The notes beneath the pieces are model-generated. The model made no database searches. It was not told where the DNA came from and worked only from the letters and a program-made list of their open reading frames with translations. A stretch of DNA of 64,000 nucleotides from Dehalococcoidia bacterium (lineage in GTDB: Bacteria > Chloroflexota > Dehalococcoidia > Dehalococcoidales > UBA3254), in contig JANYAV010000014.1 of assembly GCA_025361145.1 (NCBI GenBank), positions 5,658 to 69,657 of the forward strand, given 5' to 3'. This document shows, piece after piece, positions 1 through 64,000 of the stretch. A program made the position numbers and the translations under genes. Numbering within the stretch: the first letter of the stretch is position 1; each line of letters opens with the position of its first letter.

Positions 1-1184
1 ATGGGAAAAACGATAGGAGCTAATTTGACCGGTTTCTCTTTAGTAGCCAGGGTGTCGCCGGTACCGGTAGTGTTTAGTTTGGCCACCACGCCAATATCAC
101 CTGCCGTAACTGCATGTACCGCTTCCTGGGTCTTGCCGCGCATCAGGTAAACCTGGCCGATGCGTTCTATTTCATTGCGGTTGGTGTTCCAGACTTGAGA
201 GTTGCTAACGAAAGACCCCGCGTAAACGCGGAAATAGGTCAGTTTGCCCACAAAAGGATCGGCGCTGGTCTTAAAGACCAGGGCTTCCAGTGGCTCGCTA
301 GCTGACGCAGTCACTTTTTTCAGCATGCCTTTGTCGTCGGCTACGACCTCATACTGGCGTTCTTTAGGTGAAGGCAAATAGTGTTTAATCGCGTCCATCA
401 ATAGCGTAATACCAATATTCTGCGTGGCCGAACCGGTAATGATAGGCACCAGTTTGCAGGTCAGAACAGAGGCTTTTAAGGCAGCTTCCAGTTCCTCCTG
501 ACTAATGGCCTGGTCGCCTAAAAATTTCTCGATTAGTTTTTCGTCGGCGGAAGCTATGGCCTCTACCATTTTAGCTCGGTAGCTGTCGGCCGTGGCTTTC
601 ATTTCGGTCGGGATATCGCTTTCTTTGGCGCCGATATAGGCTTTCATTTTTAATAAATCAATGACACCAGTGAAAGAGGTGTAGGTCCCGATCGGGATTT
701 GCAGCGCCACGGTTTTGCCAGCCCATCTGGCTTGCAACTGATCGAATATTTTGTTGAAATCCGCGTTTTCACGGTCCATTTTATTAACAAAGATTAAACG
801 CGGCAGGGCGGCTTCTTCACAATACTGCCAGACCTGCTCGGTACCCACTTCGATGCCGGAGGTGGCGCCAATTAAAATCACCGCTCCTTCGGATACTCGC
901 AGGGCGGATTTAACTTCGCCTACAAAATCCGAATAGCCGGGGGTATCCAGAAGATTAACTTTGACACCCTGCCAGGCGTATGGCAGCACTGAGAGGTTAA
1001 GACTTATTTTGCGTTGGATTTCGTCTGGGTCGTAGTCCGAAGTAGTGGTCCCTTCTTCTATTCTGCCCAGCCGGGTAGTAGCCTTGGCGTTAAACAGAAT
1101 AGACTCGGATAAAGAGGTCTTTCCTGATCCCGCGTGAGAAAGTAAGGAAACGTTGCGGAGGTTCTCCAGTGTAAACTGTTCCAT
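1..1184 (-). CDS. fusA: Elongation factor G-like GTPase (EF-G2-type), truncated at the window edge
   Basis: Manual minus-strand translation from ATG 1184: MEQFTLENLRNVSLLSHAGSGKTS...SDYDPDEIQRKISL...LLDTPGYSDF...FVNKMDRE, i.e. the G1, G3 and G4 translational GTPase motifs. AGGTGA RBS upstream. Confidence 0.9.
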   Translation of the reverse strand, partial: MEQFTLENLRNVSLLSHAGSGKTSLSESILFNAKATTRLGRIEEGTTTSDYDPDEIQRKISLNLSVLPYAWQGVKVNLLDTPGYSDFVGEVKSALRVSEGAVILIGATSGIEVGTEQVWQYCEEAALPRLIFVNKMDRENADFNKIFDQLQARWAGKTVALQIPIGTYTSFTGVIDLLKMKAYIGAKESDIPTEMKATADSYRAKMVEAIASADEKLIEKFLGDQAISQEELEAALKASVLTCKLVPIITGSATQNIGITLLMDAIKHYLPSPKERQYEVVADDKGMLKKVTASASEPLEALVFKTSADPFVGKLTYFRVYAGSFVSNSQVWNTNRNEIERIGQVYLMRGKTQEAVHAVTAGDIGVVAKLNTTGTGDTLATKEKPVKLAPIVFP

Positions 1185-1746
1185 TAACACTCACCTACTT
1201 TTACAAAATAACTTGTATGTATTATAAACATAGTCGATAGCGACGGCAAGTCGAGATCAGAAGGTCAATTAGAGGGCAGTGAAAATAATATGGAAGCAGA
1301 ATTTACCTTTTTTAGCTCAACCTCTGAAGCAGTTAGGATTCTTTTTCAGCTTCGGTAATAGGTTCATCTTCTGTATCAAGCTCTTCGAAGGATTCGTCTT
1401 CGATTCCACTTTCATAAACAGAAGGTTCCTCTTCTTCGTTGGGTTTTAGAGGTCGAGGCCCTGGAGATTTCCTGGCTAGAGAAGTAGTGGTTCCTTCTTC
1501 TATCCTGCTTAACCGGGTAGTAGCCTTGGCGCTAAACAGAGTAGATACGGATAAAGAAACTTTTCCTGCTCCCACCTGAGAAAGTAAGGAAACGTTGCGG
1601 ATTTTCTCCACTGTAAATTGTTCCATTAACGCTCACCTGCTTTTACAAAGTAACTTGTATGTATTATAAACATAGTCGTATACAACGACAAGTTGTGATT
1701 AAAAGAACAATTACAGGTTACGGAAAATAATGTGGAAGCAGAATTT
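1039..1746. repeat. Diverged direct repeat of ~265 bp (1039-1304 vs 1481-1746)
   Basis: Visual alignment at an offset of 442 bp. It covers the fusA 5' coding end, RBS and promoter region, and ends just before the tRNA-Ser 3' end. Confidence 0.9.
1333..1626 (-). CDS. Chimeric ORF: diverged copy of the first ~49 aa of the EF-G-like gene fused to an acidic tail
   Basis: MEQFTVEKIRNVSLLSQVGAGKVS...RIEEGTTTS aligns with the neighbouring gene's N-terminus. The P-loop is changed from GKT to GKV. The C-terminal half is E/D-rich. Confidence 0.55.
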   Translation of the reverse strand: MEQFTVEKIRNVSLLSQVGAGKVSLSVSTLFSAKATTRLSRIEEGTTTSLARKSPGPRPLKPNEEEEPSVYESGIEDESFEELDTEDEPITEAEKES

Positions 1747-1748
1747 GC

Positions 1749-1840
1749 TGGCGGAGGGATGGAGATTCGAACTCCAGACCCCACTTTCGTAGGGCAAGCG
1801 CTTAGCAGGCGCCCGCACTAGACCACTATGCGATCCCTCC
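1749..1840 (-). tRNA. tRNA-Ser(GCT)
   Basis: Reverse complement GGAGGGATCGCATAGTGG...GGCGC-CTGCTAA-GCGCT, long variable arm, GTTCGAATC T-loop, ends GCCA. Confidence 0.95.
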
Positions 1841-2026
1841 GCGTTGAATGCCTGAAAGAGGATTGTTATCAGGCCTCATTTATATTATCATAACAGCCAG
1901 ATTTGCTCAATATGGATAATCAGCAGGGGCAATTACTCGAACTTATTTCTCTGGTTAAGTGTATTGATAGTCTTTTATATTGTTGCTAGAATGCCTTTAA
2001 AATATTTGATGCGTCGGGTTTGAAGA

Positions 2027-2452
2027 GTGGAAGAGAAACTGATAGCGCCTTGCGGTATGAATTGTGGTCTCTGCGTCCGTTTTCTGGCGATGAAGAATGA
2101 CCTGAATAGCAAAGGCTTTAGCAAGGGATACTGCCCCGGTTGCAGGCCGCGCGGAAAAAACTGTGCCTTTTTGAAAAAACACTGTGAGCGGTTGGGTAAA
2201 GGCCTGCTGCGATTTTGCTATGAATGCCAGGATTTCCCCTGCCTCCGCTTAAAAACTCTAGATGCGCGCTACAAAGCACGCTACCATATGAGCATGATAG
2301 AAAACCTGACTTTCATCAAAGAGCATGGCATCCAATCGTTTTTGGCCCAAGAAGAAGTCAAGTGGCGCTGCCCTGATTGTGGCGATGTGATCTGCTGTCA
2401 TAATGGAATCTGCCTGAATTGTAAGCTTGATAAGCTGCGCCAGTATAAATAA
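2027..2452 (+). CDS. DUF3795-like Cys-rich putative metal-binding protein
   Basis: APCGMNCGLC, CPGC, FCYECQDFPC and CPDC..CCH..CLNC motifs. Confidence 0.75.
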   Translation: MEEKLIAPCGMNCGLCVRFLAMKNDLNSKGFSKGYCPGCRPRGKNCAFLKKHCERLGKGLLRFCYECQDFPCLRLKTLDARYKARYHMSMIENLTFIKEHGIQSFLAQEEVKWRCPDCGDVICCHNGICLNCKLDKLRQYK

Positions 2453-2582
2453 TACCGCTGGAATGAATATTTTTGAAAACTTAGTATGACCTCATACTCT
2501 CCACCAGTTTGTCATCCTTTAGCCTCGATCTACCTTTACTCGCCGCAGCGAATAGGATAGCTGGAGGCCCTTTAGGGCGCCT

Positions 2583-2636
2583 GCTGAAGGATCTGGGGCG
2601 GGGTTCATAAATCCTTAATCATAAATCTTAAATCAA
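2583..2636. repeat. 54-bp direct repeat, copy 1 (REP-like end plus heptamer run)
   Basis: gctgaaggatctggggcggggttcataaatccttaatcataaatcttaaatcaa, identical at 4420-4473. Confidence 0.95.
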
Positions 2637-2657
2637 ACCTCGTCTCACACTGGAAAC

Positions 2658-2704
2658 TTGAAACCCAGATTTTGTTGTGTCATAATATCCCCCTGGGGGG
2701 GATA
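2658..2704 (+). promoter_or_regulatory. Sigma70 promoter with a CsoR/RcnR-type G/C-tract operator
   Basis: TTGAAA(2658)-17bp-CATAAT(2681), overlapped and followed by the inverted repeat TATCCCCC-tgg-GGGGGATA (2686-2704) just before ATG 2708. Confidence 0.75.
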
Positions 2705-2707
2705 AAT

Positions 2708-2980
2708 ATGAACGGCATACATAAGCACACTCAGGCGGTTATCAATCGTCTTTCCAGAATTGAAGGGCACATCCGCGCCATTAAAACCATGTTAAAAGAT
2801 GAACGCTCCTGTCCGGATGTGCTAATCCAACTGGCAGCGGTCAAATCGGCCATTACCAAAACCTCCAGGGTAGTCCTGGAAGATCATATAGAATCTTGTA
2901 TTTATAGCGCTTCTCATGAAGGCGCACCGGACAAGGAATGGGTGAGTCTAAAAGAAGCTCTTGATAAATATATGATGTAA
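2708..2980 (+). CDS. CsoR/RcnR-family metal-sensing repressor
   Basis: HKH N-terminus; NRLSRIEGHIRAI..C.DVLIQLAAV..LEDHIESC. ATG 2708 preferred over TTG 2672 because of the promoter position. Confidence 0.9.
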   Translation: MNGIHKHTQAVINRLSRIEGHIRAIKTMLKDERSCPDVLIQLAAVKSAITKTSRVVLEDHIESCIYSASHEGAPDKEWVSLKEALDKYMM

Positions 2981-2999
2981 AGCAAAGGAAATATAAAAA

Positions 3000-3692
3000 A
3001 TGTTTGATTCTACTCTTATTGGTGTAGTAATACTTGGACTGGTACACGGGCTCGAGCCCGGACACGGGTGGCCTGTCGCCATGCTGTATTCGGTGGGTAA
3101 AAAGAACCCTACCCTGAGCGCCATTCTCAGTTCGGGCATAATAGGTTTAGGGCATTTGATATCATCGATTGCTGTTGTGGTAGCTTATGTCTTGCTGAAT
3201 TCTTGGCTGGACTTCGAAGCCCCCTGGTTAAAATATGTCGCCGCGGCCGTTCTGTTATTGCTGGCCGTCAAGCTCTGGTTGGAAAAACCGGATCAACTTG
3301 AGAAACAACATGGACATTTCCATGAACATATTCCAGAGATTGAACACGAACATGAACATCAGCATCTGGGCCAAGCCCCCCACACTCATCTTCATAAGCA
3401 CACAATGGAAATTAAATTAAGTCTGTGGGGACTAGCTTCGTTTGCTTTTATTTTAGGCTTTGCTCATGAGGAGGAGTTCGCCTTGCTGGCTTTAGTAGCT
3501 AGCGGCATCAATGCCTGGGTATTGATGCTTTCTTATGGCATGGCGGTATTGATAGGACTGGTCGCGATCACCGTCGCTTCAGTTAAAATCTTCAGGGTAT
3601 TGCGGCCTAAACTGGTGCGTTATGAGCAATATGTACCAAAGATAAGTGCGGGGCTTCTGGTGGTGATGGCGGTTTTGATAATAATCAGGTAG
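3000..3692 (+). CDS. RcnA/NicO-like nickel/cobalt transporter
   Basis: GLVHGLEPGHG motif, multiple TM helices, His-rich loop (HGHFHEH..HEHEHQH..HTHLHKH). Confidence 0.8.
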   Translation: MFDSTLIGVVILGLVHGLEPGHGWPVAMLYSVGKKNPTLSAILSSGIIGLGHLISSIAVVVAYVLLNSWLDFEAPWLKYVAAAVLLLLAVKLWLEKPDQLEKQHGHFHEHIPEIEHEHEHQHLGQAPHTHLHKHTMEIKLSLWGLASFAFILGFAHEEEFALLALVASGINAWVLMLSYGMAVLIGLVAITVASVKIFRVLRPKLVRYEQYVPKISAGLLVVMAVLIIIR

Positions 3693-3732
3693 GAATATCA
3701 AAATAGTGACATCCTTAAGGGGGGAGAATTAT

Positions 3733-4329
3733 ATGAGTGAGCAGGGCAAGAAACAAGAAGGACAAATGGGGAGTTATGCGCCTTTTTACGATATAATTAT
3801 GTTTTTGTTGACCTTAGGCCGAGAACAAAAGCTGCGGCAGGAAGAAATCAGACTGGCTCAGCTTAAGCCAGGGGACAAAGTTCTTGAAATTGGCTGCGGC
3901 ACCGGGACTTTAAGTCTTGCCGCCAAAACATTTATTGGAACATCCGCTGAAATGACTGGTATTGATATCGCTCCCGAGATGCTAGCGGCTGCCAGAAAAA
4001 AGGCTGCCAGGAAAAGTGCAGCTGTTACTTTTCAAGAAGGCAGTATTGCCAAAATTCCTTTTCCGGATAAGCGTTTTGATGTGGTAATATGCAGTTTCAT
4101 GATCTTCCATATGCCCGAGGAAGTGAGATTGAAAGGATTTACAGAGATATATCGTGTTCTGAAATCCGGCGGTCATTTATTTATCTTTGACGGCGACTCA
4201 AAAAATCCGCGTTATAATGCGGATTCATTAGTTCCGATCTTAAAAGAGCGCTCCTTCACCGGCGTAGAAGCAGATAGATACAAATTCATCTATTTTAAGG
4301 CCTTCTTTATACGGGCTAACAAAGCGTAA
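3733..4329 (+). CDS. Class I SAM-dependent methyltransferase (UbiE-like)
   Basis: VLEIGCGTG, GIDIAPEML, FDVV and RVLKSGG motifs. GGAG RBS before ATG 3733. Confidence 0.85.
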   Translation: MSEQGKKQEGQMGSYAPFYDIIMFLLTLGREQKLRQEEIRLAQLKPGDKVLEIGCGTGTLSLAAKTFIGTSAEMTGIDIAPEMLAAARKKAARKSAAVTFQEGSIAKIPFPDKRFDVVICSFMIFHMPEEVRLKGFTEIYRVLKSGGHLFIFDGDSKNPRYNADSLVPILKERSFTGVEADRYKFIYFKAFFIRANKA

Positions 4330-4419
4330 TGCTGGGGCAATCCCGCGGAGACCACACGATACTAACTACTCCCACTAATTACCAATAGCCCTGTCATCCT
4401 GGAAGCCTCGAATGGCGAG

Positions 4420-4473
4420 GCTGAAGGATCTGGGGCGGGGTTCATAAATCCTTAATCATAAATCTTAAATCAA
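4420..4473. repeat. 54-bp direct repeat, copy 2
   Basis: Identical to 2583-2636. Both copies are preceded by tgtcatcct..agcctcga. Confidence 0.95.
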
Positions 4474-4535
4474 TCTTCACCTTAATTCGGTGGAGCTTTC
4501 GTCCCTCACATTACTAACTACTAATTACTCACTAC

Positions 4536-4569
4536 TAGATACTGACTTCCCTCAGGAAGTCAGTATCTA
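4536..4569. terminator. Perfect 15-bp hairpin overlapping the GNAT stop codon
   Basis: tagatactgacttcc-ctca-ggaagtcagtatcta, between convergent genes. Confidence 0.55.
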
Positions 4570-5195
4570 AGCCCAACCATAACCTGAAATACCCACTGTG
4601 ATTCCCTTTCAGCCTTTTCCTTGAAAGGAAAAGTGCTTTCATACTCGGCGAATTGGCTTTCATCGGCGGCGTACGCAGCGCTCTCAATAAATCTCCCCGG
4701 CATTTTAGCCAGGGCGCCTGGCTGCAGCTCCAGCGCTAGCAGAGCCCAGGCTAATTTGCCGTCAGAGGTTTGGATATCATATCTTTCGGCACATCTGAAA
4801 CCGAAACGGCTGTAATACCTCGGATCTCCGTAAATGCACACCGCCGGATAGCCCATAGACCCGGCGATATTAAGACTATGTTTAATTAAGGCGCTGCCGA
4901 TACCCTGTTTCTGTAACTGGGGCGGCACGCTGACGGGCCCAAAGCTGATGACGGGTACTTTTTTCCCTTCAGAGTCTTCAATGATTCCGCGGCTGTAAAC
5001 AATATGCCCGACTATCTGTCCTTCTTTTTCAGCCACGAAGTCCAGCTCAGGAATAAAATCGGCATGCTTTCTGAGGTTGTGCAGCACAAAATGTTCGCCG
5101 CAGCCTGGAACATAAAGGTTCCAGAAGGCATCGCGTGTCAATTCCTCAACAGCCCTGAAATCCTTTTCATTTTCCCTTCTGATGCTAATAGCCAT
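4560..5195 (-). CDS. GNAT N-acetyltransferase (YhbS-like)
   Basis: FGPVSV.P.LQKQGIGSALI acetyl-CoA motif; GDPRYYSRFGF. AGGAG RBS before ATG 5195. Confidence 0.9.
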   Translation of the reverse strand: MAISIRRENEKDFRAVEELTRDAFWNLYVPGCGEHFVLHNLRKHADFIPELDFVAEKEGQIVGHIVYSRGIIEDSEGKKVPVISFGPVSVPPQLQKQGIGSALIKHSLNIAGSMGYPAVCIYGDPRYYSRFGFRCAERYDIQTSDGKLAWALLALELQPGALAKMPGRFIESAAYAADESQFAEYESTFPFKEKAERESQWVFQVMVGLRY

Positions 5196-5556
5196 GTCCG
5201 CTCCTGATTGATTCACCATATTGCCGCATAATTATAATACAAAATTAACCAGTGCTTTCAAAATACAAATTACACGCACTAAATCCAGTGGATCCCCTTG
5301 ACATTCCTTCATATTCGCCTTAAAGTGCTATCATTATGAATAAAGAAACATACCATTTTATCAAGAAGATATTTTACTTAGGATAATAACATGGGTTGTA
5401 ATCATGAGTACGGGGTTTTTACTCCTTTTTGTACTAAGAAAGATTTGGCCAGGACACTTAAACTAATAATTGATATTGACGTTACACATCGAGGTGATCG
5501 AGTGAATTATTGTTATAGCCCAAATCATATTTCTGTTTGGCCACTGGAGTAGAGAT

Positions 5557-5964
5557 ATGTTAGATACCATATCCAATATCTTCTTTAATATTTATGCTCG
5601 TTGGGCAGACCGTTCAATCATCAAGATTAAAATAAAACACCTGGATTATGTGCTACGAAACAACCACCCAAACAGTCCGTTTGTGATTATCTCATCTTGT
5701 TCTAGCTATTATTCTGCTGAGGTTGAATTCTCACATTCTGGGAAAGCCACTACCATCAAAGATGTAATGTTAATGATTAACGACCAGCAAAAACTTGAGC
5801 CAAGTTCATTTAACCCAATCAAACTTGAGCATGGGGATTATAAAAAAGAAACATTGTGTTTCCCTATTGAAGAAAAATTAGCGGTACAAACCGGCTCCTT
5901 TGAAATGCAGGTTATTTACGATTTAGAAAAAATCAAAAAGTTAAAAGGAAAATTTCCTTGTTAA
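5557..5964 (+). CDS. Hypothetical protein (AT-rich)
   Basis: 135-aa ORF with GGAG RBS; no recognised motif. Confidence 0.6.
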   Translation: MLDTISNIFFNIYARWADRSIIKIKIKHLDYVLRNNHPNSPFVIISSCSSYYSAEVEFSHSGKATTIKDVMLMINDQQKLEPSSFNPIKLEHGDYKKETLCFPIEEKLAVQTGSFEMQVIYDLEKIKKLKGKFPC

Positions 5965-6000
5965 GGATGCTCGGTCATCGGATTCTCGGCAATTTAAATT

Positions 6001-6843
6001 ATGAATAAATCTGATATTTCATCTCAACGAAATGATGGATGCTTGATAAGAGGCAATCCTCGTGAGTTTTTTGGCTGGGCGATTGTTTGTTACATAGATA
6101 TTCTTGGAATATCACTTAATGTTAGGGATAATTGGGGAGAACATTACGAATCCGCTCACAATAAGTTGCTTCGTATAAAAGAGCATATCCCTACGGCTGA
6201 TGAACATACACAAGCTATTTTTGCCATCTGTGACCCCAAAACAAATAGAGAGTTTGAAAGATACCTTTCAATTACAAGAACATGGTCGGATTCCATTGTG
6301 ACTATGCTGGCTTTTCCAAATTCACCGACAAATTGTGATTCTCAAGAATTCAGTACACGAGTAATAAGCGTTCTTTATGCTTTAAGATTTATTTGGCGGC
6401 AATCTCTACGAGAAGGATTTACGATTAGAGGCGGAATTGAATTTGGGGAAATGTTTTGGAATGATACTGATTTCATCGGTCCTGCTCTCGTAAACGCGTA
6501 TAAACTTGAAAATAAAATGGCACATACTTCACGTATTTTGATTGGTCCCACTTTACTAAATATAATCATCGAATTTTCTAATGTATCTTCCAAGGTTAGT
6601 CCAGATGTTCAAAGTCTAATAGATGCTTTTCTGGTTAGCGGAGACCATAAAATATTCGTAAATCCTCATTTTGCAGTTGGCAAGGATATGATTGGAATAC
6701 TGGAGGCATTGTGCCAAAAGGCTAGTGCAGACTCGATAAAAATAAAATATCATAATGTAATTGAAATACTAAAAATTCCAGAAGGAAGATTGTCACATCC
6801 AACATTAGATGAAATCCGTAGATGCATAACACTTGGATATTGA
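6001..6843 (+). CDS. Class III nucleotide cyclase-like fold protein
   Basis: YIDILG, WSDSIV, IRGGIEFGE and GPALVNAYKLE..RILI match the adenylate/guanylate cyclase-like pattern. Confidence 0.6.
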   Translation: MNKSDISSQRNDGCLIRGNPREFFGWAIVCYIDILGISLNVRDNWGEHYESAHNKLLRIKEHIPTADEHTQAIFAICDPKTNREFERYLSITRTWSDSIVTMLAFPNSPTNCDSQEFSTRVISVLYALRFIWRQSLREGFTIRGGIEFGEMFWNDTDFIGPALVNAYKLENKMAHTSRILIGPTLLNIIIEFSNVSSKVSPDVQSLIDAFLVSGDHKIFVNPHFAVGKDMIGILEALCQKASADSIKIKYHNVIEILKIPEGRLSHPTLDEIRRCITLGY

Positions 6844-7078
6844 ATTTAATAATGAAGGGCGAAAAATTACGAGTGTTTAATAACCTGAGGGACATTGATT
6901 CCGAATGATACTTGTGAGTCTAATTTCCCCATTGAGTTCCTGTTTGATCTTCCCACTTTTCATTAAACCCCGATCCACCATCCAACCTGAACATGGCTCA
7001 CAGGGTGACACATTCAAGGGCTCACCCTTTTTGTTGCCCAATTTAATAATCCGTTCTCTGTAATTTGGCATTTGTAGA

Positions 7079-7107
7079 TTGATACATAGTGCCGTATATG
7101 GTACCAT
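7079..7107 (+). promoter_or_regulatory. hicAB promoter with a probable autoregulatory palindrome
   Basis: TTGATA-17bp-TACCAT, with the imperfect inverted repeat gtgcc-gtatat-ggtac overlapping the spacer. Confidence 0.5.
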
Positions 7108-7120
7108 TTATTGAGGGCTG

Positions 7121-7345
7121 ATGACTAAAAAAGACCGTCGTGAACAGAAAATCCGCAATAATACGGCTAATGTCTCACTAACTGAGTTTGAGGCTTTAAT
7201 AAAGCGCTATGGTGAAATTGTCGAAGGGGGCAGCCATCCTAAAGCCCATATTAACCAGCACTATTATCCCTATAAACGCAGTAATCCGGTAGATGGTCAT
7301 TATGTCAGGGGTGTGATCCGCTTAATCGATGAGATGGAGGGGTAA
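7121..7345 (+). CDS. hicA: HicA-family toxin
   Basis: 74 aa, basic; GGSH catalytic motif; directly upstream of hicB. Confidence 0.8.
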   Translation: MTKKDRREQKIRNNTANVSLTEFEALIKRYGEIVEGGSHPKAHINQHYYPYKRSNPVDGHYVRGVIRLIDEMEG

Positions 7346-7350
7346 GAATA

Positions 7351-7872
7351 ATGGAGAAAGATATCAAAGCCCAGGTTGAATATTATTTAAAATTACCCTA
7401 TACCATGACTGTCCAATATCAGGCTGAGCAAGGTGGCTATTATATCGCCGGCTTTTTGGAGCTGCCTGATTTAACTATGACTGGTTCTACTCGTGAAGAA
7501 GCTATTCGAGAATTACTTCTCGAAGCTCCTGAATGGTTTGAATTGTGCATCAAAAGCGGATATAAAATACCCTTACCGTCTCAGCCTTCTACCTATAGTG
7601 GACGGATTAATTTTCGCATGCCGAAACACCTGCACCGTGCTGTCGCCGTAATCGCTGCCAGAGAGGGGGTTAGTATTAATCAGTATCTCCTCTCGGCCGT
7701 TGCTCAAGCTGCCGGAGCAGAAGAAAAGCAAGATGGTGATACCAGCCGTCGGGGGAAGATAGAGCAAAAAAGAAAGTCTCTAGCCACTCATGTGCGTGAA
7801 GCCAGAGCTGAATATCCAAAGGGCAGGACGAAAAAAGGTTCGGTTAATGATCTTCGGAAGGATCTTTCCTGA
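7351..7872 (+). CDS. hicB: HicB-family antitoxin with a C-terminal extension
   Basis: YYLKLPY..GGYY..ELP..G.T.EEA; YSGRINFRMPKHLH..A.REGVSINQY ribbon-helix-helix domain. Confidence 0.9.
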   Translation: MEKDIKAQVEYYLKLPYTMTVQYQAEQGGYYIAGFLELPDLTMTGSTREEAIRELLLEAPEWFELCIKSGYKIPLPSQPSTYSGRINFRMPKHLHRAVAVIAAREGVSINQYLLSAVAQAAGAEEKQDGDTSRRGKIEQKRKSLATHVREARAEYPKGRTKKGSVNDLRKDLS

Positions 7873-8114
7873 TGACTGCTCTGATTTTAGCCTCACAGGG
7901 TGACACCTTTTTGTTATCCAATTCCTCCTCCCCTCTCCTGCTTTACGCCTGCAAGGACGGACCTTGCACGCCTGGCTCGCCCCCTTATCTCTTCTTAAAT
8001 CCTTAATCCTTAATCTTTAATCTTTAATCCCCTTCTTGTCTCGCAGCTCGTCGCTCTCAGCTGGAATTTTGTTGACTAATCTGTCACTTTACATTAGCTG
8101 ATTATCTGTTACGA

Positions 8115-8135
8115 TATAATAAGAACATTAGTTCG
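8115..8135 (+). promoter_or_regulatory. -10 box followed by a LexA (Cheo-type) SOS box
   Basis: TATAAT (8115-8120), then AGAAC-atta-GTTCG (8122-8135). GAAC-N4-GTTC is the Firmicutes/Dehalococcoides LexA consensus. Confidence 0.7.
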
Positions 8136-8190
8136 TATTAACTGGAATGATGAGCTTACCGAAATCATTACGTCCTTTAGGAGGAATATC

Positions 8191-8571
8191 ATAGACTACT
8201 TAATAAAACATAAAAGCGGGGGTCAACCGGGAAATCAGAATGCCCGTAAACACGGGTTATATTCTAAAACTCTGCCACGCGACCAGAAACGGCAATTTAA
8301 TCGCGCTCTTAAAGTGACTGGCATTGACCAGGAAATTGCCCTCTTGCGCGTCCTTTTAAACCAGCTGGTTGCTAAGGATAACTCTAACTTTCCCCTTATC
8401 TTCCAGGCGATTAAAACCCTGGGCCATCTTTCTGATATTAAGTCCGGACATAATCAGGATTTTACCCAGTTGAAAGAAGCTGTCACCGCCGTCCTCTCCG
8501 AATGGGAAATCCCTGTTCCCCCCGAGAAAGACAGTGCTGCTTCATCGGATAGCAAAAATCATAAATCGTAA
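8191..8571 (+). CDS. Putative terminase small subunit
   Basis: The frame extends upstream of GTG 8314 to include GGQPGNQNARKHGLYS, a motif typical of small-terminase N-termini. AGGAGG (8179-8184) precedes ATA 8191. Lies directly upstream of terL. Confidence 0.65.
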   Translation: MDYLIKHKSGGQPGNQNARKHGLYSKTLPRDQKRQFNRALKVTGIDQEIALLRVLLNQLVAKDNSNFPLIFQAIKTLGHLSDIKSGHNQDFTQLKEAVTAVLSEWEIPVPPEKDSAASSDSKNHKS

Positions 8572-8633
8572 ATCACTCATCCAAAACAGGGTTAGGATTT
8601 AAAATTTGGTATTTATAAATTGGGATTTGTAAT

Positions 8634-10169
8634 TTGAATTATGATCTTCGTCCTTATCAAGATAAAATAGCCCGGGCCATCCTCAATAGCATTTTTTATC
8701 ATAAGGGACTGACCTTTTCTGTCGAGATCGCCCGTCAGGGCGGGAAAAATGAGCTCTCCTCTCACCTTGAAAGGTTTCTTCTTACTATAAATATTAACAA
8801 CCCTTTGCAGCTGGTGAAATGCTCTCCCACTTTCAAACCTCAAACCCTTATCTCCATGACTCGTTTAAAGGACCGTTTAAATGATATCGGCTTGTACGGC
8901 TGGACTTCTGAGTCTGGCTATATCATTCGGTTAGGTGAAGCTCGTGCTGTTTTTCTTTCCGCTGATGTCGGTTCGCATGTCGTCGGTAATACCGCCCATC
9001 TGTTGCTTGAGATCGATGAGTCTCAGGATGTGACTAAAGATAAATTTACCAAGGAATTCAAACCTATGGGGGCTTCCACTAATTGCACCGTGGTCCATTA
9101 CGGTACTACCTGGGACGACTCCACTCTTCTTGAAGAAGTTAAACAAACTAATCTGGAGTTAGAGAAAAAGGACGGCATTCAGCGCCACTTCCGTTATGAC
9201 TGGCAGGAAGTTGCTAAATATAACCTCGACTATCTCAACTATGTCGAATCAGAACGTCACCGTTTGGGCGAAAACCACCCCTTGTTTCTTACTCAGTACC
9301 GACTGCTTCCCATCCATGGCGGTGGCGGCTTTCTCAATTCCACACAAGTAACTCAAATTCTAGGCAATCACCCTCGATTGCACCACCCCGCTGACCGCAT
9401 TGTGCTAAATACTGGAACCCTTTCGTCTCCATTTTCCGAAACTAGAAGCTCGAAGCTCGAAGCTGGAAGCTCCAAGGTTTACGTTGCCGGTATTGATCTC
9501 GCCGGTGAAGCCGAAACTGGCGATGATATTTTCCTCAGAACCTTGAACCCGCGTCGTGATTCCACTGTAATCACCATCGCTGAACTGACAACTCAAGGTC
9601 TGACCTCGCCGTATGGCAGGTCAGACCCTGAGAAACCCTTCATAAATCCTGATTCAAATCCCTTATACCCTTTTCTAAATCAATCTCTTTGTATAAAGGT
9701 CGTCGAACACTATTCGTGGGTTGGGGCACGACACACCGACCTTTATCCTAAAATGGTCGATCTTTTAAAAAACGTCTGGCATTGTAAAAGGATCGTAGTG
9801 GATTCCACTGGTGTTGGTGAGCCGGTTGCCTCTTTTCTTCGAGGGGCTCTGGGCAGTCGGGTTGTCCCTTTTAAATTCACCGCTCGCTCTAAATCTGATT
9901 TGGGTTTTAATTTATTGGCCGCCATCAACTCCGGCCGATTAAAAATCTATGCCGCGGATGGTTCTCCTGAATATCAGGAAATGATGATGAATTTGACCAG
10001 AGCTAAGAGTGTTTATCGCCCTAATCAGACCCTTAACTTCTTTGTCGATCCCAGGGACGGACACGATGATTTCTTGATGAGTCTCGCTCTTGTCGTCGAA
10101 GCCGCCGGTCTCTACCAACCCCGTACCGCTAAAGGCAGCGGTACTTTTCTTGAATCTTGCGTACATTAA
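8634..10169 (+). CDS. Phage terminase large subunit
   Basis: LRPYQ adenine motif, ARQGGKNE Walker A, LLEIDESQD Walker B, and RNaseH-like nuclease motifs AGIDLAG / VVDSTGVG / HDDFLMSLAL. Confidence 0.85.
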   Translation: MNYDLRPYQDKIARAILNSIFYHKGLTFSVEIARQGGKNELSSHLERFLLTININNPLQLVKCSPTFKPQTLISMTRLKDRLNDIGLYGWTSESGYIIRLGEARAVFLSADVGSHVVGNTAHLLLEIDESQDVTKDKFTKEFKPMGASTNCTVVHYGTTWDDSTLLEEVKQTNLELEKKDGIQRHFRYDWQEVAKYNLDYLNYVESERHRLGENHPLFLTQYRLLPIHGGGGFLNSTQVTQILGNHPRLHHPADRIVLNTGTLSSPFSETRSSKLEAGSSKVYVAGIDLAGEAETGDDIFLRTLNPRRDSTVITIAELTTQGLTSPYGRSDPEKPFINPDSNPLYPFLNQSLCIKVVEHYSWVGARHTDLYPKMVDLLKNVWHCKRIVVDSTGVGEPVASFLRGALGSRVVPFKFTARSKSDLGFNLLAAINSGRLKIYAADGSPEYQEMMMNLTRAKSVYRPNQTLNFFVDPRDGHDDFLMSLALVVEAAGLYQPRTAKGSGTFLESCVH

Positions 10170-10572
10170 TAATTTTATAATTTTGACTTTTGACTCCTAA
10201 AGGTCGGACCTCGCAGTCCATTTGCCCAATGCAGGTCCGACCTTATGAAACCCCGGTTTCCTTTACCCGCTTGATTACTTTTAAGTTTTCGCAGATCTCG
10301 CATGCGTGAAACGCATCGGGATGACTTTTGACCTTTGCCTTTTAACTTCACCTTCACTCGCATCGGCTCGTCTACCACCCGTGACCCACTGGTTCCGACC
10401 CGATAACCACCCGTTCCCACTCGTTTGGGACTCGTTTCCACCCTTGTAAGTCACCATTTTAGCCTCAAATACCCAGGTTTAAACTGGCATTCCCCTTGAC
10501 TCGTTTCAAAAATAGCTCCTGTCTGAAGGTCGGTTCTTGCGCTCCATATCTCCTAACGCAAGGCCCGACCTT
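9596..10572. repeat. REP-like hairpin family AAGGTCGGACCT...AGGTCCGACCTT
   Basis: Copies at 9597-9627 (inside terL), 10200-10244 and 10526-10572; a related short hairpin at 7950-7968. Confidence 0.75.
10356..10443. repeat. Degenerate tandem array with a 10.5-bp period
   Basis: acYcg-type cores start at 10356, 10366, 10377, 10388, 10398, 10409, 10419, 10430 and 10440. Confidence 0.7.
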
Positions 10573-10834
10573 ATAGTCTCACAAGGTTTCATCCTGTTTT
10601 AAGACGCAACAGGTTTTAACCCTTTGCTTTAGAATATATAGCACTTCTTATTCTTCATTTTGTACCGAAGCTGCTGCCGGGACCGTCCCGTGGGTATAGA
10701 TTATTGATGCTATAATAGAATAAATTCAGGTTCCTTTGGGCAGTACCATAAAGTATTGGCCTGCGACTTGTGAATCAATGCCCGCTATGATAGTTAGGTA
10801 AGACCCTCCTCAAATCGCAAATTAATTATAGGAG

Positions 10835-13189
10835 ATGAAGATGACTCGTAAAATCGCTTTCCTGGCAGTGATAATTTTGGTGGCTATTACGCTTATTTTA
10901 AGTGCCTGCGGTGGCGGTAAAACCGATAATAACAGCCCTGCGAGCACAACACCTGGCGTAAGCACTGTCCCCCAGCGCGGCACAACGGGTACCATTACTA
11001 CAGGCAAAGCGGTTGAATCCAGTCCCATCCCGGTAACTCCCCAGGGAGGTAGTTTTACGCTCAACCAACCCGATAGTCCGATTAATGGTATGGTGCTGGG
11101 AGTGCCTGCCGGAGCTTATGCCAACAATCTGGAATTTAAAATTTCTTACGTTCCCATCAACAAGCATACCTTTGGTGAGAATTTTAACCCCCTGACGCCA
11201 CTGATAAAAATCGATAACGGCGGAGCTTACGCCGATGCAATCATGGAAGTTACCATACCGGTCACGGTGCCGGCTGACAGTTTTGCCATGGGCTTTATCT
11301 ACGACCAAAAAACTAAGACCTTGCAGGGTTTGCCCACGTTAGCCCAGACCCAGACCTCGATCACGGTGGGCACCCGGCATTTTACCGATTTTCTAATCAG
11401 TATGATTCCTCTCACTAAACTAAAGAGTGACATAGATTCAGGTTTTCGTCCAGGTATCGATGATTGGCAATTCACCAACCGCGGCTCCTACATTGCCAAA
11501 GGTGGTCATTGCGCCGGTCAAAGCGTGACTGCTCTCTGGTACTACGTCACTCAACCGGATGGGAAAGATCTGACATTGTACAATCGTTATGATAATAACG
11601 GAGATAAGCCGGCCACCCCAGCTTTATGGCAGGATGATTCCCTGGGGTACAGGTTTGCATCTACCGTCCATCATGATATCAACTGGGATAGCTTTGAAAA
11701 TGAATTCTGGACCAGCCTGGCCGGGGTAAATGACGATTGGACCTGGAAATTGTTCGCTTACTCTATGCAAATTACTGGAGAACCTCAGGAAGTGGGCATC
11801 TACAGCAACGCCGGCGGCGGCCATGATATGATCTGTTACCGGGTCAAAGACGGAAACCTGTATATAGCCGATCCTAATTATCCCGGTAATACCGAAAGGC
11901 GCATCGAATTTAAAGATGGCAAATTTGTGCCTTATAACTCGGGGGCAAATGCCGAAGAAATTGCTAAAGGCAACGGCAAAGCCTATGAAACAATCGAGTA
12001 TTGCGCCAAAACTACCACTGTAAGCTGGGATCAAATCGCCCAGCGCTGGGCTGAGTTTAAAGATGGTACTATTGGTGATGATAGTTTTCCTGCCGTAAGC
12101 ATTGCATATAAAGCCGCAGATGGCAATTTCACGCAGTTAACGGATGGCTTTATTTCTGCCGAGAAACTGATTGCGATTACCACATCTTCAGCGACGCCAG
12201 AAACAGGTTGTTATGTATTCCGCGATGGAGTGCAACTCAAATGGGATGCTAATGGCAATTACGAGCTGAATCCGGGCATCAATAAATTGGGTATATATAT
12301 CATCGCCTGGGTTGACGCTAAGGATAAGAACGGCAATCCGATTAAAGTTTCCAAATATATTGATTTCAAATATCTAAATGTAATTTACGGTGCGCTTACC
12401 ATAGATCCCCCGTCGCTGGATGGCGAACCTAATACCAATTACACTTTTACGGCCAAGATTGATGCTCCACCCGCTAATGCCGTTTACGATTGGTATTTTA
12501 ATGGCACACCACTACAGAAAGGGGCTTCAAAAACCCTGGCTAAGAGTTTCCCTGCCCCAGGATTCTACACGATCTCAGTGAAGCTATTGGACAGCACGGG
12601 AAAGGAAATATTGGAGGCTCAATCCAATATAAATATTCAGACCAAGAAGCCCAGTCAATTGTCTCAATTACAAAAATTCAACCGGGTTAACGGTCATGCC
12701 ACCGGAAAATATACTTATGAGACCTGGACGGCGGAGAAGACTTCAACTGAAGTGTACGGTTACAGCTTTGAGATACCCTGGAAGAACTATCCTCAGGATG
12801 GCCCTATGCCCATTACCTGGAGTGGTTCTACCTTTAGTGGGAAAATAGAATATAACAAAGACGGTAATATTTTTACCGCGGAAGTGAGCGGGAGTGTTTC
12901 TGAAGACGGCACCCTGATTAATTCCGTGACTTATAAAGATACTTACAAGAGCGGAGATCCAAGCACTTCACATTATGCTTTAGGTTATACGCACAGCCTT
13001 GCCTTCTCTAATCTTAAAATACTGCTCGTGGATTATGGCTATGCCCCCGCCCGCGGTACGACCACCCCGACGATAGTCGATGAAAAGATTGAGTATTATG
13101 ATGGGGCAGTTTCAAAAACAGTCAAATTTAAATCGCTGGAATGGACTTCTAGCGCGACCTGCGAATTACGTCTCAGCTATGCCCCATAG
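10835..13189 (+). CDS. Large lipoprotein with a candidate papain-like domain and a PKD-like domain
   Basis: Signal peptide with LSAC lipobox and Thr/Pro linker. GHCAGQS / GHDMICY / YIADPNY triad pattern. Y.W.F..F..PG.YTI PKD-like segment. Confidence 0.7.
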   Translation: MKMTRKIAFLAVIILVAITLILSACGGGKTDNNSPASTTPGVSTVPQRGTTGTITTGKAVESSPIPVTPQGGSFTLNQPDSPINGMVLGVPAGAYANNLEFKISYVPINKHTFGENFNPLTPLIKIDNGGAYADAIMEVTIPVTVPADSFAMGFIYDQKTKTLQGLPTLAQTQTSITVGTRHFTDFLISMIPLTKLKSDIDSGFRPGIDDWQFTNRGSYIAKGGHCAGQSVTALWYYVTQPDGKDLTLYNRYDNNGDKPATPALWQDDSLGYRFASTVHHDINWDSFENEFWTSLAGVNDDWTWKLFAYSMQITGEPQEVGIYSNAGGGHDMICYRVKDGNLYIADPNYPGNTERRIEFKDGKFVPYNSGANAEEIAKGNGKAYETIEYCAKTTTVSWDQIAQRWAEFKDGTIGDDSFPAVSIAYKAADGNFTQLTDGFISAEKLIAITTSSATPETGCYVFRDGVQLKWDANGNYELNPGINKLGIYIIAWVDAKDKNGNPIKVSKYIDFKYLNVIYGALTIDPPSLDGEPNTNYTFTAKIDAPPANAVYDWYFNGTPLQKGASKTLAKSFPAPGFYTISVKLLDSTGKEILEAQSNINIQTKKPSQLSQLQKFNRVNGHATGKYTYETWTAEKTSTEVYGYSFEIPWKNYPQDGPMPITWSGSTFSGKIEYNKDGNIFTAEVSGSVSEDGTLINSVTYKDTYKSGDPSTSHYALGYTHSLAFSNLKILLVDYGYAPARGTTTPTIVDEKIEYYDGAVSKTVKFKSLEWTSSATCELRLSYAP

Positions 13190-13207
13190 AATAAAATGGT
13201 TAAGAGT

Positions 13208-13240
13208 AAGCCCCCGGATCTTGATAACGCCGGGGGTTTA
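13208..13240 (+). terminator. Intrinsic terminator
   Basis: cccccgg...ccggggg followed by ttta, after the lipoprotein stop. Confidence 0.65.
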
Positions 13241-13321
13241 TCTGAATTAGATAGCCTCTTGTATTTTGATACGGTCGTAAAATTTCTTGAATTAAATCCG
13301 CTATCCAGTTATTCTTACACT

Positions 13322-14578
13322 ATGTCTCAAAAATACCATATCTGGACCATTGGCTGCCAGATGAATAAAGCTGAGTCCGAACGGCTATCCTCTTATCTGG
13401 ATTACCTGGGTTATCAGTCTTCAGAAAAACCGGATGAGGCCGACCTTATTGTATTGAATAGCTGCGTGGTGCGGCAGGCCGCGGAAAACCGCGTGGTTAA
13501 TAAATTGCATACCCTTAAAAATATCAAGAAGAGCCGGCCTGAGGTTAAGCTGGCCGTAACTGGCTGTCTGGTAGAATCAGATACAACTCGCTTGAAAAAG
13601 GCTTTTCCCTTTGTGGACTATTTTTTTGCCGCGGGTAGCTTCCCGGAATTTTTAGGCGAGTACCATGTAGAGAAAATGCTGCCTCGTTCCCCGCTGGTGG
13701 CTTCCTACGTTCCTATCATGCAGGGCTGCAATAACTTTTGCGCCTACTGCATCGTACCTTACCGCCGCGGCCGCGAACGCAGCCGTCCTCTGGCGGAAAT
13801 AGTGCAAGAAGTAAGCGGACTAATCGAGCGCGGCATGAAAGAAGTTACTCTGCTGGGCCAAAATGTAGATTCTTACGGTCATGACCTGACGGACAAGCCG
13901 GATCTGGCCGATTTGTTAACCGTGTTGAACCCGATCGAGGGGCTTTGGCGTATCCGCTTTTTAACCAATCATCCCAAGGACATGAAAGATAAATTGCTTG
14001 AGGCAATCGCCGGACTGAACAAGGTCTGTGAGCAGATCAACCTGCCGGTGCAAGCTGGTGACGATAATATATTGAAAGCCATGCGCCGGGGATATACGGT
14101 AGAGCATTATACTGAGCTGATCGCCCGCATCAGGAGTAAAGTACCCGGAATTGCCCTGAGTACCGATCTGATAGTAGGCTTTCCAGGCGAAACACAAGCC
14201 CAATTTGAAAATTCCTTCCAGTTGCTTTCCCAACTAAAGTTCGACATGGTGCATGTGGCCGCCTATTCTCCCCGCAGCGGCACCCTGGCTGCCAGCGAGA
14301 TGACGGACGACGTTTCTCCAGAAGTTAAAAAATCACGGGTAGCAGCAGTGGAAAAACTGCAGGCGCAAATCGCCGGGGATATCAACGCCAAATTGTTGAA
14401 TACGAGTGTGGAAGTTCTAGTTGAAGGACAGGAAAAAGGACGCTGGTTCGGCCGTACCCGTACGGACAAACTCGTCTTTTTCAGGGACGAGGCCGATCAC
14501 CAATCTAAACTGGTAAAGATTCAAATTAACCGCACCAGCCCATGGTCACTCTCGGGAGTAATAGAGGCAGCAGGATAA
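13322..14578 (+). CDS. miaB: tRNA-2-methylthio-N6-dimethylallyladenosine synthase
   Basis: TIGCQMN UPF0004 domain, CNNFCAYC radical SAM motif, TRAM domain with GRTRTDK. Start set at ATG 13322. Confidence 0.93.
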   Translation: MSQKYHIWTIGCQMNKAESERLSSYLDYLGYQSSEKPDEADLIVLNSCVVRQAAENRVVNKLHTLKNIKKSRPEVKLAVTGCLVESDTTRLKKAFPFVDYFFAAGSFPEFLGEYHVEKMLPRSPLVASYVPIMQGCNNFCAYCIVPYRRGRERSRPLAEIVQEVSGLIERGMKEVTLLGQNVDSYGHDLTDKPDLADLLTVLNPIEGLWRIRFLTNHPKDMKDKLLEAIAGLNKVCEQINLPVQAGDDNILKAMRRGYTVEHYTELIARIRSKVPGIALSTDLIVGFPGETQAQFENSFQLLSQLKFDMVHVAAYSPRSGTLAASEMTDDVSPEVKKSRVAAVEKLQAQIAGDINAKLLNTSVEVLVEGQEKGRWFGRTRTDKLVFFRDEADHQSKLVKIQINRTSPWSLSGVIEAAG

Positions 14579-14766
14579 CGATAAAGTATCGTTTTTATAC
14601 AGCTTCATAGATTGTCAATATTAAGGCGATAATTAGAGTTTGACAATCCTAACTCATATATATAAAATAGCAAAAGATATTACTTTCCGGTTGACATTTA
14701 GACACTGTTCCAGAGACCTTCCTTTACATCTGTATTAAAATAAGACACTTTGTCCAGGATGGTGCA

Positions 14767-15894
14767 ATGAAACTATTTGAGTATGAAGCCAAGTCCATAT
14801 TGCAGAATTATGGAATCAGTATCCCCAGGGGCAAAGTAGCCCAAACCCCAGAAGCAGCAGCGGCTATCGCGCAAGAATTAGGCAGCAAGGTCTTTCTTAA
14901 ATCCCAGATCACAGTTTCCGGACGGGGCAAAGCCGGAGGAATTTTAGCGGCTGCCAATCCCACGGAAGCCGCGACAGTGGCCGCCAGTCTGATCGGCAAA
15001 ATCATTAAAGGCATACAGGTTCATACCCTTCTGGTGGAAGAAAGGCTGGATCTTAAAGAACAGTATTATGCCTCTATTACGGTCGACCGCCAGGCCAAAT
15101 GCTTTGTAGCCCTGGCTTCAACCAGCGGAGGTGTGGATATTGAAGACGTAGCCAAAAACACCCCAGAAAAGATCTCCCGTTTGAAAATCGATCCTTTGAT
15201 AGGTTTAAGCCAGGCAGCAGCCCTAAAAATGCTTGAACAATTCAAGTTGTCACAGGAAGACGCTGCTATATTTGCCCGTATATTAGTTATCTTATATAAA
15301 GCCGCTATCGAAAAGGACGCTGAACTGGTTGAGCTAAATCCTCTTGTGAAGACAGCACAAGGCGCTTTCATGGCCGCAGATGCCCGTATGACGATTGACG
15401 ACAATGCCATGTTCCGCCACCCCGAATTCGCGGAAAGGTCCTTAAAACAGGAAGAAGATACCCCCCGCGAGGCCGAAGCCCGCAAACAACATTATTCTTA
15501 TGTTGATCTTGACGGGGATATCGGCATCGTCGGCAATGGCGCCGGACTGGTGATGTCAACGATTGATTTTGTGCAGATTTTCGGCGGTAAACCAGCCAAT
15601 TTCCTGGATATAGGCGGTGGAGCTCATGTCGAGGTGATCAAGAAGGGTATCCTGCTTGTAATGAATAAACCGGAGGTCAAGGCTGTCTTAATCAATATTT
15701 TAGGCGGAATTACCCGCTGCGATGTAGTAGCTACGGGTGTGGTGGAAGCCCTCAAAGCCGCTCCGGTTAAGAAACCCATCGCCGTTAGAATGATAGGGAC
15801 AAATGAAAAGGAAGGCCAGGAAATCCTGCGCCAGCACGGCATAGAATTTTATCGGGACATGGATAAGGCCGTAGCGTCGATTATAAAGGCGTAG
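14767..15894 (+). CDS. sucC: Succinyl-CoA synthetase beta subunit
   Basis: LFEYEAK, GRGKAGG, ELNPL, GNGAGL, NFLDIGGG, GGITRCD. Confidence 0.93.
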   Translation: MKLFEYEAKSILQNYGISIPRGKVAQTPEAAAAIAQELGSKVFLKSQITVSGRGKAGGILAAANPTEAATVAASLIGKIIKGIQVHTLLVEERLDLKEQYYASITVDRQAKCFVALASTSGGVDIEDVAKNTPEKISRLKIDPLIGLSQAAALKMLEQFKLSQEDAAIFARILVILYKAAIEKDAELVELNPLVKTAQGAFMAADARMTIDDNAMFRHPEFAERSLKQEEDTPREAEARKQHYSYVDLDGDIGIVGNGAGLVMSTIDFVQIFGGKPANFLDIGGGAHVEVIKKGILLVMNKPEVKAVLINILGGITRCDVVATGVVEALKAAPVKKPIAVRMIGTNEKEGQEILRQHGIEFYRDMDKAVASIIKA

Positions 15895-16019
15895 AATGAA
15901 GTCAAAAGTTAAAACGCAAAGGTCAAAAGTTAAATTCAAAAGGTAAAAGTAAGAACGACATAAATTACACGTAGCGAAATTCTAGATTTATATAACTAAT
16001 TTGAGTTTGGGGAATAATA

Positions 16020-16889
16020 ATGAGCATTATTGTAAATAAGGACACCAGGGTTGTAGTCCGAGGGATTACGGGCAACCAGGGGCGTTTTCATACTGCCTCC
16101 ATGAAAGCTTACGGGACTAAACTCGTGGCTGGTGTTACTCCTGCTAAAGGTGGACAGGAAGTGGAAGGCATACCGGTTTTTAACAACATGCGAGACGCCA
16201 TCGCAAAGACCGGTGCGAATACCTCCATCATGTTTGTCCCGGCCCGTTTTACTAAAGAAGCCGTCCTGGAAGATATCGAAACCGGCATCAAAACCATAGT
16301 TATTATCACTGAAGGCGTTCCTCTAGTGGACGAGATCGAGTTTGTCGCCCAAGCTAAAAAGAAAGGGGTAACCATCATCGGCCCCAACTGCCCGGGTATT
16401 ATCAATCCGTTACTAAAAATTAAAGTGGGTATTTTACCCGACCAGCTTTTCTCTCCCGGGCCAATCGGCATTGTTTCCCGCAGCGGCACCCTGACATACG
16501 AAATCGCTAACTTTCTTTCCAAAGCGGGAGCTGGTCAGAGCACCTGCATAGGCATGGGTGGAGATCCGATCATAGGGCTGGATTTCGTAACTCTGCTTGA
16601 GATGTTCAGAAAAGATGATGAAACCAAAGCAGTGGTACTTATTGGCGAGATAGGCGGCAATGCTGAAGAAATGGCCGCCCAATATATAAAAGAAACCAAC
16701 TATCCTAAACAAGTGGTGGCTTACATCGCCGGCAGAATGGCGCCCAAAGGCAAACGCATGGGTCATGCAGGTGCAATAATTATGGGCGAGGCGGGGACCG
16801 CAGCCTCAAAAATAGAGGCTTATGCTGCGGCGGGTGTAATCGTGTCTGAAAAGCTCAGCGACATCGTTAAATTAGTGAACATAAAATAG
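16020..16889 (+). CDS. sucD: Succinyl-CoA synthetase alpha subunit
   Basis: GITG..G, GPNCPG, SRSGTLTYE, and RMGHAGA with the phospho-His. Confidence 0.95.
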   Translation: MSIIVNKDTRVVVRGITGNQGRFHTASMKAYGTKLVAGVTPAKGGQEVEGIPVFNNMRDAIAKTGANTSIMFVPARFTKEAVLEDIETGIKTIVIITEGVPLVDEIEFVAQAKKKGVTIIGPNCPGIINPLLKIKVGILPDQLFSPGPIGIVSRSGTLTYEIANFLSKAGAGQSTCIGMGGDPIIGLDFVTLLEMFRKDDETKAVVLIGEIGGNAEEMAAQYIKETNYPKQVVAYIAGRMAPKGKRMGHAGAIIMGEAGTAASKIEAYAAAGVIVSEKLSDIVKLVNIK

Positions 16890-16911
16890 ACATATATTTA
16901 AGGAGATTAAC

Positions 16912-18270
16912 GTGGCACAGAAAAAAATGACCAAAGAGGAATTAGTGGCTAAAGCCCAAAAACCGGGCCAGGACGCCATGATTCTTCACCCCTTTTATCG
17001 CGGCAAGATGCAAACTGTTCCCAAATGCTGCATCCGCGACATAAACGACATGTCTGTCTGGTATTCCCCCGGCGTAGCCGCACCCTGCAAGGCTATTCAA
17101 GCCGATCCTCTCAAGGTCTATGACATGACCAGCAAGTGGAATACGGTGGCCGTGGTTTCAGATGGCACCCGTGTTCTAGGACTGGGTGATATCGGCCCTG
17201 AAGCGGCATTACCGGTCATGGAAGGCAAGGCACTGCTCTTTAAATATCTGGGTGGAGTGGACGCAGTGGCAATCTGCCTGGATACCAAAGACCCCGACGA
17301 AATCATCCGCACTGTCAAGCTTTTACAGCCGTCCTTTGGCGGTATTAACCTGGAAGATATCAACAATCCCAAATGCTTTTACATCCTGGATCGGCTGCGC
17401 AAAGAAGCCCGCATTCCAGTTTGGCATGACGATCAACAGGGTACCGCAGCCATCACCCTGGCCGGTATTATTAATGCCTTGAAAGTCGTCGGCAAGAACA
17501 AAAAGAACGTTAAAGTTTGTAATATCGGCGTGGGCGCCGCTAACGTCGCCATTATCCGCTTGATGGAAGCTGACGGCTTTAAACCCGAGAACATGATCTT
17601 GGTGGACAGCAAAGGCATCTTGAGCAGTAAGAGAAAAGATATCGAAGCCCAGCAGAAAGAAAATCCTTATAAATGGGATTTGGCCAAACGTACCAATCCT
17701 GAGAATAGGGAAGGCGGTATCGAGGAAGCCTTAAAGGGTGCTGATATCTGCATCTCCCTGTCTAAATCTGGACCTGACACCATTAAACCCGAATGGCTGA
17801 AGGGCATGAATAAAGATGGCATCGGCTTCTTCTGCGCCAATCCTGTACCGGAAATCTGGCCCTGGGACGCCAAAGAAGCGGGACTGCGCATCGTGGCTAC
17901 CGGTCGTTCTGATTTCGAGAACCAGGTCAACAACTCGGTTGGTTTCCCCGGCATCTTCAGAGGAGCGCTGGATGTGCGCGCGACCACTATTACCGATGAA
18001 ATGTGCATTGCGGCCTCTTATGAAATGGCCAAATTCGCCGAGAAAGGCGGTTTAAGCGAGACTCACATTGTTCCTACCATGGCTGACTTCGATGTCTACA
18101 TCGATGAAGCGGTCGCGGTGGGTATGAAAGCTATTGAACAGGGCGTGGCCCTGAAACCCATGTCCCGTGAAGAACTTTACAAAACCTGCTCAACTATTAT
18201 CAGACAGTCTCACGAGACGATAGACCTCTTATTGAAAAATGTAATTCCTCCTCCCCCAGCTGGCGTATAA
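16912..18270 (+). CDS. NAD(P)-dependent malic enzyme
   Basis: YSPGVA, DGTRVLGLG, MEGKA, NLEDI, HDDQQGTA, ANPVPEI, NQVNN. Confidence 0.93.
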   Translation: MAQKKMTKEELVAKAQKPGQDAMILHPFYRGKMQTVPKCCIRDINDMSVWYSPGVAAPCKAIQADPLKVYDMTSKWNTVAVVSDGTRVLGLGDIGPEAALPVMEGKALLFKYLGGVDAVAICLDTKDPDEIIRTVKLLQPSFGGINLEDINNPKCFYILDRLRKEARIPVWHDDQQGTAAITLAGIINALKVVGKNKKNVKVCNIGVGAANVAIIRLMEADGFKPENMILVDSKGILSSKRKDIEAQQKENPYKWDLAKRTNPENREGGIEEALKGADICISLSKSGPDTIKPEWLKGMNKDGIGFFCANPVPEIWPWDAKEAGLRIVATGRSDFENQVNNSVGFPGIFRGALDVRATTITDEMCIAASYEMAKFAEKGGLSETHIVPTMADFDVYIDEAVAVGMKAIEQGVALKPMSREELYKTCSTIIRQSHETIDLLLKNVIPPPPAGV

Positions 18271-18312
18271 TAATTTCATTTAATGTGGTAAAACTGCCTG
18301 AAAGGAGAAAAC

Positions 18313-19158
18313 ATGAGGGAAATAAATGCCGCGGAAATTACCAAAACAGTAGATTCGCTTTTTCGCGAAGCCAATTTTTACCTAACCGATGATGTTCTGG
18401 CTGCCCTCAAAAATGCGGCCAAGAACGAAGAATCAACGGTGGGTAAAGAAGTCCTGGAACAGATTATCGAGAACGCGGCAGTAGCCGCTAAAGAACAAAT
18501 TCCCCTATGCCAGGATTGCGGGGCGGCCGTTGTTTTCGTGGAGCTGGGACAGGAAGTCCACGTTACAGGAGGCGATCTGAACAGCGCCATTAATGAAGGC
18601 ATCAAGAAGGCTTACGAGGGGGGCTATCTGCGTAAGTCTATGGTCAAACAGCCTTTTTCAGACAGAATTAATACCAAAGATAATACCCCCGGTATTATTT
18701 ACACGGAGATTGTACCGGGTGACAAAGTAAAAATCACAGTGGTGCCCAAGGGCGGCGGCGCCGAGAACATGAGCCGGCTGGTAATGCTGACTCCTTCAGC
18801 CGGACGCCAGGGCATCATAGATCAGGTACTTAAGGCTGTAGACGAGGCTGGTTCCAATCCCTGTCCGCCGCTAATTGTGGGCGTGGGTATTGGCGGTACG
18901 GCGGAAAAAACGCTGCTGTTAGCCAAGAAATCGCTACTGCGTAAAGTGGGTGAGCATAATCCTGATCCTGAATACGCTGAACTAGAAAAAGAGTTATTAA
19001 CTAAAATCAATGCCCTTGGCATTGGCCCAATGGGTTACGGAGGCCGCACCACCGCCCTGGCGGTTAATGTGGAGGTTTTCCCGTCTCATCTGGCCAGTAT
19101 GCCGATGGCAGTCAATCTAAATTGCCATAGCTCACGGCACAAAGAGGCGATAATATGA
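18313..19158 (+). CDS. Fe-S fumarate hydratase, alpha subunit
   Basis: PLCQDCG, KGGGAEN, NPCPP, CHSSRH. Confidence 0.9.
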   Translation: MREINAAEITKTVDSLFREANFYLTDDVLAALKNAAKNEESTVGKEVLEQIIENAAVAAKEQIPLCQDCGAAVVFVELGQEVHVTGGDLNSAINEGIKKAYEGGYLRKSMVKQPFSDRINTKDNTPGIIYTEIVPGDKVKITVVPKGGGAENMSRLVMLTPSAGRQGIIDQVLKAVDEAGSNPCPPLIVGVGIGGTAEKTLLLAKKSLLRKVGEHNPDPEYAELEKELLTKINALGIGPMGYGGRTTALAVNVEVFPSHLASMPMAVNLNCHSSRHKEAII

Positions 19159-20864
19159 GAAAATTAAAACACGACGTAATCATTATAGGTTCCGGTCTGG
19201 CCGGGTTCAGAGCGGCGATTGAAGCCGCCAAAAATCCTGCGTTAAGTGTGGCGATTGTTTCCAAGGTACAGCTGATGCGTTCCCATTCAGTCTGCGCAGA
19301 AGGCGGTACTGCCGCGGTGATGCGCCCTGATTTGGGAGATAGCTACGAGCTGCATGCCTGGGACACTGTCAGAGGCGCAGATTTCCTGTGCGACCAGGAT
19401 GTAGTCTGGCGCTTTGTGCAGGAAATACCCAAAGAACTGCTAAGGCTGGAGCACTGGGGAATTCCCTGGTCAAGGCAACCAGATGGACGCATGGACCAGC
19501 GCCCCTTCGGTGGACATAGCTTTGACAGAGCCACCTTCGCGGCGGACAAGACGGGCTTCTTCGAGATGCAGACACTGTATGATACTCTGCAAAAATATGA
19601 TAATATCACCCGCTATGATGAGTGCTATGTTTCCTCAATTTTGACTAAAAACGGACAATTCTGCGGTGTGGCGGTCTGGAGCCTGACCACTGGAGAATTC
19701 TTCGTAATACAGGGTAAATCCGTGGTGATCGCTACTGGTGGCGCTTGCCGTATGTATGGGTTTACCACTTACTCTTTGACTGCCACCGGTGATGGTATGG
19801 CCATGGCTTACAGGGCAGGCTTGCCCTTGAAAGACCTGGAGTTTGTGCAATTCCATCCTACCGGTTTAATTCCCTCTGGTATCTTAATGACGGAAGCCTG
19901 CCGAGGCGAGGGCGGTTATCTGCGCAACTCAAAAGGCGAAAGATTCATGGAAAAATACGCTCCTGGCAAAATGGAACTAGCTCCGCGAGATATTGTGTCC
20001 CGTTCAGAACAAACAGAAATTGAAGCCGGCCGGGGCATTGTGGGTCCCGAGGGCATCCTGGGCATCAGCCTTGATCTGACTCACCTGGGCGCCAAGCAGA
20101 TCAACGAGCGTCTGCCTTTAATCCGGGAAGTTACCATTAAACTGAATAATATTGATCCGATCAATGAGCCTATTCCGATTAAACCTGTCGCTCATTATTT
20201 TATGGGCGGCGTGCATACCGATATTGACGGAGCTACCCCCGTAGCGGGCATCTGGTGCGCCGGAGAGGCCGCCTGCGTGTCTCTGCACGGAGCGAATCGT
20301 CTCGGTTCCAACTCAACTGGGGAATGCCTGGTCTGGGGTAAAATAACCGGTGAAAAAGCCGCTGAATTTGCGGTCAAGAACAAAACCCATCTGGAATTGC
20401 CGTCTGACGCAGCCCTGCAGGATGAAGAAAACAAGGTCTTCGGGCGCTTTAAAACTGAGGGCAAGGAAAGCTCTTACGCCATCCGCCATGAGCTTCAGAA
20501 AGCCATGGACAACTATGTGGGTGTTTTCCGGACTGAACCCGAACTGGCGAAAGCCCTGAAAATTATCCAGGACCTTAAGCAGACTGTAGATCATTTCAAG
20601 GTAACGGACAAGGGCCGGATCTACAATACAGATCTGATGAGCGCAATTGAATCAGATAACCTGCTGGATCTATCCGAAGTAATCGTAACCGGAGCTCTGG
20701 CACGCCAGGAATCCAGAGGCGCCCATTCCCGCCGCGATTTTCCGGTGCGCGATGATGCGAACTGGTTTAAGCATTCGATGGCCTACTACACTTCCCAGGG
20801 ACCCAGAATGGACTATATCCCTGTGGCAGTGAATATGTGGAAACCTGTTGAGAGAAAATACTAA
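19155..20864 (+). CDS. sdhA: Succinate dehydrogenase/fumarate reductase flavoprotein
   Basis: RSHSVCAEGG (covalent FAD His), QFHPTG, TEACRGEGG, LAPRD, HGANRLG, ESRGAH. Confidence 0.95.
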   Translation: MRKLKHDVIIIGSGLAGFRAAIEAAKNPALSVAIVSKVQLMRSHSVCAEGGTAAVMRPDLGDSYELHAWDTVRGADFLCDQDVVWRFVQEIPKELLRLEHWGIPWSRQPDGRMDQRPFGGHSFDRATFAADKTGFFEMQTLYDTLQKYDNITRYDECYVSSILTKNGQFCGVAVWSLTTGEFFVIQGKSVVIATGGACRMYGFTTYSLTATGDGMAMAYRAGLPLKDLEFVQFHPTGLIPSGILMTEACRGEGGYLRNSKGERFMEKYAPGKMELAPRDIVSRSEQTEIEAGRGIVGPEGILGISLDLTHLGAKQINERLPLIREVTIKLNNIDPINEPIPIKPVAHYFMGGVHTDIDGATPVAGIWCAGEAACVSLHGANRLGSNSTGECLVWGKITGEKAAEFAVKNKTHLELPSDAALQDEENKVFGRFKTEGKESSYAIRHELQKAMDNYVGVFRTEPELAKALKIIQDLKQTVDHFKVTDKGRIYNTDLMSAIESDNLLDLSEVIVTGALARQESRGAHSRRDFPVRDDANWFKHSMAYYTSQGPRMDYIPVAVNMWKPVERKY

Positions 20865-20923
20865 TAAACAGTTTCGAGTTTTGAGTTACTAGTATCGTAA
20901 ATCGATAATAAAAGGAGGCGTTT

Positions 20924-21373
20924 ATGCAGACCGAGGTTAAACCTCGCCCTAACCAACTCGGCATCGTCGGCTGGTTCTGGGGAGGTAATTATAAAATAGA
21001 ACGCTACCTCTACATTCTTCATAGAGTAACAGGGGTGGGGCTGATCTTATTTGCCATGTTTCACCTTTTTGAAACTACGGTAATGAGGAACCAGGGAGAA
21101 TCGGTCTGGGAAATGACCATGAGGTTCCTGGCAAACCCGATTTTTGAAATTGGCCTGATCCTGGTGGGTTTCGCTTTTGTCATTCATATGCTGAATGGAG
21201 CCCGCCTGATAATACAGGAATTAGGTTATCTATTGGGCAGACCAAAACGCCCGGTCTATCCTTACTCTGATGCCATCCGCCGGAAACGGGGTATTACCAT
21301 GATTTTCATGGCGGTGATCATCGTGTTGATGGTGGTCTTTGTGCTTAATCGATTCATAGGAGGTGCAGTGTAA
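20924..21373 (+). CDS. sdhC: Succinate dehydrogenase cytochrome b subunit
   Basis: LHRVTG, three TM helices, IHMLNG. Confidence 0.85.
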   Translation: MQTEVKPRPNQLGIVGWFWGGNYKIERYLYILHRVTGVGLILFAMFHLFETTVMRNQGESVWEMTMRFLANPIFEIGLILVGFAFVIHMLNGARLIIQELGYLLGRPKRPVYPYSDAIRRKRGITMIFMAVIIVLMVVFVLNRFIGGAV

Positions 21374-21726
21374 TGTTAAAAACACGCATGCAGCTACTTT
21401 TCTATTTGTCCGCGATAGGCCTGGCGGTTTTTCTGGGAATACACATGGCCGTACAACACCTGAATAACGTACTGGCAACCGGTGATACCGCTCCGACGTC
21501 CTGGTTATCCATGATTGGCAGGGCAACCCAGAATGGCTGGGTGGTAATTTACATATTAATGCTGGTTTTCGGCCTTTATCACGGGCTTTATGGTTTGAGA
21601 GGAATAATCATTGAAATGACCAAAAGCGATAAGGCCATCAACCTGGTCAACCGGATATTTATTGTGGGTGGAATAATTATATTCGCCTGGGCGGCTTATA
21701 TACCGATCGCCCTGGCAACCAGATAG
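21373..21726 (+). CDS. sdhD: Succinate dehydrogenase membrane anchor
   Basis: Three TM helices, IHM and YHGLYGLR; operon position. Confidence 0.8.
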   Translation: MLKTRMQLLFYLSAIGLAVFLGIHMAVQHLNNVLATGDTAPTSWLSMIGRATQNGWVVIYILMLVFGLYHGLYGLRGIIIEMTKSDKAINLVNRIFIVGGIIIFAWAAYIPIALATR

Positions 21727-21734
21727 GAGGTAAC

Positions 21735-22553
21735 ATGCCGGATAAAGAGACCTCAGTAACGTTTAAAGTTCAAAGATTTGATCCTGAAAAGGATAAACAG
21801 CCAAGGATGCAGGAGTTTATTGTACCGACCAGACGGGGTATGACGATACTCGACGCCTTACTTTATATTAAGGAAAACCTGGACGGCACGCTGGCCTTTA
21901 GGACTTCCTGCCGTATGGGTATCTGCGGTTCCTGTGGAATGTATATCAATAACTATCCGAGACTGGCCTGTCACACTCAGATAGCTGAGTTGGAGAGCGC
22001 AGTAGTCACGGTCAAACCTTTGCCGAACTCTCCCATCATCAAAGACCTGGCGGTGGATCTTCAGCCCATGTTCGACAAGCATAAATCGATCAAACCTTAT
22101 ATCGTCCAGGAAAACAAAACGGAAGAAAGCAATTTAACCCATGAATACGTGCAGAAACCCGAGGAAGTAGAAGAGTACGAACAATTCTCTTATTGCATCA
22201 AATGCGGTATTTGCGTAGCGGCTTGCCCAACCTCCGCTTCTGACGCTAAATTTTTAGGACCACAAGCGCTGGGACAGGCTTATCGCTATTGCGCTGACAG
22301 CAGAGATGCAGGTTCAGCCGAGAGATTAACAATAACTGAATCAAATCACGGCGCCTGGCGCTGCCATTTAGCCGGAGCATGTTCGGAAGCCTGCCCCAAG
22401 GGTGTAGACCCGGGGCTAGCTATCCAGTTACTTAAGAACAAGATGGCTAAACAAGCCTTAGCGGGCCCCCAGAAAAATAAAAAGGTGGCGATCTATCCGG
22501 AACCTAAAGAAATCAAGCCCAGGGTAGCAGTGCCACCATTCACGGCAAAATAA
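21735..22553 (+). CDS. sdhB: Succinate dehydrogenase Fe-S subunit
   Basis: SCRMGICGSC, CIKCGICVAACP, CHLAGACSEACPK. Confidence 0.95.
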   Translation: MPDKETSVTFKVQRFDPEKDKQPRMQEFIVPTRRGMTILDALLYIKENLDGTLAFRTSCRMGICGSCGMYINNYPRLACHTQIAELESAVVTVKPLPNSPIIKDLAVDLQPMFDKHKSIKPYIVQENKTEESNLTHEYVQKPEEVEEYEQFSYCIKCGICVAACPTSASDAKFLGPQALGQAYRYCADSRDAGSAERLTITESNHGAWRCHLAGACSEACPKGVDPGLAIQLLKNKMAKQALAGPQKNKKVAIYPEPKEIKPRVAVPPFTAK

Positions 22554-22653
22554 ATAACCAAATCACAAATAAGAGACTAAAAAACAAATACCAAATAAAA
22601 TATTAGAGTTAAAGTAGTTTACATAAACAATAGTAATTCCTGAGGAGGCCTCA

Positions 22654-23211
22654 ATGATAAAAAATGTTTCTTTGCCGTTAACTGACGAGATTATTAAAGA
22701 CTTACATGCCGGGGATAATGTGCTATTAACCGGCGTCTTATATGTGGGACGAGACGCGGCGCATAAAAGATTGGTAGAAGCTTTAGACAAGGGCCAGGCT
22801 TTACCTTTCGATGTTAAAGGCCAGACAATTTATTACATGGGGCCTTCGCCGGCAAAACCAGGGCAGGTCATCGGTGCAGCCGGACCCACAACCAGCGGAC
22901 GGATGGATAGCTATGCTCCCCGCCTGATGCAGGAAGGACTCAAAGGCATGATTGGCAAAGGCAACCGTGCTAAACCCGTTAAAGAAGCCATGGTTAAATA
23001 CAAAGCAGTCTATTTTGCCGCCATTGGCGGAGCCGGGGCACTGATAGCTAAAAGCATCAAGAAATCAGAAATTGTAGCTTACGAAGAACTGGGTGCTGAA
23101 GCAGTTCGCAGACTAGAAGTAGATAATTTCCCGGTGACGGTGATCAACGATATTTACGGTAAAGACCTCTACGAAGAAGGAAAATGCAAATATCGAGTTG
23201 CCGTTAAATAA
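22654..23211 (+). CDS. Fe-S fumarate hydratase, beta subunit
   Basis: GRDAAHKR, GPTTSGRM, MIGKG, GGAGAL. Confidence 0.92.
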   Translation: MIKNVSLPLTDEIIKDLHAGDNVLLTGVLYVGRDAAHKRLVEALDKGQALPFDVKGQTIYYMGPSPAKPGQVIGAAGPTTSGRMDSYAPRLMQEGLKGMIGKGNRAKPVKEAMVKYKAVYFAAIGGAGALIAKSIKKSEIVAYEELGAEAVRRLEVDNFPVTVINDIYGKDLYEEGKCKYRVAVK

Positions 23212-23240
23212 TACCAGGCCAATTTAGAATTTGAAAGCAT

Positions 23241-23270
23241 ATAAGCCCAATCATAAATGATTGGGCTTAT
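23241..23270. terminator. Terminator hairpin ending the succinate operon
   Basis: ataagcccaatcat-aa-atgattgggcttat, a perfect inverted repeat. Confidence 0.7.
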
Positions 23271-23327
23271 TCCTAATAAAATTCCTGCATAAATTTTGAA
23301 TTATTCTTTTTACGACTATATACTTGA

Positions 23328-24884
23328 GTGAATACGATGAACAACTATTCTTACGTAATTTTAGGCAGCGGTATCGCCGGTTTATATACGGCCTTGCTGG
23401 CCTGCGAGCATGGTAAAGTTCTGATCATAACTAAAGGCAGCATCGATGATTGTAACACCAAGTACGCGCAGGGCGGGATAGCCGCACCGATCGGCTCCAA
23501 TGACTCCGCGGATCTGCATTATAAAGACACGCTTAAAGCTGGCGATGGACTGGTAGACCAGGAATCAGCGCATATTTTAGCAGAGGAAGCCCCCGACCGT
23601 ATTTCAGATCTGGTAAGTTTCGGGGTACCTTTTGATACCGTCAATGGAGCGATAGCCTTAACGATGGAAGCCGCTCACAGCGTGCCCAGAGTGCTGCACG
23701 CGGGGGGGGATGCCACAGGGGCGCACATCGAGGCTACACTGAGCAGTCGAGTAAGAGAACGTAAACAGGATATCAAAGTACTGGAAAATTGTCTGGTAAC
23801 AGATATCCTGACAGAAAACGGTAAGATTGCTGGCGTACGCGCCCTGGATCTGCGGACTGGATCAACTTTGGAATTTACCTGCCGATGCATGATTTTAGCT
23901 ACCGGCGGAGCAGGAAACTTATTTAAATACACTACTAACCCCGCGGTAGCCACCGGTGACGGCGTGGCATTGGCTTATACGGCCGGCGCGGAATTGACCG
24001 ATATGGAGTTTTATCAATTTCATCCCACAGCTTTGCGTATGCCTGGGGTAGCGCCATTTTTAATTTCGGAAGCGGTGAGAGGGGAGGGCGGGATTCTGCG
24101 CAATGTAGAGGGTTATGCCTTTATGAAGGACTATACTCCGGACGCCGAACTAGGCCCCCGGGATGTGGTAGCGCGAAGTATGCTTTTTGAAATGCAGAAG
24201 ACGGGTTCCGACCGGGTATTTCTGGATGTACGGCACCTTTCTCCCAATCTAGTGACGACCCGTTTCCCCAATATCTATAAATATTGTTACGATCAGGGAC
24301 TGGATATCACTAAGGGACTGATTCCGGTAGCTCCGGCAGCACATTATATGGTAGGCGGCGTCAAAACCAATACCTGGGGCGAGACCAATATTGTCGGATT
24401 ATTCGCCGGAGGCGAGGTAGCTTGCACGGGTGTACACGGAGCCAATCGGTTGGCTTCTAACTCCATGCTGGAAGTATTAGTGTTCAGTAAACGCACTATC
24501 GAAAAAAGCCTGCAAAGCAGAATTAAAAGCGAGCCGGTGAGCAGCAGTACTGCCGTGCGGACTACATTATCAAAGAGAAAAACAATGGGTTCGGTGACAA
24601 CCGTCAGTTTAAGAGCCTTACAGGACTTGATGTGGAATAAAGCGGGAATAATAAGGAACAAAGAAGGCCTGGAACTGGCGAGAGAGACCCTGGCCGGTTG
24701 GCAAAAATGCCTACCTGAATCTACTGACCGTTCCACCTACGAATTAAGTAATCTGGTAACTACCGGCCGGCTGTTAGTTGAAGCCGCATTGATAAGAGAA
24801 GAAAGCCGCGGAGCTCATTTCCGCTCGGATTTTCCGCTGCACTCGACAAATTGGGAAAAACACATCATCTTTACTCGCGGTTAA
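23328..24884 (+). CDS. nadB: L-aspartate oxidase
   Basis: GSGIAG, NTKYAQGGIA (no covalent-FAD His), EAAHS..RVLHAGGDATG, HGANRLASNS; adjacent to nadC. Confidence 0.93.
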   Translation: MNTMNNYSYVILGSGIAGLYTALLACEHGKVLIITKGSIDDCNTKYAQGGIAAPIGSNDSADLHYKDTLKAGDGLVDQESAHILAEEAPDRISDLVSFGVPFDTVNGAIALTMEAAHSVPRVLHAGGDATGAHIEATLSSRVRERKQDIKVLENCLVTDILTENGKIAGVRALDLRTGSTLEFTCRCMILATGGAGNLFKYTTNPAVATGDGVALAYTAGAELTDMEFYQFHPTALRMPGVAPFLISEAVRGEGGILRNVEGYAFMKDYTPDAELGPRDVVARSMLFEMQKTGSDRVFLDVRHLSPNLVTTRFPNIYKYCYDQGLDITKGLIPVAPAAHYMVGGVKTNTWGETNIVGLFAGGEVACTGVHGANRLASNSMLEVLVFSKRTIEKSLQSRIKSEPVSSSTAVRTTLSKRKTMGSVTTVSLRALQDLMWNKAGIIRNKEGLELARETLAGWQKCLPESTDRSTYELSNLVTTGRLLVEAALIREESRGAHFRSDFPLHSTNWEKHIIFTRG

Positions 24885-24989
24885 ATATACATGATAGCCT
24901 CTTTTTTATATCTTCGTGGAGTGATATTATAGATGCTAAGTAAGCAAACCTCAGGCGCAAGTCGATAAAAGGATGGTTCTTTCTGTTTA

Positions 24990-25886
24990 ATGAAAATTGA
25001 GAAAGGAAAGCAATTTGCAGAGTTAGCGATAGATTATATAAATAAAATCGTGGCTATCGCTCTGGCGGAAGATATCGGCAAAGGCGACATAACCAGCGAG
25101 ATATTAATTCCGGTGGATCTGCAAGGCCGCGCTTATATGCTGGTTAAACAAAGCGGCGTCATAGCTGGCATTCCCGTAGTAGAGAGGGTTTTCCATCAAG
25201 TGGATCCCACTCTTAAAGTGGTAATTCAAATCCAGGATGGGACAGCCGTCAAAAATGGCGATGTGCCCATGACTGTGAGCGGAAATGTGCGCAGCATACT
25301 GAAAGCGGAAAGAGTGGCCTTAAATTTTTTTCAGCGATTAAGCGGGATTGCCTCTACAACCGCTGAATATGTCGAAAAAGTGCAGGACTTATCGGTAGAC
25401 ATTGCAGATACCCGCAAGACCACCCCGGTACTGCGCGAGCTAGAAAAATACGCAGTGCGCATGGGGGGAGGCAAGAATCACCGCATGGGACTGGATGATG
25501 CCATTCTGATTAAAGATAACCACATCGCCGCCCTGCGCGCTCTAGGCATAAATTATCAAGAGATAGTGAGCAAGGCCAAAGGCAAAGCTGCCCCGGGAAT
25601 GATGGTAGAAGCAGAAGCCACCACGATTCAAGAAGTGATGGACGCGGTGGAGGCAGGGGCAGATATAGTGATGCTGGACAATATGTCTGTGACGGAAATG
25701 ACCCGAGCAGTAGAGCTGATTGACGCCCGCGCTGAAGTGGAAGCTTCAGGTGGGATTAACCTGAAAAACGTGCGCGCTGTTGCCGAGACCGGAATAGATT
25801 TTATCTCTATTGGCGCTTTAACTCATTCTTTTAAAGCGATGGACATCAGCCTCGAACTAGAGCCCCAGACATTTAAGCTACTTTAG
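24990..25886 (+). CDS. nadC: Quinolinate phosphoribosyltransferase
   Basis: DTRKT, HR.GL.D..LIKDNH, MLDN, EASGGI. Confidence 0.95.
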   Translation: MKIEKGKQFAELAIDYINKIVAIALAEDIGKGDITSEILIPVDLQGRAYMLVKQSGVIAGIPVVERVFHQVDPTLKVVIQIQDGTAVKNGDVPMTVSGNVRSILKAERVALNFFQRLSGIASTTAEYVEKVQDLSVDIADTRKTTPVLRELEKYAVRMGGGKNHRMGLDDAILIKDNHIAALRALGINYQEIVSKAKGKAAPGMMVEAEATTIQEVMDAVEAGADIVMLDNMSVTEMTRAVELIDARAEVEASGGINLKNVRAVAETGIDFISIGALTHSFKAMDISLELEPQTFKLL

Positions 25887-25903
25887 ACTGTTTTCAAAAT
25901 AAT

Positions 25904-25941
25904 GATAGGGTCTCTTCTAAATTGTGCAAAGAAACCCTATC
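25904..25941. terminator. Probable bidirectional terminator
   Basis: gataggg...ccctatc between convergent genes. Confidence 0.45.
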
Positions 25942-25964
25942 AATGAATACCGAGCATGATTTTA

Positions 25965-26351
25965 CTACTTAGAAGAAGTATTTACTTCGGAAACTCCCCT
26001 GGTTTTATTTTCAGCGATTAAAACGATGATCCCCCAAATGAGAGTCAGCGCCAGAGAAACGGCTATCCCTTCTGTAGCTATCTCATAAATAAAGGGAGCG
26101 ACATTGACAGGGCTGCTCAAGGCAGTAAAAAAGGGTGGTTGAAGAGTCATTTCACCATGCCAGATATGCTCAAGCACCAGAAGAGCCGCACCGCTCCACA
26201 ACATTTTGTTTAGCCAACCAAGCTTACGGCTCCAGGTAATTCCTGTTATTTCAATATGTTCTACCCCGGATTTCTGCTCTTTATTTTTAACAACTTTTTG
26301 AACTATGGTGGTCACAATTGCCTGACTCATGGGCACTAGAAAACATCCCAT
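25965..26351 (-). CDS. Hypothetical membrane protein
   Basis: 128 aa, hydrophobic segments, EHIWHGE motif, GGAGG RBS; lies just downstream of the Fur-family gene. Confidence 0.7.
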   Translation of the reverse strand: MGCFLVPMSQAIVTTIVQKVVKNKEQKSGVEHIEITGITWSRKLGWLNKMLWSGAALLVLEHIWHGEMTLQPPFFTALSSPVNVAPFIYEIATEGIAVSLALTLIWGIIVLIAENKTRGVSEVNTSSK

Positions 26352-26399
26352 AATACATGCCTCCTCTTTTAATAGTTATAGCAATGAGTATAAAACAAA

Positions 26400-26849
26400 T
26401 TAACTAATACACTTCGAGCAATGACCGAAAATGGCCAGATGTTCAATATCTGCCATGAATCCGTATTGATTTTTCAATTTTGATTTAAGTTCAATGAAAA
26501 CTGATTCTTCCAGATCGATAATTGCTTGACATTCATGACAGACCAGATGATGGTGATGTCCCTTAGAAGTGGGATGGTAGCTGACCCGTCCGTTACCCAG
26601 ATCAGTCTCGGTCACCAACCCCTTGGCTTTAAGCAGGTCTAAAGTGCGATAGACGGTGGAGATATTAACATGGGGATATCTGGTTACAACCGAAGAGTAA
26701 ATTTCCTCGGCGCTGATATGATTGTGGCTATTTTCGATGGCGTCTACGATCATAGCACGCTGCGGCGTCATACGATAGCCGGCTTGGGCCAGCTGCGTTA
26801 GAAGGCCGTTGTGGTCATGGGGATGAGTATGACCTGCATGATCTTGCAC
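26400..26849 (-). CDS. Fur/Zur-family regulator
   Basis: RMTPQR, STVYRTL, HHHHLVCHEC, GHCSKC; His-rich N-terminus. Confidence 0.92.
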   Translation of the reverse strand: MQDHAGHTHPHDHNGLLTQLAQAGYRMTPQRAMIVDAIENSHNHISAEEIYSSVVTRYPHVNISTVYRTLDLLKAKGLVTETDLGNGRVSYHPTSKGHHHHLVCHECQAIIDLEESVFIELKSKLKNQYGFMADIEHLAIFGHCSKCIS

Positions 26850-26907
26850 AACGTATCTCCGAGGAAATGGATAGATTACGCTAAAATATTAATATGTTTT
26901 CAGAATT

Positions 26908-26925
26908 ATTGCAACAAGTTGCAAT
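26908..26925. promoter_or_regulatory. Palindromic operator upstream of the Fur-family gene
   Basis: ATTGCAAC-aa-GTTGCAAT. Confidence 0.55.
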
Positions 26926-27037
26926 TAATAACAATTGCAAGACAAAACTCAAGTTTAAAAATAAGATAAAGCTCTAATTTAGACCTGCGAGGCCCGATCG
27001 TGCAGACGAAAAGGGTAGAGAAAAGAATGAAGGGTGG

Positions 27038-27502
27038 TTAAGGCGCCAGAGGAGCGAACTTATCGCGGCTGTCCAGCATAAGGGTAACAGGACCGTCATT
27101 ATGGATTTCAACCAGCATATGGGTTTGGAAACGTCCAGTCTCAACTCTCAGACCACTACGGCGGCATTCCTCGACAAAGAGATTAAATAATATTTCAGCC
27201 TGATCTGGAGGAGCGGCGTTGGTAAAACTGGGACGGCGGCCTTTTCTGGAATCAGCCAATAAGGTGAATTGGGAGACAGCCAGTATTGAGCCCCGGATGT
27301 CCTGAAGGGATAGGTTGAATTTACAATCTGAATCTGAAAATATGCGTAGTCCAATAGTTTTTTTAGCCAGGTAGGAGGCGTCTTTAGCGCTATCTTCTGA
27401 GGCTACTCCAACCAGCACAAGCAGACCAGAGCCGATTTCACCGACTGTTGCTCCATCAACTGTGACTGAGGCTTGGGAAACCCTTTGAAGCAGCACTTTC
27501 AA
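27038..27502 (-). CDS. dtd: D-aminoacyl-tRNA deacylase
   Basis: LLQRV, SQFTL, GRRPSF, NDGPVT. TTG 27502 with AGGAG RBS. Confidence 0.95.
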
Positions 27503-27710
27503 ATACCTTGACTCCTGTAGGTAAATCTTTCGAGCATATTTTAGCACAGGTATTACCAATAAACCATGCGGGTTTAAGTAGCTTAAATTAGAATATATAG
27601 GTAGAATCTCGTATGATAAAAGAGAATAGGTAATTCCTCAAAACAAAAGGATAGTTATAAAATCTTAGGAAATGTCCCATTTCCTTTCAAATTAGGATAG
27701 TTAAGATAGA

Positions 27711-29927
27711 ATGTTGAACCTGATCAAACGCCTGCAACCCTTTACCTGGTTAATAGTGATTATCTTCGCTCTGCTTTTCGGTCAAGCAATGACCGATTTG
27801 ACCCTGCCAGATTATATGTCTCGCATTATCAACGTGGGTATTCAGCAGAACGGCGTTGAGAACCCGGCTCCGGAAGCGATACGCGCCTCGGAGATGGCTA
27901 AACTTAAGATATTGATGAGCGACGAAGATCGTGCCGTAGTTAACGCGGATTATCGTTTTTTGAATAACACCTCGGAAAACTCTGCAGATCTGGAAAAGAA
28001 ATATCCAATTCTAACCACTGAACCTATTTATGAATTAAAGACTGAAGCCCGAAGCGCCATGCCAGCCCTAAATACGATCTTCAGCAAGCCTGAAATGGTG
28101 GTTTACTTGATCGAGAAGAATGGACTGGGATCGATGACCGGCGGTAACATCCCAACTTTACCGGCAGGGGTAGATCCCTTTCAATATTTTGCTGAATTGC
28201 CAGCCGCACAGCAAGTTGCTGCGCGCACTATGGTACTCGAGCAGTTGAAAGCCATACCCGATAAAAGTGTGGCACAAACTGCTGTAGGTTATGTTTATAA
28301 CGAATATACCACGATTGGCATAAATGTGGGGAAAATACAAAGAGATTACCTGATGCGGATCGGCGGTTTTATGCTCTTACTCGCTTTGTTAGGTGTAATC
28401 GCTTCCGTAACAGTAGGTTTACTGTCGGCACGCATCGCGGCGGCTTTTGCTAGAGATACCCGCCAGAGAATTTTTAGAAAAGTTGAGAATTTTTCCAACG
28501 CGGAATTTGATAAGTTTTCAACCGCTTCTTTAATCACTCGTTCCACCAACGATATTACACAATTGCAGATGGTCCTGATCATGCTCCTCCGGGTAGTATT
28601 TTACGCGCCAATTATGGCCATAGGCGGCATCATTAAAGCCGTGAGTTTGGACCTATCGATGTCCTGGATTATAGTAGCAGCTGTAATGGCTTTAATAATG
28701 ATGATTGGTGTCGTATTCATCATCGCGGTACCTAAATTCAGAATCGTGCAAAAATTAATTGACCGATTAAATCTGGTCACCCGTGAAATGCTGACCGGTT
28801 TGATGGTGGTACGGGCTTTTAATACGCAAGCTTATGAGCTGAATAAATTTGATAAAGCTAATGTGGAATTAAATAACACTAACCTTTTTATCAACAAAGT
28901 GATGGTCTTTATGATGCCGGCTATGATGTTCATAATGAACGCTGTCATGCTGTTGATCATCTGGTTCGGTGCCAAGCAGATAGATGCCGGGGCGATGCAA
29001 GTGGGCAATATGATGGCTTATATGCAGTACGTAATCATGATTCTGATGTCCTTTATGTTCGTTTCTTTGATCTTCATTATGCTGCCACGCGCCAGCGTTT
29101 CCGCTACACGAATCAATGAAGTGCTAGAAACAGAGCTAACCATTCTGGATCCCGCCCAACCACGCCATTCCGAAAGCGGCATCAAGGGCACAGTCGAATT
29201 TCAGAAAGTTTGTTTTAAATATCCAGGAGCCGAAGATTATGTTTTAAAAAATATAACCTTTGCTGTTAAATCCGGACAAACGACAGCTTTAATCGGTGGT
29301 ACAGGCAGTGGTAAATCTACACTGATAAACTTGATTTTACGTTTCTACGATGTGACAGAAGGTAAGATATTGGTGGATAATCTGGATATCCGAGAGGTTA
29401 CCCAACACGGTTTGCGGGAAAAAATAGGGTATGTGCCGCAAAAAAGCACCCTATTTTCAGGAACGGTAGAGGACAATATTAGATATGGTAATGAAACTGC
29501 TTCCGAAGGGGACATTGAGAAGGCGGCGACGATCGCCCAGGCAGTGGAGTTCATCAAGAGCAGTGATAAGGGTTTTAAGACCGATATTGCTCAGGGCGGC
29601 GCTAACCTTTCCGGCGGACAGAAACAAAGGCTTTCAATCGCCAGAGCATTGGCCAAAAAACCTGAGATTTACATCTTTGATGACAGCTTCTCTGCTCTGG
29701 ACTTCAAGACTGATGCTGAGTTAAGAAAGGCTTTACGTAAAGAAACTAAAGAAGCCACAGTTTTGATTGTAGGCCAAAGAATAAGCACCATTATGAACGC
29801 TGATAGTATCGTTGTTTTGGATGATGGCCGAATTGCCGGAACAGGTACACATAAAGAACTAATGGAAACCTGTGGAGTGTACAGGGAGCTTGCTCAATCC
29901 CAACTTTCAAAGGAGGAACTGGCCTGA
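27711..29927 (+). CDS. ABC exporter, fused TMD-NBD (heterodimer subunit A, degenerate site)
   Basis: GGTGSGKS, LSGGQKQR, IFDDS and GQR degenerate motifs; large extracytoplasmic insert. Confidence 0.9.
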   Translation: MLNLIKRLQPFTWLIVIIFALLFGQAMTDLTLPDYMSRIINVGIQQNGVENPAPEAIRASEMAKLKILMSDEDRAVVNADYRFLNNTSENSADLEKKYPILTTEPIYELKTEARSAMPALNTIFSKPEMVVYLIEKNGLGSMTGGNIPTLPAGVDPFQYFAELPAAQQVAARTMVLEQLKAIPDKSVAQTAVGYVYNEYTTIGINVGKIQRDYLMRIGGFMLLLALLGVIASVTVGLLSARIAAAFARDTRQRIFRKVENFSNAEFDKFSTASLITRSTNDITQLQMVLIMLLRVVFYAPIMAIGGIIKAVSLDLSMSWIIVAAVMALIMMIGVVFIIAVPKFRIVQKLIDRLNLVTREMLTGLMVVRAFNTQAYELNKFDKANVELNNTNLFINKVMVFMMPAMMFIMNAVMLLIIWFGAKQIDAGAMQVGNMMAYMQYVIMILMSFMFVSLIFIMLPRASVSATRINEVLETELTILDPAQPRHSESGIKGTVEFQKVCFKYPGAEDYVLKNITFAVKSGQTTALIGGTGSGKSTLINLILRFYDVTEGKILVDNLDIREVTQHGLREKIGYVPQKSTLFSGTVEDNIRYGNETASEGDIEKAATIAQAVEFIKSSDKGFKTDIAQGGANLSGGQKQRLSIARALAKKPEIYIFDDSFSALDFKTDAELRKALRKETKEATVLIVGQRISTIMNADSIVVLDDGRIAGTGTHKELMETCGVYRELAQSQLSKEELA

Positions 29928-31828
29928 TGAGCGAGCGTATAAGCGGGCGACCTGTGGATTCCCAATTCAAAGTAGAGCAACAACCTCGAGGCCCAGGTGG
30001 GCCAGGCAGAGGTGGGCCGATGCACATGGGCGGTAGCGGCGAAAAAGCTCGAAATTTTAAAGCCACTATGAAAACCATGTTGCATTATCTGCGTCCATAT
30101 CGAGTTCCTATTCTGGCGGTACTTATTTTATCCATAATTAGTACGGTGTTTGCCATATTTGGGCCCAAGATCCTGGGTTATGCTACCACACGGCTGTTTG
30201 AAGGCGCGGTGGCTAAAATCATGCATGTGCCCGGAGCTGCCATCGATTACACCTATATCGGTAACCTGATTTTACTTTTGATTGTCCTATATATAATCAG
30301 CGCGGGTACCGGATATTTGCAGGGGCTAATTATGGCCAATGTTTCTGCAAGATTAACCTATGATCTAAGAAACAGAATAGCCGAGAAGATAAATCTGCTG
30401 CCTTTCAAATATTTTGATAAACAGTCATATGGCAACGTCTTAAGCCGGGTGACCAATGATGTAGATACGATCTACAATTCTTTAAGTCAGAGCATGTCCC
30501 AGTTGGTGTCTTCAGTCGTGATGATTATAGGTATTTTGATCATGATGTTTACAATCAACTGGTTAATGACGCTGGTAGCACTGGTAGTCTTGCCCTTATC
30601 CGTGATTTTAATTTCTTTCTTTGTAAAAAAATCGCAGATATATTTTAAGCAAAACCAGAATTACCTGGGCGAAATTAACGGACACATAGAAGAGATGTAC
30701 AGCGGTCATAATGTAATGCGCGCTTTCAACGGAGAAGAGAAATCCATCACCAAATTTGATGGAATAAATAAAAGATTATATACAGTGGGCTGGAAATCGC
30801 AATTTTTTGCTTCTATGATGATGCCGGTCACGCAATTTATCGGCAACCTTGGATATGTAGCGATCTGTATCTTGGGCGGCTATCTGGCAATTATTAAGAC
30901 CATCACGGTGGGTGATATTTTGGCCTTTATACAGTACGTCAGGCAATTTAACCAGCCTATTACCCAGGCGGCCAATATGGCGGGTATTTTGCAATCTTTC
31001 GCAGCGGCTGCAGAACGTGTTTTCGAATTTTTGAATGAAGAAGAGGAAATTGCTGAATCAACTCAAGCTGTTAAGATCAATAATGTAGAGGGACGGGTCA
31101 CTTTCGATAAAATTGATTTCGGTTACAATCCGGATAAAATCATCATCAAAGATTTCTCAATCGATATAAAATCAGGACAGCGCGTGGCTATAGTAGGCCC
31201 AACAGGGGCAGGAAAGACGACTTTGGTGAAGCTGCTCATGCGTTTCTATGAAGTAAACAAAGGCGTGATAAAAGTAGATGGCGTGGATATTCGACAGATG
31301 AAGCGTAATGATTTGCGCAGTATCTTCGGTATGGTTTTACAGGACACATGGTTATTTAATGGCACGATCAAAGAAAACATACGCTATGGCAATGCGGGCG
31401 CCACGGATGAAGATGTACTGGCAGCCGCGAAAATCGCCTATGTGGATCATTTTGTGCATGCTCTGCCCGGGGGCTATGATATGGTATTGAACGAAGAGGC
31501 CAGCAACATTTCTCAAGGACAAAAACAGCTTCTGACCATCGCGAGAGCGGTACTGGCTAATCCAAGAATATTGATTCTGGATGAGGCAACCAGCTCTGTG
31601 GATACCAGAACTGAGATTTTAATACAAAAAGCGATGGAAAAGTTAATGAAAAACCGGACCAGCTTTATCATCGCTCACCGGCTTTCAACAATTCGTAATG
31701 CCGATGTCATCCTGGTTATGAAAGACGGCGCGATTGTCGAGCAAGGCGATCACAATGGCCTGTTAGCTGCCAACGGAGCATATGCGTCGATTTACAATAG
31801 CCAGTTTGAAACCGGTCTGGTAAGCTGA
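29927..31828 (+). CDS. ABC exporter, fused TMD-NBD (heterodimer subunit B)
   Basis: GPTGAGKT, ISQGQKQ, ILDEATS, IAHRLST; start overlaps the upstream stop (TGATG). Confidence 0.9.
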   Translation: MSERISGRPVDSQFKVEQQPRGPGGPGRGGPMHMGGSGEKARNFKATMKTMLHYLRPYRVPILAVLILSIISTVFAIFGPKILGYATTRLFEGAVAKIMHVPGAAIDYTYIGNLILLLIVLYIISAGTGYLQGLIMANVSARLTYDLRNRIAEKINLLPFKYFDKQSYGNVLSRVTNDVDTIYNSLSQSMSQLVSSVVMIIGILIMMFTINWLMTLVALVVLPLSVILISFFVKKSQIYFKQNQNYLGEINGHIEEMYSGHNVMRAFNGEEKSITKFDGINKRLYTVGWKSQFFASMMMPVTQFIGNLGYVAICILGGYLAIIKTITVGDILAFIQYVRQFNQPITQAANMAGILQSFAAAAERVFEFLNEEEEIAESTQAVKINNVEGRVTFDKIDFGYNPDKIIIKDFSIDIKSGQRVAIVGPTGAGKTTLVKLLMRFYEVNKGVIKVDGVDIRQMKRNDLRSIFGMVLQDTWLFNGTIKENIRYGNAGATDEDVLAAAKIAYVDHFVHALPGGYDMVLNEEASNISQGQKQLLTIARAVLANPRILILDEATSSVDTRTEILIQKAMEKLMKNRTSFIIAHRLSTIRNADVILVMKDGAIVEQGDHNGLLAANGAYASIYNSQFETGLVS

Positions 31829-31897
31829 CGGTTTATCTAAAACGATGCTTTTATAAGTTATTTAGACGCCTTTGATTACTTATGTTTGATATCGGAC

Positions 31898-31930
31898 TTG
31901 ACAAGACGGGGTAATAGGTACTATAGTACC
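31898..31930 (+). promoter_or_regulatory. Promoter with a 14-bp palindrome over the -10
   Basis: TTGACA at 31898; GGTACTATAGTACC at 31917-31930. Confidence 0.55.
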
Positions 31931-31954
31931 CCCTATGATCAAGGGGAAGACTAA

Positions 31955-32233
31955 TTGAGAGTAAATCGAAGACGCTCTGATATTGAAATCATCGCCGAAA
32001 TGCTGAAAGTAGGCGAGAATGGCGCGGGTAAAACCGAGATCATGTATAGCGTTAACATGAGCTACAGTCAGATACAGAAGTATCTCGGTTACCTGTTAAG
32101 CGAAGGGTTTATCGATACTATAAAAATCGGGAATCCCTGCGTGTACTATCGTGTTACTGAAAAGGGTCAGCGTTTATTGACTCTTCTTACCGATGTTAAA
32201 GACATGTTAGGGCTGGACGATCTAGTTATATAA
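31955..32233 (+). CDS. Winged-helix DNA-binding protein (HTH_45-like)
   Basis: RRSDIEII..KTEIMY.VNMSY.Q.QKYL..L...YRVTEKG. Confidence 0.8.
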   Translation: MRVNRRRSDIEIIAEMLKVGENGAGKTEIMYSVNMSYSQIQKYLGYLLSEGFIDTIKIGNPCVYYRVTEKGQRLLTLLTDVKDMLGLDDLVI

Positions 32234-32304
32234 CTTTCATACTGCGAATGGCTGCCTGTTAGAGTTTTCCCGGTTGTTCAAAGTATACTGATAAAGGAAC
32301 TGAG

Positions 32305-32649
32305 ATGACTGACAAGAGAATGCTGATTGTAGACGAAGAGATCTTAAACCAGATCGATCAGAATCGTGGCGATATGAGCAGAGCAGAATTTATTAGCTTC
32401 CTCATAAATAGTCAATTAGGCGAAAACGAAAGTGAAAGTGCCACAGCCATAGCTCCCCAATATGTAGATAGAGAAGAATTTCAAGAGTTCACTCAAGGCA
32501 TGAAAGACCTCTTAAAGCGTTTTCTGGATTTCTTCATCAGCTACGGGCTGGAATTGGGTCCAGAACCCAAGGACAATACTTTTTCTGACCTGGTGCAGAA
32601 ATTGCAGACTCTTTCCGCCAACAGCGGTAAACCTAAGGTAAGCAAATAA
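32305..32649 (+). CDS. Hypothetical protein with a ribbon-helix-helix-like N-terminus
   Basis: LIVDEEILNQID..RGDMSRAEFI pattern; AAGGA RBS. Confidence 0.65.
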   Translation: MTDKRMLIVDEEILNQIDQNRGDMSRAEFISFLINSQLGENESESATAIAPQYVDREEFQEFTQGMKDLLKRFLDFFISYGLELGPEPKDNTFSDLVQKLQTLSANSGKPKVSK

Positions 32650-32896
32650 TCATCATATTTTCTTTTTTCAAGGCCTCAACATGTCTGAAAACTACCTCAC
32701 TATAACTGTATATATTATGGGATAGAACAATCTTCTAGAACTATATAGCTTCCGCATTCAATTCTAATCTGTCATTGTACTCTTGGGCTGAATAAAGCGC
32801 AGGAGTACTGTACCCTTTGTAAACGGCTATTTTGAACGTAATTCTTGCGCCACAGCCTCGATATCGATCCTTAATGGCTTCTGATATGGAGGTTTT

Positions 32897-34567
32897 ATGC
32901 CAAGAGCAATTGAGTTATTGAGACAAGGTCGTCATGACGAAATCTGGGAGATGTGCTGCGGGTATCTTAAATTGGATATTACCCAATTCATGAAAGTACA
33001 GAAACGTCTTCTTTTAGGTCAAATAGAGCTTCTAAATCATTCCGGTATTGGTAAAAAAATCATGGGTGGATCCTTCCCTACAACTGTAGAAGAGTTCCGC
33101 GAGTCTGTGCCTCTGACAAATTACGGAGCGTATTGTCCAGAACTCTCTGAGAAGATTGAAAACAATCTACCTGCAAAACCGGCGATGTGGGTTCATACAT
33201 CTGGCAGAACAGGCGAATATTCATGCAAATGGATCCCCATAACCACATCATATATTGAGAAATTGAGTGAAATATTATATGGCATAGGGTTACTCTCATC
33301 TGCCAGGAAATGGGGTGATTTGTCTCCTTTTATTGAATGTCCAAATATGATGTATACAGTTGCTCCCAGGCCCTATATGTCGGGTGCACTTGCGAGTATG
33401 TTAGAAAAACAGACTCCTTCTAGTTACTTTCCACCTTTAAACACAGCTGAAAACTTACCTTTTGAAGAAAGAATAAAATTAGGATTTGATAATGCTTTAT
33501 CAAACGGTTTAGATTATTTTTTTGGGCTATCTCTGGTTCTTTCAACAGTTGGTGATAAATTCACTCAGTCTTCAAAAAGTAGGAACATCCGTCCTTTGCT
33601 TTCCAGACCCAAAGCACTGACCAGATTAACCAAAGGATTGATAAAGAGTCGCCTGGCTAGACGCCAGATGCTTCCAAAAGACTTATGGAATTTAAAAGGA
33701 ATTATTACAAGCGGGTTGGATAGCTCAGTTTATAAAGAAAAAATAAAGGAATATTGGGGCAGATATCCCCTGGATATTTATTCAAGCACTGAAGCCGGGG
33801 TTGTGGCGACTCAAACCTGGGATTACGAGGGTATGACTTTTATTCCTAATTTGAATTTCCTGGAATTCATTCCTGAAAAAGAACACATGAAATGGCAAAT
33901 CAACCATAAATATCAACCTAAAACGGTATTATTAGATGAAGTTAAAGCAGGAGAATGCTACGAGATCGTTATCACAAGTTTCCATGGCGGATCCCTTATT
34001 CGTTATCGTATCGGTGATATGATTCGAATAACCTCACTTCAGAATGAGAATTTGGGTATCAACACCCCCCAAATGGCATTCGAAAGAAGGGCCGATGATC
34101 TTATTGATTTCAATGTTATTAGATTAACAGAAAAGTCTATCTGGCAAGCTATCGAAAAAATCAAAATCCCCTATGAGGATTGGGTGGCTTTTAAATCCCC
34201 TGGGGAGATGACACTGAATGTATATATCGAACTTCGGGGTGGAAACCAAGTTAATGAAGCCATGATAGAAAAAGCTCTTCTACAGCAAATTATTAACGGA
34301 GATAATGATTCTTTTACCTCTTCACAGGTACACCAGGGAGTTTTGGATATGATTCCAATCAAGATAAAGGTAACAATATTACCATCGAGTACTTTTGCCC
34401 GGTATACCGCTCAAAAACGAGCTGAAGGAGCGGATATCGCCCATCTTAAAGCACAACATGTAAATCCGTCGCAAAAAGTTTTGGCTTCGCTCTTAAGTAC
34501 CTCAAATTATGTTTCAGGAATGACGAAAAAAGTGATATCACAAGAAACAACCGTTTCAGTGGTGTAG
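32897..34567 (+). CDS. GH3-family acyl-adenylate/acyl-acid-amido synthetase
   Basis: VPLTNY, HTSGRTG..KWIP, YSSTEAG, FLEFIP, YEIVIT..RYRIGD. Confidence 0.85.
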   Translation: MPRAIELLRQGRHDEIWEMCCGYLKLDITQFMKVQKRLLLGQIELLNHSGIGKKIMGGSFPTTVEEFRESVPLTNYGAYCPELSEKIENNLPAKPAMWVHTSGRTGEYSCKWIPITTSYIEKLSEILYGIGLLSSARKWGDLSPFIECPNMMYTVAPRPYMSGALASMLEKQTPSSYFPPLNTAENLPFEERIKLGFDNALSNGLDYFFGLSLVLSTVGDKFTQSSKSRNIRPLLSRPKALTRLTKGLIKSRLARRQMLPKDLWNLKGIITSGLDSSVYKEKIKEYWGRYPLDIYSSTEAGVVATQTWDYEGMTFIPNLNFLEFIPEKEHMKWQINHKYQPKTVLLDEVKAGECYEIVITSFHGGSLIRYRIGDMIRITSLQNENLGINTPQMAFERRADDLIDFNVIRLTEKSIWQAIEKIKIPYEDWVAFKSPGEMTLNVYIELRGGNQVNEAMIEKALLQQIINGDNDSFTSSQVHQGVLDMIPIKIKVTILPSSTFARYTAQKRAEGADIAHLKAQHVNPSQKVLASLLSTSNYVSGMTKKVISQETTVSVV

Positions 34568-34645
34568 TATTTTAGTCCCTGTTTATTCTAAATATAGTCC
34601 GTAGAGCTTGACACTAGAAGCTTTTAAGACAATAATTGGCTTTAC

Positions 34646-37600
34646 ATGAACATTTATGCTTTTATTCCATTATGTGCAACGATTGCTTATATTCCGTTAC
34701 TGGTAACCACTGCCAGTACTCGGCCCTGGCGTTCGCAGCATAAGCTCTTTTTATTATTTCTCATAACCGCTATGTTATGGAGCTTGACGGATTACGTTTT
34801 CCGTGCAAATATTTTAATACAATATAATCCCATTTTGTTCCGGACCACAATCGTTTTGGGTTTTGGCATGGCCATACAATTCCACTGCTTTGTTTCATAC
34901 TTTTTCCCTTCGGGCAGAGCTCGTTGGTTACCATTTGCATATGGTTGTCTAATGTTAATTATTGTTCTCGTAATTTTTAAAATAATACCTCAAAACATTG
35001 GTATGCACGGAGACTTGCTTGTTCCCAATTATGGCTTCTCAGTTGTTTTTTTAACTGTTCCTCTATTAACACTTCTTTTCAGAGATGTATATGTTCTTAT
35101 TCCAGGACTGAAGAGTCCGCAGAATCCAGTTTTATATAACCAAAAAATATCTCTCTTACTGAGTCTTGGAATACTGGCAGTATTCATGTCAATGTCAGTT
35201 TTTTCTTTTGGAAGCCGTTTTCCAATGAGCCATTTAGGCAATACAATCAACGCACTGGTATTAAGTTACGCGGTGGTGGGTCGGCAATTAGTAGATATAC
35301 GTTTTGTACTTCGCCGGGGTTTTATCTGGTTGAGTATTTCTTTAATTGGTATTGCTTGTTATCTAACATTACTTTTGGCTTTTCATGCCTTTATTGGGAT
35401 TGAACTGACCACAGTTTCTATGTTTTGTGCCATAATTTCAGGCGTCATATCGGTAATATTGATTTACAAACTGCGAGATTTGATATCACGTACTATGGGC
35501 AGGGCTTTTCAGGGTGATAGTTTTAAATATCGTGAACAGTTGATCGATTTTGCCAACAAAATCCATAATGTATTCAGCCTGAAAGAGCAAGGCGCTGAAT
35601 TGCTTAAGTTAACCATTCGTGCGATCGGCTGCAGTAAAGCCGGATTACTTTTCCTGGATTCGAACGGTGATTTCGAGACACAACTAGCTGAATCTGAGGA
35701 TAGTATTGGAGCACTGAGTCACTTCAAGATAAGAGGCGATAATCCTGTTATTGAATACATCAAGAGAGAGAGGCATCCGTTGACCAGAGAAAATCTGGCT
35801 ATATTACCTGAATTTTTAGGGCTCTGGCAGCAGGAGAAAGAAACCATCGATAAAAACGGTATAGAGCTTTTTATGCCGCTTATTAGCCGCGAAAGATTGA
35901 TCGGTTTACTGATTATGGATAAAAAAAGGTTAGGACATTACAATCTGGAAGACTATACCCTTCTGGAAGAAATTACTAACAAAGTAGCAGTCAGCATTGA
36001 GAAAGAATATCTGCGTGAACAACTAAAGGAGAGAGAGCAAGAGCTCTCGGTTATTAATCGTTCCAATGCCATTATATCTTCAAGCCTGGATATACAGAGA
36101 ATATATGACAACTTTATAAAAGAATTAAAGAATGTGGTTGATGTTGATTGGGCGGCGATAAGTGTAATAGAAGATACAGAAATTCATTTTATGGCGATCT
36201 TTACCGAACTAGGCTCTCCCTGGAAAGTTGGGGAAACAATTCCATTAAAGGGGACTGCCACGGAGTGGGTAGCCACACATCAGAAAACCTTGATTGAACC
36301 TGATCTGGCAATTGAAAATCGATTCTCTACCGGCAAGTATCACCTGCAGCAATCGCTCCGCTGTTTCGCTTTTATGCCACTAATAATTTCGAATCAGGTC
36401 ATCGGAGCACTATCCGTAGCCAGCAGGAAACCGGATGTTTACAACCCACGTCATATTAAATTACTGGAACAATTGGCTTCACAGATTTCTATGCCTATAG
36501 AAAACGCACGGTTATATGCCAAGTCTGAACGCATGGCTAGAGTAGATAGCCTGACCGGTTTGCTGAACCGCCGTTCTCTGGATGAAATACTACCCAGTGA
36601 AGTCGGACGTCATTCTCGCTACGGTGGTGTATTTTCTCTTATGATTCTGGATTTAGATTCTTTTAAAGCGCTGAATGATAGTTATGGGCATCTAGCTGGG
36701 GACGAATTACTGCGGCAGATAGGTATTATCATGAGCAATGCTATACGTGAGTCCGACCGTGCTTTCAGATATGGTGGAGATGAATTTGCCATTCTACTAC
36801 CTCAGACCTCTATCGAGGCAGCTACAAAAGTAGCCGAGCGAATTCGTCAGCAGACTTATGCCATGATGGAAATAGGATCGAAACCTATTAGCATTAGCCT
36901 GGGTTTGGCTAGTTGGCCTGCAGACGGTGTGGTGGCTAACGATATTGTAGCTGCGGCTGACGTCGCTTTGTATCAGGCAAAACGCGGCGGTGGCAATCGG
37001 ACTCAGTGTTCGGTTATCAAATTTAGTGCTGGGACGAAAGAGGCCGCCATAAGATCCAATGAGACCCATGATAGCAATGCTTTAAGCGCCATCTTTGCAA
37101 TGGCGGCCACAGTGGATACCCGGGACAGGTTCACTCATAATCACTCTAAAAGAGTGCATGAATTTACAATTGCTATCGGTAACGGCTTGGGGATGAAACC
37201 TCTGGAATTAAATCTCCTGGGGACATGCGCACTGCTCCATGATATTGGCAAGATCGGCATTAGCGATGAGATATTAAATAAACAAGAGATTTTATCAGAA
37301 TATGAATGGGAAACCATTAGATCCCATCCAATGCTGGGGGCGGCCATTGTCAGTCATTCCACCCAACTTAAACCCTGCATTGCAGGAATATTGCATCATC
37401 ACGAAAAATATGACGGTACAGGCTATCCGGATGCTTTGAAAGGGGGGGAGATACCTCTTGAATCACGCATACTGGCTATTGCGGATGCCTTTGCCGCGAT
37501 GACCTCAGAACGGGTGTATTCAAAAGAATTGACTTATGAAGCGGCCATAAGTGAGATCAAAGGTGGTGCCGGAGTGCAATTCGATCCGAAATTGGTTAAA

Positions 37601-37666
37601 ATATTTATTGAGGTAATACCCCATACCATCGCCTCTCCAGACCAGTCAAAGATAGGTATTGAATAA
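34646..37666 (+). CDS. Multi-pass membrane sensor-GAF-GAF-GGDEF-HD-GYP protein
   Basis: Hydrophobic N-terminus of ~270 aa, two GAF-like segments, RESD I-site with RYGGDEF, LHDIGK and HHEKYDGTGYP. Confidence 0.88.
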   Translation: MNIYAFIPLCATIAYIPLLVTTASTRPWRSQHKLFLLFLITAMLWSLTDYVFRANILIQYNPILFRTTIVLGFGMAIQFHCFVSYFFPSGRARWLPFAYGCLMLIIVLVIFKIIPQNIGMHGDLLVPNYGFSVVFLTVPLLTLLFRDVYVLIPGLKSPQNPVLYNQKISLLLSLGILAVFMSMSVFSFGSRFPMSHLGNTINALVLSYAVVGRQLVDIRFVLRRGFIWLSISLIGIACYLTLLLAFHAFIGIELTTVSMFCAIISGVISVILIYKLRDLISRTMGRAFQGDSFKYREQLIDFANKIHNVFSLKEQGAELLKLTIRAIGCSKAGLLFLDSNGDFETQLAESEDSIGALSHFKIRGDNPVIEYIKRERHPLTRENLAILPEFLGLWQQEKETIDKNGIELFMPLISRERLIGLLIMDKKRLGHYNLEDYTLLEEITNKVAVSIEKEYLREQLKEREQELSVINRSNAIISSSLDIQRIYDNFIKELKNVVDVDWAAISVIEDTEIHFMAIFTELGSPWKVGETIPLKGTATEWVATHQKTLIEPDLAIENRFSTGKYHLQQSLRCFAFMPLIISNQVIGALSVASRKPDVYNPRHIKLLEQLASQISMPIENARLYAKSERMARVDSLTGLLNRRSLDEILPSEVGRHSRYGGVFSLMILDLDSFKALNDSYGHLAGDELLRQIGIIMSNAIRESDRAFRYGGDEFAILLPQTSIEAATKVAERIRQQTYAMMEIGSKPISISLGLASWPADGVVANDIVAAADVALYQAKRGGGNRTQCSVIKFSAGTKEAAIRSNETHDSNALSAIFAMAATVDTRDRFTHNHSKRVHEFTIAIGNGLGMKPLELNLLGTCALLHDIGKIGISDEILNKQEILSEYEWETIRSHPMLGAAIVSHSTQLKPCIAGILHHHEKYDGTGYPDALKGGEIPLESRILAIADAFAAMTSERVYSKELTYEAAISEIKGGAGVQFDPKLVKIFIEVIPHTIASPDQSKIGIE

Positions 37667-37708
37667 TAAAGACGGTCTTTTTTTATTGACCGGACTTGGA
37701 GGAATGCA

Positions 37709-38389
37709 ATGGATTCGGAAAAGATTCAAGTCTATATAATAAGTCAGCAATCGTTGTTCAGACAGGGTATTCAGCACTCTCTGTCTAATATGCCAGATAT
37801 TATAGTATCCGGTACTGTTGACATTAGCGATAGTGTCCTGAATGTCGTGGATAATCTACCTCCGGATGTAGTACTTCTCGACATAGATGGATCTGCTGAA
37901 GCGGGTCTTACACTAGCTAAAAAGATCAAGCAGCATGCCCCCAGCGTCGCCATTGTAGTTTTGGCCTCTAATCCTAACGATGAACAGCTATTTGAAGTCT
38001 TAAAAGGCCAGGCTGCATCCTACCTTAGCAAGGAGAGTACGGCTGATCAGCTGTTAGATACTATCCGTCGCGTTGCCCATGGCGAGCATCCCATTAACGA
38101 AAGTTTGACTACTCGCCCTAAATTAGCAGAACAAGTACTGCTGCAGTTCCAGGAGCTTTCCAGAAGGTCGGTAGCTGAGGCAGTAATCTCGCCTCTAACT
38201 CCGCGAGAGATGGAAATTTTAAAATATATCGGTATGGGTTATTTAAATAAGCAGATAGCTGCTGAACTAAGTATCAGCGAGCAAACCATAAAGAACCATG
38301 TCACCTCTATACTAAGGAAATTGAATGCTAACGCTCGGACAGAAGCCGTGGTTTTGGCAATTAAGCAGGGTCTAATTACGATAAACTAA
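37709..38389 (+). CDS. NarL/LuxR-family response regulator with an atypical receiver domain
   Basis: REC fold (VVLLD) plus LTPREMEIL..NKQIA..TIKNHVTSI HTH. Confidence 0.9.
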   Translation: MDSEKIQVYIISQQSLFRQGIQHSLSNMPDIIVSGTVDISDSVLNVVDNLPPDVVLLDIDGSAEAGLTLAKKIKQHAPSVAIVVLASNPNDEQLFEVLKGQAASYLSKESTADQLLDTIRRVAHGEHPINESLTTRPKLAEQVLLQFQELSRRSVAEAVISPLTPREMEILKYIGMGYLNKQIAAELSISEQTIKNHVTSILRKLNANARTEAVVLAIKQGLITIN

Positions 38390-38400
38390 TTACCATTAAT

Positions 38401-38433
38401 AAAAAGCCTGCTCTTATTTTGAGCAGGCTTTTT
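38401..38433. terminator. Bidirectional intrinsic terminator
   Basis: aaaaagcctgctc-ttatttt-gagcaggcttttt. Confidence 0.85.
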
Positions 38434-38458
38434 ATTTTACAGTGGAATATAAGTGAAC

Positions 38459-38557
38459 TTACTTAAAATTGGGCATAAAGGCAAACAATAAACTCACAAT
38501 GATGATTAAAGCAAAGACAATATAAATAAAATAGGCGAATCCACCAGTAATCTTCAT
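38459..38557 (-). CDS. Small 32-aa single-pass membrane protein (not in the ORF track)
   Basis: MKITGGFAYFIYIVFALIIIVSLLFAFMPNFK*; AAGG RBS; converges on the terminator at 38401-38433. Confidence 0.5.
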   Translation of the reverse strand: MKITGGFAYFIYIVFALIIIVSLLFAFMPNFK

Positions 38558-38770
38558 CGAATCTAAAACCTTATATAAATTTATTCTTTGAGTATATATT
38601 ACACCTGAGTAAACGACATTGTTTTTGGGCTCTTTTAAATAATATCATAATACGCGTTCAGAAATTGTAAATTAGATTGTATTATGCTATATCTTGACTA
38701 GCCAAGCGCCAGGGGTGCATATGGCTGGGAGACATCCTCCGATTCTTTTATTAAATTCCAGGAGAGCGAT

Positions 38771-39949
38771 TTGCTGGATGTAGCAGTTGTTGGCGCTGGT
38801 CCAATTGGCAGCCGGGCGGCTTACCGTCTGGCACAAATGGGCTACAGTGTAACCGTGTTAGAAAAGAGACCCTGCGCCGGTTTGAAAAACTGCTGTACAG
38901 GAATCATTAGTCAGGAATGTATTACCAAATTTAATATACCCCCAAATGTAATTTATCGCCAGGTAAGTTCGGCTAAGTTATTTTCCCCCTCCGGCCATTT
39001 TATAAAAATAAGCCAACCGCAGGCACAGGCATCAGTAGTTAATCGTTCTGCGTTTGACCTTCATTTAGCCGAAAAGGCTAGAAAACAAGGCGTTCGCTAC
39101 CTTTTTAATACTAGCGTAGAATACCTGGAAAGCCAAAGAGAAAAAGTGGTATTGTCCTGTAAAAGCGAAGAAGGGACATCAACACTCGAGGCTCGAACAA
39201 CAATATTGGCTTGCGGATTCAATACTGCGCTAGTCAGCAAGATCGGATTGGGGCAATGCCGCTATTTTACCACTGGTGTGCAAGCTGAAGTTCAAGTCAA
39301 AGAGCTGAAGGAGATCGAGATATTTTTCGGTAACCGAATAGCCCCGGGTTTTTTTGCCTGGCTAGTTCCCACCCATGACGATCAGGTACTGGCCGGTATG
39401 ATGACTAATCACGCCGGAGGAGCTTTCCTGAAAAAGTGGATCTCGGAGCTAGTGGATCAGAAAAGAATAGAGCCTGGTATTCATAATATCTGTTATGCGG
39501 GAATTCCGATATATCCTCTAAAACGGACCTATGGGGACCGTCTATTGGTGATAGGGGATGCGGCAGGCCAGGTTAAACCTACAACTGGCGGAGGGATATA
39601 TTTCGGATTACTATGCGCCGATATCGCGGCGGATACTTTACATAAATGTTTTACTGCTGATAAATTTACAGCTAATAATCTTTCGCCTTATCAGCATGAA
39701 TGGCATAAAATCTTAAGAAAGGAATTAAGAACAGAGTATTTAGCCAGACGGATGTACCAAAATTTAAGCGATGCTAGATTAGACAAAATATTTGCAATGG
39801 CTAAATCAGGTAAATGGGCGGATAGAATCATAGCTAAAAACAGAATAGCTTTTGATTGGCACGGAAAAGTTTTGTTCCGCCTGATCTGGACAGGCCTATT
39901 TTCGATAATATTAGATAAAATACGTTTGGTTTTTAGGAATAATAAATAG
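38771..39949 (+). CDS. Geranylgeranyl reductase-family FAD oxidoreductase
   Basis: VVGAGPIG, CCTG, NRSAFD, FAWLVP, GDAAGQVKPTTGGGIY. Confidence 0.85.
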   Translation: MLDVAVVGAGPIGSRAAYRLAQMGYSVTVLEKRPCAGLKNCCTGIISQECITKFNIPPNVIYRQVSSAKLFSPSGHFIKISQPQAQASVVNRSAFDLHLAEKARKQGVRYLFNTSVEYLESQREKVVLSCKSEEGTSTLEARTTILACGFNTALVSKIGLGQCRYFTTGVQAEVQVKELKEIEIFFGNRIAPGFFAWLVPTHDDQVLAGMMTNHAGGAFLKKWISELVDQKRIEPGIHNICYAGIPIYPLKRTYGDRLLVIGDAAGQVKPTTGGGIYFGLLCADIAADTLHKCFTADKFTANNLSPYQHEWHKILRKELRTEYLARRMYQNLSDARLDKIFAMAKSGKWADRIIAKNRIAFDWHGKVLFRLIWTGLFSIILDKIRLVFRNNK

Positions 39950-40023
39950 GCAAACATTCAAGTGTTAGGCAAATGCTCTGTTTGTAAGGCTTAGATAAGA
40001 ACTATATTTGAAAGGAATTTACT

Positions 40024-40815
40024 TTGGAATTAAACGTTGTAGATACCCATTCTCATCTGGATATGCCGGAATTTGCTATAGACCGAGAAGGTGTAATTAA
40101 AAGAGCCGGACAAGCCGGAGTTAAAACGATTGTAACTATCGGTATCGATCTTAAATCCAGCCAGGAAGCGATCCAATTAGCTCGGAGTTATCCCGGTGTT
40201 TATGCCGCAGTGGGTATACATCCACATAATGCCGAGGGTGTAACTGAAATGGATATTACTCAACTGCAAACCATGACAAAAAAATCCAGGGTAGTAGCTC
40301 TGGGTGAGATGGGATTAGATTATTTTCGCAATATATCCCCCAAAGAAGCACAATTAAAAGTTTTTAACTGGCAACTTGAGCTGGCTAATATGACCTCACT
40401 GCCAATCATAATACATTGCAGAGAGGCTCTCTCTGATATGCTGGAAATACTGGTGAAATGGTCAGCCAAGTCGGCTCTTAAGGGACCAAAGGGGATTATC
40501 CACTGCTTCAGCGGAGATTTGGCGACTGTAAAAACTTATGTAAATATGGGCTTTTACTTAGCTCTCGGTGGATATATCAGTTATCCATCTTCAGCCTCAT
40601 TCAGAGAAGTTATTCGTGAAATTCCACTGAAGAATCTGGTATTGGAGACAGATTGTCCTTTTCTGCCTCCCCAGCGATACAGGGGTCAGCGCAATGAACC
40701 GGCTTATACCTTATCAACACTTCAGTTACTAGCGAATATAAAAGGACTGTCAATCGAAGAAGTAGCGCAAACGACTACTACCAATGCACTGGAGGTTTTT
40801 AAAATTTCTTCTTGA
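40024..40815 (+). CDS. tatD: TatD-family nuclease
   Basis: DTHSH, GIHPH, GEMGLD, IHCR, HCFSG, ETDCP. Confidence 0.93.
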   Translation: MELNVVDTHSHLDMPEFAIDREGVIKRAGQAGVKTIVTIGIDLKSSQEAIQLARSYPGVYAAVGIHPHNAEGVTEMDITQLQTMTKKSRVVALGEMGLDYFRNISPKEAQLKVFNWQLELANMTSLPIIIHCREALSDMLEILVKWSAKSALKGPKGIIHCFSGDLATVKTYVNMGFYLALGGYISYPSSASFREVIREIPLKNLVLETDCPFLPPQRYRGQRNEPAYTLSTLQLLANIKGLSIEEVAQTTTTNALEVFKISS

Positions 40816-40972
40816 GGATAGTGTTAGGTTATTCAGCATTCTTCAGGATTTGGCTGAGTGTTGGTTATAAAAATATATTTCAATTAAATCAGGTTTGATA
40901 AACCCTTGCATCCATAGTAGAATTAACTCTGAAAAGAGAAATTACAATTTAATAAAAAAGGATTGATTCAAT

Positions 40973-41854
40973 ATGGAAAGTGGGACGTGGAAAGTTAAGA
41001 CTGGTTTGGCTCAGATGTTGAAGGGCGGCGTCATTATGGATGTGGTCAATGCTGACCAGGCCAAAATCGCTGAAGAAGCCGGGGCATGTGCGGTCATGGC
41101 GCTCGAAAGAGTTCCCGCCGATATCCGGGCAGATGGCGGAGTAGCCCGCATGGCTGACCTTGAAATAGTAAAAAAAATCATGCAGTCGGTTTCTATTCCT
41201 GTAATGGCCAAGTGCCGCATAGGGCATTTTGTGGAAGCTCGTGTATTGGAAGCTCTCGGTGTAGATTTTATTGATGAATCTGAGGTATTGACACCGGCTG
41301 ATGAAAGCTATCATGTTTGGAAGCAAGACTTCACAGTCCCTTTTGTTTGCGGCTGTCGCGACCTGGGAGAAGCATTACGCCGTATTGGTGAAGGCGCCGC
41401 CATGATCCGCACCAAGGGCGAAGCCGGAACAGGCAATATTGTTGAAGCTGTCAGACACATGCGCACAGTGCAAGACGCCATACGCAAACTAATTAATATG
41501 CCTCAGGAAGAGCTGATGTCATATGCCAAAGAAATCGGGGCGCCCTTTAACCTAGTCCAAGAAGTATATAAAACGGGTAAACTTCCTGTGGTCAATTTTG
41601 CTGCGGGGGGCATAGCTACTCCATCTGACGCTTCTTTGATGATGCACCTTGGAGCTGAAGGTGTTTTCGTGGGCTCTGGTATATTTAAGTCCGATAAACC
41701 ATCTGTATTGGCTAAAGCTATCGTTAAAGCGACTACTCATTATAAAGAATATAAAATTATTGCTAAAGTCTCTCAAGGACTGGGTAAGGCAATGCCCGGT
41801 AAAGATATCAAACAAATCCCAGAAAATGAGCTTTTGGCCAAGAGGGGCTGGTAA
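40973..41854 (+). CDS. pdxS: Pyridoxal 5'-phosphate synthase lyase subunit
   Basis: [35 protein letters not shown]. Confidence 0.96.
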
Positions 41855-41869
41855 GCAAGGGGGGATATT

Positions 41870-43393
41870 TTGCAGAAGGTAATAACCGATGACCTGAACT
41901 CCTTACTGGATATTCTACCTGAACACATACGTCGACCCTTAAGCGAGCAGCCAGATATCAGCGAACTGGTTGAAGTTATACTTGATCTGGGCAGAAAGCC
42001 TGAAGCCCGCTTTTTTAATCGTGAAATCACCATCATTCCTCAGGACATCTCCGAACTTGATCTGGAATATACTATTCATCGGGTAAGTGTTTTTGGTGCG
42101 GATAATCGTGCCGGCATCGAACGTACTCTTCACAGAATTTCTGCAATTCGCAATCGTAAAGGCACTGTGGTAGGTTTGACCTGTCGTGTGGGACGGGCTA
42201 TCTATGGGACCATTAGCATCATTCAAGATCTGGTGGAATCCGGGAAGAGCGTTTTATTGATGGGTCGACCAGGTGTCGGGAAAACTACCATGCTGCGTGA
42301 AATTGCCCGTGTATTGGCGGATGATATTAGAAAAAGGGTAGTAATCGTAGACACCTCTAATGAAATCGCAGGAGACGGGGATATCCCTCATCCTGGCATA
42401 GGACGCGCGCGCCGTATGCAAGTGCCTACACCTTCTTTGCAACACGATGTAATGATTGAAGCAGTGGAAAACCATATGCCGCAGGTCATTGTGATAGATG
42501 AAATCGGTACAGAACTGGAAGCCCGGGCAGCTCGTACTATTGCTGAACGCGGGGTACAATTGATCGGTACCGCTCATGGTAATACTCTGGAGAATTTGGT
42601 AGTAAATCCCACTCTCTCCGATCTTATTGGTGGTATTCAAACTGTTACCCTAAGCGACGAAGAAGCGAAAAGGCGCGGCACTCAGAAGTCAATACTAGAA
42701 CGCATGTCGCCACCAACTTTTAATATTTTGGTTGAAATACAGGAGAGGGACAAAGTAGCTGTCCACACCGACGTAACTGAAGCGGTAGATTCATTATTAC
42801 GGGGGCAACCTCTGGATAGTGAAATTCGCTGGCAAGACGAAAAAGGTGAACTACAAATCGCCAAAGAAAAACCGGCTGGATTGGAGACAACTACAGCGCC
42901 TAAAGCTAAAAAGATTAAAGAAGATAAAAAACCCCGTCTATACCTTTTCGGTGTAAATAAGAGCAGATTGGAACAAATTGCCAAAGAGATGCATTTGGTG
43001 CTGGATATAGTAAGCAACGCCAACATGTCCAATATTTTTATTACATCCAAGGCCTATTATCGAAACCGTCCACAGAAGATCCAGGATGCTGAGGCGGCCA
43101 ACATCCCTATCCATGTATTAAAGAGCAATGCTCCTAACCAGATACGACAACTGCTTGATTCGATCTATACTACTGATGGTCAAAAAGACCCGGTATCCGA
43201 GGCTATGCAAGAGGTTCAAACCGCTATAAATCAAGTGATGAAAGGAGATCCGGTGGTGGAACTCAGACCGCAAGGAGCCTATATACGCCGTTTACAGCAC
43301 CTGGTGGCAGAACAAAACAATTATTTTTCAGATAGTACCGGCAAAGAAACGGATCGGCATGTCAGAATTTATCGTCGTGGAATGAAGGGTTAG
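41870..43393 (+). CDS. Ycf45/SpoIIIAA-like AAA ATPase with an R3H domain
   Basis: [20 protein letters not shown]; C-terminal RRLQH. Confidence 0.85.
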
Positions 43394-43394
43394 G

Positions 43395-44015
43395 ATGAAA
43401 CTATTTGTCACGTTTGAGGGTGGCGAAGGTTGCGGGAAAACCTTGCAGTCCAAAAATCTTTACCTTAAGATGGTAAAACTGGCGATGCCGGCGATATTAA
43501 TTCATGAACCTGGAGGTACTCCTCTGGGAGAAAAAATACGTCATTTATTGAAAAAGTCATGCGATATCCCGATATCCTCACTGAGTGAACTTTTGCTCTT
43601 CAATGCATCGCGCAGTCAAATTGTTGCGGATGTAATTTTACCCGCATTAGAAGAAGAGAAAATAGTTATTTGCGATAGGTTTTCTGATTCCACTGTAGCT
43701 TATCAAAGTTTCGCCCGAGGCTTAGATATTAGCACTGTTGAGCACGTGAACGGTATAGCCTGCCAGGGAGTGATACCAGATGTCACTTTTCTGCTGGATG
43801 TACCCCCAGAGATTGGTTTAGCGCGTAAGAGGGCCGGTGCTAATGACCGATTCGAACAAGAAGATTTGGATTTTCATCACAGGGTTAGGGAAGGATTTCT
43901 CAAAATGGCAAAACAACGCCCACGCCGCTGGGTTATTATAGATGCCACATTACCTGTAAAAGAAATTAGGGAAATAATCTGGAAGCGGGTGAGCCGAGAA
44001 ATAGAAAAGGCCTGA
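43395..44015 (+). CDS. tmk: Thymidylate kinase
   Basis: FEGGEGCGKT, EPGGT, CDRF..ST.AYQ. Confidence 0.95.
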   Translation: MKLFVTFEGGEGCGKTLQSKNLYLKMVKLAMPAILIHEPGGTPLGEKIRHLLKKSCDIPISSLSELLLFNASRSQIVADVILPALEEEKIVICDRFSDSTVAYQSFARGLDISTVEHVNGIACQGVIPDVTFLLDVPPEIGLARKRAGANDRFEQEDLDFHHRVREGFLKMAKQRPRRWVIIDATLPVKEIREIIWKRVSREIEKA

Positions 44016-44037
44016 ACTTAACAAGTTCAGGCCTTTT
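44005..44037. terminator. Bidirectional terminator
   Basis: aaaaggcctgaactt-aac-aagttcaggcctttt. Confidence 0.8.
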
Positions 44038-44054
44038 ATTAATAAAGTAAAATA

Positions 44055-44441
44055 TTACTTGGGTTGATCTTTCTTTTCTTCGGTCGATTGAGCCGGAGCG
44101 GGCTTGGCATATTTCTCTGCTAAATTTCCAACAACAGGAAGTTTAAGCATTTCTCCCTTATAAGCTTTATACATCAATATTATCCAGAGAATAAAAACGA
44201 TTACACCCAAAATCCCCATAATTATGCCGCCAAGTATGGGTATCCAGCCAATTATTATCCAAAGTATGGTATAGGCACCAGAGAGAAAAATTGATTGCCA
44301 GGCATGGAAACGGACAGTTTTATTTTCCTTTTCAATTAGCAGAAATATTATTCCTGTGATCCAGCCAAATAAGTAGCATAACAAACTTGCCACATTTTCC
44401 TGCAGACCGCTGCTTGTCTTTTTTACAGGTTGTTCACTCAT
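44055..44441 (-). CDS. DUF4870-like membrane protein
   Basis: ENVASLLCY..GW..GIIF..EK..VRFHA.QS; KLPVVG. Confidence 0.8.
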   Translation of the reverse strand: MSEQPVKKTSSGLQENVASLLCYLFGWITGIIFLLIEKENKTVRFHAWQSIFLSGAYTILWIIIGWIPILGGIIMGILGVIVFILWIILMYKAYKGEMLKLPVVGNLAEKYAKPAPAQSTEEKKDQPK

Positions 44442-44589
44442 TTTTTCTCCTTATACTTATAAGATAAAGTTAGTTGAGTTTATCTTTTAGCGAGGCGATT
44501 GTCAAGATGCAAAGTTTAATTGGCAGGTATTATCCAGGAAACCATTAAAAAGGAATAACAAAATAATAAAGTGGATAAAGAAGGGGCTT

Positions 44590-44663
44590 TGGCTGCCGAT
44601 CCAGGGCTCGAACCTGGGCATACGGATTCAAAGTCCGCTGTGCTACCACTACACAAATCGGCA
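44590..44663 (-). tRNA. tRNA-Gln(TTG)
   Basis: TGCCGAT..GCGGA-CTTTGAA-TCCGT..GGTTCGAGCC..GCCA. Confidence 0.95.
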
Positions 44664-44674
44664 ATCAGCAATAC

Positions 44675-44760
44675 TGCCGAAGGTCGGGGTCGAACCGACA
44701 TGAGAGTTGCCTCCCAATGGTTTTTGAGACCATCGCGTCTGCCTATTCCGCCACTCCGGC
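44675..44760 (-). tRNA. tRNA-Leu(CAA)
   Basis: GCCGGAGTGGCGGAATAGG..ATGGT-CTCAAAA-ACCAT, long variable arm; CCA not encoded. Confidence 0.95.
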
Positions 44761-44774
44761 CCGAAAACTCGATT

Positions 44775-44849
44775 TGGAGCGGAAGACGAGGCTCGAACTC
44801 GCGACCTCCTCCTTGGCAAGGAGGCATTCTACCACTGAACTACTTCCGC
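44775..44849 (-). tRNA. tRNA-Gly(GCC)
   Basis: GCGGAAGTAG..CCTCC-TTGCCAA-GGAGG..GTTCGAG..TCCA. Confidence 0.95.
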
Positions 44850-44857
44850 GTGAAAAG

Positions 44858-44930
<73 letters not shown>

Positions 44931-45106
44931 ATTACGCATAGAATTATACCAATTATGCAGGCTGAACGCAACCTGAGCCGTATCAAGCGACCTGAGATTG
45001 TAATATTTATGTATTGATCAAGCCTCTATGGTCGGTTTTATGAAGATAGCGGGGAATAACAACTGTTGTGAAGGTTTATTATCAAGAAGAATAGACTGTC
45101 CAAGTT

Positions 45107-45355
45107 TTACTTATTGATTAATTCCACCTCAGTTGCCCCATAACCACCGCTCCAGCGATCTGCCTGGTGATAAGATTTAACCAGCGCATGTGTGGAAAGA
45201 TAGCGGCCGACTTCTTGTTTTAATACGCCGGTACCTTTGCCGTGGACGATTAGAGCATAATGCAACCCTGCGGAGTATATATCATGCAGGAAATCATCTA
45301 TTTTGGGCAGAGCCTCATCCACTGTCATCCGATGTAAATCCAGTTCCGGTCCCAT
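45107..45355 (-). CDS. Stand-alone Smr domain protein
   Basis: LDLH, IVHGKGTGVL, GGYGAT. Confidence 0.88.
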   Translation of the reverse strand: MGPELDLHRMTVDEALPKIDDFLHDIYSAGLHYALIVHGKGTGVLKQEVGRYLSTHALVKSYHQADRWSGGYGATEVELINK

Positions 45356-46268
45356 CCAGCCCCCTTTCCGGCATTACCGAGATTAATGCTTCTTCCAAGC
45401 CAGGCACAATATCAAAATTGCCTATAACCGCCGGGTCTATCCACTTAGATTCGGTGTGTTCCCAATCTATTTTAATGGCATCCAGACGAGAAACCTTAAA
45501 GAGATAAGGGTGCACAATCCAGCGTGTTTTGATAGATATATCCACGATTTCAAGTGGCTGTCCCTTAACCACCATGCGAGCCTCTTTTTTAGTGAGACCG
45601 GTTTCCTCTCGAATTTCAAGCCAAGCCTGCTCGTCGGCAGGCCGGTCCATATAGCCACTGACAGTGCCCCACATATTTTTGTAGGAGCTTACCTTGTTTG
45701 AGCGTTTTAGTAACAGGATGCGATTATTAGCGCTCAAAAAACAGGTAACGACTTGTTTGATCTTAATATTCTCAGTATTGGCCCGGGGGCGTCCGTAATC
45801 CGTTAAATATTCCTTAAGCCAATTCAAACCTGCAGTCGCGGCCATTTGCTGGTTTTGCTGCCGGCTACCGGTAAAGATATGTTTACGATTGAAAGAGCCC
45901 TCTTTAGAAGCTAAGCCAAGATAAAATAACCCAAGCGGCTTATTTGGGGTAGCTCCGGCGGGTCCGGCAATTCCTGTATCAGAAATACAGACATCGCAAC
46001 CCAGGACACGACGTCCGTTATTGGCCATCTGTTCAGCAACCTGGGGGCTCACGGCACCATATTGTTCAAGGGTTTCAGATTTTATCCCCACCAAGCTAAT
46101 TTTGACGCTATTGTTATAAGAAACGATAGATCCTTTATAATATTCCGAGCTGCCTGTAACTGAGGTTATCAGGTGGGCAATCAGACCGCCGGTGGCAGAC
46201 TCTACAGTCCCCAAGGTTAGATGATGTTTATTAAGCAGGATACCGATTTCCTTCGCAGTGTTTTCCAT
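45315..46268 (-). CDS. CinA C-terminal (PncC, NMN deamidase)-NUDIX hydrolase fusion
   Basis: ESATGG, GSSEYY, K..LVG, GAVS..VA, TGIAGP; C-terminal Nudix box SG..EIREETGL. Confidence 0.85.
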   Translation of the reverse strand: MENTAKEIGILLNKHHLTLGTVESATGGLIAHLITSVTGSSEYYKGSIVSYNNSVKISLVGIKSETLEQYGAVSPQVAEQMANNGRRVLGCDVCISDTGIAGPAGATPNKPLGLFYLGLASKEGSFNRKHIFTGSRQQNQQMAATAGLNWLKEYLTDYGRPRANTENIKIKQVVTCFLSANNRILLLKRSNKVSSYKNMWGTVSGYMDRPADEQAWLEIREETGLTKKEARMVVKGQPLEIVDISIKTRWIVHPYLFKVSRLDAIKIDWEHTESKWIDPAVIGNFDIVPGLEEALISVMPERGLDGTGTGFTSDDSG

Positions 46269-47404
46269 TATATGAAATCTTCCATCAGTTTGAAGATAAC
46301 CTTAGGGTCTAATTTTTTATCTGTCTGATTCAATTTAAATTTAATCTGTTCTACCAATTCATGTCGCTGGGAATCTTCCAGATCAATCAGGTTCTTATAA
46401 AGGCCAACTCGGCGACCCACCATAAAATTGGCTTTTTCAGATATATTCAGAGACTCAAACCTATCTATTATGGCAATGAATTTATTCCTATCTTGGGGAA
46501 GCTTGCCGTCCAGCTCAGGCAGTAGATTAGAAACATGGTCACTAACTAAATTTGAATTGACATTCAATTTCTCGATAAAAAGGCGTTCTTCCCTAATAAT
46601 CTCCTCATCAGTGGCACGAATAAAACTGCCTTTCTCAATATCCAGCCTAAGCGGCACCTGATTATTGACAGTTAGTGTACGCATGCGGATAAATTCAGGA
46701 TTGATTTCATTTAAGGCAGAAGCCGTATATTTAGCATGCTGGATGGAAAGGTCCTTACCCCCCAAACCAAGGATAACATATTCACTAAGAGAGATACCGG
46801 ATTCGACTACTTTACGCCCAGCTTTTATATGCATTTCGGCGGTTTCGCCTTTATTCATAAACTCTAGAATGGGATCGTAACCTGATTCCAGGCCTATATT
46901 TAAACGCGAAAGACCAGCCTGTCTGAGCTGCAATAACTCAACCGGTTTCTTCTTGATAACGGTCTGAGAACGAGCATAACTGGTGATTCTTTTAGCTCTA
47001 GGGAAAGAGGTTTTTAGGTTTACCAGCACCTGCCCCAGATCTTCAGTTTTCAAGATAAGACCATTCGAGTCCTGTAGAAAAATATTCTCTCCTCCGCCCA
47101 GCAGCCACAAAGCCACGTTACGGAAAGATTCGTTAGGCGGATCTTTGAGTACCATACCGATTACTTTCTGCATACCGCCGGATTGTCCGGCTTTAATAGT
47201 GATCTCCATTATCCGGTCGCGCAGAATTTTGGCGACAGCGATGTCTCGTTTTATATCTTGCAGAGAACGGATTTCAAATTTATGGCCTTTATAAGCATTG
47301 CAGAATTTGCATTTGTTCCAATCACAATTGCGGGTAACGCGGATAAGCAGCGAGTTTGACTCGTTTGGCGGTCTAATCGGCCCAATTTCAAAAGAATATG
47401 CCAT
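46268..47404 (-). CDS. Radical SAM protein
   Basis: IRPP.E..SLL.RVT.NCDWNKCKFC, GLESG, SDH. Confidence 0.85.
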   Translation of the reverse strand: MAYSFEIGPIRPPNESNSLLIRVTRNCDWNKCKFCNAYKGHKFEIRSLQDIKRDIAVAKILRDRIMEITIKAGQSGGMQKVIGMVLKDPPNESFRNVALWLLGGGENIFLQDSNGLILKTEDLGQVLVNLKTSFPRAKRITSYARSQTVIKKKPVELLQLRQAGLSRLNIGLESGYDPILEFMNKGETAEMHIKAGRKVVESGISLSEYVILGLGGKDLSIQHAKYTASALNEINPEFIRMRTLTVNNQVPLRLDIEKGSFIRATDEEIIREERLFIEKLNVNSNLVSDHVSNLLPELDGKLPQDRNKFIAIIDRFESLNISEKANFMVGRRVGLYKNLIDLEDSQRHELVEQIKFKLNQTDKKLDPKVIFKLMEDFI

Positions 47405-47647
47405 TTACTTTTTATCTATTCCTTAAAGTTCGAATAGGCCATTCATAGAATATCTGAGCGTTCAGTCTAATTATGCTGAATATATACTATTTATAGAAAG
47501 CGTACTTAACCATTGGATTGATTATAAAATAGCAGACAGATAAAATAAAGGATGAAATATGGAAAGATAAACTCATTTCCAAATTCCACATTGAAATTTG
47601 GAGATTAAATTCCAAATTCCGATAGTTCAGTTCCAAATAGGTGAAAA

Positions 47648-47938
47648 ATGTCCACCAAAATAACCAGGTTATCTATTAAAGTTCAACCCAATGCGGGACA
47701 CAATCAGGTGGTTGATTTTAATAATAATGTCTGGAAAGTAAAAATTGCTGCTCCTCCTGATAAAGGCAAGGCAAACAAGGAAATGATCGAATTTTTAAGT
47801 GACGTACTGAGATTGCGTAAAGACGATATAACTATTTTGAAAGGTGAAACCTCACATAATAAATTAGTAGTGATTATCGGCCTAAATCCGGAAGAAGTGA
47901 ACAGCCTACTTAAAGCAATTTGCAACAAAGACCGATGA
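47648..47938 (+). CDS. DUF167/YggU-family protein
   Basis: KVQPNA, APPDKGKAN, GETSHNK. Confidence 0.9.
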   Translation: MSTKITRLSIKVQPNAGHNQVVDFNNNVWKVKIAAPPDKGKANKEMIEFLSDVLRLRKDDITILKGETSHNKLVVIIGLNPEEVNSLLKAICNKDR

Positions 47939-47944
47939 TTCTCG

Positions 47945-50359
47945 CTAAATCTTCCTCGCTGTTTTCACCCTAAAAGTTGAACTTTTATCATCTATCACGA
48001 ATGTAATTGTGCCATCTAAGTCAGTGCGGTAGATTGTTTTAATGCCTGCCTCATGTATCCTTGCCAGAACAGATTGATCAGGATGACCAAATTGGTTATT
48101 TGCACCAACAGATATAACCGCTATCGCAGGATTGGTTACCATTAAAAATGAAGCTGATGAAGATGTGGCTGAACCATGATGAGCTATCTTTAATATATCC
48201 GTATTTTTAACTAAGCGTTCGCGTAAAAGCAATGATTCAGTTTTACTACCAATATCGGAAGTTAGAAAAATACTATGGTCGCCATAAGTTAAGAGCATAA
48301 CGAGAGAACAATCATCGATTTCAACAGAGGATTCTGTGTAAATATTATCAGAAGGATTAAGAATATTCAGTAGTGCCCCGTTGCTTAACATAAACTGTTG
48401 CCCACTTTTCGCGATAAGGTATTCTATTTTATTTTCCACCGCTCTTTGCAGGAATTCTTGATAAGAGGGCAAATCAGAAGATAAAGGAGACGCCAAAATT
48501 TTTCCGATTTGGTACCTTTTCATAACCTCCAGCAAACCAGTAAGATGATCGAGGTGGGGATGGGAAAGAATAAGCAGATCTATCTTACGTTCCCAGAAGG
48601 GCAACAACTTACCCAGTTCTTGACAAACGGTCTGTCCACTGGGTCCGCCATCAATTAAAATATTCTGTCCATTAGCTTGAATTAATATGGCATCCCCTTC
48701 GCCTACATCCAAGAAACTTACCTGAAGGTTATTTTCAGGCAAACTAGTGCAGGCTAATGACGTCAAAATCGTAATAATCAGCAAAGGCGGAATAATATAT
48801 TTAGACCTCGAACCAATAATTTCTCCAACTGAATTGCTCCAATTGGAAAGGTTAAACTTGATTGTGCCAAACAACGCATGGAGTTTATTAAGGGCTGTTT
48901 TAAGGTTGATGAATAGTAAAAACAAAACATAATAAAGCCAGATAAATCTATAATCAAATGGATTATTCTTAATGAAAGCCGAGGGAAGGGCGGCAAAGGA
49001 AACGGCTATTACGATCATATACGAAAGGAACAGCCAGGCAACCCAGCCTATCGCCTGGGCAATTGCCAGGTTGAAAAGACCCACGAAAGCGGTCAGCGAT
49101 CCGAATATAATAATCGGAGTTAACGCTGGAGAAATGAGGAAAGTAGTTACAGGGCCGACAAGTGATATAATCCCGAATGTATAGGAACTGATGGGCCAAA
49201 CAGCAATGACAGCGCCCAGTGAAACGCTAAAACTGTCCGTGATGGCAGTTAAGGGCTTAGCCCAGGAACTTTCTTCTCCCAAACCAGCATAAACGGCCTT
49301 TCGTCCAATCTCGGTAAAGTAGGGAGTGATAAATATCAGACCGACCATAGCCATAAAACTCAATTGAAATGAAAGATTGAACAAGACTTGAGGTGAAAAA
49401 GCTACCATGATGGCGGCACTGAAAGCCAGAGTAGGAAAAGCATTTTTTTGCCGGCCCAGTATTTCAGCAATAAGAAAAATACTGGCCATAATAGCGCTAC
49501 GAATAACTGGGGCTTGTAAACCGGTCAAAACGGCGTAAAACCAGATAATGCACAGAGTAAGCCAGACATAGATAAAATATCGGCGCCCGCAAAACAAGAG
49601 CGTTAATGATAGCAACAATCCAGCAACAATAGTTAAATTAAGACCTGAAATTGCCAATAAATGAGTGGTTCCTGATTCAGAGAGTTCTGCTCTGAGCTCC
49701 TGAGAAATATTACTGCGAATACCTAATACAATACCCTGGCAGAGGGAAGCCTGAGGCTCGGGCAAAGATGCTGCCAGGGATTGTGATAGATTTTCGCGCA
49801 GGTCGAAAAGCCATGTCATCCCTGTTGACCCTGCGCCCCTATCGATTATTTTATAGTCCATTACCTGGACGATAGAATAGATACCCTCTCCTGCCAGATA
49901 AGCCGCATAATTGAAGTTCCCGAAAGTAGGAGGCTCCTCTAAAACAATTTGTCCAATAATAACATCCCCGTATTTAAGGTTTGAATTGGAGTAAGTAGTG
50001 TAAAGGACTTTACCATAAACAGAATGATGGTTAATTTCCTGGATGGATATAACCAATTGATTTTTATTGTCTTGCTTTTCCGGTGCTTCAGCGATAATTC
50101 CATTAAAATCAAGGGGGCCAAGGTGGTTATAAATCTTGATTGAGTTATATGTATGACTCAAGGTGGGAGACAACCAAGCTCCAGAGAATAAGAATAAAAG
50201 AACAAGTGCCAATAAAATAAGGTGTTTTCGGTGGTTCTTGAGACCGAAAATCAGTGGCACAGGTAAAACAGCACTCAAAATAAGAGCAGCAGGAATACAA
50301 AACTGACTGCCCAGCCAGATTCCAGCAATCCAGGCGCAACTGATGCCTATAAGCAGCAT
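47945..50359 (-). CDS. comEC: DNA uptake channel ComEC/Rec2
   Basis: HLLAISGLN, P.IRS.IM, SFQLSF; MBL domain DVGEGD, SHPHLDH, HHGS, GHP. Confidence 0.92.
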   Translation of the reverse strand: MLLIGISCAWIAGIWLGSQFCIPAALILSAVLPVPLIFGLKNHRKHLILLALVLLFLFSGAWLSPTLSHTYNSIKIYNHLGPLDFNGIIAEAPEKQDNKNQLVISIQEINHHSVYGKVLYTTYSNSNLKYGDVIIGQIVLEEPPTFGNFNYAAYLAGEGIYSIVQVMDYKIIDRGAGSTGMTWLFDLRENLSQSLAASLPEPQASLCQGIVLGIRSNISQELRAELSESGTTHLLAISGLNLTIVAGLLLSLTLLFCGRRYFIYVWLTLCIIWFYAVLTGLQAPVIRSAIMASIFLIAEILGRQKNAFPTLAFSAAIMVAFSPQVLFNLSFQLSFMAMVGLIFITPYFTEIGRKAVYAGLGEESSWAKPLTAITDSFSVSLGAVIAVWPISSYTFGIISLVGPVTTFLISPALTPIIIFGSLTAFVGLFNLAIAQAIGWVAWLFLSYMIVIAVSFAALPSAFIKNNPFDYRFIWLYYVLFLLFINLKTALNKLHALFGTIKFNLSNWSNSVGEIIGSRSKYIIPPLLIITILTSLACTSLPENNLQVSFLDVGEGDAILIQANGQNILIDGGPSGQTVCQELGKLLPFWERKIDLLILSHPHLDHLTGLLEVMKRYQIGKILASPLSSDLPSYQEFLQRAVENKIEYLIAKSGQQFMLSNGALLNILNPSDNIYTESSVEIDDCSLVMLLTYGDHSIFLTSDIGSKTESLLLRERLVKNTDILKIAHHGSATSSSASFLMVTNPAIAVISVGANNQFGHPDQSVLARIHEAGIKTIYRTDLDGTITFVIDDKSSTFRVKTARKI

Positions 50360-50373
50360 GTTTTTTGTCCTGT

Positions 50374-50886
50374 TTATTCGGAAATAGTAATAAAGCCCTT
50401 GATCTTATCAAAAATAGATTGGCTTAAACCCGGAACATTCATTATTTCCTCAATATTCCTGAAAGGCCCATTTTGAGTGCGAAAGTCGACGATATCTTGA
50501 GCTCGCACATCTCCTATACCGGGTAAAGCTTTGAGCAGCCATATATCCGCCCGGTTAATATCTATTTTTTGAGAAATGGGCAAGTCGCCTGTTGGAGAAA
50601 CAATGATTTTAATAGTGGATGAGTCGGCGTTTTGCTTAAATCCGCCGGCAGAATCTATAAGATCGCTGAGAGTATCATCAGCTAGTAGGGGAAAGGAACC
50701 GGGATTTGCTACCGAGCCTTCAATAATGACCTTGTTAGAAACAATTGTGTGGTTTTCTGGTGATAAAAGGATGATTTCCTGCCCTTTATCCCGGCCCAGC
50801 CAGATCACCAAAGAACCCACAAGGATAATCAATATGAGGACGCCGGTAGCCAGTAACCAGAGGCGGTTCAGCTTATCTGGGGTCAT
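50374..50886 (-). CDS. comEA: ComEA DNA receptor (TM-SLBB-HhH)
   Basis: GSVANPG, IDINRA, LPGIG..RA..IV.FR..GPF. Confidence 0.9.
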   Translation of the reverse strand: MTPDKLNRLWLLATGVLILIILVGSLVIWLGRDKGQEIILLSPENHTIVSNKVIIEGSVANPGSFPLLADDTLSDLIDSAGGFKQNADSSTIKIIVSPTGDLPISQKIDINRADIWLLKALPGIGDVRAQDIVDFRTQNGPFRNIEEIMNVPGLSQSIFDKIKGFITISE

Positions 50887-50960
50887 TTATAAACCTCCAG
50901 TTTTACGCTTCTAAGTAAAAACAAGAAACCCAGCTGCCGAAATTGGGCAATAAAGAATAT

Positions 50961-51623
50961 CTATTTACCTTTCAAAGCGAGTTTAAGCTGATCTTCGGTA
51001 TCAGTAGGGGTCAAGGCGATAATTTGGTCACCGGTCTGAATATATAGATCGGGAGTCGCAGTTACGGGTTTTTGGTCACGGTGTATGATGAGTGTAAGTA
51101 TACTGCCAGCGGGTAATTCCAGGTCTTTGATCTTTTTCCCTACGCTCCTGGCATCGGCAGGAATCTTGATCTCCACCATTTCCATGCCTCTCTCGTGCAG
51201 AGTCATAAGGTGGGTTAACATGTGGGTAGGCATTTCTTGCTGGATGCTTTCCATGATCACATCGGTGCTGTTAATAGTGACATCTATACCAAGCAGTCGG
51301 AAGATAGCTTCGTTATTAGGATTATTAATACGAGCAATAGTGCGGGGAACATTAAATTTATGCTTGGCAACCTGACAAGCTACCAAATTATCCTCATCGT
51401 CGCCAGTGACTGAAATCAACATATCAGCTCTGGCAGCACCGGCATCAGCTAGAGTAGATACTTCACAGCCGTCACCCAGCATACAGACGGCACCTAAATC
51501 ATTGGAAATGAATTCGATCCGACTGCGTTCTTTTTCAATGATCAAAATCTCATTTGATTCTGTTAGCAAAGCTTTTCCCAGGTGGTAGCCTACTTTACCG
51601 CCTCCAATAACGATGATATACAT
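50961..51623 (-). CDS. trkA: TrkA/KtrA-family RCK protein (RCK_N + RCK_C)
   Basis: GGGKVG, GDG, TGDDEDN; C-terminal RCK_C domain. Confidence 0.88.
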   Translation of the reverse strand: MYIIVIGGGKVGYHLGKALLTESNEILIIEKERSRIEFISNDLGAVCMLGDGCEVSTLADAGAARADMLISVTGDDEDNLVACQVAKHKFNVPRTIARINNPNNEAIFRLLGIDVTINSTDVIMESIQQEMPTHMLTHLMTLHERGMEMVEIKIPADARSVGKKIKDLELPAGSILTLIIHRDQKPVTATPDLYIQTGDQIIALTPTDTEDQLKLALKGK

Positions 51624-52030
51624 TATTGACCTCGATCCAGTAGATTACTTTTTAAAAGCTGGGCGAAAATAATAGTAGGGCTAAATGCTTCCAGACCAAG
51701 GTTATTATATAATTCGCGGCGTAATGGATCATAAACGCGCAGCAAGACCTTAGGTACTTTAAAAATATATTTGGCAATCTGAGCAGCCATAATGTTACGA
51801 TTGTCACCCTGGGTTACAGCAACGAAAGCTTCTGCAGACTCAATCCCAGCTTTCTTGAGAGTTTCATCGTTAGTACCGTCGCCGACAAGAGCAGTGCCTT
51901 TAAAATCTGCAGGAAGACGGCGAAAACTAAACTCGCTAACATCCAAAACAGTAACCTGATGACCTTCAGCATCCAGCGTTGTAGCTAGTTGCGCACCGGT
52001 ACGACCGCAACCCATAATAAAAATCTTCAT
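51623..52030 (-). CDS. TrkA-N (RCK_N only) protein
   Basis: GCGRTG, GDG, TQGDNRN. Confidence 0.85.
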   Translation of the reverse strand: MKIFIMGCGRTGAQLATTLDAEGHQVTVLDVSEFSFRRLPADFKGTALVGDGTNDETLKKAGIESAEAFVAVTQGDNRNIMAAQIAKYIFKVPKVLLRVYDPLRRELYNNLGLEAFSPTIIFAQLLKSNLLDRGQ

Positions 52031-52497
52031 ATCTTGTTCCTGTCGCCTGTTTCCCTAATATATTGAGAACATAACATTACCCGACAAGATGCGTTTCGGA
52101 GAACATAAGGAACAATGGACCCTAAGTTAAATTGTCCGAAGCGGGATTGAGGTTTGATACCCATTAAAATCAAATCAATTTTGCGGTCAACTGCTTGATC
52201 GATTATGGTGGGAGCGACTTCCCGTGCTTGCAATAAATCAGTTTCTATTACATAATCCTCATCTTCGGCAATCTTTTCCATACGGATAAGGATTTCCTCA
52301 GCTCTACGTGTTTCTGATTCTATTTCTGCCTCTAACGGTAAGGAACGTTTGATAGTGATAACATATAAAACATAAAGCTTGCTTTTATCGCGACTAGCTA
52401 TCCAGCAAGCAGTTCTTATAGTTTCCTCATCTGTATCTGTCCCGGTCACGGGCACAAGAATACGGTGGATAATGTTCCTTTTTTTCTCTTCGCTCAT
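52027..52497 (-). CDS. Universal stress protein
   Basis: ILVPVTG, DLILMG, LGS..YVLRNA.C.V. Confidence 0.88.
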   Translation of the reverse strand: MSEEKKRNIIHRILVPVTGTDTDEETIRTACWIASRDKSKLYVLYVITIKRSLPLEAEIESETRRAEEILIRMEKIAEDEDYVIETDLLQAREVAPTIIDQAVDRKIDLILMGIKPQSRFGQFNLGSIVPYVLRNASCRVMLCSQYIRETGDRNKI

Positions 52498-52759
52498 AAG
52501 TATTGTAGTATTATATGATTATCTGGTTAATTTAATCAATAGTCTATTACGCATGATGGGCTTTACGTTTACTTTTTAAAATAATGCCTTTAGTAGGCTG
52601 AAAATCCACCAGATTATGGGTTTCCAACGACTCAAAACAATAATCTCTTATAACTAAAATAGATTTTGTTGGTTGGGTTTAGTGGATACGAACAGTTGCC
52701 ATGTTTAGCGATAATGGCATATTATATTAACATATTAAAACTACTGTGAGGGGATAATT

Positions 52760-53050
52760 ATGTCTATCGAGTTAGTACATGTTGGGTTTGATAATTTTCT
52801 GGCGGTTAAGCGAATTGTTGCTATTGCCTCACCGGCTTCTACTAATATTAAGCGAGCGATAAAAGAGGCCATTGCTAAAGGTGTATTAATAGACATGACT
52901 CACGGCCGTAAGACAAGGGCAGCCATTTTTACAGATAACGGACATATCTTTTTAACCTCTCGTGCTCCAGAAATCATTGCCGGTCGTTTGCAGGTCAGCC
53001 ATGTGGGTTCAATTTTAAAATCAGAGCAGGAAGATGATACCAACGAATAA
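52760..53050 (+). CDS. remA: RemA/DUF370-family regulator
   Basis: HVGF.N, LIDMTHGRKTRA; classic position upstream of gmk. Confidence 0.85.
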   Translation: MSIELVHVGFDNFLAVKRIVAIASPASTNIKRAIKEAIAKGVLIDMTHGRKTRAAIFTDNGHIFLTSRAPEIIAGRLQVSHVGSILKSEQEDDTNE

Positions 53051-53669
53051 GATACAAGAGGACACTTCTGAATATACGAGTGCTCCTCTGGTTATTATAA
53101 TGTCCGGCCCTTCCGGCGTGGGTAAAGATGCTATCCTCAGCCGTATGAAGGAACGACGATACCCGTTTTTCTTTGTAACTACCATGACCACACGTCAACG
53201 TAGGGAAACTGAAATAGACCAGGTTGACTATCATTTTGTCTCGGTTCAGGATTTTCAAGCGTTGCTTAATAGCAAGGGACTCTTGGAATCTGCTAATGTA
53301 TATGGAAATTGGTACGGTGTTCCCAAAAAACCAATTGAAGAAGCTATTGCCAAAGGTCAGGATACAATCATAAAAGTGGATGTACAGGGCGCGGCAAATA
53401 TAAAAAGAATTTTACCTGAGGCTGTTTATATTTTTATCAATGCGCCTTCTTTGGGTGAATTGTGTAATAGATTAATAAGCCGCTGTACGGAAAATGCCGC
53501 TGATCTATCATTGCGGATAAAAACCGCTCAATCCGAATTGGCCAAAATGGCTGATTTTGACTACGTGGTGATGAATCCCCCCGGTGATATTGAAAGCGCT
53601 GTAAAAGATATTTTAGCAATAGTAAAAGCCGAAAAATGCCGGGTTAAGCAGCGCCAAATCAATTTATAA
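53034..53669 (+). CDS. gmk: Guanylate kinase
   Basis: GPSGVGK, TTR..R..E...DYHF, YGNWYG. Confidence 0.95.
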   Translation: MIPTNKIQEDTSEYTSAPLVIIMSGPSGVGKDAILSRMKERRYPFFFVTTMTTRQRRETEIDQVDYHFVSVQDFQALLNSKGLLESANVYGNWYGVPKKPIEEAIAKGQDTIIKVDVQGAANIKRILPEAVYIFINAPSLGELCNRLISRCTENAADLSLRIKTAQSELAKMADFDYVVMNPPGDIESAVKDILAIVKAEKCRVKQRQINL

Positions 53670-53739
53670 TATTTTATAGCTATCTTAAACAATACGCCAC
53701 ACGTTTGCCTTCTTTTATAAACTCCTCAAATCCTGTAGA

Positions 53740-56328
53740 ATGATTTTTACCATGATTGAGAATCTGACACCTATCCGCCAGCAATATCTAAAAGTTAAAC
53801 TACAATATCCTCAGGTTATAGTTTTTTTTCGCTTGGGTGATTTTTACGAGACCTTCGATGAGGATGCCCGTATAGCATCGAAAGAACTCGAAATCGTCCT
53901 AACCGCGCGTAGTATGGGGAAAGGTAATTCTATCCCCATGGCTGGGATTCCATATCATGCGGTAGATAATTATCTGGCCCGTTTGATAAATCGCGGTTAT
54001 AAAGTAGCCATTTGCGAACAAATGACCAAAGCTGGAGAGACAAAGGGGATTGTCCAAAGAGAAGTTGTGAGGTTGGTTACACCTGGCACTGTAATCGAGC
54101 CTGGATTATTAATAAGCAAAGTAAATAATTATTTGCTGAGCGTATTTATAGACCGTGCTCAAGCCGGTTTAGCTTACGCAGATATCACAACCGGAGAATT
54201 TGAGGTAGCGCAGACATCATTGAACAGGGTAATAAATGAGATAGAAAGACTTAAGCCATCAGAAATACTTGTTCCCAAAACTTTAGATATTACTTCTTTC
54301 AAAATTACCAGCCCCATGACTCGTTTGGAAGATTATGACTATGACCTAGAATCGGCCTCAAAGATTTTGTTAGATCAGTTTAAAGTGGCGTCTTTAGATG
54401 GATTTGGTTGCGCCAATCTGCCTTTGGCTCTAAGGGCGGCAGGAAGTATCCTGCATTACTTGAAAGAAACTCAAAAGAATTCACTTAATCACTTAAACGG
54501 GTTAACAACTTACTCAACTGAAAGTTTTATGGCTTTGGATCTACAAACGCAGAATAATCTGGAGTTATTACACAGCAGCCGTACTTTAAAGGCAGAAGGA
54601 TCGCTTCTCTCTGTTTTAGATTTTACACGAACTGCAATGGGCGGTAGGTTACTTAGAAAATGGCTTGGGCAACCACTATTAGATATACAGCAGCTTAACC
54701 AGCGTTTGGATGCGGTTCAGTGGGCTTATAACGAAAGCCTAAAAAGGTTAAAATTTATTGCTCTCTTAAGCGATGTGGCTGATATGGAGCGCTTGATTAA
54801 TCGCATCAAGACTGGCATTGCTTCTCCGCGAGAGATCATTGCGCTAAGAAAGGGCCTTGAGGTTATTCCTGAGATAAAGTCAATTATCGAAGCAAGTCCT
54901 TTGAATTGGTTGGAAAAGGACTTGCATCCTCAACCTGAAATAGTTGAGTTGATCGGTAAGGCGATAAACGATCACCCACCCGCTGTTTTGGATGAAGGTG
55001 GAGTAATTAAAGTAGGGTTCTCTCCTGAGCTTGATGAGTTGCGTAATCGTTCTAACAGTTCCAAACAATATTTAGCTGGATTAGAAAAGCGGGAAAGAGA
55101 AAAAACCGGGATAAAATCACTTAAAGTGGGATATAACCGAATTTTTGGATATTACATTGAAGTTTCCAATGCTAACCTGGGGCAAGTGCCCCAACATTTT
55201 ATTAGAAAACAGACATTAGTGGGAGGAGAGAGATTTTATACTCCAGAATTAAAAGAATATGAGGCGCTTATCTTGCATGCACAGGAGCGCATAATCGAAA
55301 TGGAGTCAGATCTTTTCAAGGTTATTTGCGGTCAAATAGCTGCAACTGGTGAAGCAATTGCCACCCTGGCGCAAGCTATTGCTACCATAGATGTGATAAA
55401 TGCCCTCGCTGAGGCCGCTATCCGTTATAACTACGTAAGACCAAATTTAAATTCAGGAAAGGCTTTAACAATAAAGGATGGAAGACATCCGGTAGTGGAA
55501 CGTAGTTTGCCCGAGAACGTTTTTATCTGCAATGACACTTATCTATCTAACGAGGATGCCCGGTTAATCATTTTAACGGGACCAAATATGTCAGGTAAGT
55601 CAACTTATTTGCGGCAAGTAGCTTTGATCGTATTGATGGCGCAGATCGGCAGTTTTGTGCCGGCATCTTCAGCAGATATAGGGATAGTAGATAGAATATT
55701 TACGCGTATAGGTGCAGGAGAAGATCTGGCGGCAGGAAAGTCTACCTTCATGGTTGAAATGTCTGAAACTGCAAATATTCTGAACAACGCCACGGCGGAA
55801 TCCTTGATAATATTGGATGAAATAGGCCGAGGGACCAGCACTTATGACGGCTTGTCTATCGCGCGGGCTGTGGCCGAATATATTCATAATTCCCCCAGAT
55901 TGGGCGCGAAGACCCTTTTTGCTACTCATTATCATGAGTTAGTAGAGTTAGCAGGATTTTTACCTTTTGCCAAAAATTTCAATGTATCGGTTATTGAAGA
56001 CAAAGGTGAAGTAGTATTTTTGCGTAAAGTTGTCCCAGGGGGAGTTGATAAAAGCTATGGCATCCATGTTGCCAAATTAGCCGGATTGCCCAGAACAGTG
56101 ATTAATAGAGCACAAGAAGTTTTGACCACCCTTGAAAATAATGAGAGCAATATATCTGTCTCAAAACCTAAAAGGGATATTATTAATAACCAAATTAGCC
56201 AGATAACATTTTTGGGGACTAAATCGGTGGTTTTAGAAGAACTCGAAGATATTGATTTAGACGGTCTAACGCCTCTGGATGCACTGAATAAGCTTTATGT
56301 GCTGCAGAAGAAGGCCAAAGAAGCTTAA
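53740..56328 (+). CDS. mutS: DNA mismatch repair protein MutS
   Basis: GDFYETF, GPNMSGKST, STFMVEM, DEIGRGTST, ATHYHE, SYGI.VA. Confidence 0.97.
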   Translation: MIFTMIENLTPIRQQYLKVKLQYPQVIVFFRLGDFYETFDEDARIASKELEIVLTARSMGKGNSIPMAGIPYHAVDNYLARLINRGYKVAICEQMTKAGETKGIVQREVVRLVTPGTVIEPGLLISKVNNYLLSVFIDRAQAGLAYADITTGEFEVAQTSLNRVINEIERLKPSEILVPKTLDITSFKITSPMTRLEDYDYDLESASKILLDQFKVASLDGFGCANLPLALRAAGSILHYLKETQKNSLNHLNGLTTYSTESFMALDLQTQNNLELLHSSRTLKAEGSLLSVLDFTRTAMGGRLLRKWLGQPLLDIQQLNQRLDAVQWAYNESLKRLKFIALLSDVADMERLINRIKTGIASPREIIALRKGLEVIPEIKSIIEASPLNWLEKDLHPQPEIVELIGKAINDHPPAVLDEGGVIKVGFSPELDELRNRSNSSKQYLAGLEKREREKTGIKSLKVGYNRIFGYYIEVSNANLGQVPQHFIRKQTLVGGERFYTPELKEYEALILHAQERIIEMESDLFKVICGQIAATGEAIATLAQAIATIDVINALAEAAIRYNYVRPNLNSGKALTIKDGRHPVVERSLPENVFICNDTYLSNEDARLIILTGPNMSGKSTYLRQVALIVLMAQIGSFVPASSADIGIVDRIFTRIGAGEDLAAGKSTFMVEMSETANILNNATAESLIILDEIGRGTSTYDGLSIARAVAEYIHNSPRLGAKTLFATHYHELVELAGFLPFAKNFNVSVIEDKGEVVFLRKVVPGGVDKSYGIHVAKLAGLPRTVINRAQEVLTTLENNESNISVSKPKRDIINNQISQITFLGTKSVVLEELEDIDLDGLTPLDALNKLYVLQKKAKEA

Positions 56329-56391
56329 TATAAACATAATAACCTTTTTGATTAAATACAGTGTTAACCCTTTTCTGTCCCGGGTAAAAGG

Positions 56392-56646
56392 TTAGTGAGA
56401 GTAAGCTCCGGAGATAAAATATAACGCAGCGATCAGGGCTATTATCATTATTGCTAGCGTAATAATAAAGCGTGTGTTATATTTCCCGTTGGGAAACCGC
56501 CAGACAATAACCGGCCGATTAGCTAATCGATTTCTAACAATAGCGGCTGCTTCTTCCGAGGTTAGTTTTCTGCTAATGGGTTGCGGATTAATATTGTTAG
56601 CAGGCGTTTCAGAGCCTTTTCTTTTAGATTCTTTTTCTTTAGACAC
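56392..56646 (-). CDS. Small hypothetical protein with a C-terminal TM helix
   Basis: 84 aa, basic N-terminus, one hydrophobic helix. Confidence 0.55.
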   Translation of the reverse strand: MSKEKESKRKGSETPANNINPQPISRKLTSEEAAAIVRNRLANRPVIVWRFPNGKYNTRFIITLAIMIIALIAALYFISGAYSH

Positions 56647-56701
56647 TTATTCGGTCACCCTTTTATTTATTTCCATTATTATAGCATTGAGAGTTGCTTT
56701 G

Positions 56702-56766
56702 CGCATATTTATTCAGTGATCATAGAAGTTCTAAATTTGACAAAGTTGTTTAATAGCGATTAGAAT
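56702..56766 (+). promoter_or_regulatory. arg operon promoter and candidate ARG box
   Basis: TTGACA(56738)-17bp-TAGAAT(56761). CGCATATTTATTCA (56702-56715) resembles the ArgR consensus. Confidence 0.6.
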
Positions 56767-56777
56767 TTTAATGTAAT

Positions 56778-56906
56778 ATGACTCAGGAAGAACAAATATT
56801 AATGTCGGTGTATAATCCGGGAAATAGAGAAATAAGGCGTATAAGGTTTACCTCAATATTTGAGGCAGGTCTAGTATGTCTCTTTACCCCCGCGAAAGGT
56901 GTTTAG
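56778..56906 (+). CDS. Candidate Arg-rich leader peptide
   Basis: MTQEEQILMSVYNPGNREIRRIRFTSIFEAGLVCLFTPAKGV*; four Arg codons (AGA, AGG, CGT, AGG) within seven codons. Confidence 0.45.
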   Translation: MTQEEQILMSVYNPGNREIRRIRFTSIFEAGLVCLFTPAKGV

Positions 56907-56937
56907 TTACCAGAACAACATTGTTTAGAGCACATCA

Positions 56938-56968
56938 AGCCTGGAATCGATTTATTCCAGGCTTTTAT
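56938..56968 (+). terminator. Intrinsic terminator inside the arg leader (candidate attenuator)
   Basis: aagcctggaat-cgattt-attccaggctt followed by ttattgttt, between the promoter and argJ. Confidence 0.75.
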
Positions 56969-57068
56969 TGTTTAAAAGATACGAAATTAAAAATAAGGAG
57001 TAATGCCATAAAAGCGGTTGGTTCAAATTGATAGAGCGAGCGTAATATGGTATATTTTGAGAGTATAA

Positions 57069-58289
57069 ATGAGCACAACAATAGAAATAATCCCTGAGGG
57101 TGGTGTGACTTCTCCTCGAGGTTTTACGGCGGGAGCCACCTATGCAGGTATAAAAAAATATTCTAAAGACGCACTGGATTTAAGTGTGCTTTATTCTGAG
57201 ACTATTTGCACAGCGGCCGCCGTGTTTACCACCAATAAGATCAAAGCTGCTCCGGTCATTATCGATCAAAATAATCTGGCAAAAACTGGAAAAGCGCAGG
57301 CAGTCGTTATTAATAGCGGCTGCGCTAATGCCTGTACCGGAGAACAGGGAATGGCAGCAGCTTTAACCACGGCGGATCTTACTGCTTCTTTCCTGGGGCT
57401 ACCTTCTGACATGATAATGCTGGCAAGTACCGGTGTTATTGGCGTTCAACTAGCTGTAGATAAAATTAAAACCGGTTTATCCAATATCATTTTAAGTGTG
57501 GAAGGTGGAAACTCTCTGACCATGGCTATTATGACCACGGATACAAGACCGAAAAAGATAGCTGTGAAAATTGAGGATGGCGGGATTAGTTACACTATTG
57601 GCGGGACCTGCAAAGGGGCAGGGATGATTCATCCTGATATGGCAACGATGCTGGGTTTTATAACTACAGACGCAGCGGTAGACGGGGTATTTCTTAAGGA
57701 AGCGTTAAACAAAGCTGTGGCTGATTCTTTCAACCTAATTTCCGTAGACGGTGATACTAGCACTAATGACACAGTGCTTTTAATGGCAAATGGTTTAGCT
57801 GGAAACCCATTAATAAATTATGGGTCCACTTTAGGTTCAAGTTTTCAAAAGGCACTTAATCAGGTCTGTTTATATCTGGCTAAAAGCATCGCCAGGGATG
57901 GCGAAGGCGCCACACGCTTAATTGAGGTCGTAGTAAATGGGGCTATGAGCATTAATGACGCCCGCTTAGCAGTCAGGACCATTACCAGTTCTCCTCTAGT
58001 CAAAACAGCTGTTCATGGGGGCGATCCAAACTGGGGACGTATTATCGCTGCGGTTGGGAGAAGCGGTGCTGCCATAGTGCCTGAAAAGTCAGATGTTTAT
58101 ATCGGTGATATGTGCCTGTTGAAACACGGTTTGCCTCTGGTTTTTGATAAGAAGGCTGCAGCAGCCTTATTGAAAAGAGAAGAGGTTGTTTTAAGAGTGG
58201 AATTAAATATCGGGAAGGCATGTGCGATAGGGTGGGGCTGTGACCTCTCTAAAGAATATGTTGAAATAAATGCAGAGTACACTACTTAA
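57069..58289 (+). CDS. argJ: Bifunctional ornithine acetyltransferase
   Basis: NSGCANACTG, STGVIG, MTTDT, KGAGMIHPDMATML, DGDTSTND. Confidence 0.96.
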   Translation: MSTTIEIIPEGGVTSPRGFTAGATYAGIKKYSKDALDLSVLYSETICTAAAVFTTNKIKAAPVIIDQNNLAKTGKAQAVVINSGCANACTGEQGMAAALTTADLTASFLGLPSDMIMLASTGVIGVQLAVDKIKTGLSNIILSVEGGNSLTMAIMTTDTRPKKIAVKIEDGGISYTIGGTCKGAGMIHPDMATMLGFITTDAAVDGVFLKEALNKAVADSFNLISVDGDTSTNDTVLLMANGLAGNPLINYGSTLGSSFQKALNQVCLYLAKSIARDGEGATRLIEVVVNGAMSINDARLAVRTITSSPLVKTAVHGGDPNWGRIIAAVGRSGAAIVPEKSDVYIGDMCLLKHGLPLVFDKKAAAALLKREEVVLRVELNIGKACAIGWGCDLSKEYVEINAEYTT

Positions 58290-58290
58290 A

Positions 58291-59100
58291 ATGAATAAAC
58301 ACATATTAGTAGTAAAAATAGGCGGATCTACTCTAGGCCAACATGATACGACACTACAGGACCTGGTTGACCTGCAAAAACGAGGGATCCCCGTAGTAGT
58401 AGTCCACGGTGGCGGAAAGATTATCACCGAGTGGTTGGGTAAACTATCCTCAACTTCTCAATTTGTGAAGGGTGAACGGGTTACGGATGAGGTTGGACTG
58501 GAAGTAGCTACAGCAGTATTAGCCGGCCTGGTCAATACGGAATTAGTGGCCAACCTCAATGCGTTGAAAGCTAAAGCGATAGGACTGAGCGGTGTAGACG
58601 GATGTTTGCTAACAGCGAAAGTAAAGAACTCTGAACTAGGCTATGTGGGAGATATCGAAAAGGTCGATATTGATCTTTTAAATATGATAATTGAAGCTGG
58701 ATATATACCTATAATCTCTTCGATTAGTTATAATCCAGCGGTTAAACCTGGCAGTGGACCTCAAGTTTTAAATGTAAATGCCGACGTCGCTGCCGGAGAA
58801 ATCGCCGCCGCTTTAGGTGCCGGAAAACTAATCTTTTTGACTGATATCGGCGGAGTTTGCGATAAAAAGGGACAGGTTATTGCGTCATTAAGTGTTCAAG
58901 AGGCTGAAGAATTAATTGTCTCAGGGGTTGCCAGCAAAGGTATGATTCCCAAGATTAACTCTGGTATACGGGTGACGGTTGCTACCGGAATAGCCAGAAT
59001 TATAGATGGCAGGCGTCCTCATGCTTTGTTGCACGAAATTGAAAACAGTGAAGGCGGAACCACTATCTATAATAAATTAAGCGAGGCTAAAAATGGATAA
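58291..59100 (+). CDS. argB: Acetylglutamate kinase
   Basis: VKIGGS, VHGGG, RVTD, NVNAD, GMIPK. Confidence 0.95.
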   Translation: MNKHILVVKIGGSTLGQHDTTLQDLVDLQKRGIPVVVVHGGGKIITEWLGKLSSTSQFVKGERVTDEVGLEVATAVLAGLVNTELVANLNALKAKAIGLSGVDGCLLTAKVKNSELGYVGDIEKVDIDLLNMIIEAGYIPIISSISYNPAVKPGSGPQVLNVNADVAAGEIAAALGAGKLIFLTDIGGVCDKKGQVIASLSVQEAEELIVSGVASKGMIPKINSGIRVTVATGIARIIDGRRPHALLHEIENSEGGTTIYNKLSEAKNG

Positions 59101-60289
59101 TAAGAGTCAATCACAAGAACTGACTCAAAAATATATGATGAACTTTATAAATCGCATCCCCGTGACATTCGTAAAAGGCGAAGGGTTGCAACTCTGGGAT
59201 GAGAACGGTAAAACGTATTTGGATTTTGTGGGGGGATGGGCTGCAGACAGTCTTGGGCATTGTCATCCGGTTCAGGTGGAAGCTTTGACCAATCAGGCCA
59301 AAACTCTTATCCACGTTTCAAATGCTTTTTATACTGAGCCCCAGAGTAAGCTGGCTGAGTTATTGGTAAAGAACAGTTGTCTAGATAAAGTATTTTTTTG
59401 CAATAGTGGGGCGGAGGCTAACGAAGGCGCAATAAAATTGGCCCGGCGCTGGGGGGCTTTAAAGCTTAAAGGGGCTTATGAAATTATTACCACCCTGGAT
59501 TCTTTTCACGGCCGGACATTAGCTATGACTGCTGCGACTGGTCAAGCTAAATTTCAAAAACCCTATATACCACTGCCAGAAGGGTTTACCAACGTAAAAT
59601 ACAACGATATCGAGGCTATTAAGCAAGCAACCTCGAGCAAGACCTGCGCAGTGATGCTGGAGCCTGTTCAAGGTGAAGGGGGAGTAAACCTGCCTTCATC
59701 TGAATACTTAAAACAAGTGCGCGCCTGGTGCGATGAAAAGGGACTACTATTAATCTTCGATGAAGTGCAGACCGGCATGGGGCGATTGGGTAAGCTTTTT
59801 GGTTATGAAGTATACGGAGTTGAACCGGACGTCATAACTCTGGCTAAAGGCATCGCCAGCGGTTTTCCCATCGGTGTGATCATGGCTAAAGAACGGGCTT
59901 CAGTTTTCAGTCCGGGAGAACATGGCACTACTTTCGGCGGCAACCCTCTGGCCTGCGCCGTCGGGTATGCCGTTACCCAATATATAATAGACAAAAAGGT
60001 GCCTCAGAATAGCGACCTGATGGGGCGTTATATAACCAGTCAATTGCGAATTTTACAGGGCAAATATCCTTTTATCAAAGATGTACGAGGCTGCGGACTG
60101 TTGATAGCGGTAGAGTTTAATTGTGACATCGCTGAAGCAGTAATGTATGCTTGTTTAAAGGAGGGATTGGTTATTAATTATTTAAAAGCCAATTTACTAC
60201 GGATAATACCTCCACTCATCATTACCAGAGCAGAGATAGATAAGGGAATAGGTATTCTTGAACAAGTTTTGGCTGGAATAAACATATAA
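59093..60289 (+). CDS. argD: Acetylornithine aminotransferase
   Basis: NSGAEANE, SFHGRT, DEVQTG, LAKG, HGTTFGGNP; operon context. Confidence 0.93.
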   Translation: MDNKSQSQELTQKYMMNFINRIPVTFVKGEGLQLWDENGKTYLDFVGGWAADSLGHCHPVQVEALTNQAKTLIHVSNAFYTEPQSKLAELLVKNSCLDKVFFCNSGAEANEGAIKLARRWGALKLKGAYEIITTLDSFHGRTLAMTAATGQAKFQKPYIPLPEGFTNVKYNDIEAIKQATSSKTCAVMLEPVQGEGGVNLPSSEYLKQVRAWCDEKGLLLIFDEVQTGMGRLGKLFGYEVYGVEPDVITLAKGIASGFPIGVIMAKERASVFSPGEHGTTFGGNPLACAVGYAVTQYIIDKKVPQNSDLMGRYITSQLRILQGKYPFIKDVRGCGLLIAVEFNCDIAEAVMYACLKEGLVINYLKANLLRIIPPLIITRAEIDKGIGILEQVLAGINI

Positions 60290-60363
60290 TAAACAGCGAT
60301 TTAAATTTTGTATAATTGGCATGCTTCCTGTAACATGGGGGCAACCAATGTGAGGAGGAAACA

Positions 60364-61605
60364 GTGTCTGATAAAGTAGTTCTTGCGTACAGTGGTGGTG
60401 TGGACACTTCGGTAGCCATTAAATGGGTGCCGGAGAACTATAAAATGGAGGTCATTACCTTAACTGTCGATATCGGTAATGTGCCCAATCTAGAGGCCAT
60501 TAAAAAGAAGGCTGAGAAACTCGGGGTAAAAACGGCGATTGTAATAGACGCTCGTGAAACCTTTATTAAAGATTATTGCTGGCCAGCTCTGCAGGCCAAT
60601 GCGCTGTACGAGGGAGTATACCCGATGGCGACCGCTCTCGGTCGCCCCTTGATCGCTAAATTAATGGCTGAAACTGCCCTGAAATACGGTGCGAAAGCTG
60701 TCTCTCATGGCTGCACCGGAAAAGGAAACGATCAGGTACGGCTGGATGTGGGCATTAATACCTTGGCTCCAGATTTGAAAATTATAGCGCCAGCACGTGA
60801 GTGGGGTATGACCCGGGAACAAACCATTCAATACGCGATAAAAAATAAGATTCCGATTCCGGTAACCAAAAAGAACCCCTATTCAATCGATGAGAATCTG
60901 TGGGGCAGAGCAATCGAATGCGGTATTCTAGAAGACCCAATGAATGAACCTCCTGAAGATGCTTTTATCTGGACCAAATCACCGGATAAGACCCCTAATA
61001 AAGCCACTTATATCGAGATAGATTTTGAAGAAGGGATTCCGGTCGGTTTAGACGGTAAAAAACTGGATGGGATTACTTTGCTGGAGAATCTGAATAAAGT
61101 TGCCGGAGATAACGGAGTCGGACGTATAGATCATATTGAAAACCGACTGGTGGGTATTAAGTCCAGAGAATTATATGAAGCTCCAGCCGCTGTTGTACTA
61201 TTTCAGGCTCATCAAGCTTTGGAAGAAATGACTTTGACCAAGCAGCAGCAGCGCTTTAAGCAAAAAGTCGCGATCGAATATTCTGATTTAATTTATAATG
61301 GCCTTTGGTTTAGCGCAATGCACCAGGACCTGGCTGCCTATGTTCAGAGTACTCAACGTTTTGTGACAGGGTCAATAAGAATTAAACTTTGGAAAGGCAC
61401 ATCAATGGTTGTGGGACGCAAGTCACCTTATTCTCTTTACAGTTTCAAGCTAGCCACTTATGAGAAAGAAGATACTTTCGATCCATCTAACGCGGTTGGC
61501 TTTATCCAGTTATGGGGCTTACCGGTAAAAACGCAGGCTCAGTTGCAACCGATTCAAAAGAGCAGTGCATTAAATAGCCTTAAAGCAAGCAAGAAGAGTA
61601 AATAA
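60364..61605 (+). CDS. argG: Argininosuccinate synthase
   Basis: LAYSGGVDTS, HGCTGKGNDQVR, ENRLVGIKSRE. Confidence 0.97.
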   Translation: MSDKVVLAYSGGVDTSVAIKWVPENYKMEVITLTVDIGNVPNLEAIKKKAEKLGVKTAIVIDARETFIKDYCWPALQANALYEGVYPMATALGRPLIAKLMAETALKYGAKAVSHGCTGKGNDQVRLDVGINTLAPDLKIIAPAREWGMTREQTIQYAIKNKIPIPVTKKNPYSIDENLWGRAIECGILEDPMNEPPEDAFIWTKSPDKTPNKATYIEIDFEEGIPVGLDGKKLDGITLLENLNKVAGDNGVGRIDHIENRLVGIKSRELYEAPAAVVLFQAHQALEEMTLTKQQQRFKQKVAIEYSDLIYNGLWFSAMHQDLAAYVQSTQRFVTGSIRIKLWKGTSMVVGRKSPYSLYSFKLATYEKEDTFDPSNAVGFIQLWGLPVKTQAQLQPIQKSSALNSLKASKKSK

Positions 61606-62981
61606 TGAGTTTAATTCGAGGGCGCTTTCAAAAAGAGGCAGATGCAGCAGTGTGTAGATATACTGCGTCTATTCCGTTTGACTGGCGATTGTATCACTAC
61701 GACATAGCCGGGTCAATCGCGCATGCTCAGATGCTAGCCAAACAGGGCATTATCGCAGAAAAAGATAGTAAAGAGATCGTGCGCGGTCTGAAGGTTATTA
61801 AAAAGGAAATAGAAGACGGTAAATTCCAATTCAAGTTAGAACTGGAAGATATCCACATGTGCATTGAATCTCGTTTGATTGAAATAGTCGGAGACGCCGG
61901 CGCCCGTTTGCATACTGCTCGTTCACGAAACGATCAAGTTGCGCTTGATCTGCGGCTTTATACCAGAGACGCAATAGAAATTACCATCGATTATATCAGG
62001 GATTTGCAACAAGCCCTGATAGGATTGGCTGAAGAAAACCAAAAAACGATATTTCCCGGTTACACTCATCTTCAAAGAGCACAGCCTGTACTGCTGTCCC
62101 ATCATTTTCTGGCTTACTTTGAGATGTTGCAAAGAGATATATTGAGACTAAGCGATAGTTTAACCAGAGTAGATGTGATGCCACTGGGCAGCGGAGCTTT
62201 AGCAGGTGTACCTTATAAAATCGATCGAGGCCTGGTGGCCCGCAAACTTGGTTTTTCGCAAATCAGCCGTAACAGCCTTGACGCTGTTTCAGACCGGGAT
62301 TTTGTAATTGAATATGAAGCTGCTGCCAGTTTATGCATGATGCATTTATCAAGATTGGCAGAAGAGATAATATTGTGGTCTACTGCAGAATTTGGTTTCA
62401 TTGAACTAGACGAAGCCTATACCACAGGCAGCAGTATAATGCCACAAAAAAAGAATCCGGATGTGGCAGAATTAGCGCGAGGGAAAGTTGGTCGGGTATA
62501 CGGGAAACTTTTCGCTATGCTTACTGTCATGAAAGGACTGCCACTTGCATATAATCGGGATTTACAGGAAGACAAAGAAGGACTTTTTGACGTAGTGGAT
62601 ACCCTTCTATCAACACTAGAAGTGATGACAGGCATGTTAAAGACCTTAAAAATCAATCCGGCGAGAATGTCACAGGCGCTCGATAAGGGTTATCTTCTAG
62701 CTACTGATATTGCCGATTACCTGGTAACGAAAGGTGAGACCTTTCGTGGGGCGCATGCCGTGGTAGGCCAACTTGTGCATTGGGCGATTGAAAATGACAA
62801 GACCTTCGATAAAATCAAAGTAGAAGAATATAAAAAGTTTTCTAAATTGATTGAAAAAGACATATATAAGCTAACCTCAGAGGTCTCGGTTAAAGCCAGG
62901 GATAATACCGGAGGAACTTCACCGGTTAAGGTAGAGGAAGCTCTAACAGAAGCTAAACGAATCCTGGAAGAGAAAAAATAG
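61605..62981 (+). CDS. argH: Argininosuccinate lyase
   Basis: EDIH, RSRNDQ, GYTHLQ, GSSIMPQKKNPD. Confidence 0.97.
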   Translation: MSLIRGRFQKEADAAVCRYTASIPFDWRLYHYDIAGSIAHAQMLAKQGIIAEKDSKEIVRGLKVIKKEIEDGKFQFKLELEDIHMCIESRLIEIVGDAGARLHTARSRNDQVALDLRLYTRDAIEITIDYIRDLQQALIGLAEENQKTIFPGYTHLQRAQPVLLSHHFLAYFEMLQRDILRLSDSLTRVDVMPLGSGALAGVPYKIDRGLVARKLGFSQISRNSLDAVSDRDFVIEYEAAASLCMMHLSRLAEEIILWSTAEFGFIELDEAYTTGSSIMPQKKNPDVAELARGKVGRVYGKLFAMLTVMKGLPLAYNRDLQEDKEGLFDVVDTLLSTLEVMTGMLKTLKINPARMSQALDKGYLLATDIADYLVTKGETFRGAHAVVGQLVHWAIENDKTFDKIKVEEYKKFSKLIEKDIYKLTSEVSVKARDNTGGTSPVKVEEALTEAKRILEEKK

Positions 62982-62986
62982 AAATA

Positions 62987-63026
62987 GAAAAATCAGTGGC
63001 GCTTAAATTAGAAGCCACTGATTTTT
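62987..63026. terminator. Bidirectional terminator
   Basis: aaaaatcagtggc...gccactgattttt, between convergent argH and rpmB. Confidence 0.8.
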
Positions 63027-63049
63027 AATAACTCGTAACAGGGATGATA

Positions 63050-63235
63050 CTATTTGGTATTGGTTTTGTTCTGGGTACGCAGACATCTGGTGCAGAGCTT
63101 CATCTGTTTGAGTTTTCCTTCAAACATAATAGTTGCGGGGTGAATATTGGGATCAAATCTTCGATTGGTATGTTGCTTGGAATGGCTGACATTTTCTCCG
63201 AATAAGGGTGTTTTTCCACAAATTTCGCACTTCAA
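63050..63235 (-). CDS. rpmB: 50S ribosomal protein L28 (Zn-ribbon type)
   Basis: CEICGK..G.NVSHS..T.R.F.PN..CTRCLR. Confidence 0.93.
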   Translation of the reverse strand: MKCEICGKTPLFGENVSHSKQHTNRRFDPNIHPATIMFEGKLKQMKLCTRCLRTQNKTNTK

Positions 63236-63392
63236 GGTATATACTCCTTTGACTTTTTAACTGGTAAGTTGTAATCTACCGCTCAATAATATACCATATT
63301 TTGAGGTATTATTCAAAGGCTGACGGTTAAGAAGCAGTTATTTTCATATTATAGACCTGAAGCAAACTTAGTTGACTGAGGTTAATAATAAG

Positions 63393-64000
63393 ATGAAAAA
63401 AATAGAATCCAATAACGGTATAGTTTTCAGGGATATGTTTTCAGCTGCGACCACCTGGCTAGAAAAGAGTGTTTCTGATATCGATGCTCTAAATGTATTC
63501 CCTGTTCCTGACGGTGACACAGGCACAAATATGCTTCTAACTATGCGTTCCGCGGTTGAAGAAGCCTACCGTGTCTCAGATACCAGCGTATCTGAAATTG
63601 CGCAAGCCATGTCCAAAGGTGCTTTGATGGGAGCGCGAGGTAATAGCGGTGTTATTCTTTCTCAGATTTGGCGCGGATTGGCCCAGGGCATGGGTAAAAA
63701 AGAAACCTTTACAGGCCACGATTTCGCTGATGCTTTTTTACAGGCTTCAAAAGTGGCTTATAAGGGCATAAGCAATCCTGTAGAAGGAACCATATTAACT
63801 GTGATACGTGAAGCTGCGCAAGCTGGTGAGTCATTTTCAGTGAATAATGGGGATGATTTAGGCGAAGTTATCAATGCCATTGTAGAAGCCGCCGGTAAAT
63901 CTCTGGCCAATACCCCAAACCTGTTACCCGTGCTGAAAGACGCAGGGGTGGTAGATGCGGGCGGGCAAGGTCTATATACCATTCTGGAAGGCGCATTGCG
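63393..64000 (+). CDS. DAK2-domain (FakA/YloV-like) protein, truncated at the window edge
   Basis: Manual translation: LNVFPVPDGDTGTNM..GARGNSGVILSQ..PVEGTILTV..AGVVDAGG; divergent from rpmB, its usual neighbour. Confidence 0.9.
   Translation, partial: MKKIESNNGIVFRDMFSAATTWLEKSVSDIDALNVFPVPDGDTGTNMLLTMRSAVEEAYRVSDTSVSEIAQAMSKGALMGARGNSGVILSQIWRGLAQGMGKKETFTGHDFADAFLQASKVAYKGISNPVEGTILTVIREAAQAGESFSVNNGDDLGEVINAIVEAAGKSLANTPNLLPVLKDAGVVDAGGQGLYTILEGAL

Follow-up and report, generated by a model that had tools for sequence, protein, structure and literature searches.

An orphan terS-terL operon behind a putative LexA operator in a Dehalococcoidia genome, probably displaced from an ancient GTA-like particle system

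Why would a bacterial chromosome keep a DNA-packaging operon behind a LexA-type box when the genes for a particle are missing? The question is raised by a terS-terL pair of a Dehalococcoidia bacterium, located in a stretch of 64,000 nucleotides (hereafter the window) on contig C14 of an assembly of 25 contigs, 1.70 Mb and 96% completeness.

The terS-terL operon and its promoter

The operon comprises the following features.

8088-8093, + strand: -35-like element TTTACA (consensus scan and direct reading)
8110-8115, + strand: -10 candidate TACGAT, with a 16-nt spacer and TG in front, overlapping the second -10
8115-8120, + strand: -10 candidate TATAAT (consensus scan and direct reading)
8123-8134, no strand assigned: putative LexA (Cheo-type) operator GAACATTAGTTC, perfect palindromic core (direct reading)
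8147-8194, + strand: mini-ORF of 15 codons with two ATGs, its TAG stop overlapping the terS start (direct reading)
8179-8184, + strand: Shine-Dalgarno sequence AGGAGG, 6 nt before ATA 8191 (direct reading)
8191-8571, + strand: small-terminase-like gene of 126 codons, probable ATA start, N-terminal motif GGQPGNQNARKHG
8634-10169, + strand: intact large terminase (TerL) of 511 aa, starting at TTG, with a packaging ATPase at the N-terminus and an RNase H-like nuclease at the C-terminus
10123-10144, + strand: terminator-like hairpin and T-run overlapping the final TerL codons (consensus scan only)
10198-10251, no strand assigned: REP-like hairpin repeat, present at 12 or more sites of the genome (blastn)

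An earlier note on this DNA had described terL as intact, with Walker A/B motifs and nuclease acidic residues, and an alignment of 11 sequences bears this out. The Walker A motif RQGGKNE (residues 34-40), in which N replaces S/T, and the Walker B motif LLLEIDESQD together with YGTTW are invariant in all 11 sequences. The acidic nuclease residues are D288, D390 and H477-D478-D479, of which D288, D390 and D478-D479 are invariant. A reading of the GKN Walker A as the mark of a dead ATPase was dropped, because a genuine phage TerL, that of Bacillus phage vB_BboS-125, has GKN too. In profile searches TerL falls narrowly below the cut-off of Pfam Terminase_6C (PF17289; 22.5 bits vs 22.6), matches the TerL family phrog_5909 at 3e-6 and has no match in NCBIfam. 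A sequence-profile search of the PDB gave E values of only 0.3-0.8, all three matches being TerL nuclease domains. TerL nuclease domains also rank first in Foldseek (G20c, E 2.6e-5, TM 0.61-0.66), searched with an AlphaFold model from 11 sequences that is poor overall (pLDDT 48, 70-89 in the nuclease domain) and was used for the ranking of nuclease-domain matches only.

When TerL was compared by tblastn with 50,697 phage records, 14 were matched, including 4 with a query coverage of 80% or more; 13 of the 14 matches are annotated as terminase or TerL, and one partial match as hypothetical protein. The best match shows 28.5% identity over 98% of the length (E 2e-40), and the closest annotated homologs are those of Bacillus phages vB_BboS-125 and BCD7 (95-98% coverage, 27-28.5% identity), in both of which the portal gene directly follows. 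These phages share with the window operon the full-length TerL homology and the same motifs, and with its Dehalococcoidia relatives the SPP1-type portal partner, but their TerL lies inside a complete virus genome next to the portal, whereas the window TerL has no portal. The closest homologs of TerL are chromosomal Dehalococcoidia genes with conserved synteny and 60-80% identity, against at most 28.5% in phages. The host-domesticated origin suggested earlier, here from a GTA-like (gene transfer agent-like) system and not from a recent prophage, is supported. PADLOC assigned no defence family to TerL, terS or the four upstream neighbors; a single match of 0.0085, for a TerL paralog located elsewhere in the genome, was disregarded. 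Five proteins looked up by exact identity gave no match, probably owing to ORF starts other than the annotated ones. The REP-like repeat downstream recurs beside this paralog, on contig C20, and beside a TerL fragment on C14, and it shows extra depth and loose ends in metagenome runs.

The small-terminase-like gene sits immediately upstream of TerL, and the terS-TerL pair is supported as a real operon. Its frame is open from 8101 to 8571, with the first ATG, GTG or TTG only at GTG 8314, and ATA 8191 aligns with the ATG start of the ortholog in G001, a genome of the same genus; the non-canonical ATA is the probable start. The preceding mini-ORF is unrelated by homology to the conserved small ORF found before terS in relatives. 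The predicted protein matches two small-terminase families of PHROG, phrog_1889 and phrog_509 (E 1e-5 to 7e-5), over residues 6-57 only, i.e. the N-terminal motif (the relatives' protein reaches 6.5e-9), and NCBIfam TerS_not_xtmA at E 8e-4, with 19 bits vs a cut-off of 120. It has no match in Pfam, and an HMM built from the relatives' terS matches the gene at E 3.5e-42. Identity to relatives is 43-47%, and to the congener G001 44%, with an omega (dN/dS) of 0.34; together with the ATA start, these values suggest that the window terS may be failing.

The predicted promoter region spans 8088-8120 (+), and with either -10 the box falls at about +1 to +20. Direct reading confirms the LexA-type (Cheo) box previously reported two bases past TATAAT: AA separates this hexamer from GAACATTAGTTC, and with its flanking bases the core reads AGAAC-N4-GTTCG (8122-8135). 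The motif GAAC-N4-GTTC is not enriched in the window genome, with 15 occurrences in 1.70 Mb vs about 25 expected from base composition, and in the 64-kb window it is found twice vs 0.64 expected, a count reached by 12 of 100 shuffles. The weight of the box therefore derives from its position, i.e. in a promoter, at a place homologous to the operator of relatives, and with a counterpart at the genome's own lexA. In fact, lexA (C15:10581-11240, minus strand; PF01726, 62.8 bits) is preceded by a perfect GAAC-N4-GTTC 26 nt upstream, and the 12-mer GAACATTAGTTC is identical to one before lexA of the relative G012. The motif is reportedly bound by the LexA of Dehalococcoides, according to a 2002 paper, and we infer that GAACATTAGTTC is a LexA site.

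The particle-gene cluster of relatives and its operators

In relatives the terS-TerL pair is part of a cluster of about 14 kb with an HTH protein, an SPP1-type portal (PF05133 4e-32, phrog_64 8e-46), a scaffold, an HK97-type capsid (phrog_212 1e-71), an adaptor, weakly assigned by PF24175 at 8e-4, and a tail-hub protein. The model of the hub protein (pLDDT 79) matches hub proteins (Mu gp44, T4 gp27, VgrG and those of PVC) at E 1e-13 to 1e-16, and the protein carries a sialidase-like propeller. No tail tube or tape-measure gene was recognized in the cluster, of which several small genes are unannotated. The genes form two operons, divergent or convergent, and stand without integrase between housekeeping genes. 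Of nine loci of 20 kb, taken from different families, seven have the same flanks, with CT398-like, RNase H, ctpA and pheST at one end and rpsU, yqeY, a radical-SAM gene and RNR at the other. PF00589 was absent from the cluster in 5/5 genomes; in one of these it was found 4 kb outside, in a lineage-specific insert.

Among sampled genomes, the capsid gene is present in 88 of 151 from the order and 113 of 201 from the class, TerL in 112/151 and 136/201, respectively, and the portal in 99/151 of the order, where capsid and TerL occur together in 80. The capsid is single-copy class-wide and was found in 20 of 201 genomes of a phylum sample, 9 of these outside the class. Across five families, mean pairwise identity is 85% for the capsid, 76 for TerL, 71 for the portal and 69 for terS, values to be compared with 75 for RNR, 74 for PheS, 72 for S21, 64 for YqeY and 55 for CtpA, and the most distant genome is the same one for nearly all compared proteins. 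Accordingly, the cluster looks vertically inherited at a fixed chromosomal site, as judged from identity patterns in five genomes and from synteny. The TerL tree excludes G037, which is truncated, as well as G033 and G028, in whose loci the motif filter retained no ORF reaching 400 aa; its backbone is unresolved, with 11 of 17 forks open and the bootstrap unsettled. A site-specific mobile element was considered for the cluster and rejected, since it has no integrase and its divergence tracks that of housekeeping genes.

The operator of the relatives sits between -35 and -10 in the promoters of both cluster operons. Of 19 genomes, 15 have GAAC-N4-GT(G/T)C, followed directly by a TATTAT-like -10, ahead of terS, and 6/6 have it ahead of the HTH-portal operon. 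The operator is thus shared by the head genes of relatives, a point that the earlier note had proposed to check. Perfect GAAC-N4-GTTC palindromes occur at such promoters in G000, G001, G005, G011 and G333; in G333, which belongs to another order, they precede both operons, and in G001 the portal shows a -10, two bases and a perfect box, the same promoter form as in the window. Likewise, the lexA promoter has a perfect palindrome in all five relatives examined, as in the window genome. The operator could instead belong to a regulator other than LexA, such as the HTH protein of the cluster, in which case the Cheo-like appearance would be coincidental. Most genomes in the order have GTGC and not GTTC as the second half-site, the HTH protein, which opens the portal operon, resembles a late activator (phrog_836, E 1e-4), and upstream of the -35 there is another conserved element, cGACAAAA. 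We propose that the asymmetry arises from the overlapping TGn extended -10, the TG of which is supplied by GTGC, although it could also mark another regulator. The perfect palindromes in five genomes, the same motif at the lexA promoters of 6/6 genomes, and the perfect box of the window genome, which has no homolog of the HTH gene, all speak for LexA, and we regard control by a different regulator as improbable.

Orphan state and constraint in the window genome

The absence of other recognizable phage structural genes, noted earlier for the 64 kb, extends to the whole assembly, in which cluster-specific HMMs for portal, capsid, scaffold, HTH, hub and K15, as well as Pfam PF05133, PF05065 and PF04860, gave no match. 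A lone adaptor gene remains (C24:72691-73419), with unrelated neighbors on both sides, across a contig junction. The ancestral site is contiguous and empty, a two-component system coming next to yqeY-rpsU on C24. With the particle genes apparently lost from this genome, the terS-TerL operon is an orphan; its homology and the gene order of relatives identify it as what appears to be the packaging module of a class-wide particle system, present as a displaced copy. The window from 5000 to 11681 is recovered as one contig with 0 differences in each of four metagenome runs, so the gene order is no assembly join; these runs come from one study that may be the source of the assembly, and they test assembly continuity only.

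A complete GTA-like system would still exist if its head and tail genes lay in DNA missing from the 25 contigs. A full portal (E 6e-225) occurs in G001, of the same genus, behind the promoter form of the window, which means that either the loss in the window genome is recent or the genes are in unassembled DNA; moreover, the assembly falls short of completeness, and 8 of 50 contig ends (our own count) have no overlap partner. Nevertheless, the matchless searches, the unrelated genes around the adaptor and the empty ancestral site speak for true loss, and the capsid was not found in G001 or in 5 of 6 other members of the family either. Head genes elsewhere in the genome, as contemplated in the earlier note, are thus not found in an assembly of this completeness, and their concealment in missing DNA seems a slim prospect.

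A more serious rival is a relic in early decay, in which terS and TerL would be functionless after loss of the particle genes and not yet inactivated, the box being kept by inertia. Two observations in particular keep this reading in play, namely the patchy distribution within the family of the window genome, where, out of seven other genomes, three were found to have TerL and one the capsid, and the non-canonical start of terS, with its fast divergence. Remnants are also found within the genome: on C20, next to a CRISPR array, a second TerL, a more diverged paralog that has no terS, shows a box degenerated to GATC in one half-site and sits on a long branch (0.51) of the TerL tree, and TerL fragments at C3:119431-119643 and C14:172964-173188. 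In Dehalococcoides, deletions proceeded stepwise, the portal being fused to the hub and TerL then truncated in one species (G063). On the other hand, the window TerL is full-length with every catalytic motif, its operator is perfect, and it is conserved like RNR, with 65-70% identity to relatives vs 65-75 for RNR and 59-62 for PheS. Against G001, dN is 0.18 and dS 2.5, giving an omega of at most 0.07, an upper bound only, because dS is saturated in comparisons with both the paralog and G001. Within the family, the signs of a decaying prophage remnant that the earlier note had named are present in part.

In three closed Dehalococcoides genomes that have no capsid gene, the pair evolves like housekeeping genes: TerL has omega values of 0.10-0.12 and terS of 0.035-0.067, compared with 0.02-0.13 for 10 housekeeping genes. 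Taken together, terS, TerL, HTH and what remains of portal and hub in Dehalococcoides display omega values of 0.04-0.12 over dS 0.1-0.8, which is not neutral decay. In addition, a closed genome of another order retains three extra intact terS-TerL pairs. We consequently hold an early-decay relic to be unlikely, while still the rival to be taken most seriously.

Proposed function and comparison with known systems

The reading that we favor, and consider probable, is a damage-inducible packaging operon displaced from an ancient LexA-controlled GTA-like system, orphaned in this genome and most likely still encoding an active terminase. A LexA dimer on GAACATTAGTTC, overlapping the transcription start just past the -10, would keep the operon off; upon DNA damage, RecA-stimulated self-cleavage of LexA would allow transcription of terS-terL, the small subunit would mark DNA and recruit TerL, and TerL, which has a nuclease of RNase H type, would translocate DNA at the expense of ATP. 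Most likely, the window operon thus makes active terminase after DNA damage. The ancestral system would be ancient, phage-derived and proper to the class Dehalococcoidia. Vertical inheritance, the lack of integrase and replication genes, and the operator in both promoters point to a LexA-controlled GTA-like system, a label that we apply on gene content, synteny and conservation. No description of the cluster for the class Dehalococcoidia was found in the literature, where supplementary gene lists might hold one.

A capsid-less terminase gene behind an SOS operator recalls the SaPI/PICI satellites, and the terS packaging operon of staphylococcal SaPIs is LexA-controlled. The window operon could accordingly be a satellite hijacker, packing its own DNA into capsids taken from infecting phages, and terS-TerL units are indeed multiplied in some genomes. 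SaPIs are, however, mobile islands with integrase, replicon and repressor that encode terS only, whereas the window operon has TerL. Mobility genes were not found: the six PF00589 (integrase) matches of the assembly all lie off contig C14, no replication or att features were seen, and PADLOC and PHROG scans of its neighbors revealed nothing satellite-like. Its orthologs are chromosomal and syntenic at a fixed site across families, with housekeeping-like divergence. The hijacker proposed in the earlier note, confronted with vertical inheritance and the lack of integrase and replication genes, is very hard to maintain.

Among the closest parallels to the proposed GTA-like system are the RcGTA-type agents of Alphaproteobacteria (Rhodobacter capsulatus, Dinoroseobacter shibae, Caulobacter), likewise phage-derived clusters for head, packaging and tail tip. 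They, too, have neither integrase nor replication genes, keep a conserved site through vertical inheritance, and are subject to purifying selection and to regulation by the host. RcGTA is activated through CtrA/GafA, whereas in Dehalococcoidia the repressor operator lies directly inside both promoters. The cluster also belongs to an unrelated lineage (Chloroflexota), is arranged in two divergent or convergent operons instead of one, and has no recognized tail tube or tape measure but just an adaptor and the hub with its fused sialidase-like propeller; in the window genome the terminase operon alone is kept. PBSX of Bacillus subtilis, a species whose Cheo-box LexA regulon uses the same operator type, forms SOS-induced, non-infectious particles that package host DNA; it is myovirus-like, lineage-restricted and has its own repressor. 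The Dehalococcoidia cluster, by contrast, spans the class in a minimal form and itself bears the LexA-type box. Links between GTAs and LexA/SOS have been reported (PMC6473078, PMC9632790). A preprint on the metavirome of Dehalococcoides cultures reports no strong evidence of packaging of other genome regions, and its IME1 is a different element from the cluster (10.64898/2026.09.15.751708). Dehalococcoides has no capsid gene.

The orphan state, in the window genome as in Dehalococcoides, poses the question of the role of a capsid-less terminase and of why selection keeps it. Repurposing as an SOS nuclease, proposed in the earlier note, is one possible answer. We may hypothesize, as a speculative and rather unlikely extension, an undescribed SOS-triggered GTA of independent origin whose terminase has also gained a capsid-independent job. 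Such a job would explain selection for LexA-boxed terS-TerL after loss of the head genes in these genomes, as well as the three extra pairs in some genomes; candidates are damage-induced DNA processing, packaging into foreign capsids, and multiple packaging specificities serving a single head. Since the full cluster is present in cultured Dehalogenimonas-like genomes and the capsid-less remnant in Dehalococcoides, both the formation of particles and the role of the orphan terminase are testable at the bench.

Dehalococcoidia are environmentally dominant and mostly uncultured, they include the organohalide respirers used in bioremediation, and their reductive dehalogenase genes are known to move. 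If particles are made, the cluster would be a new, independently domesticated GTA-like system, class-wide and wired directly to the SOS response, and it would provide a route for DNA-damage-triggered gene exchange in these tiny, streamlined genomes.

The orphan terminase operon and its promoter

The earlier note had described a terS-terL module at 8110-10169, with a LexA-type box (GAAC-N4-GTTC) two bases after a TATAAT, and this description is borne out both by homology and by direct reading of the sequence from 7900 to 10400, in which the following elements are found.

8115-8120: TATAAT
8123-8134: box, GAACATTAGTTC, two bases after the TATAAT
8179-8184: AGGAGG, downstream of the box
8101-8571: first frame (terS-like), open from 8101 to a TAA at 8569-8571
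8634-10169: TerL open reading frame, 511 codons, after a 62-nt gap

A consensus scan gives a second, overlapping promoter candidate (TTTACA, 16 nt, TACGAT ending at 8115), and whichever of the two predicted promoters is used the box would span the transcription start. The earliest ATG, GTG or TTG of the first frame occurs only at 8314; read from 8191, the product aligns residue for residue with its same-genus ortholog, the ATG of which corresponds to an ATA at 8191. Since 5000-11681 is covered without a difference by a single contig in each of four metagenome runs, all from one study that is possibly the source of the assembly, the gene order HicAB, terS, TerL, PKD-lipoprotein is taken as real.

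Two Bacillus phages, vB_BboS-125 (E 2e-40) and BCD7 (2e-32), have annotated large terminases that match TerL across 95-98% of its length, and in each of these phages the portal is the next gene after the terminase. The Walker A (RQGGKNE), Walker B (LLLEIDESQD) and YGTTW motifs of TerL do not vary among 11 relatives, nor do the nuclease residues D288, D390 and HDD477-479, and these are also found in the phage proteins; Walker A contains an Asn, an unusual feature that vB_BboS-125 shares. Among family models, the PHROG TerL family matched at 3e-6 and Pfam Terminase_6C scored 22.5 bits (cut-off 22.6); a search of NCBIfam gave no match. The structure model is poor overall (pLDDT 48) and reaches 70-89 in the nuclease domain, for which TerL nuclease domains are the first structural matches. 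More than 3,000 homologs occur at about 60-70% identity, nearly all unnamed, and those with a name are each a 'hypothetical protein' of Dehalococcoidales, Dehalococcoidia or Chloroflexota. The small protein matches the terS PHROGs only in an N-terminal GxPxGNQNAxKHG motif, and is considered a putative TerS mainly from this motif and its position.

Several other features lie around the operon. Directly upstream (7121-7872) is a toxin-antitoxin pair, a HicA-like protein (74 aa, no family match) and HicB (PF05534, 6e-10). Two function-unassigned genes of 135 and 280 aa are located at 5557-6843; PADLOC gave no match for either, and for the 280-aa product the sole match is phrog_23933 (2e-12, unknown function). 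The operon is bordered on both sides by REP-like hairpin repeats (7949-8029 and 10198-10251), the right-hand one recurring in at least 12 genomic places, including beside a second TerL gene on contig C20 and a TerL fragment on C14. GAAC-N4-GTTC is matched a second time in the window, at 36565-36576 (GAACCGCCGTTC).

A particle gene cluster in relatives

In seven of nine 20-kb loci, from different families of the order, terS-TerL adjoins the same housekeeping genes, in a conserved order:

nrdR, RNR, NYN, radical-SAM, yqeY, rpsU
70-aa protein, ~667-aa protein, adaptor-like protein, 2-4 variable small genes, major capsid protein
scaffold-like protein, SPP1-type portal, small HTH protein
~800-aa Ig/TIG protein (divergent), TerL, terS
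divergent: CT398-like zinc-ribbon protein, RNase H, ctpA, pheS-pheT

The ~667-aa protein is confidently modeled (pLDDT 79) as a sialidase-like propeller joined to a baseplate hub of the gp27/Mu gp44/VgrG type, and on this predicted fusion the cluster would encode head, connector and tail tip. No tail tube, tape measure, integrase, replication or lysis genes were recognised in it, and a search for tyrosine recombinases found none inside the cluster in five of five genomes, one of which carries such a gene 4 kb outside, in a lineage-specific insert. Among genomes of other orders, seven that are closed or nearly so have the block of scaffold, capsid, adaptor, hub and 70-aa protein in unchanged order; in G003, from the window's family, the cluster is rearranged as capsid, terS, adaptor, TerL, hub. 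A full-text literature search found no description of the cluster. As a side observation, a small ORF of about 35-45 codons (starting MRLLRLA) is conserved between operator and terS in most relatives (e.g. loci L009, L012 and L018) and is absent from the window, where an unrelated 15-codon mini-ORF is found.

Mean pairwise identity across five families
Capsid: 85%
TerL: 76%
RNR: 75%
PheS: 74%
S21: 72%
Portal: 71%
terS: 69%
YqeY: 64%
CtpA: 55%

For nearly all of these nine proteins the most distant genome is the same one, a pattern that points to vertical descent under strong purifying selection and not to a spreading prophage; TerL homologs lie in conserved chromosomal synteny and diverge like housekeeping genes. 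The nearest phage capsids are only 41% identical to that of the cluster.

Occurrence of cluster genes
Order, 151 genomes: capsid 88, TerL 112, portal 99; capsid and TerL together 80, TerL alone 32, capsid alone 8, neither 31
Class, 201 genomes: capsid 113 (84 of 146 high-quality), TerL 136
Phylum, 201 genomes: capsid 20, 9 of them outside the class

Each relative's locus holds exactly two boxes, one ahead of terS and one ahead of the HTH-portal operon. Counted over genomes, the box is found before terS in 15 of 19 and before HTH-portal in six of six, and LexA-type boxes at head genes, which the earlier note had suggested looking for, do exist in relatives. Of the four terS misses, one offers just 56 nt upstream of the gene, and in two more, both from the window's family, terS is downstream of the capsid gene in the same operon. 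The relatives' promoter consists of a TTGAC-like -35, five bases, GAACAT(A/T)TGTGC and, directly after it, a TATTAT-like -10; we propose that the constant G of the second half-site would supply the TG of an extended -10, which may explain the departure from the palindrome. Perfect palindromes are found in the window, before the portal of the same-genus G001 (where the -10 likewise precedes the box), in G005, before terS of G011 and at both operons of a genome of another order. A perfect GAAC-N4-GTTC is also present in the lexA promoter of the genome under study and of five of five relatives, the 12-mer before lexA of G012 being identical to the window box. Because the genome under study has no homolog of the cluster HTH protein and still keeps a perfect box, a chromosomal regulator such as LexA would be the natural candidate; Dehalococcoides LexA reportedly binds this motif, according to a 2002 paper. 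In relatives, both cluster promoters share a second conserved element, cGACAAAA, some 16 nt ahead of the -35; it is a possible site for the HTH protein (late-activator-like, phrog_836).

Remains of the system in the genome under study

HMMs built from relatives recovered full-length TerL twice, in the window and at C20:77942-79474; TerL also occurs as two fragments, and there are four more terS-like sequences. A single adaptor gene was recovered, and in the housekeeping flank every gene but the CT398-like one has a homolog. The same HMMs found no portal, capsid, scaffold, hub, 70-aa protein or HTH gene in the assembly, nor did three Pfam capsid/portal families match. The whole-genome search suggested in the earlier note therefore turned up no head genes, and a gene-transfer agent running in this genome is unsupported, since it lacks the particle genes. 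At the ancestral site the sequence runs without a break from yqeY-rpsU into a two-component system, and the adaptor gene is followed by unrelated genes across a 64-base contig overlap. In the TerL tree the window copy pairs with G001 (support 100/100); the C20 paralog has a long branch and is grouped (100/99) with two further genera of the family, G003 being one of these. Since G001 has a full portal, either the loss of particle genes was recent or the genes lie in DNA outside the 96%-complete assembly.

Locus L002 (1489-2994 and 3990-4258) holds the C20 paralog (501 aa, 60% identical), which lacks a terS partner, and, roughly 1 kb away at the end of the contig, a CRISPR array; the paralog's promoter (TTGACT, 17 nt, the TATTAT-like TAATAT) carries a degenerate box with a GATC half-site. 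A solitary terS-like gene occurs in three copies roughly 87-91% identical (C1:26173-26505, C2:3136-3507 and the start of C21/start of C24) with the same GGQPGNQNARKHG motif and no adjoining TerL, one of them next to an insertion sequence. This element, whose 401-aa transposase starts MTRHSIKEY, interrupts three contigs (C2:3487-4810, C12:11269-11427, C16:1-159), its left end adjoining a LexA-box-like site at each copy (GAACATATGTTC, GAACATTTGATC, GAACAAATGAGC), and may target or carry such sites. The relatives' full promoter form is also found at C21:106231 (TTTACA, 5 nt, GAACAATTGTGC, TAATAT), some 770 nt ahead of a gene for a sugar nucleotidyltransferase and with no cluster gene nearby.

Selection on orphan terminase pairs

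A domesticated, predicted LexA-controlled module of GTA-like origin, as the earlier note had suggested, is supported by the comparison with the relatives' cluster, its synteny, identities and operators. The orphan operon may have a stand-alone role, the main rival being that it is a relic in early decay. Compared with relatives of other families, window TerL reaches 65-70% identity (RNR 65-75%, PheS 59-62%), which makes it as conserved as RNR and more so than PheS, and since dN against G001 is 0.18 with saturated dS its omega is at most 0.07, which speaks against decay. In contrast, terS starts with ATA, shares 44% identity with its G001 counterpart and has an omega of 0.34, and retention within the window's family is patchy, as expected of a relic.

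Orphan pairs are also found elsewhere in the class, Dehalococcoides being the most informative case. The capsid gene is absent from three closed Dehalococcoides genomes, and in Dehalococcoides G018 and G126, as well as in G141 of an unrelated family, the N-terminal part of the portal (about 190-290 aa) has been joined by a deletion to the C-terminal part of the hub (L025 7012-9124; L047 4462-6531; L049 269-1346); in one Dehalococcoides species TerL is truncated too. In these capsid-less Dehalococcoides omega is 0.10-0.12 for TerL and 0.035-0.067 for terS, compared with 0.02-0.13 for housekeeping genes (dS 0.1-0.8); the HTH gene gives 0.05 between G018 and G126 and 0.26 in pairs with G063, and the portal and hub remnants 0.09 and 0.11. 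Likewise, G171, a closed 3.0-Mb genome of another order (L074-L077), carries terS-TerL in four copies with about 80% DNA identity; only one pair adjoins HTH-portal, the other three being extra to the cluster. Genomes related to G171 have 2-5 TerL matches. Based on the Dehalococcoides omegas and the extra pairs of G171, orphan intact terminase pairs are a recurrent, selected state in the class and no peculiarity of the assembly under study.
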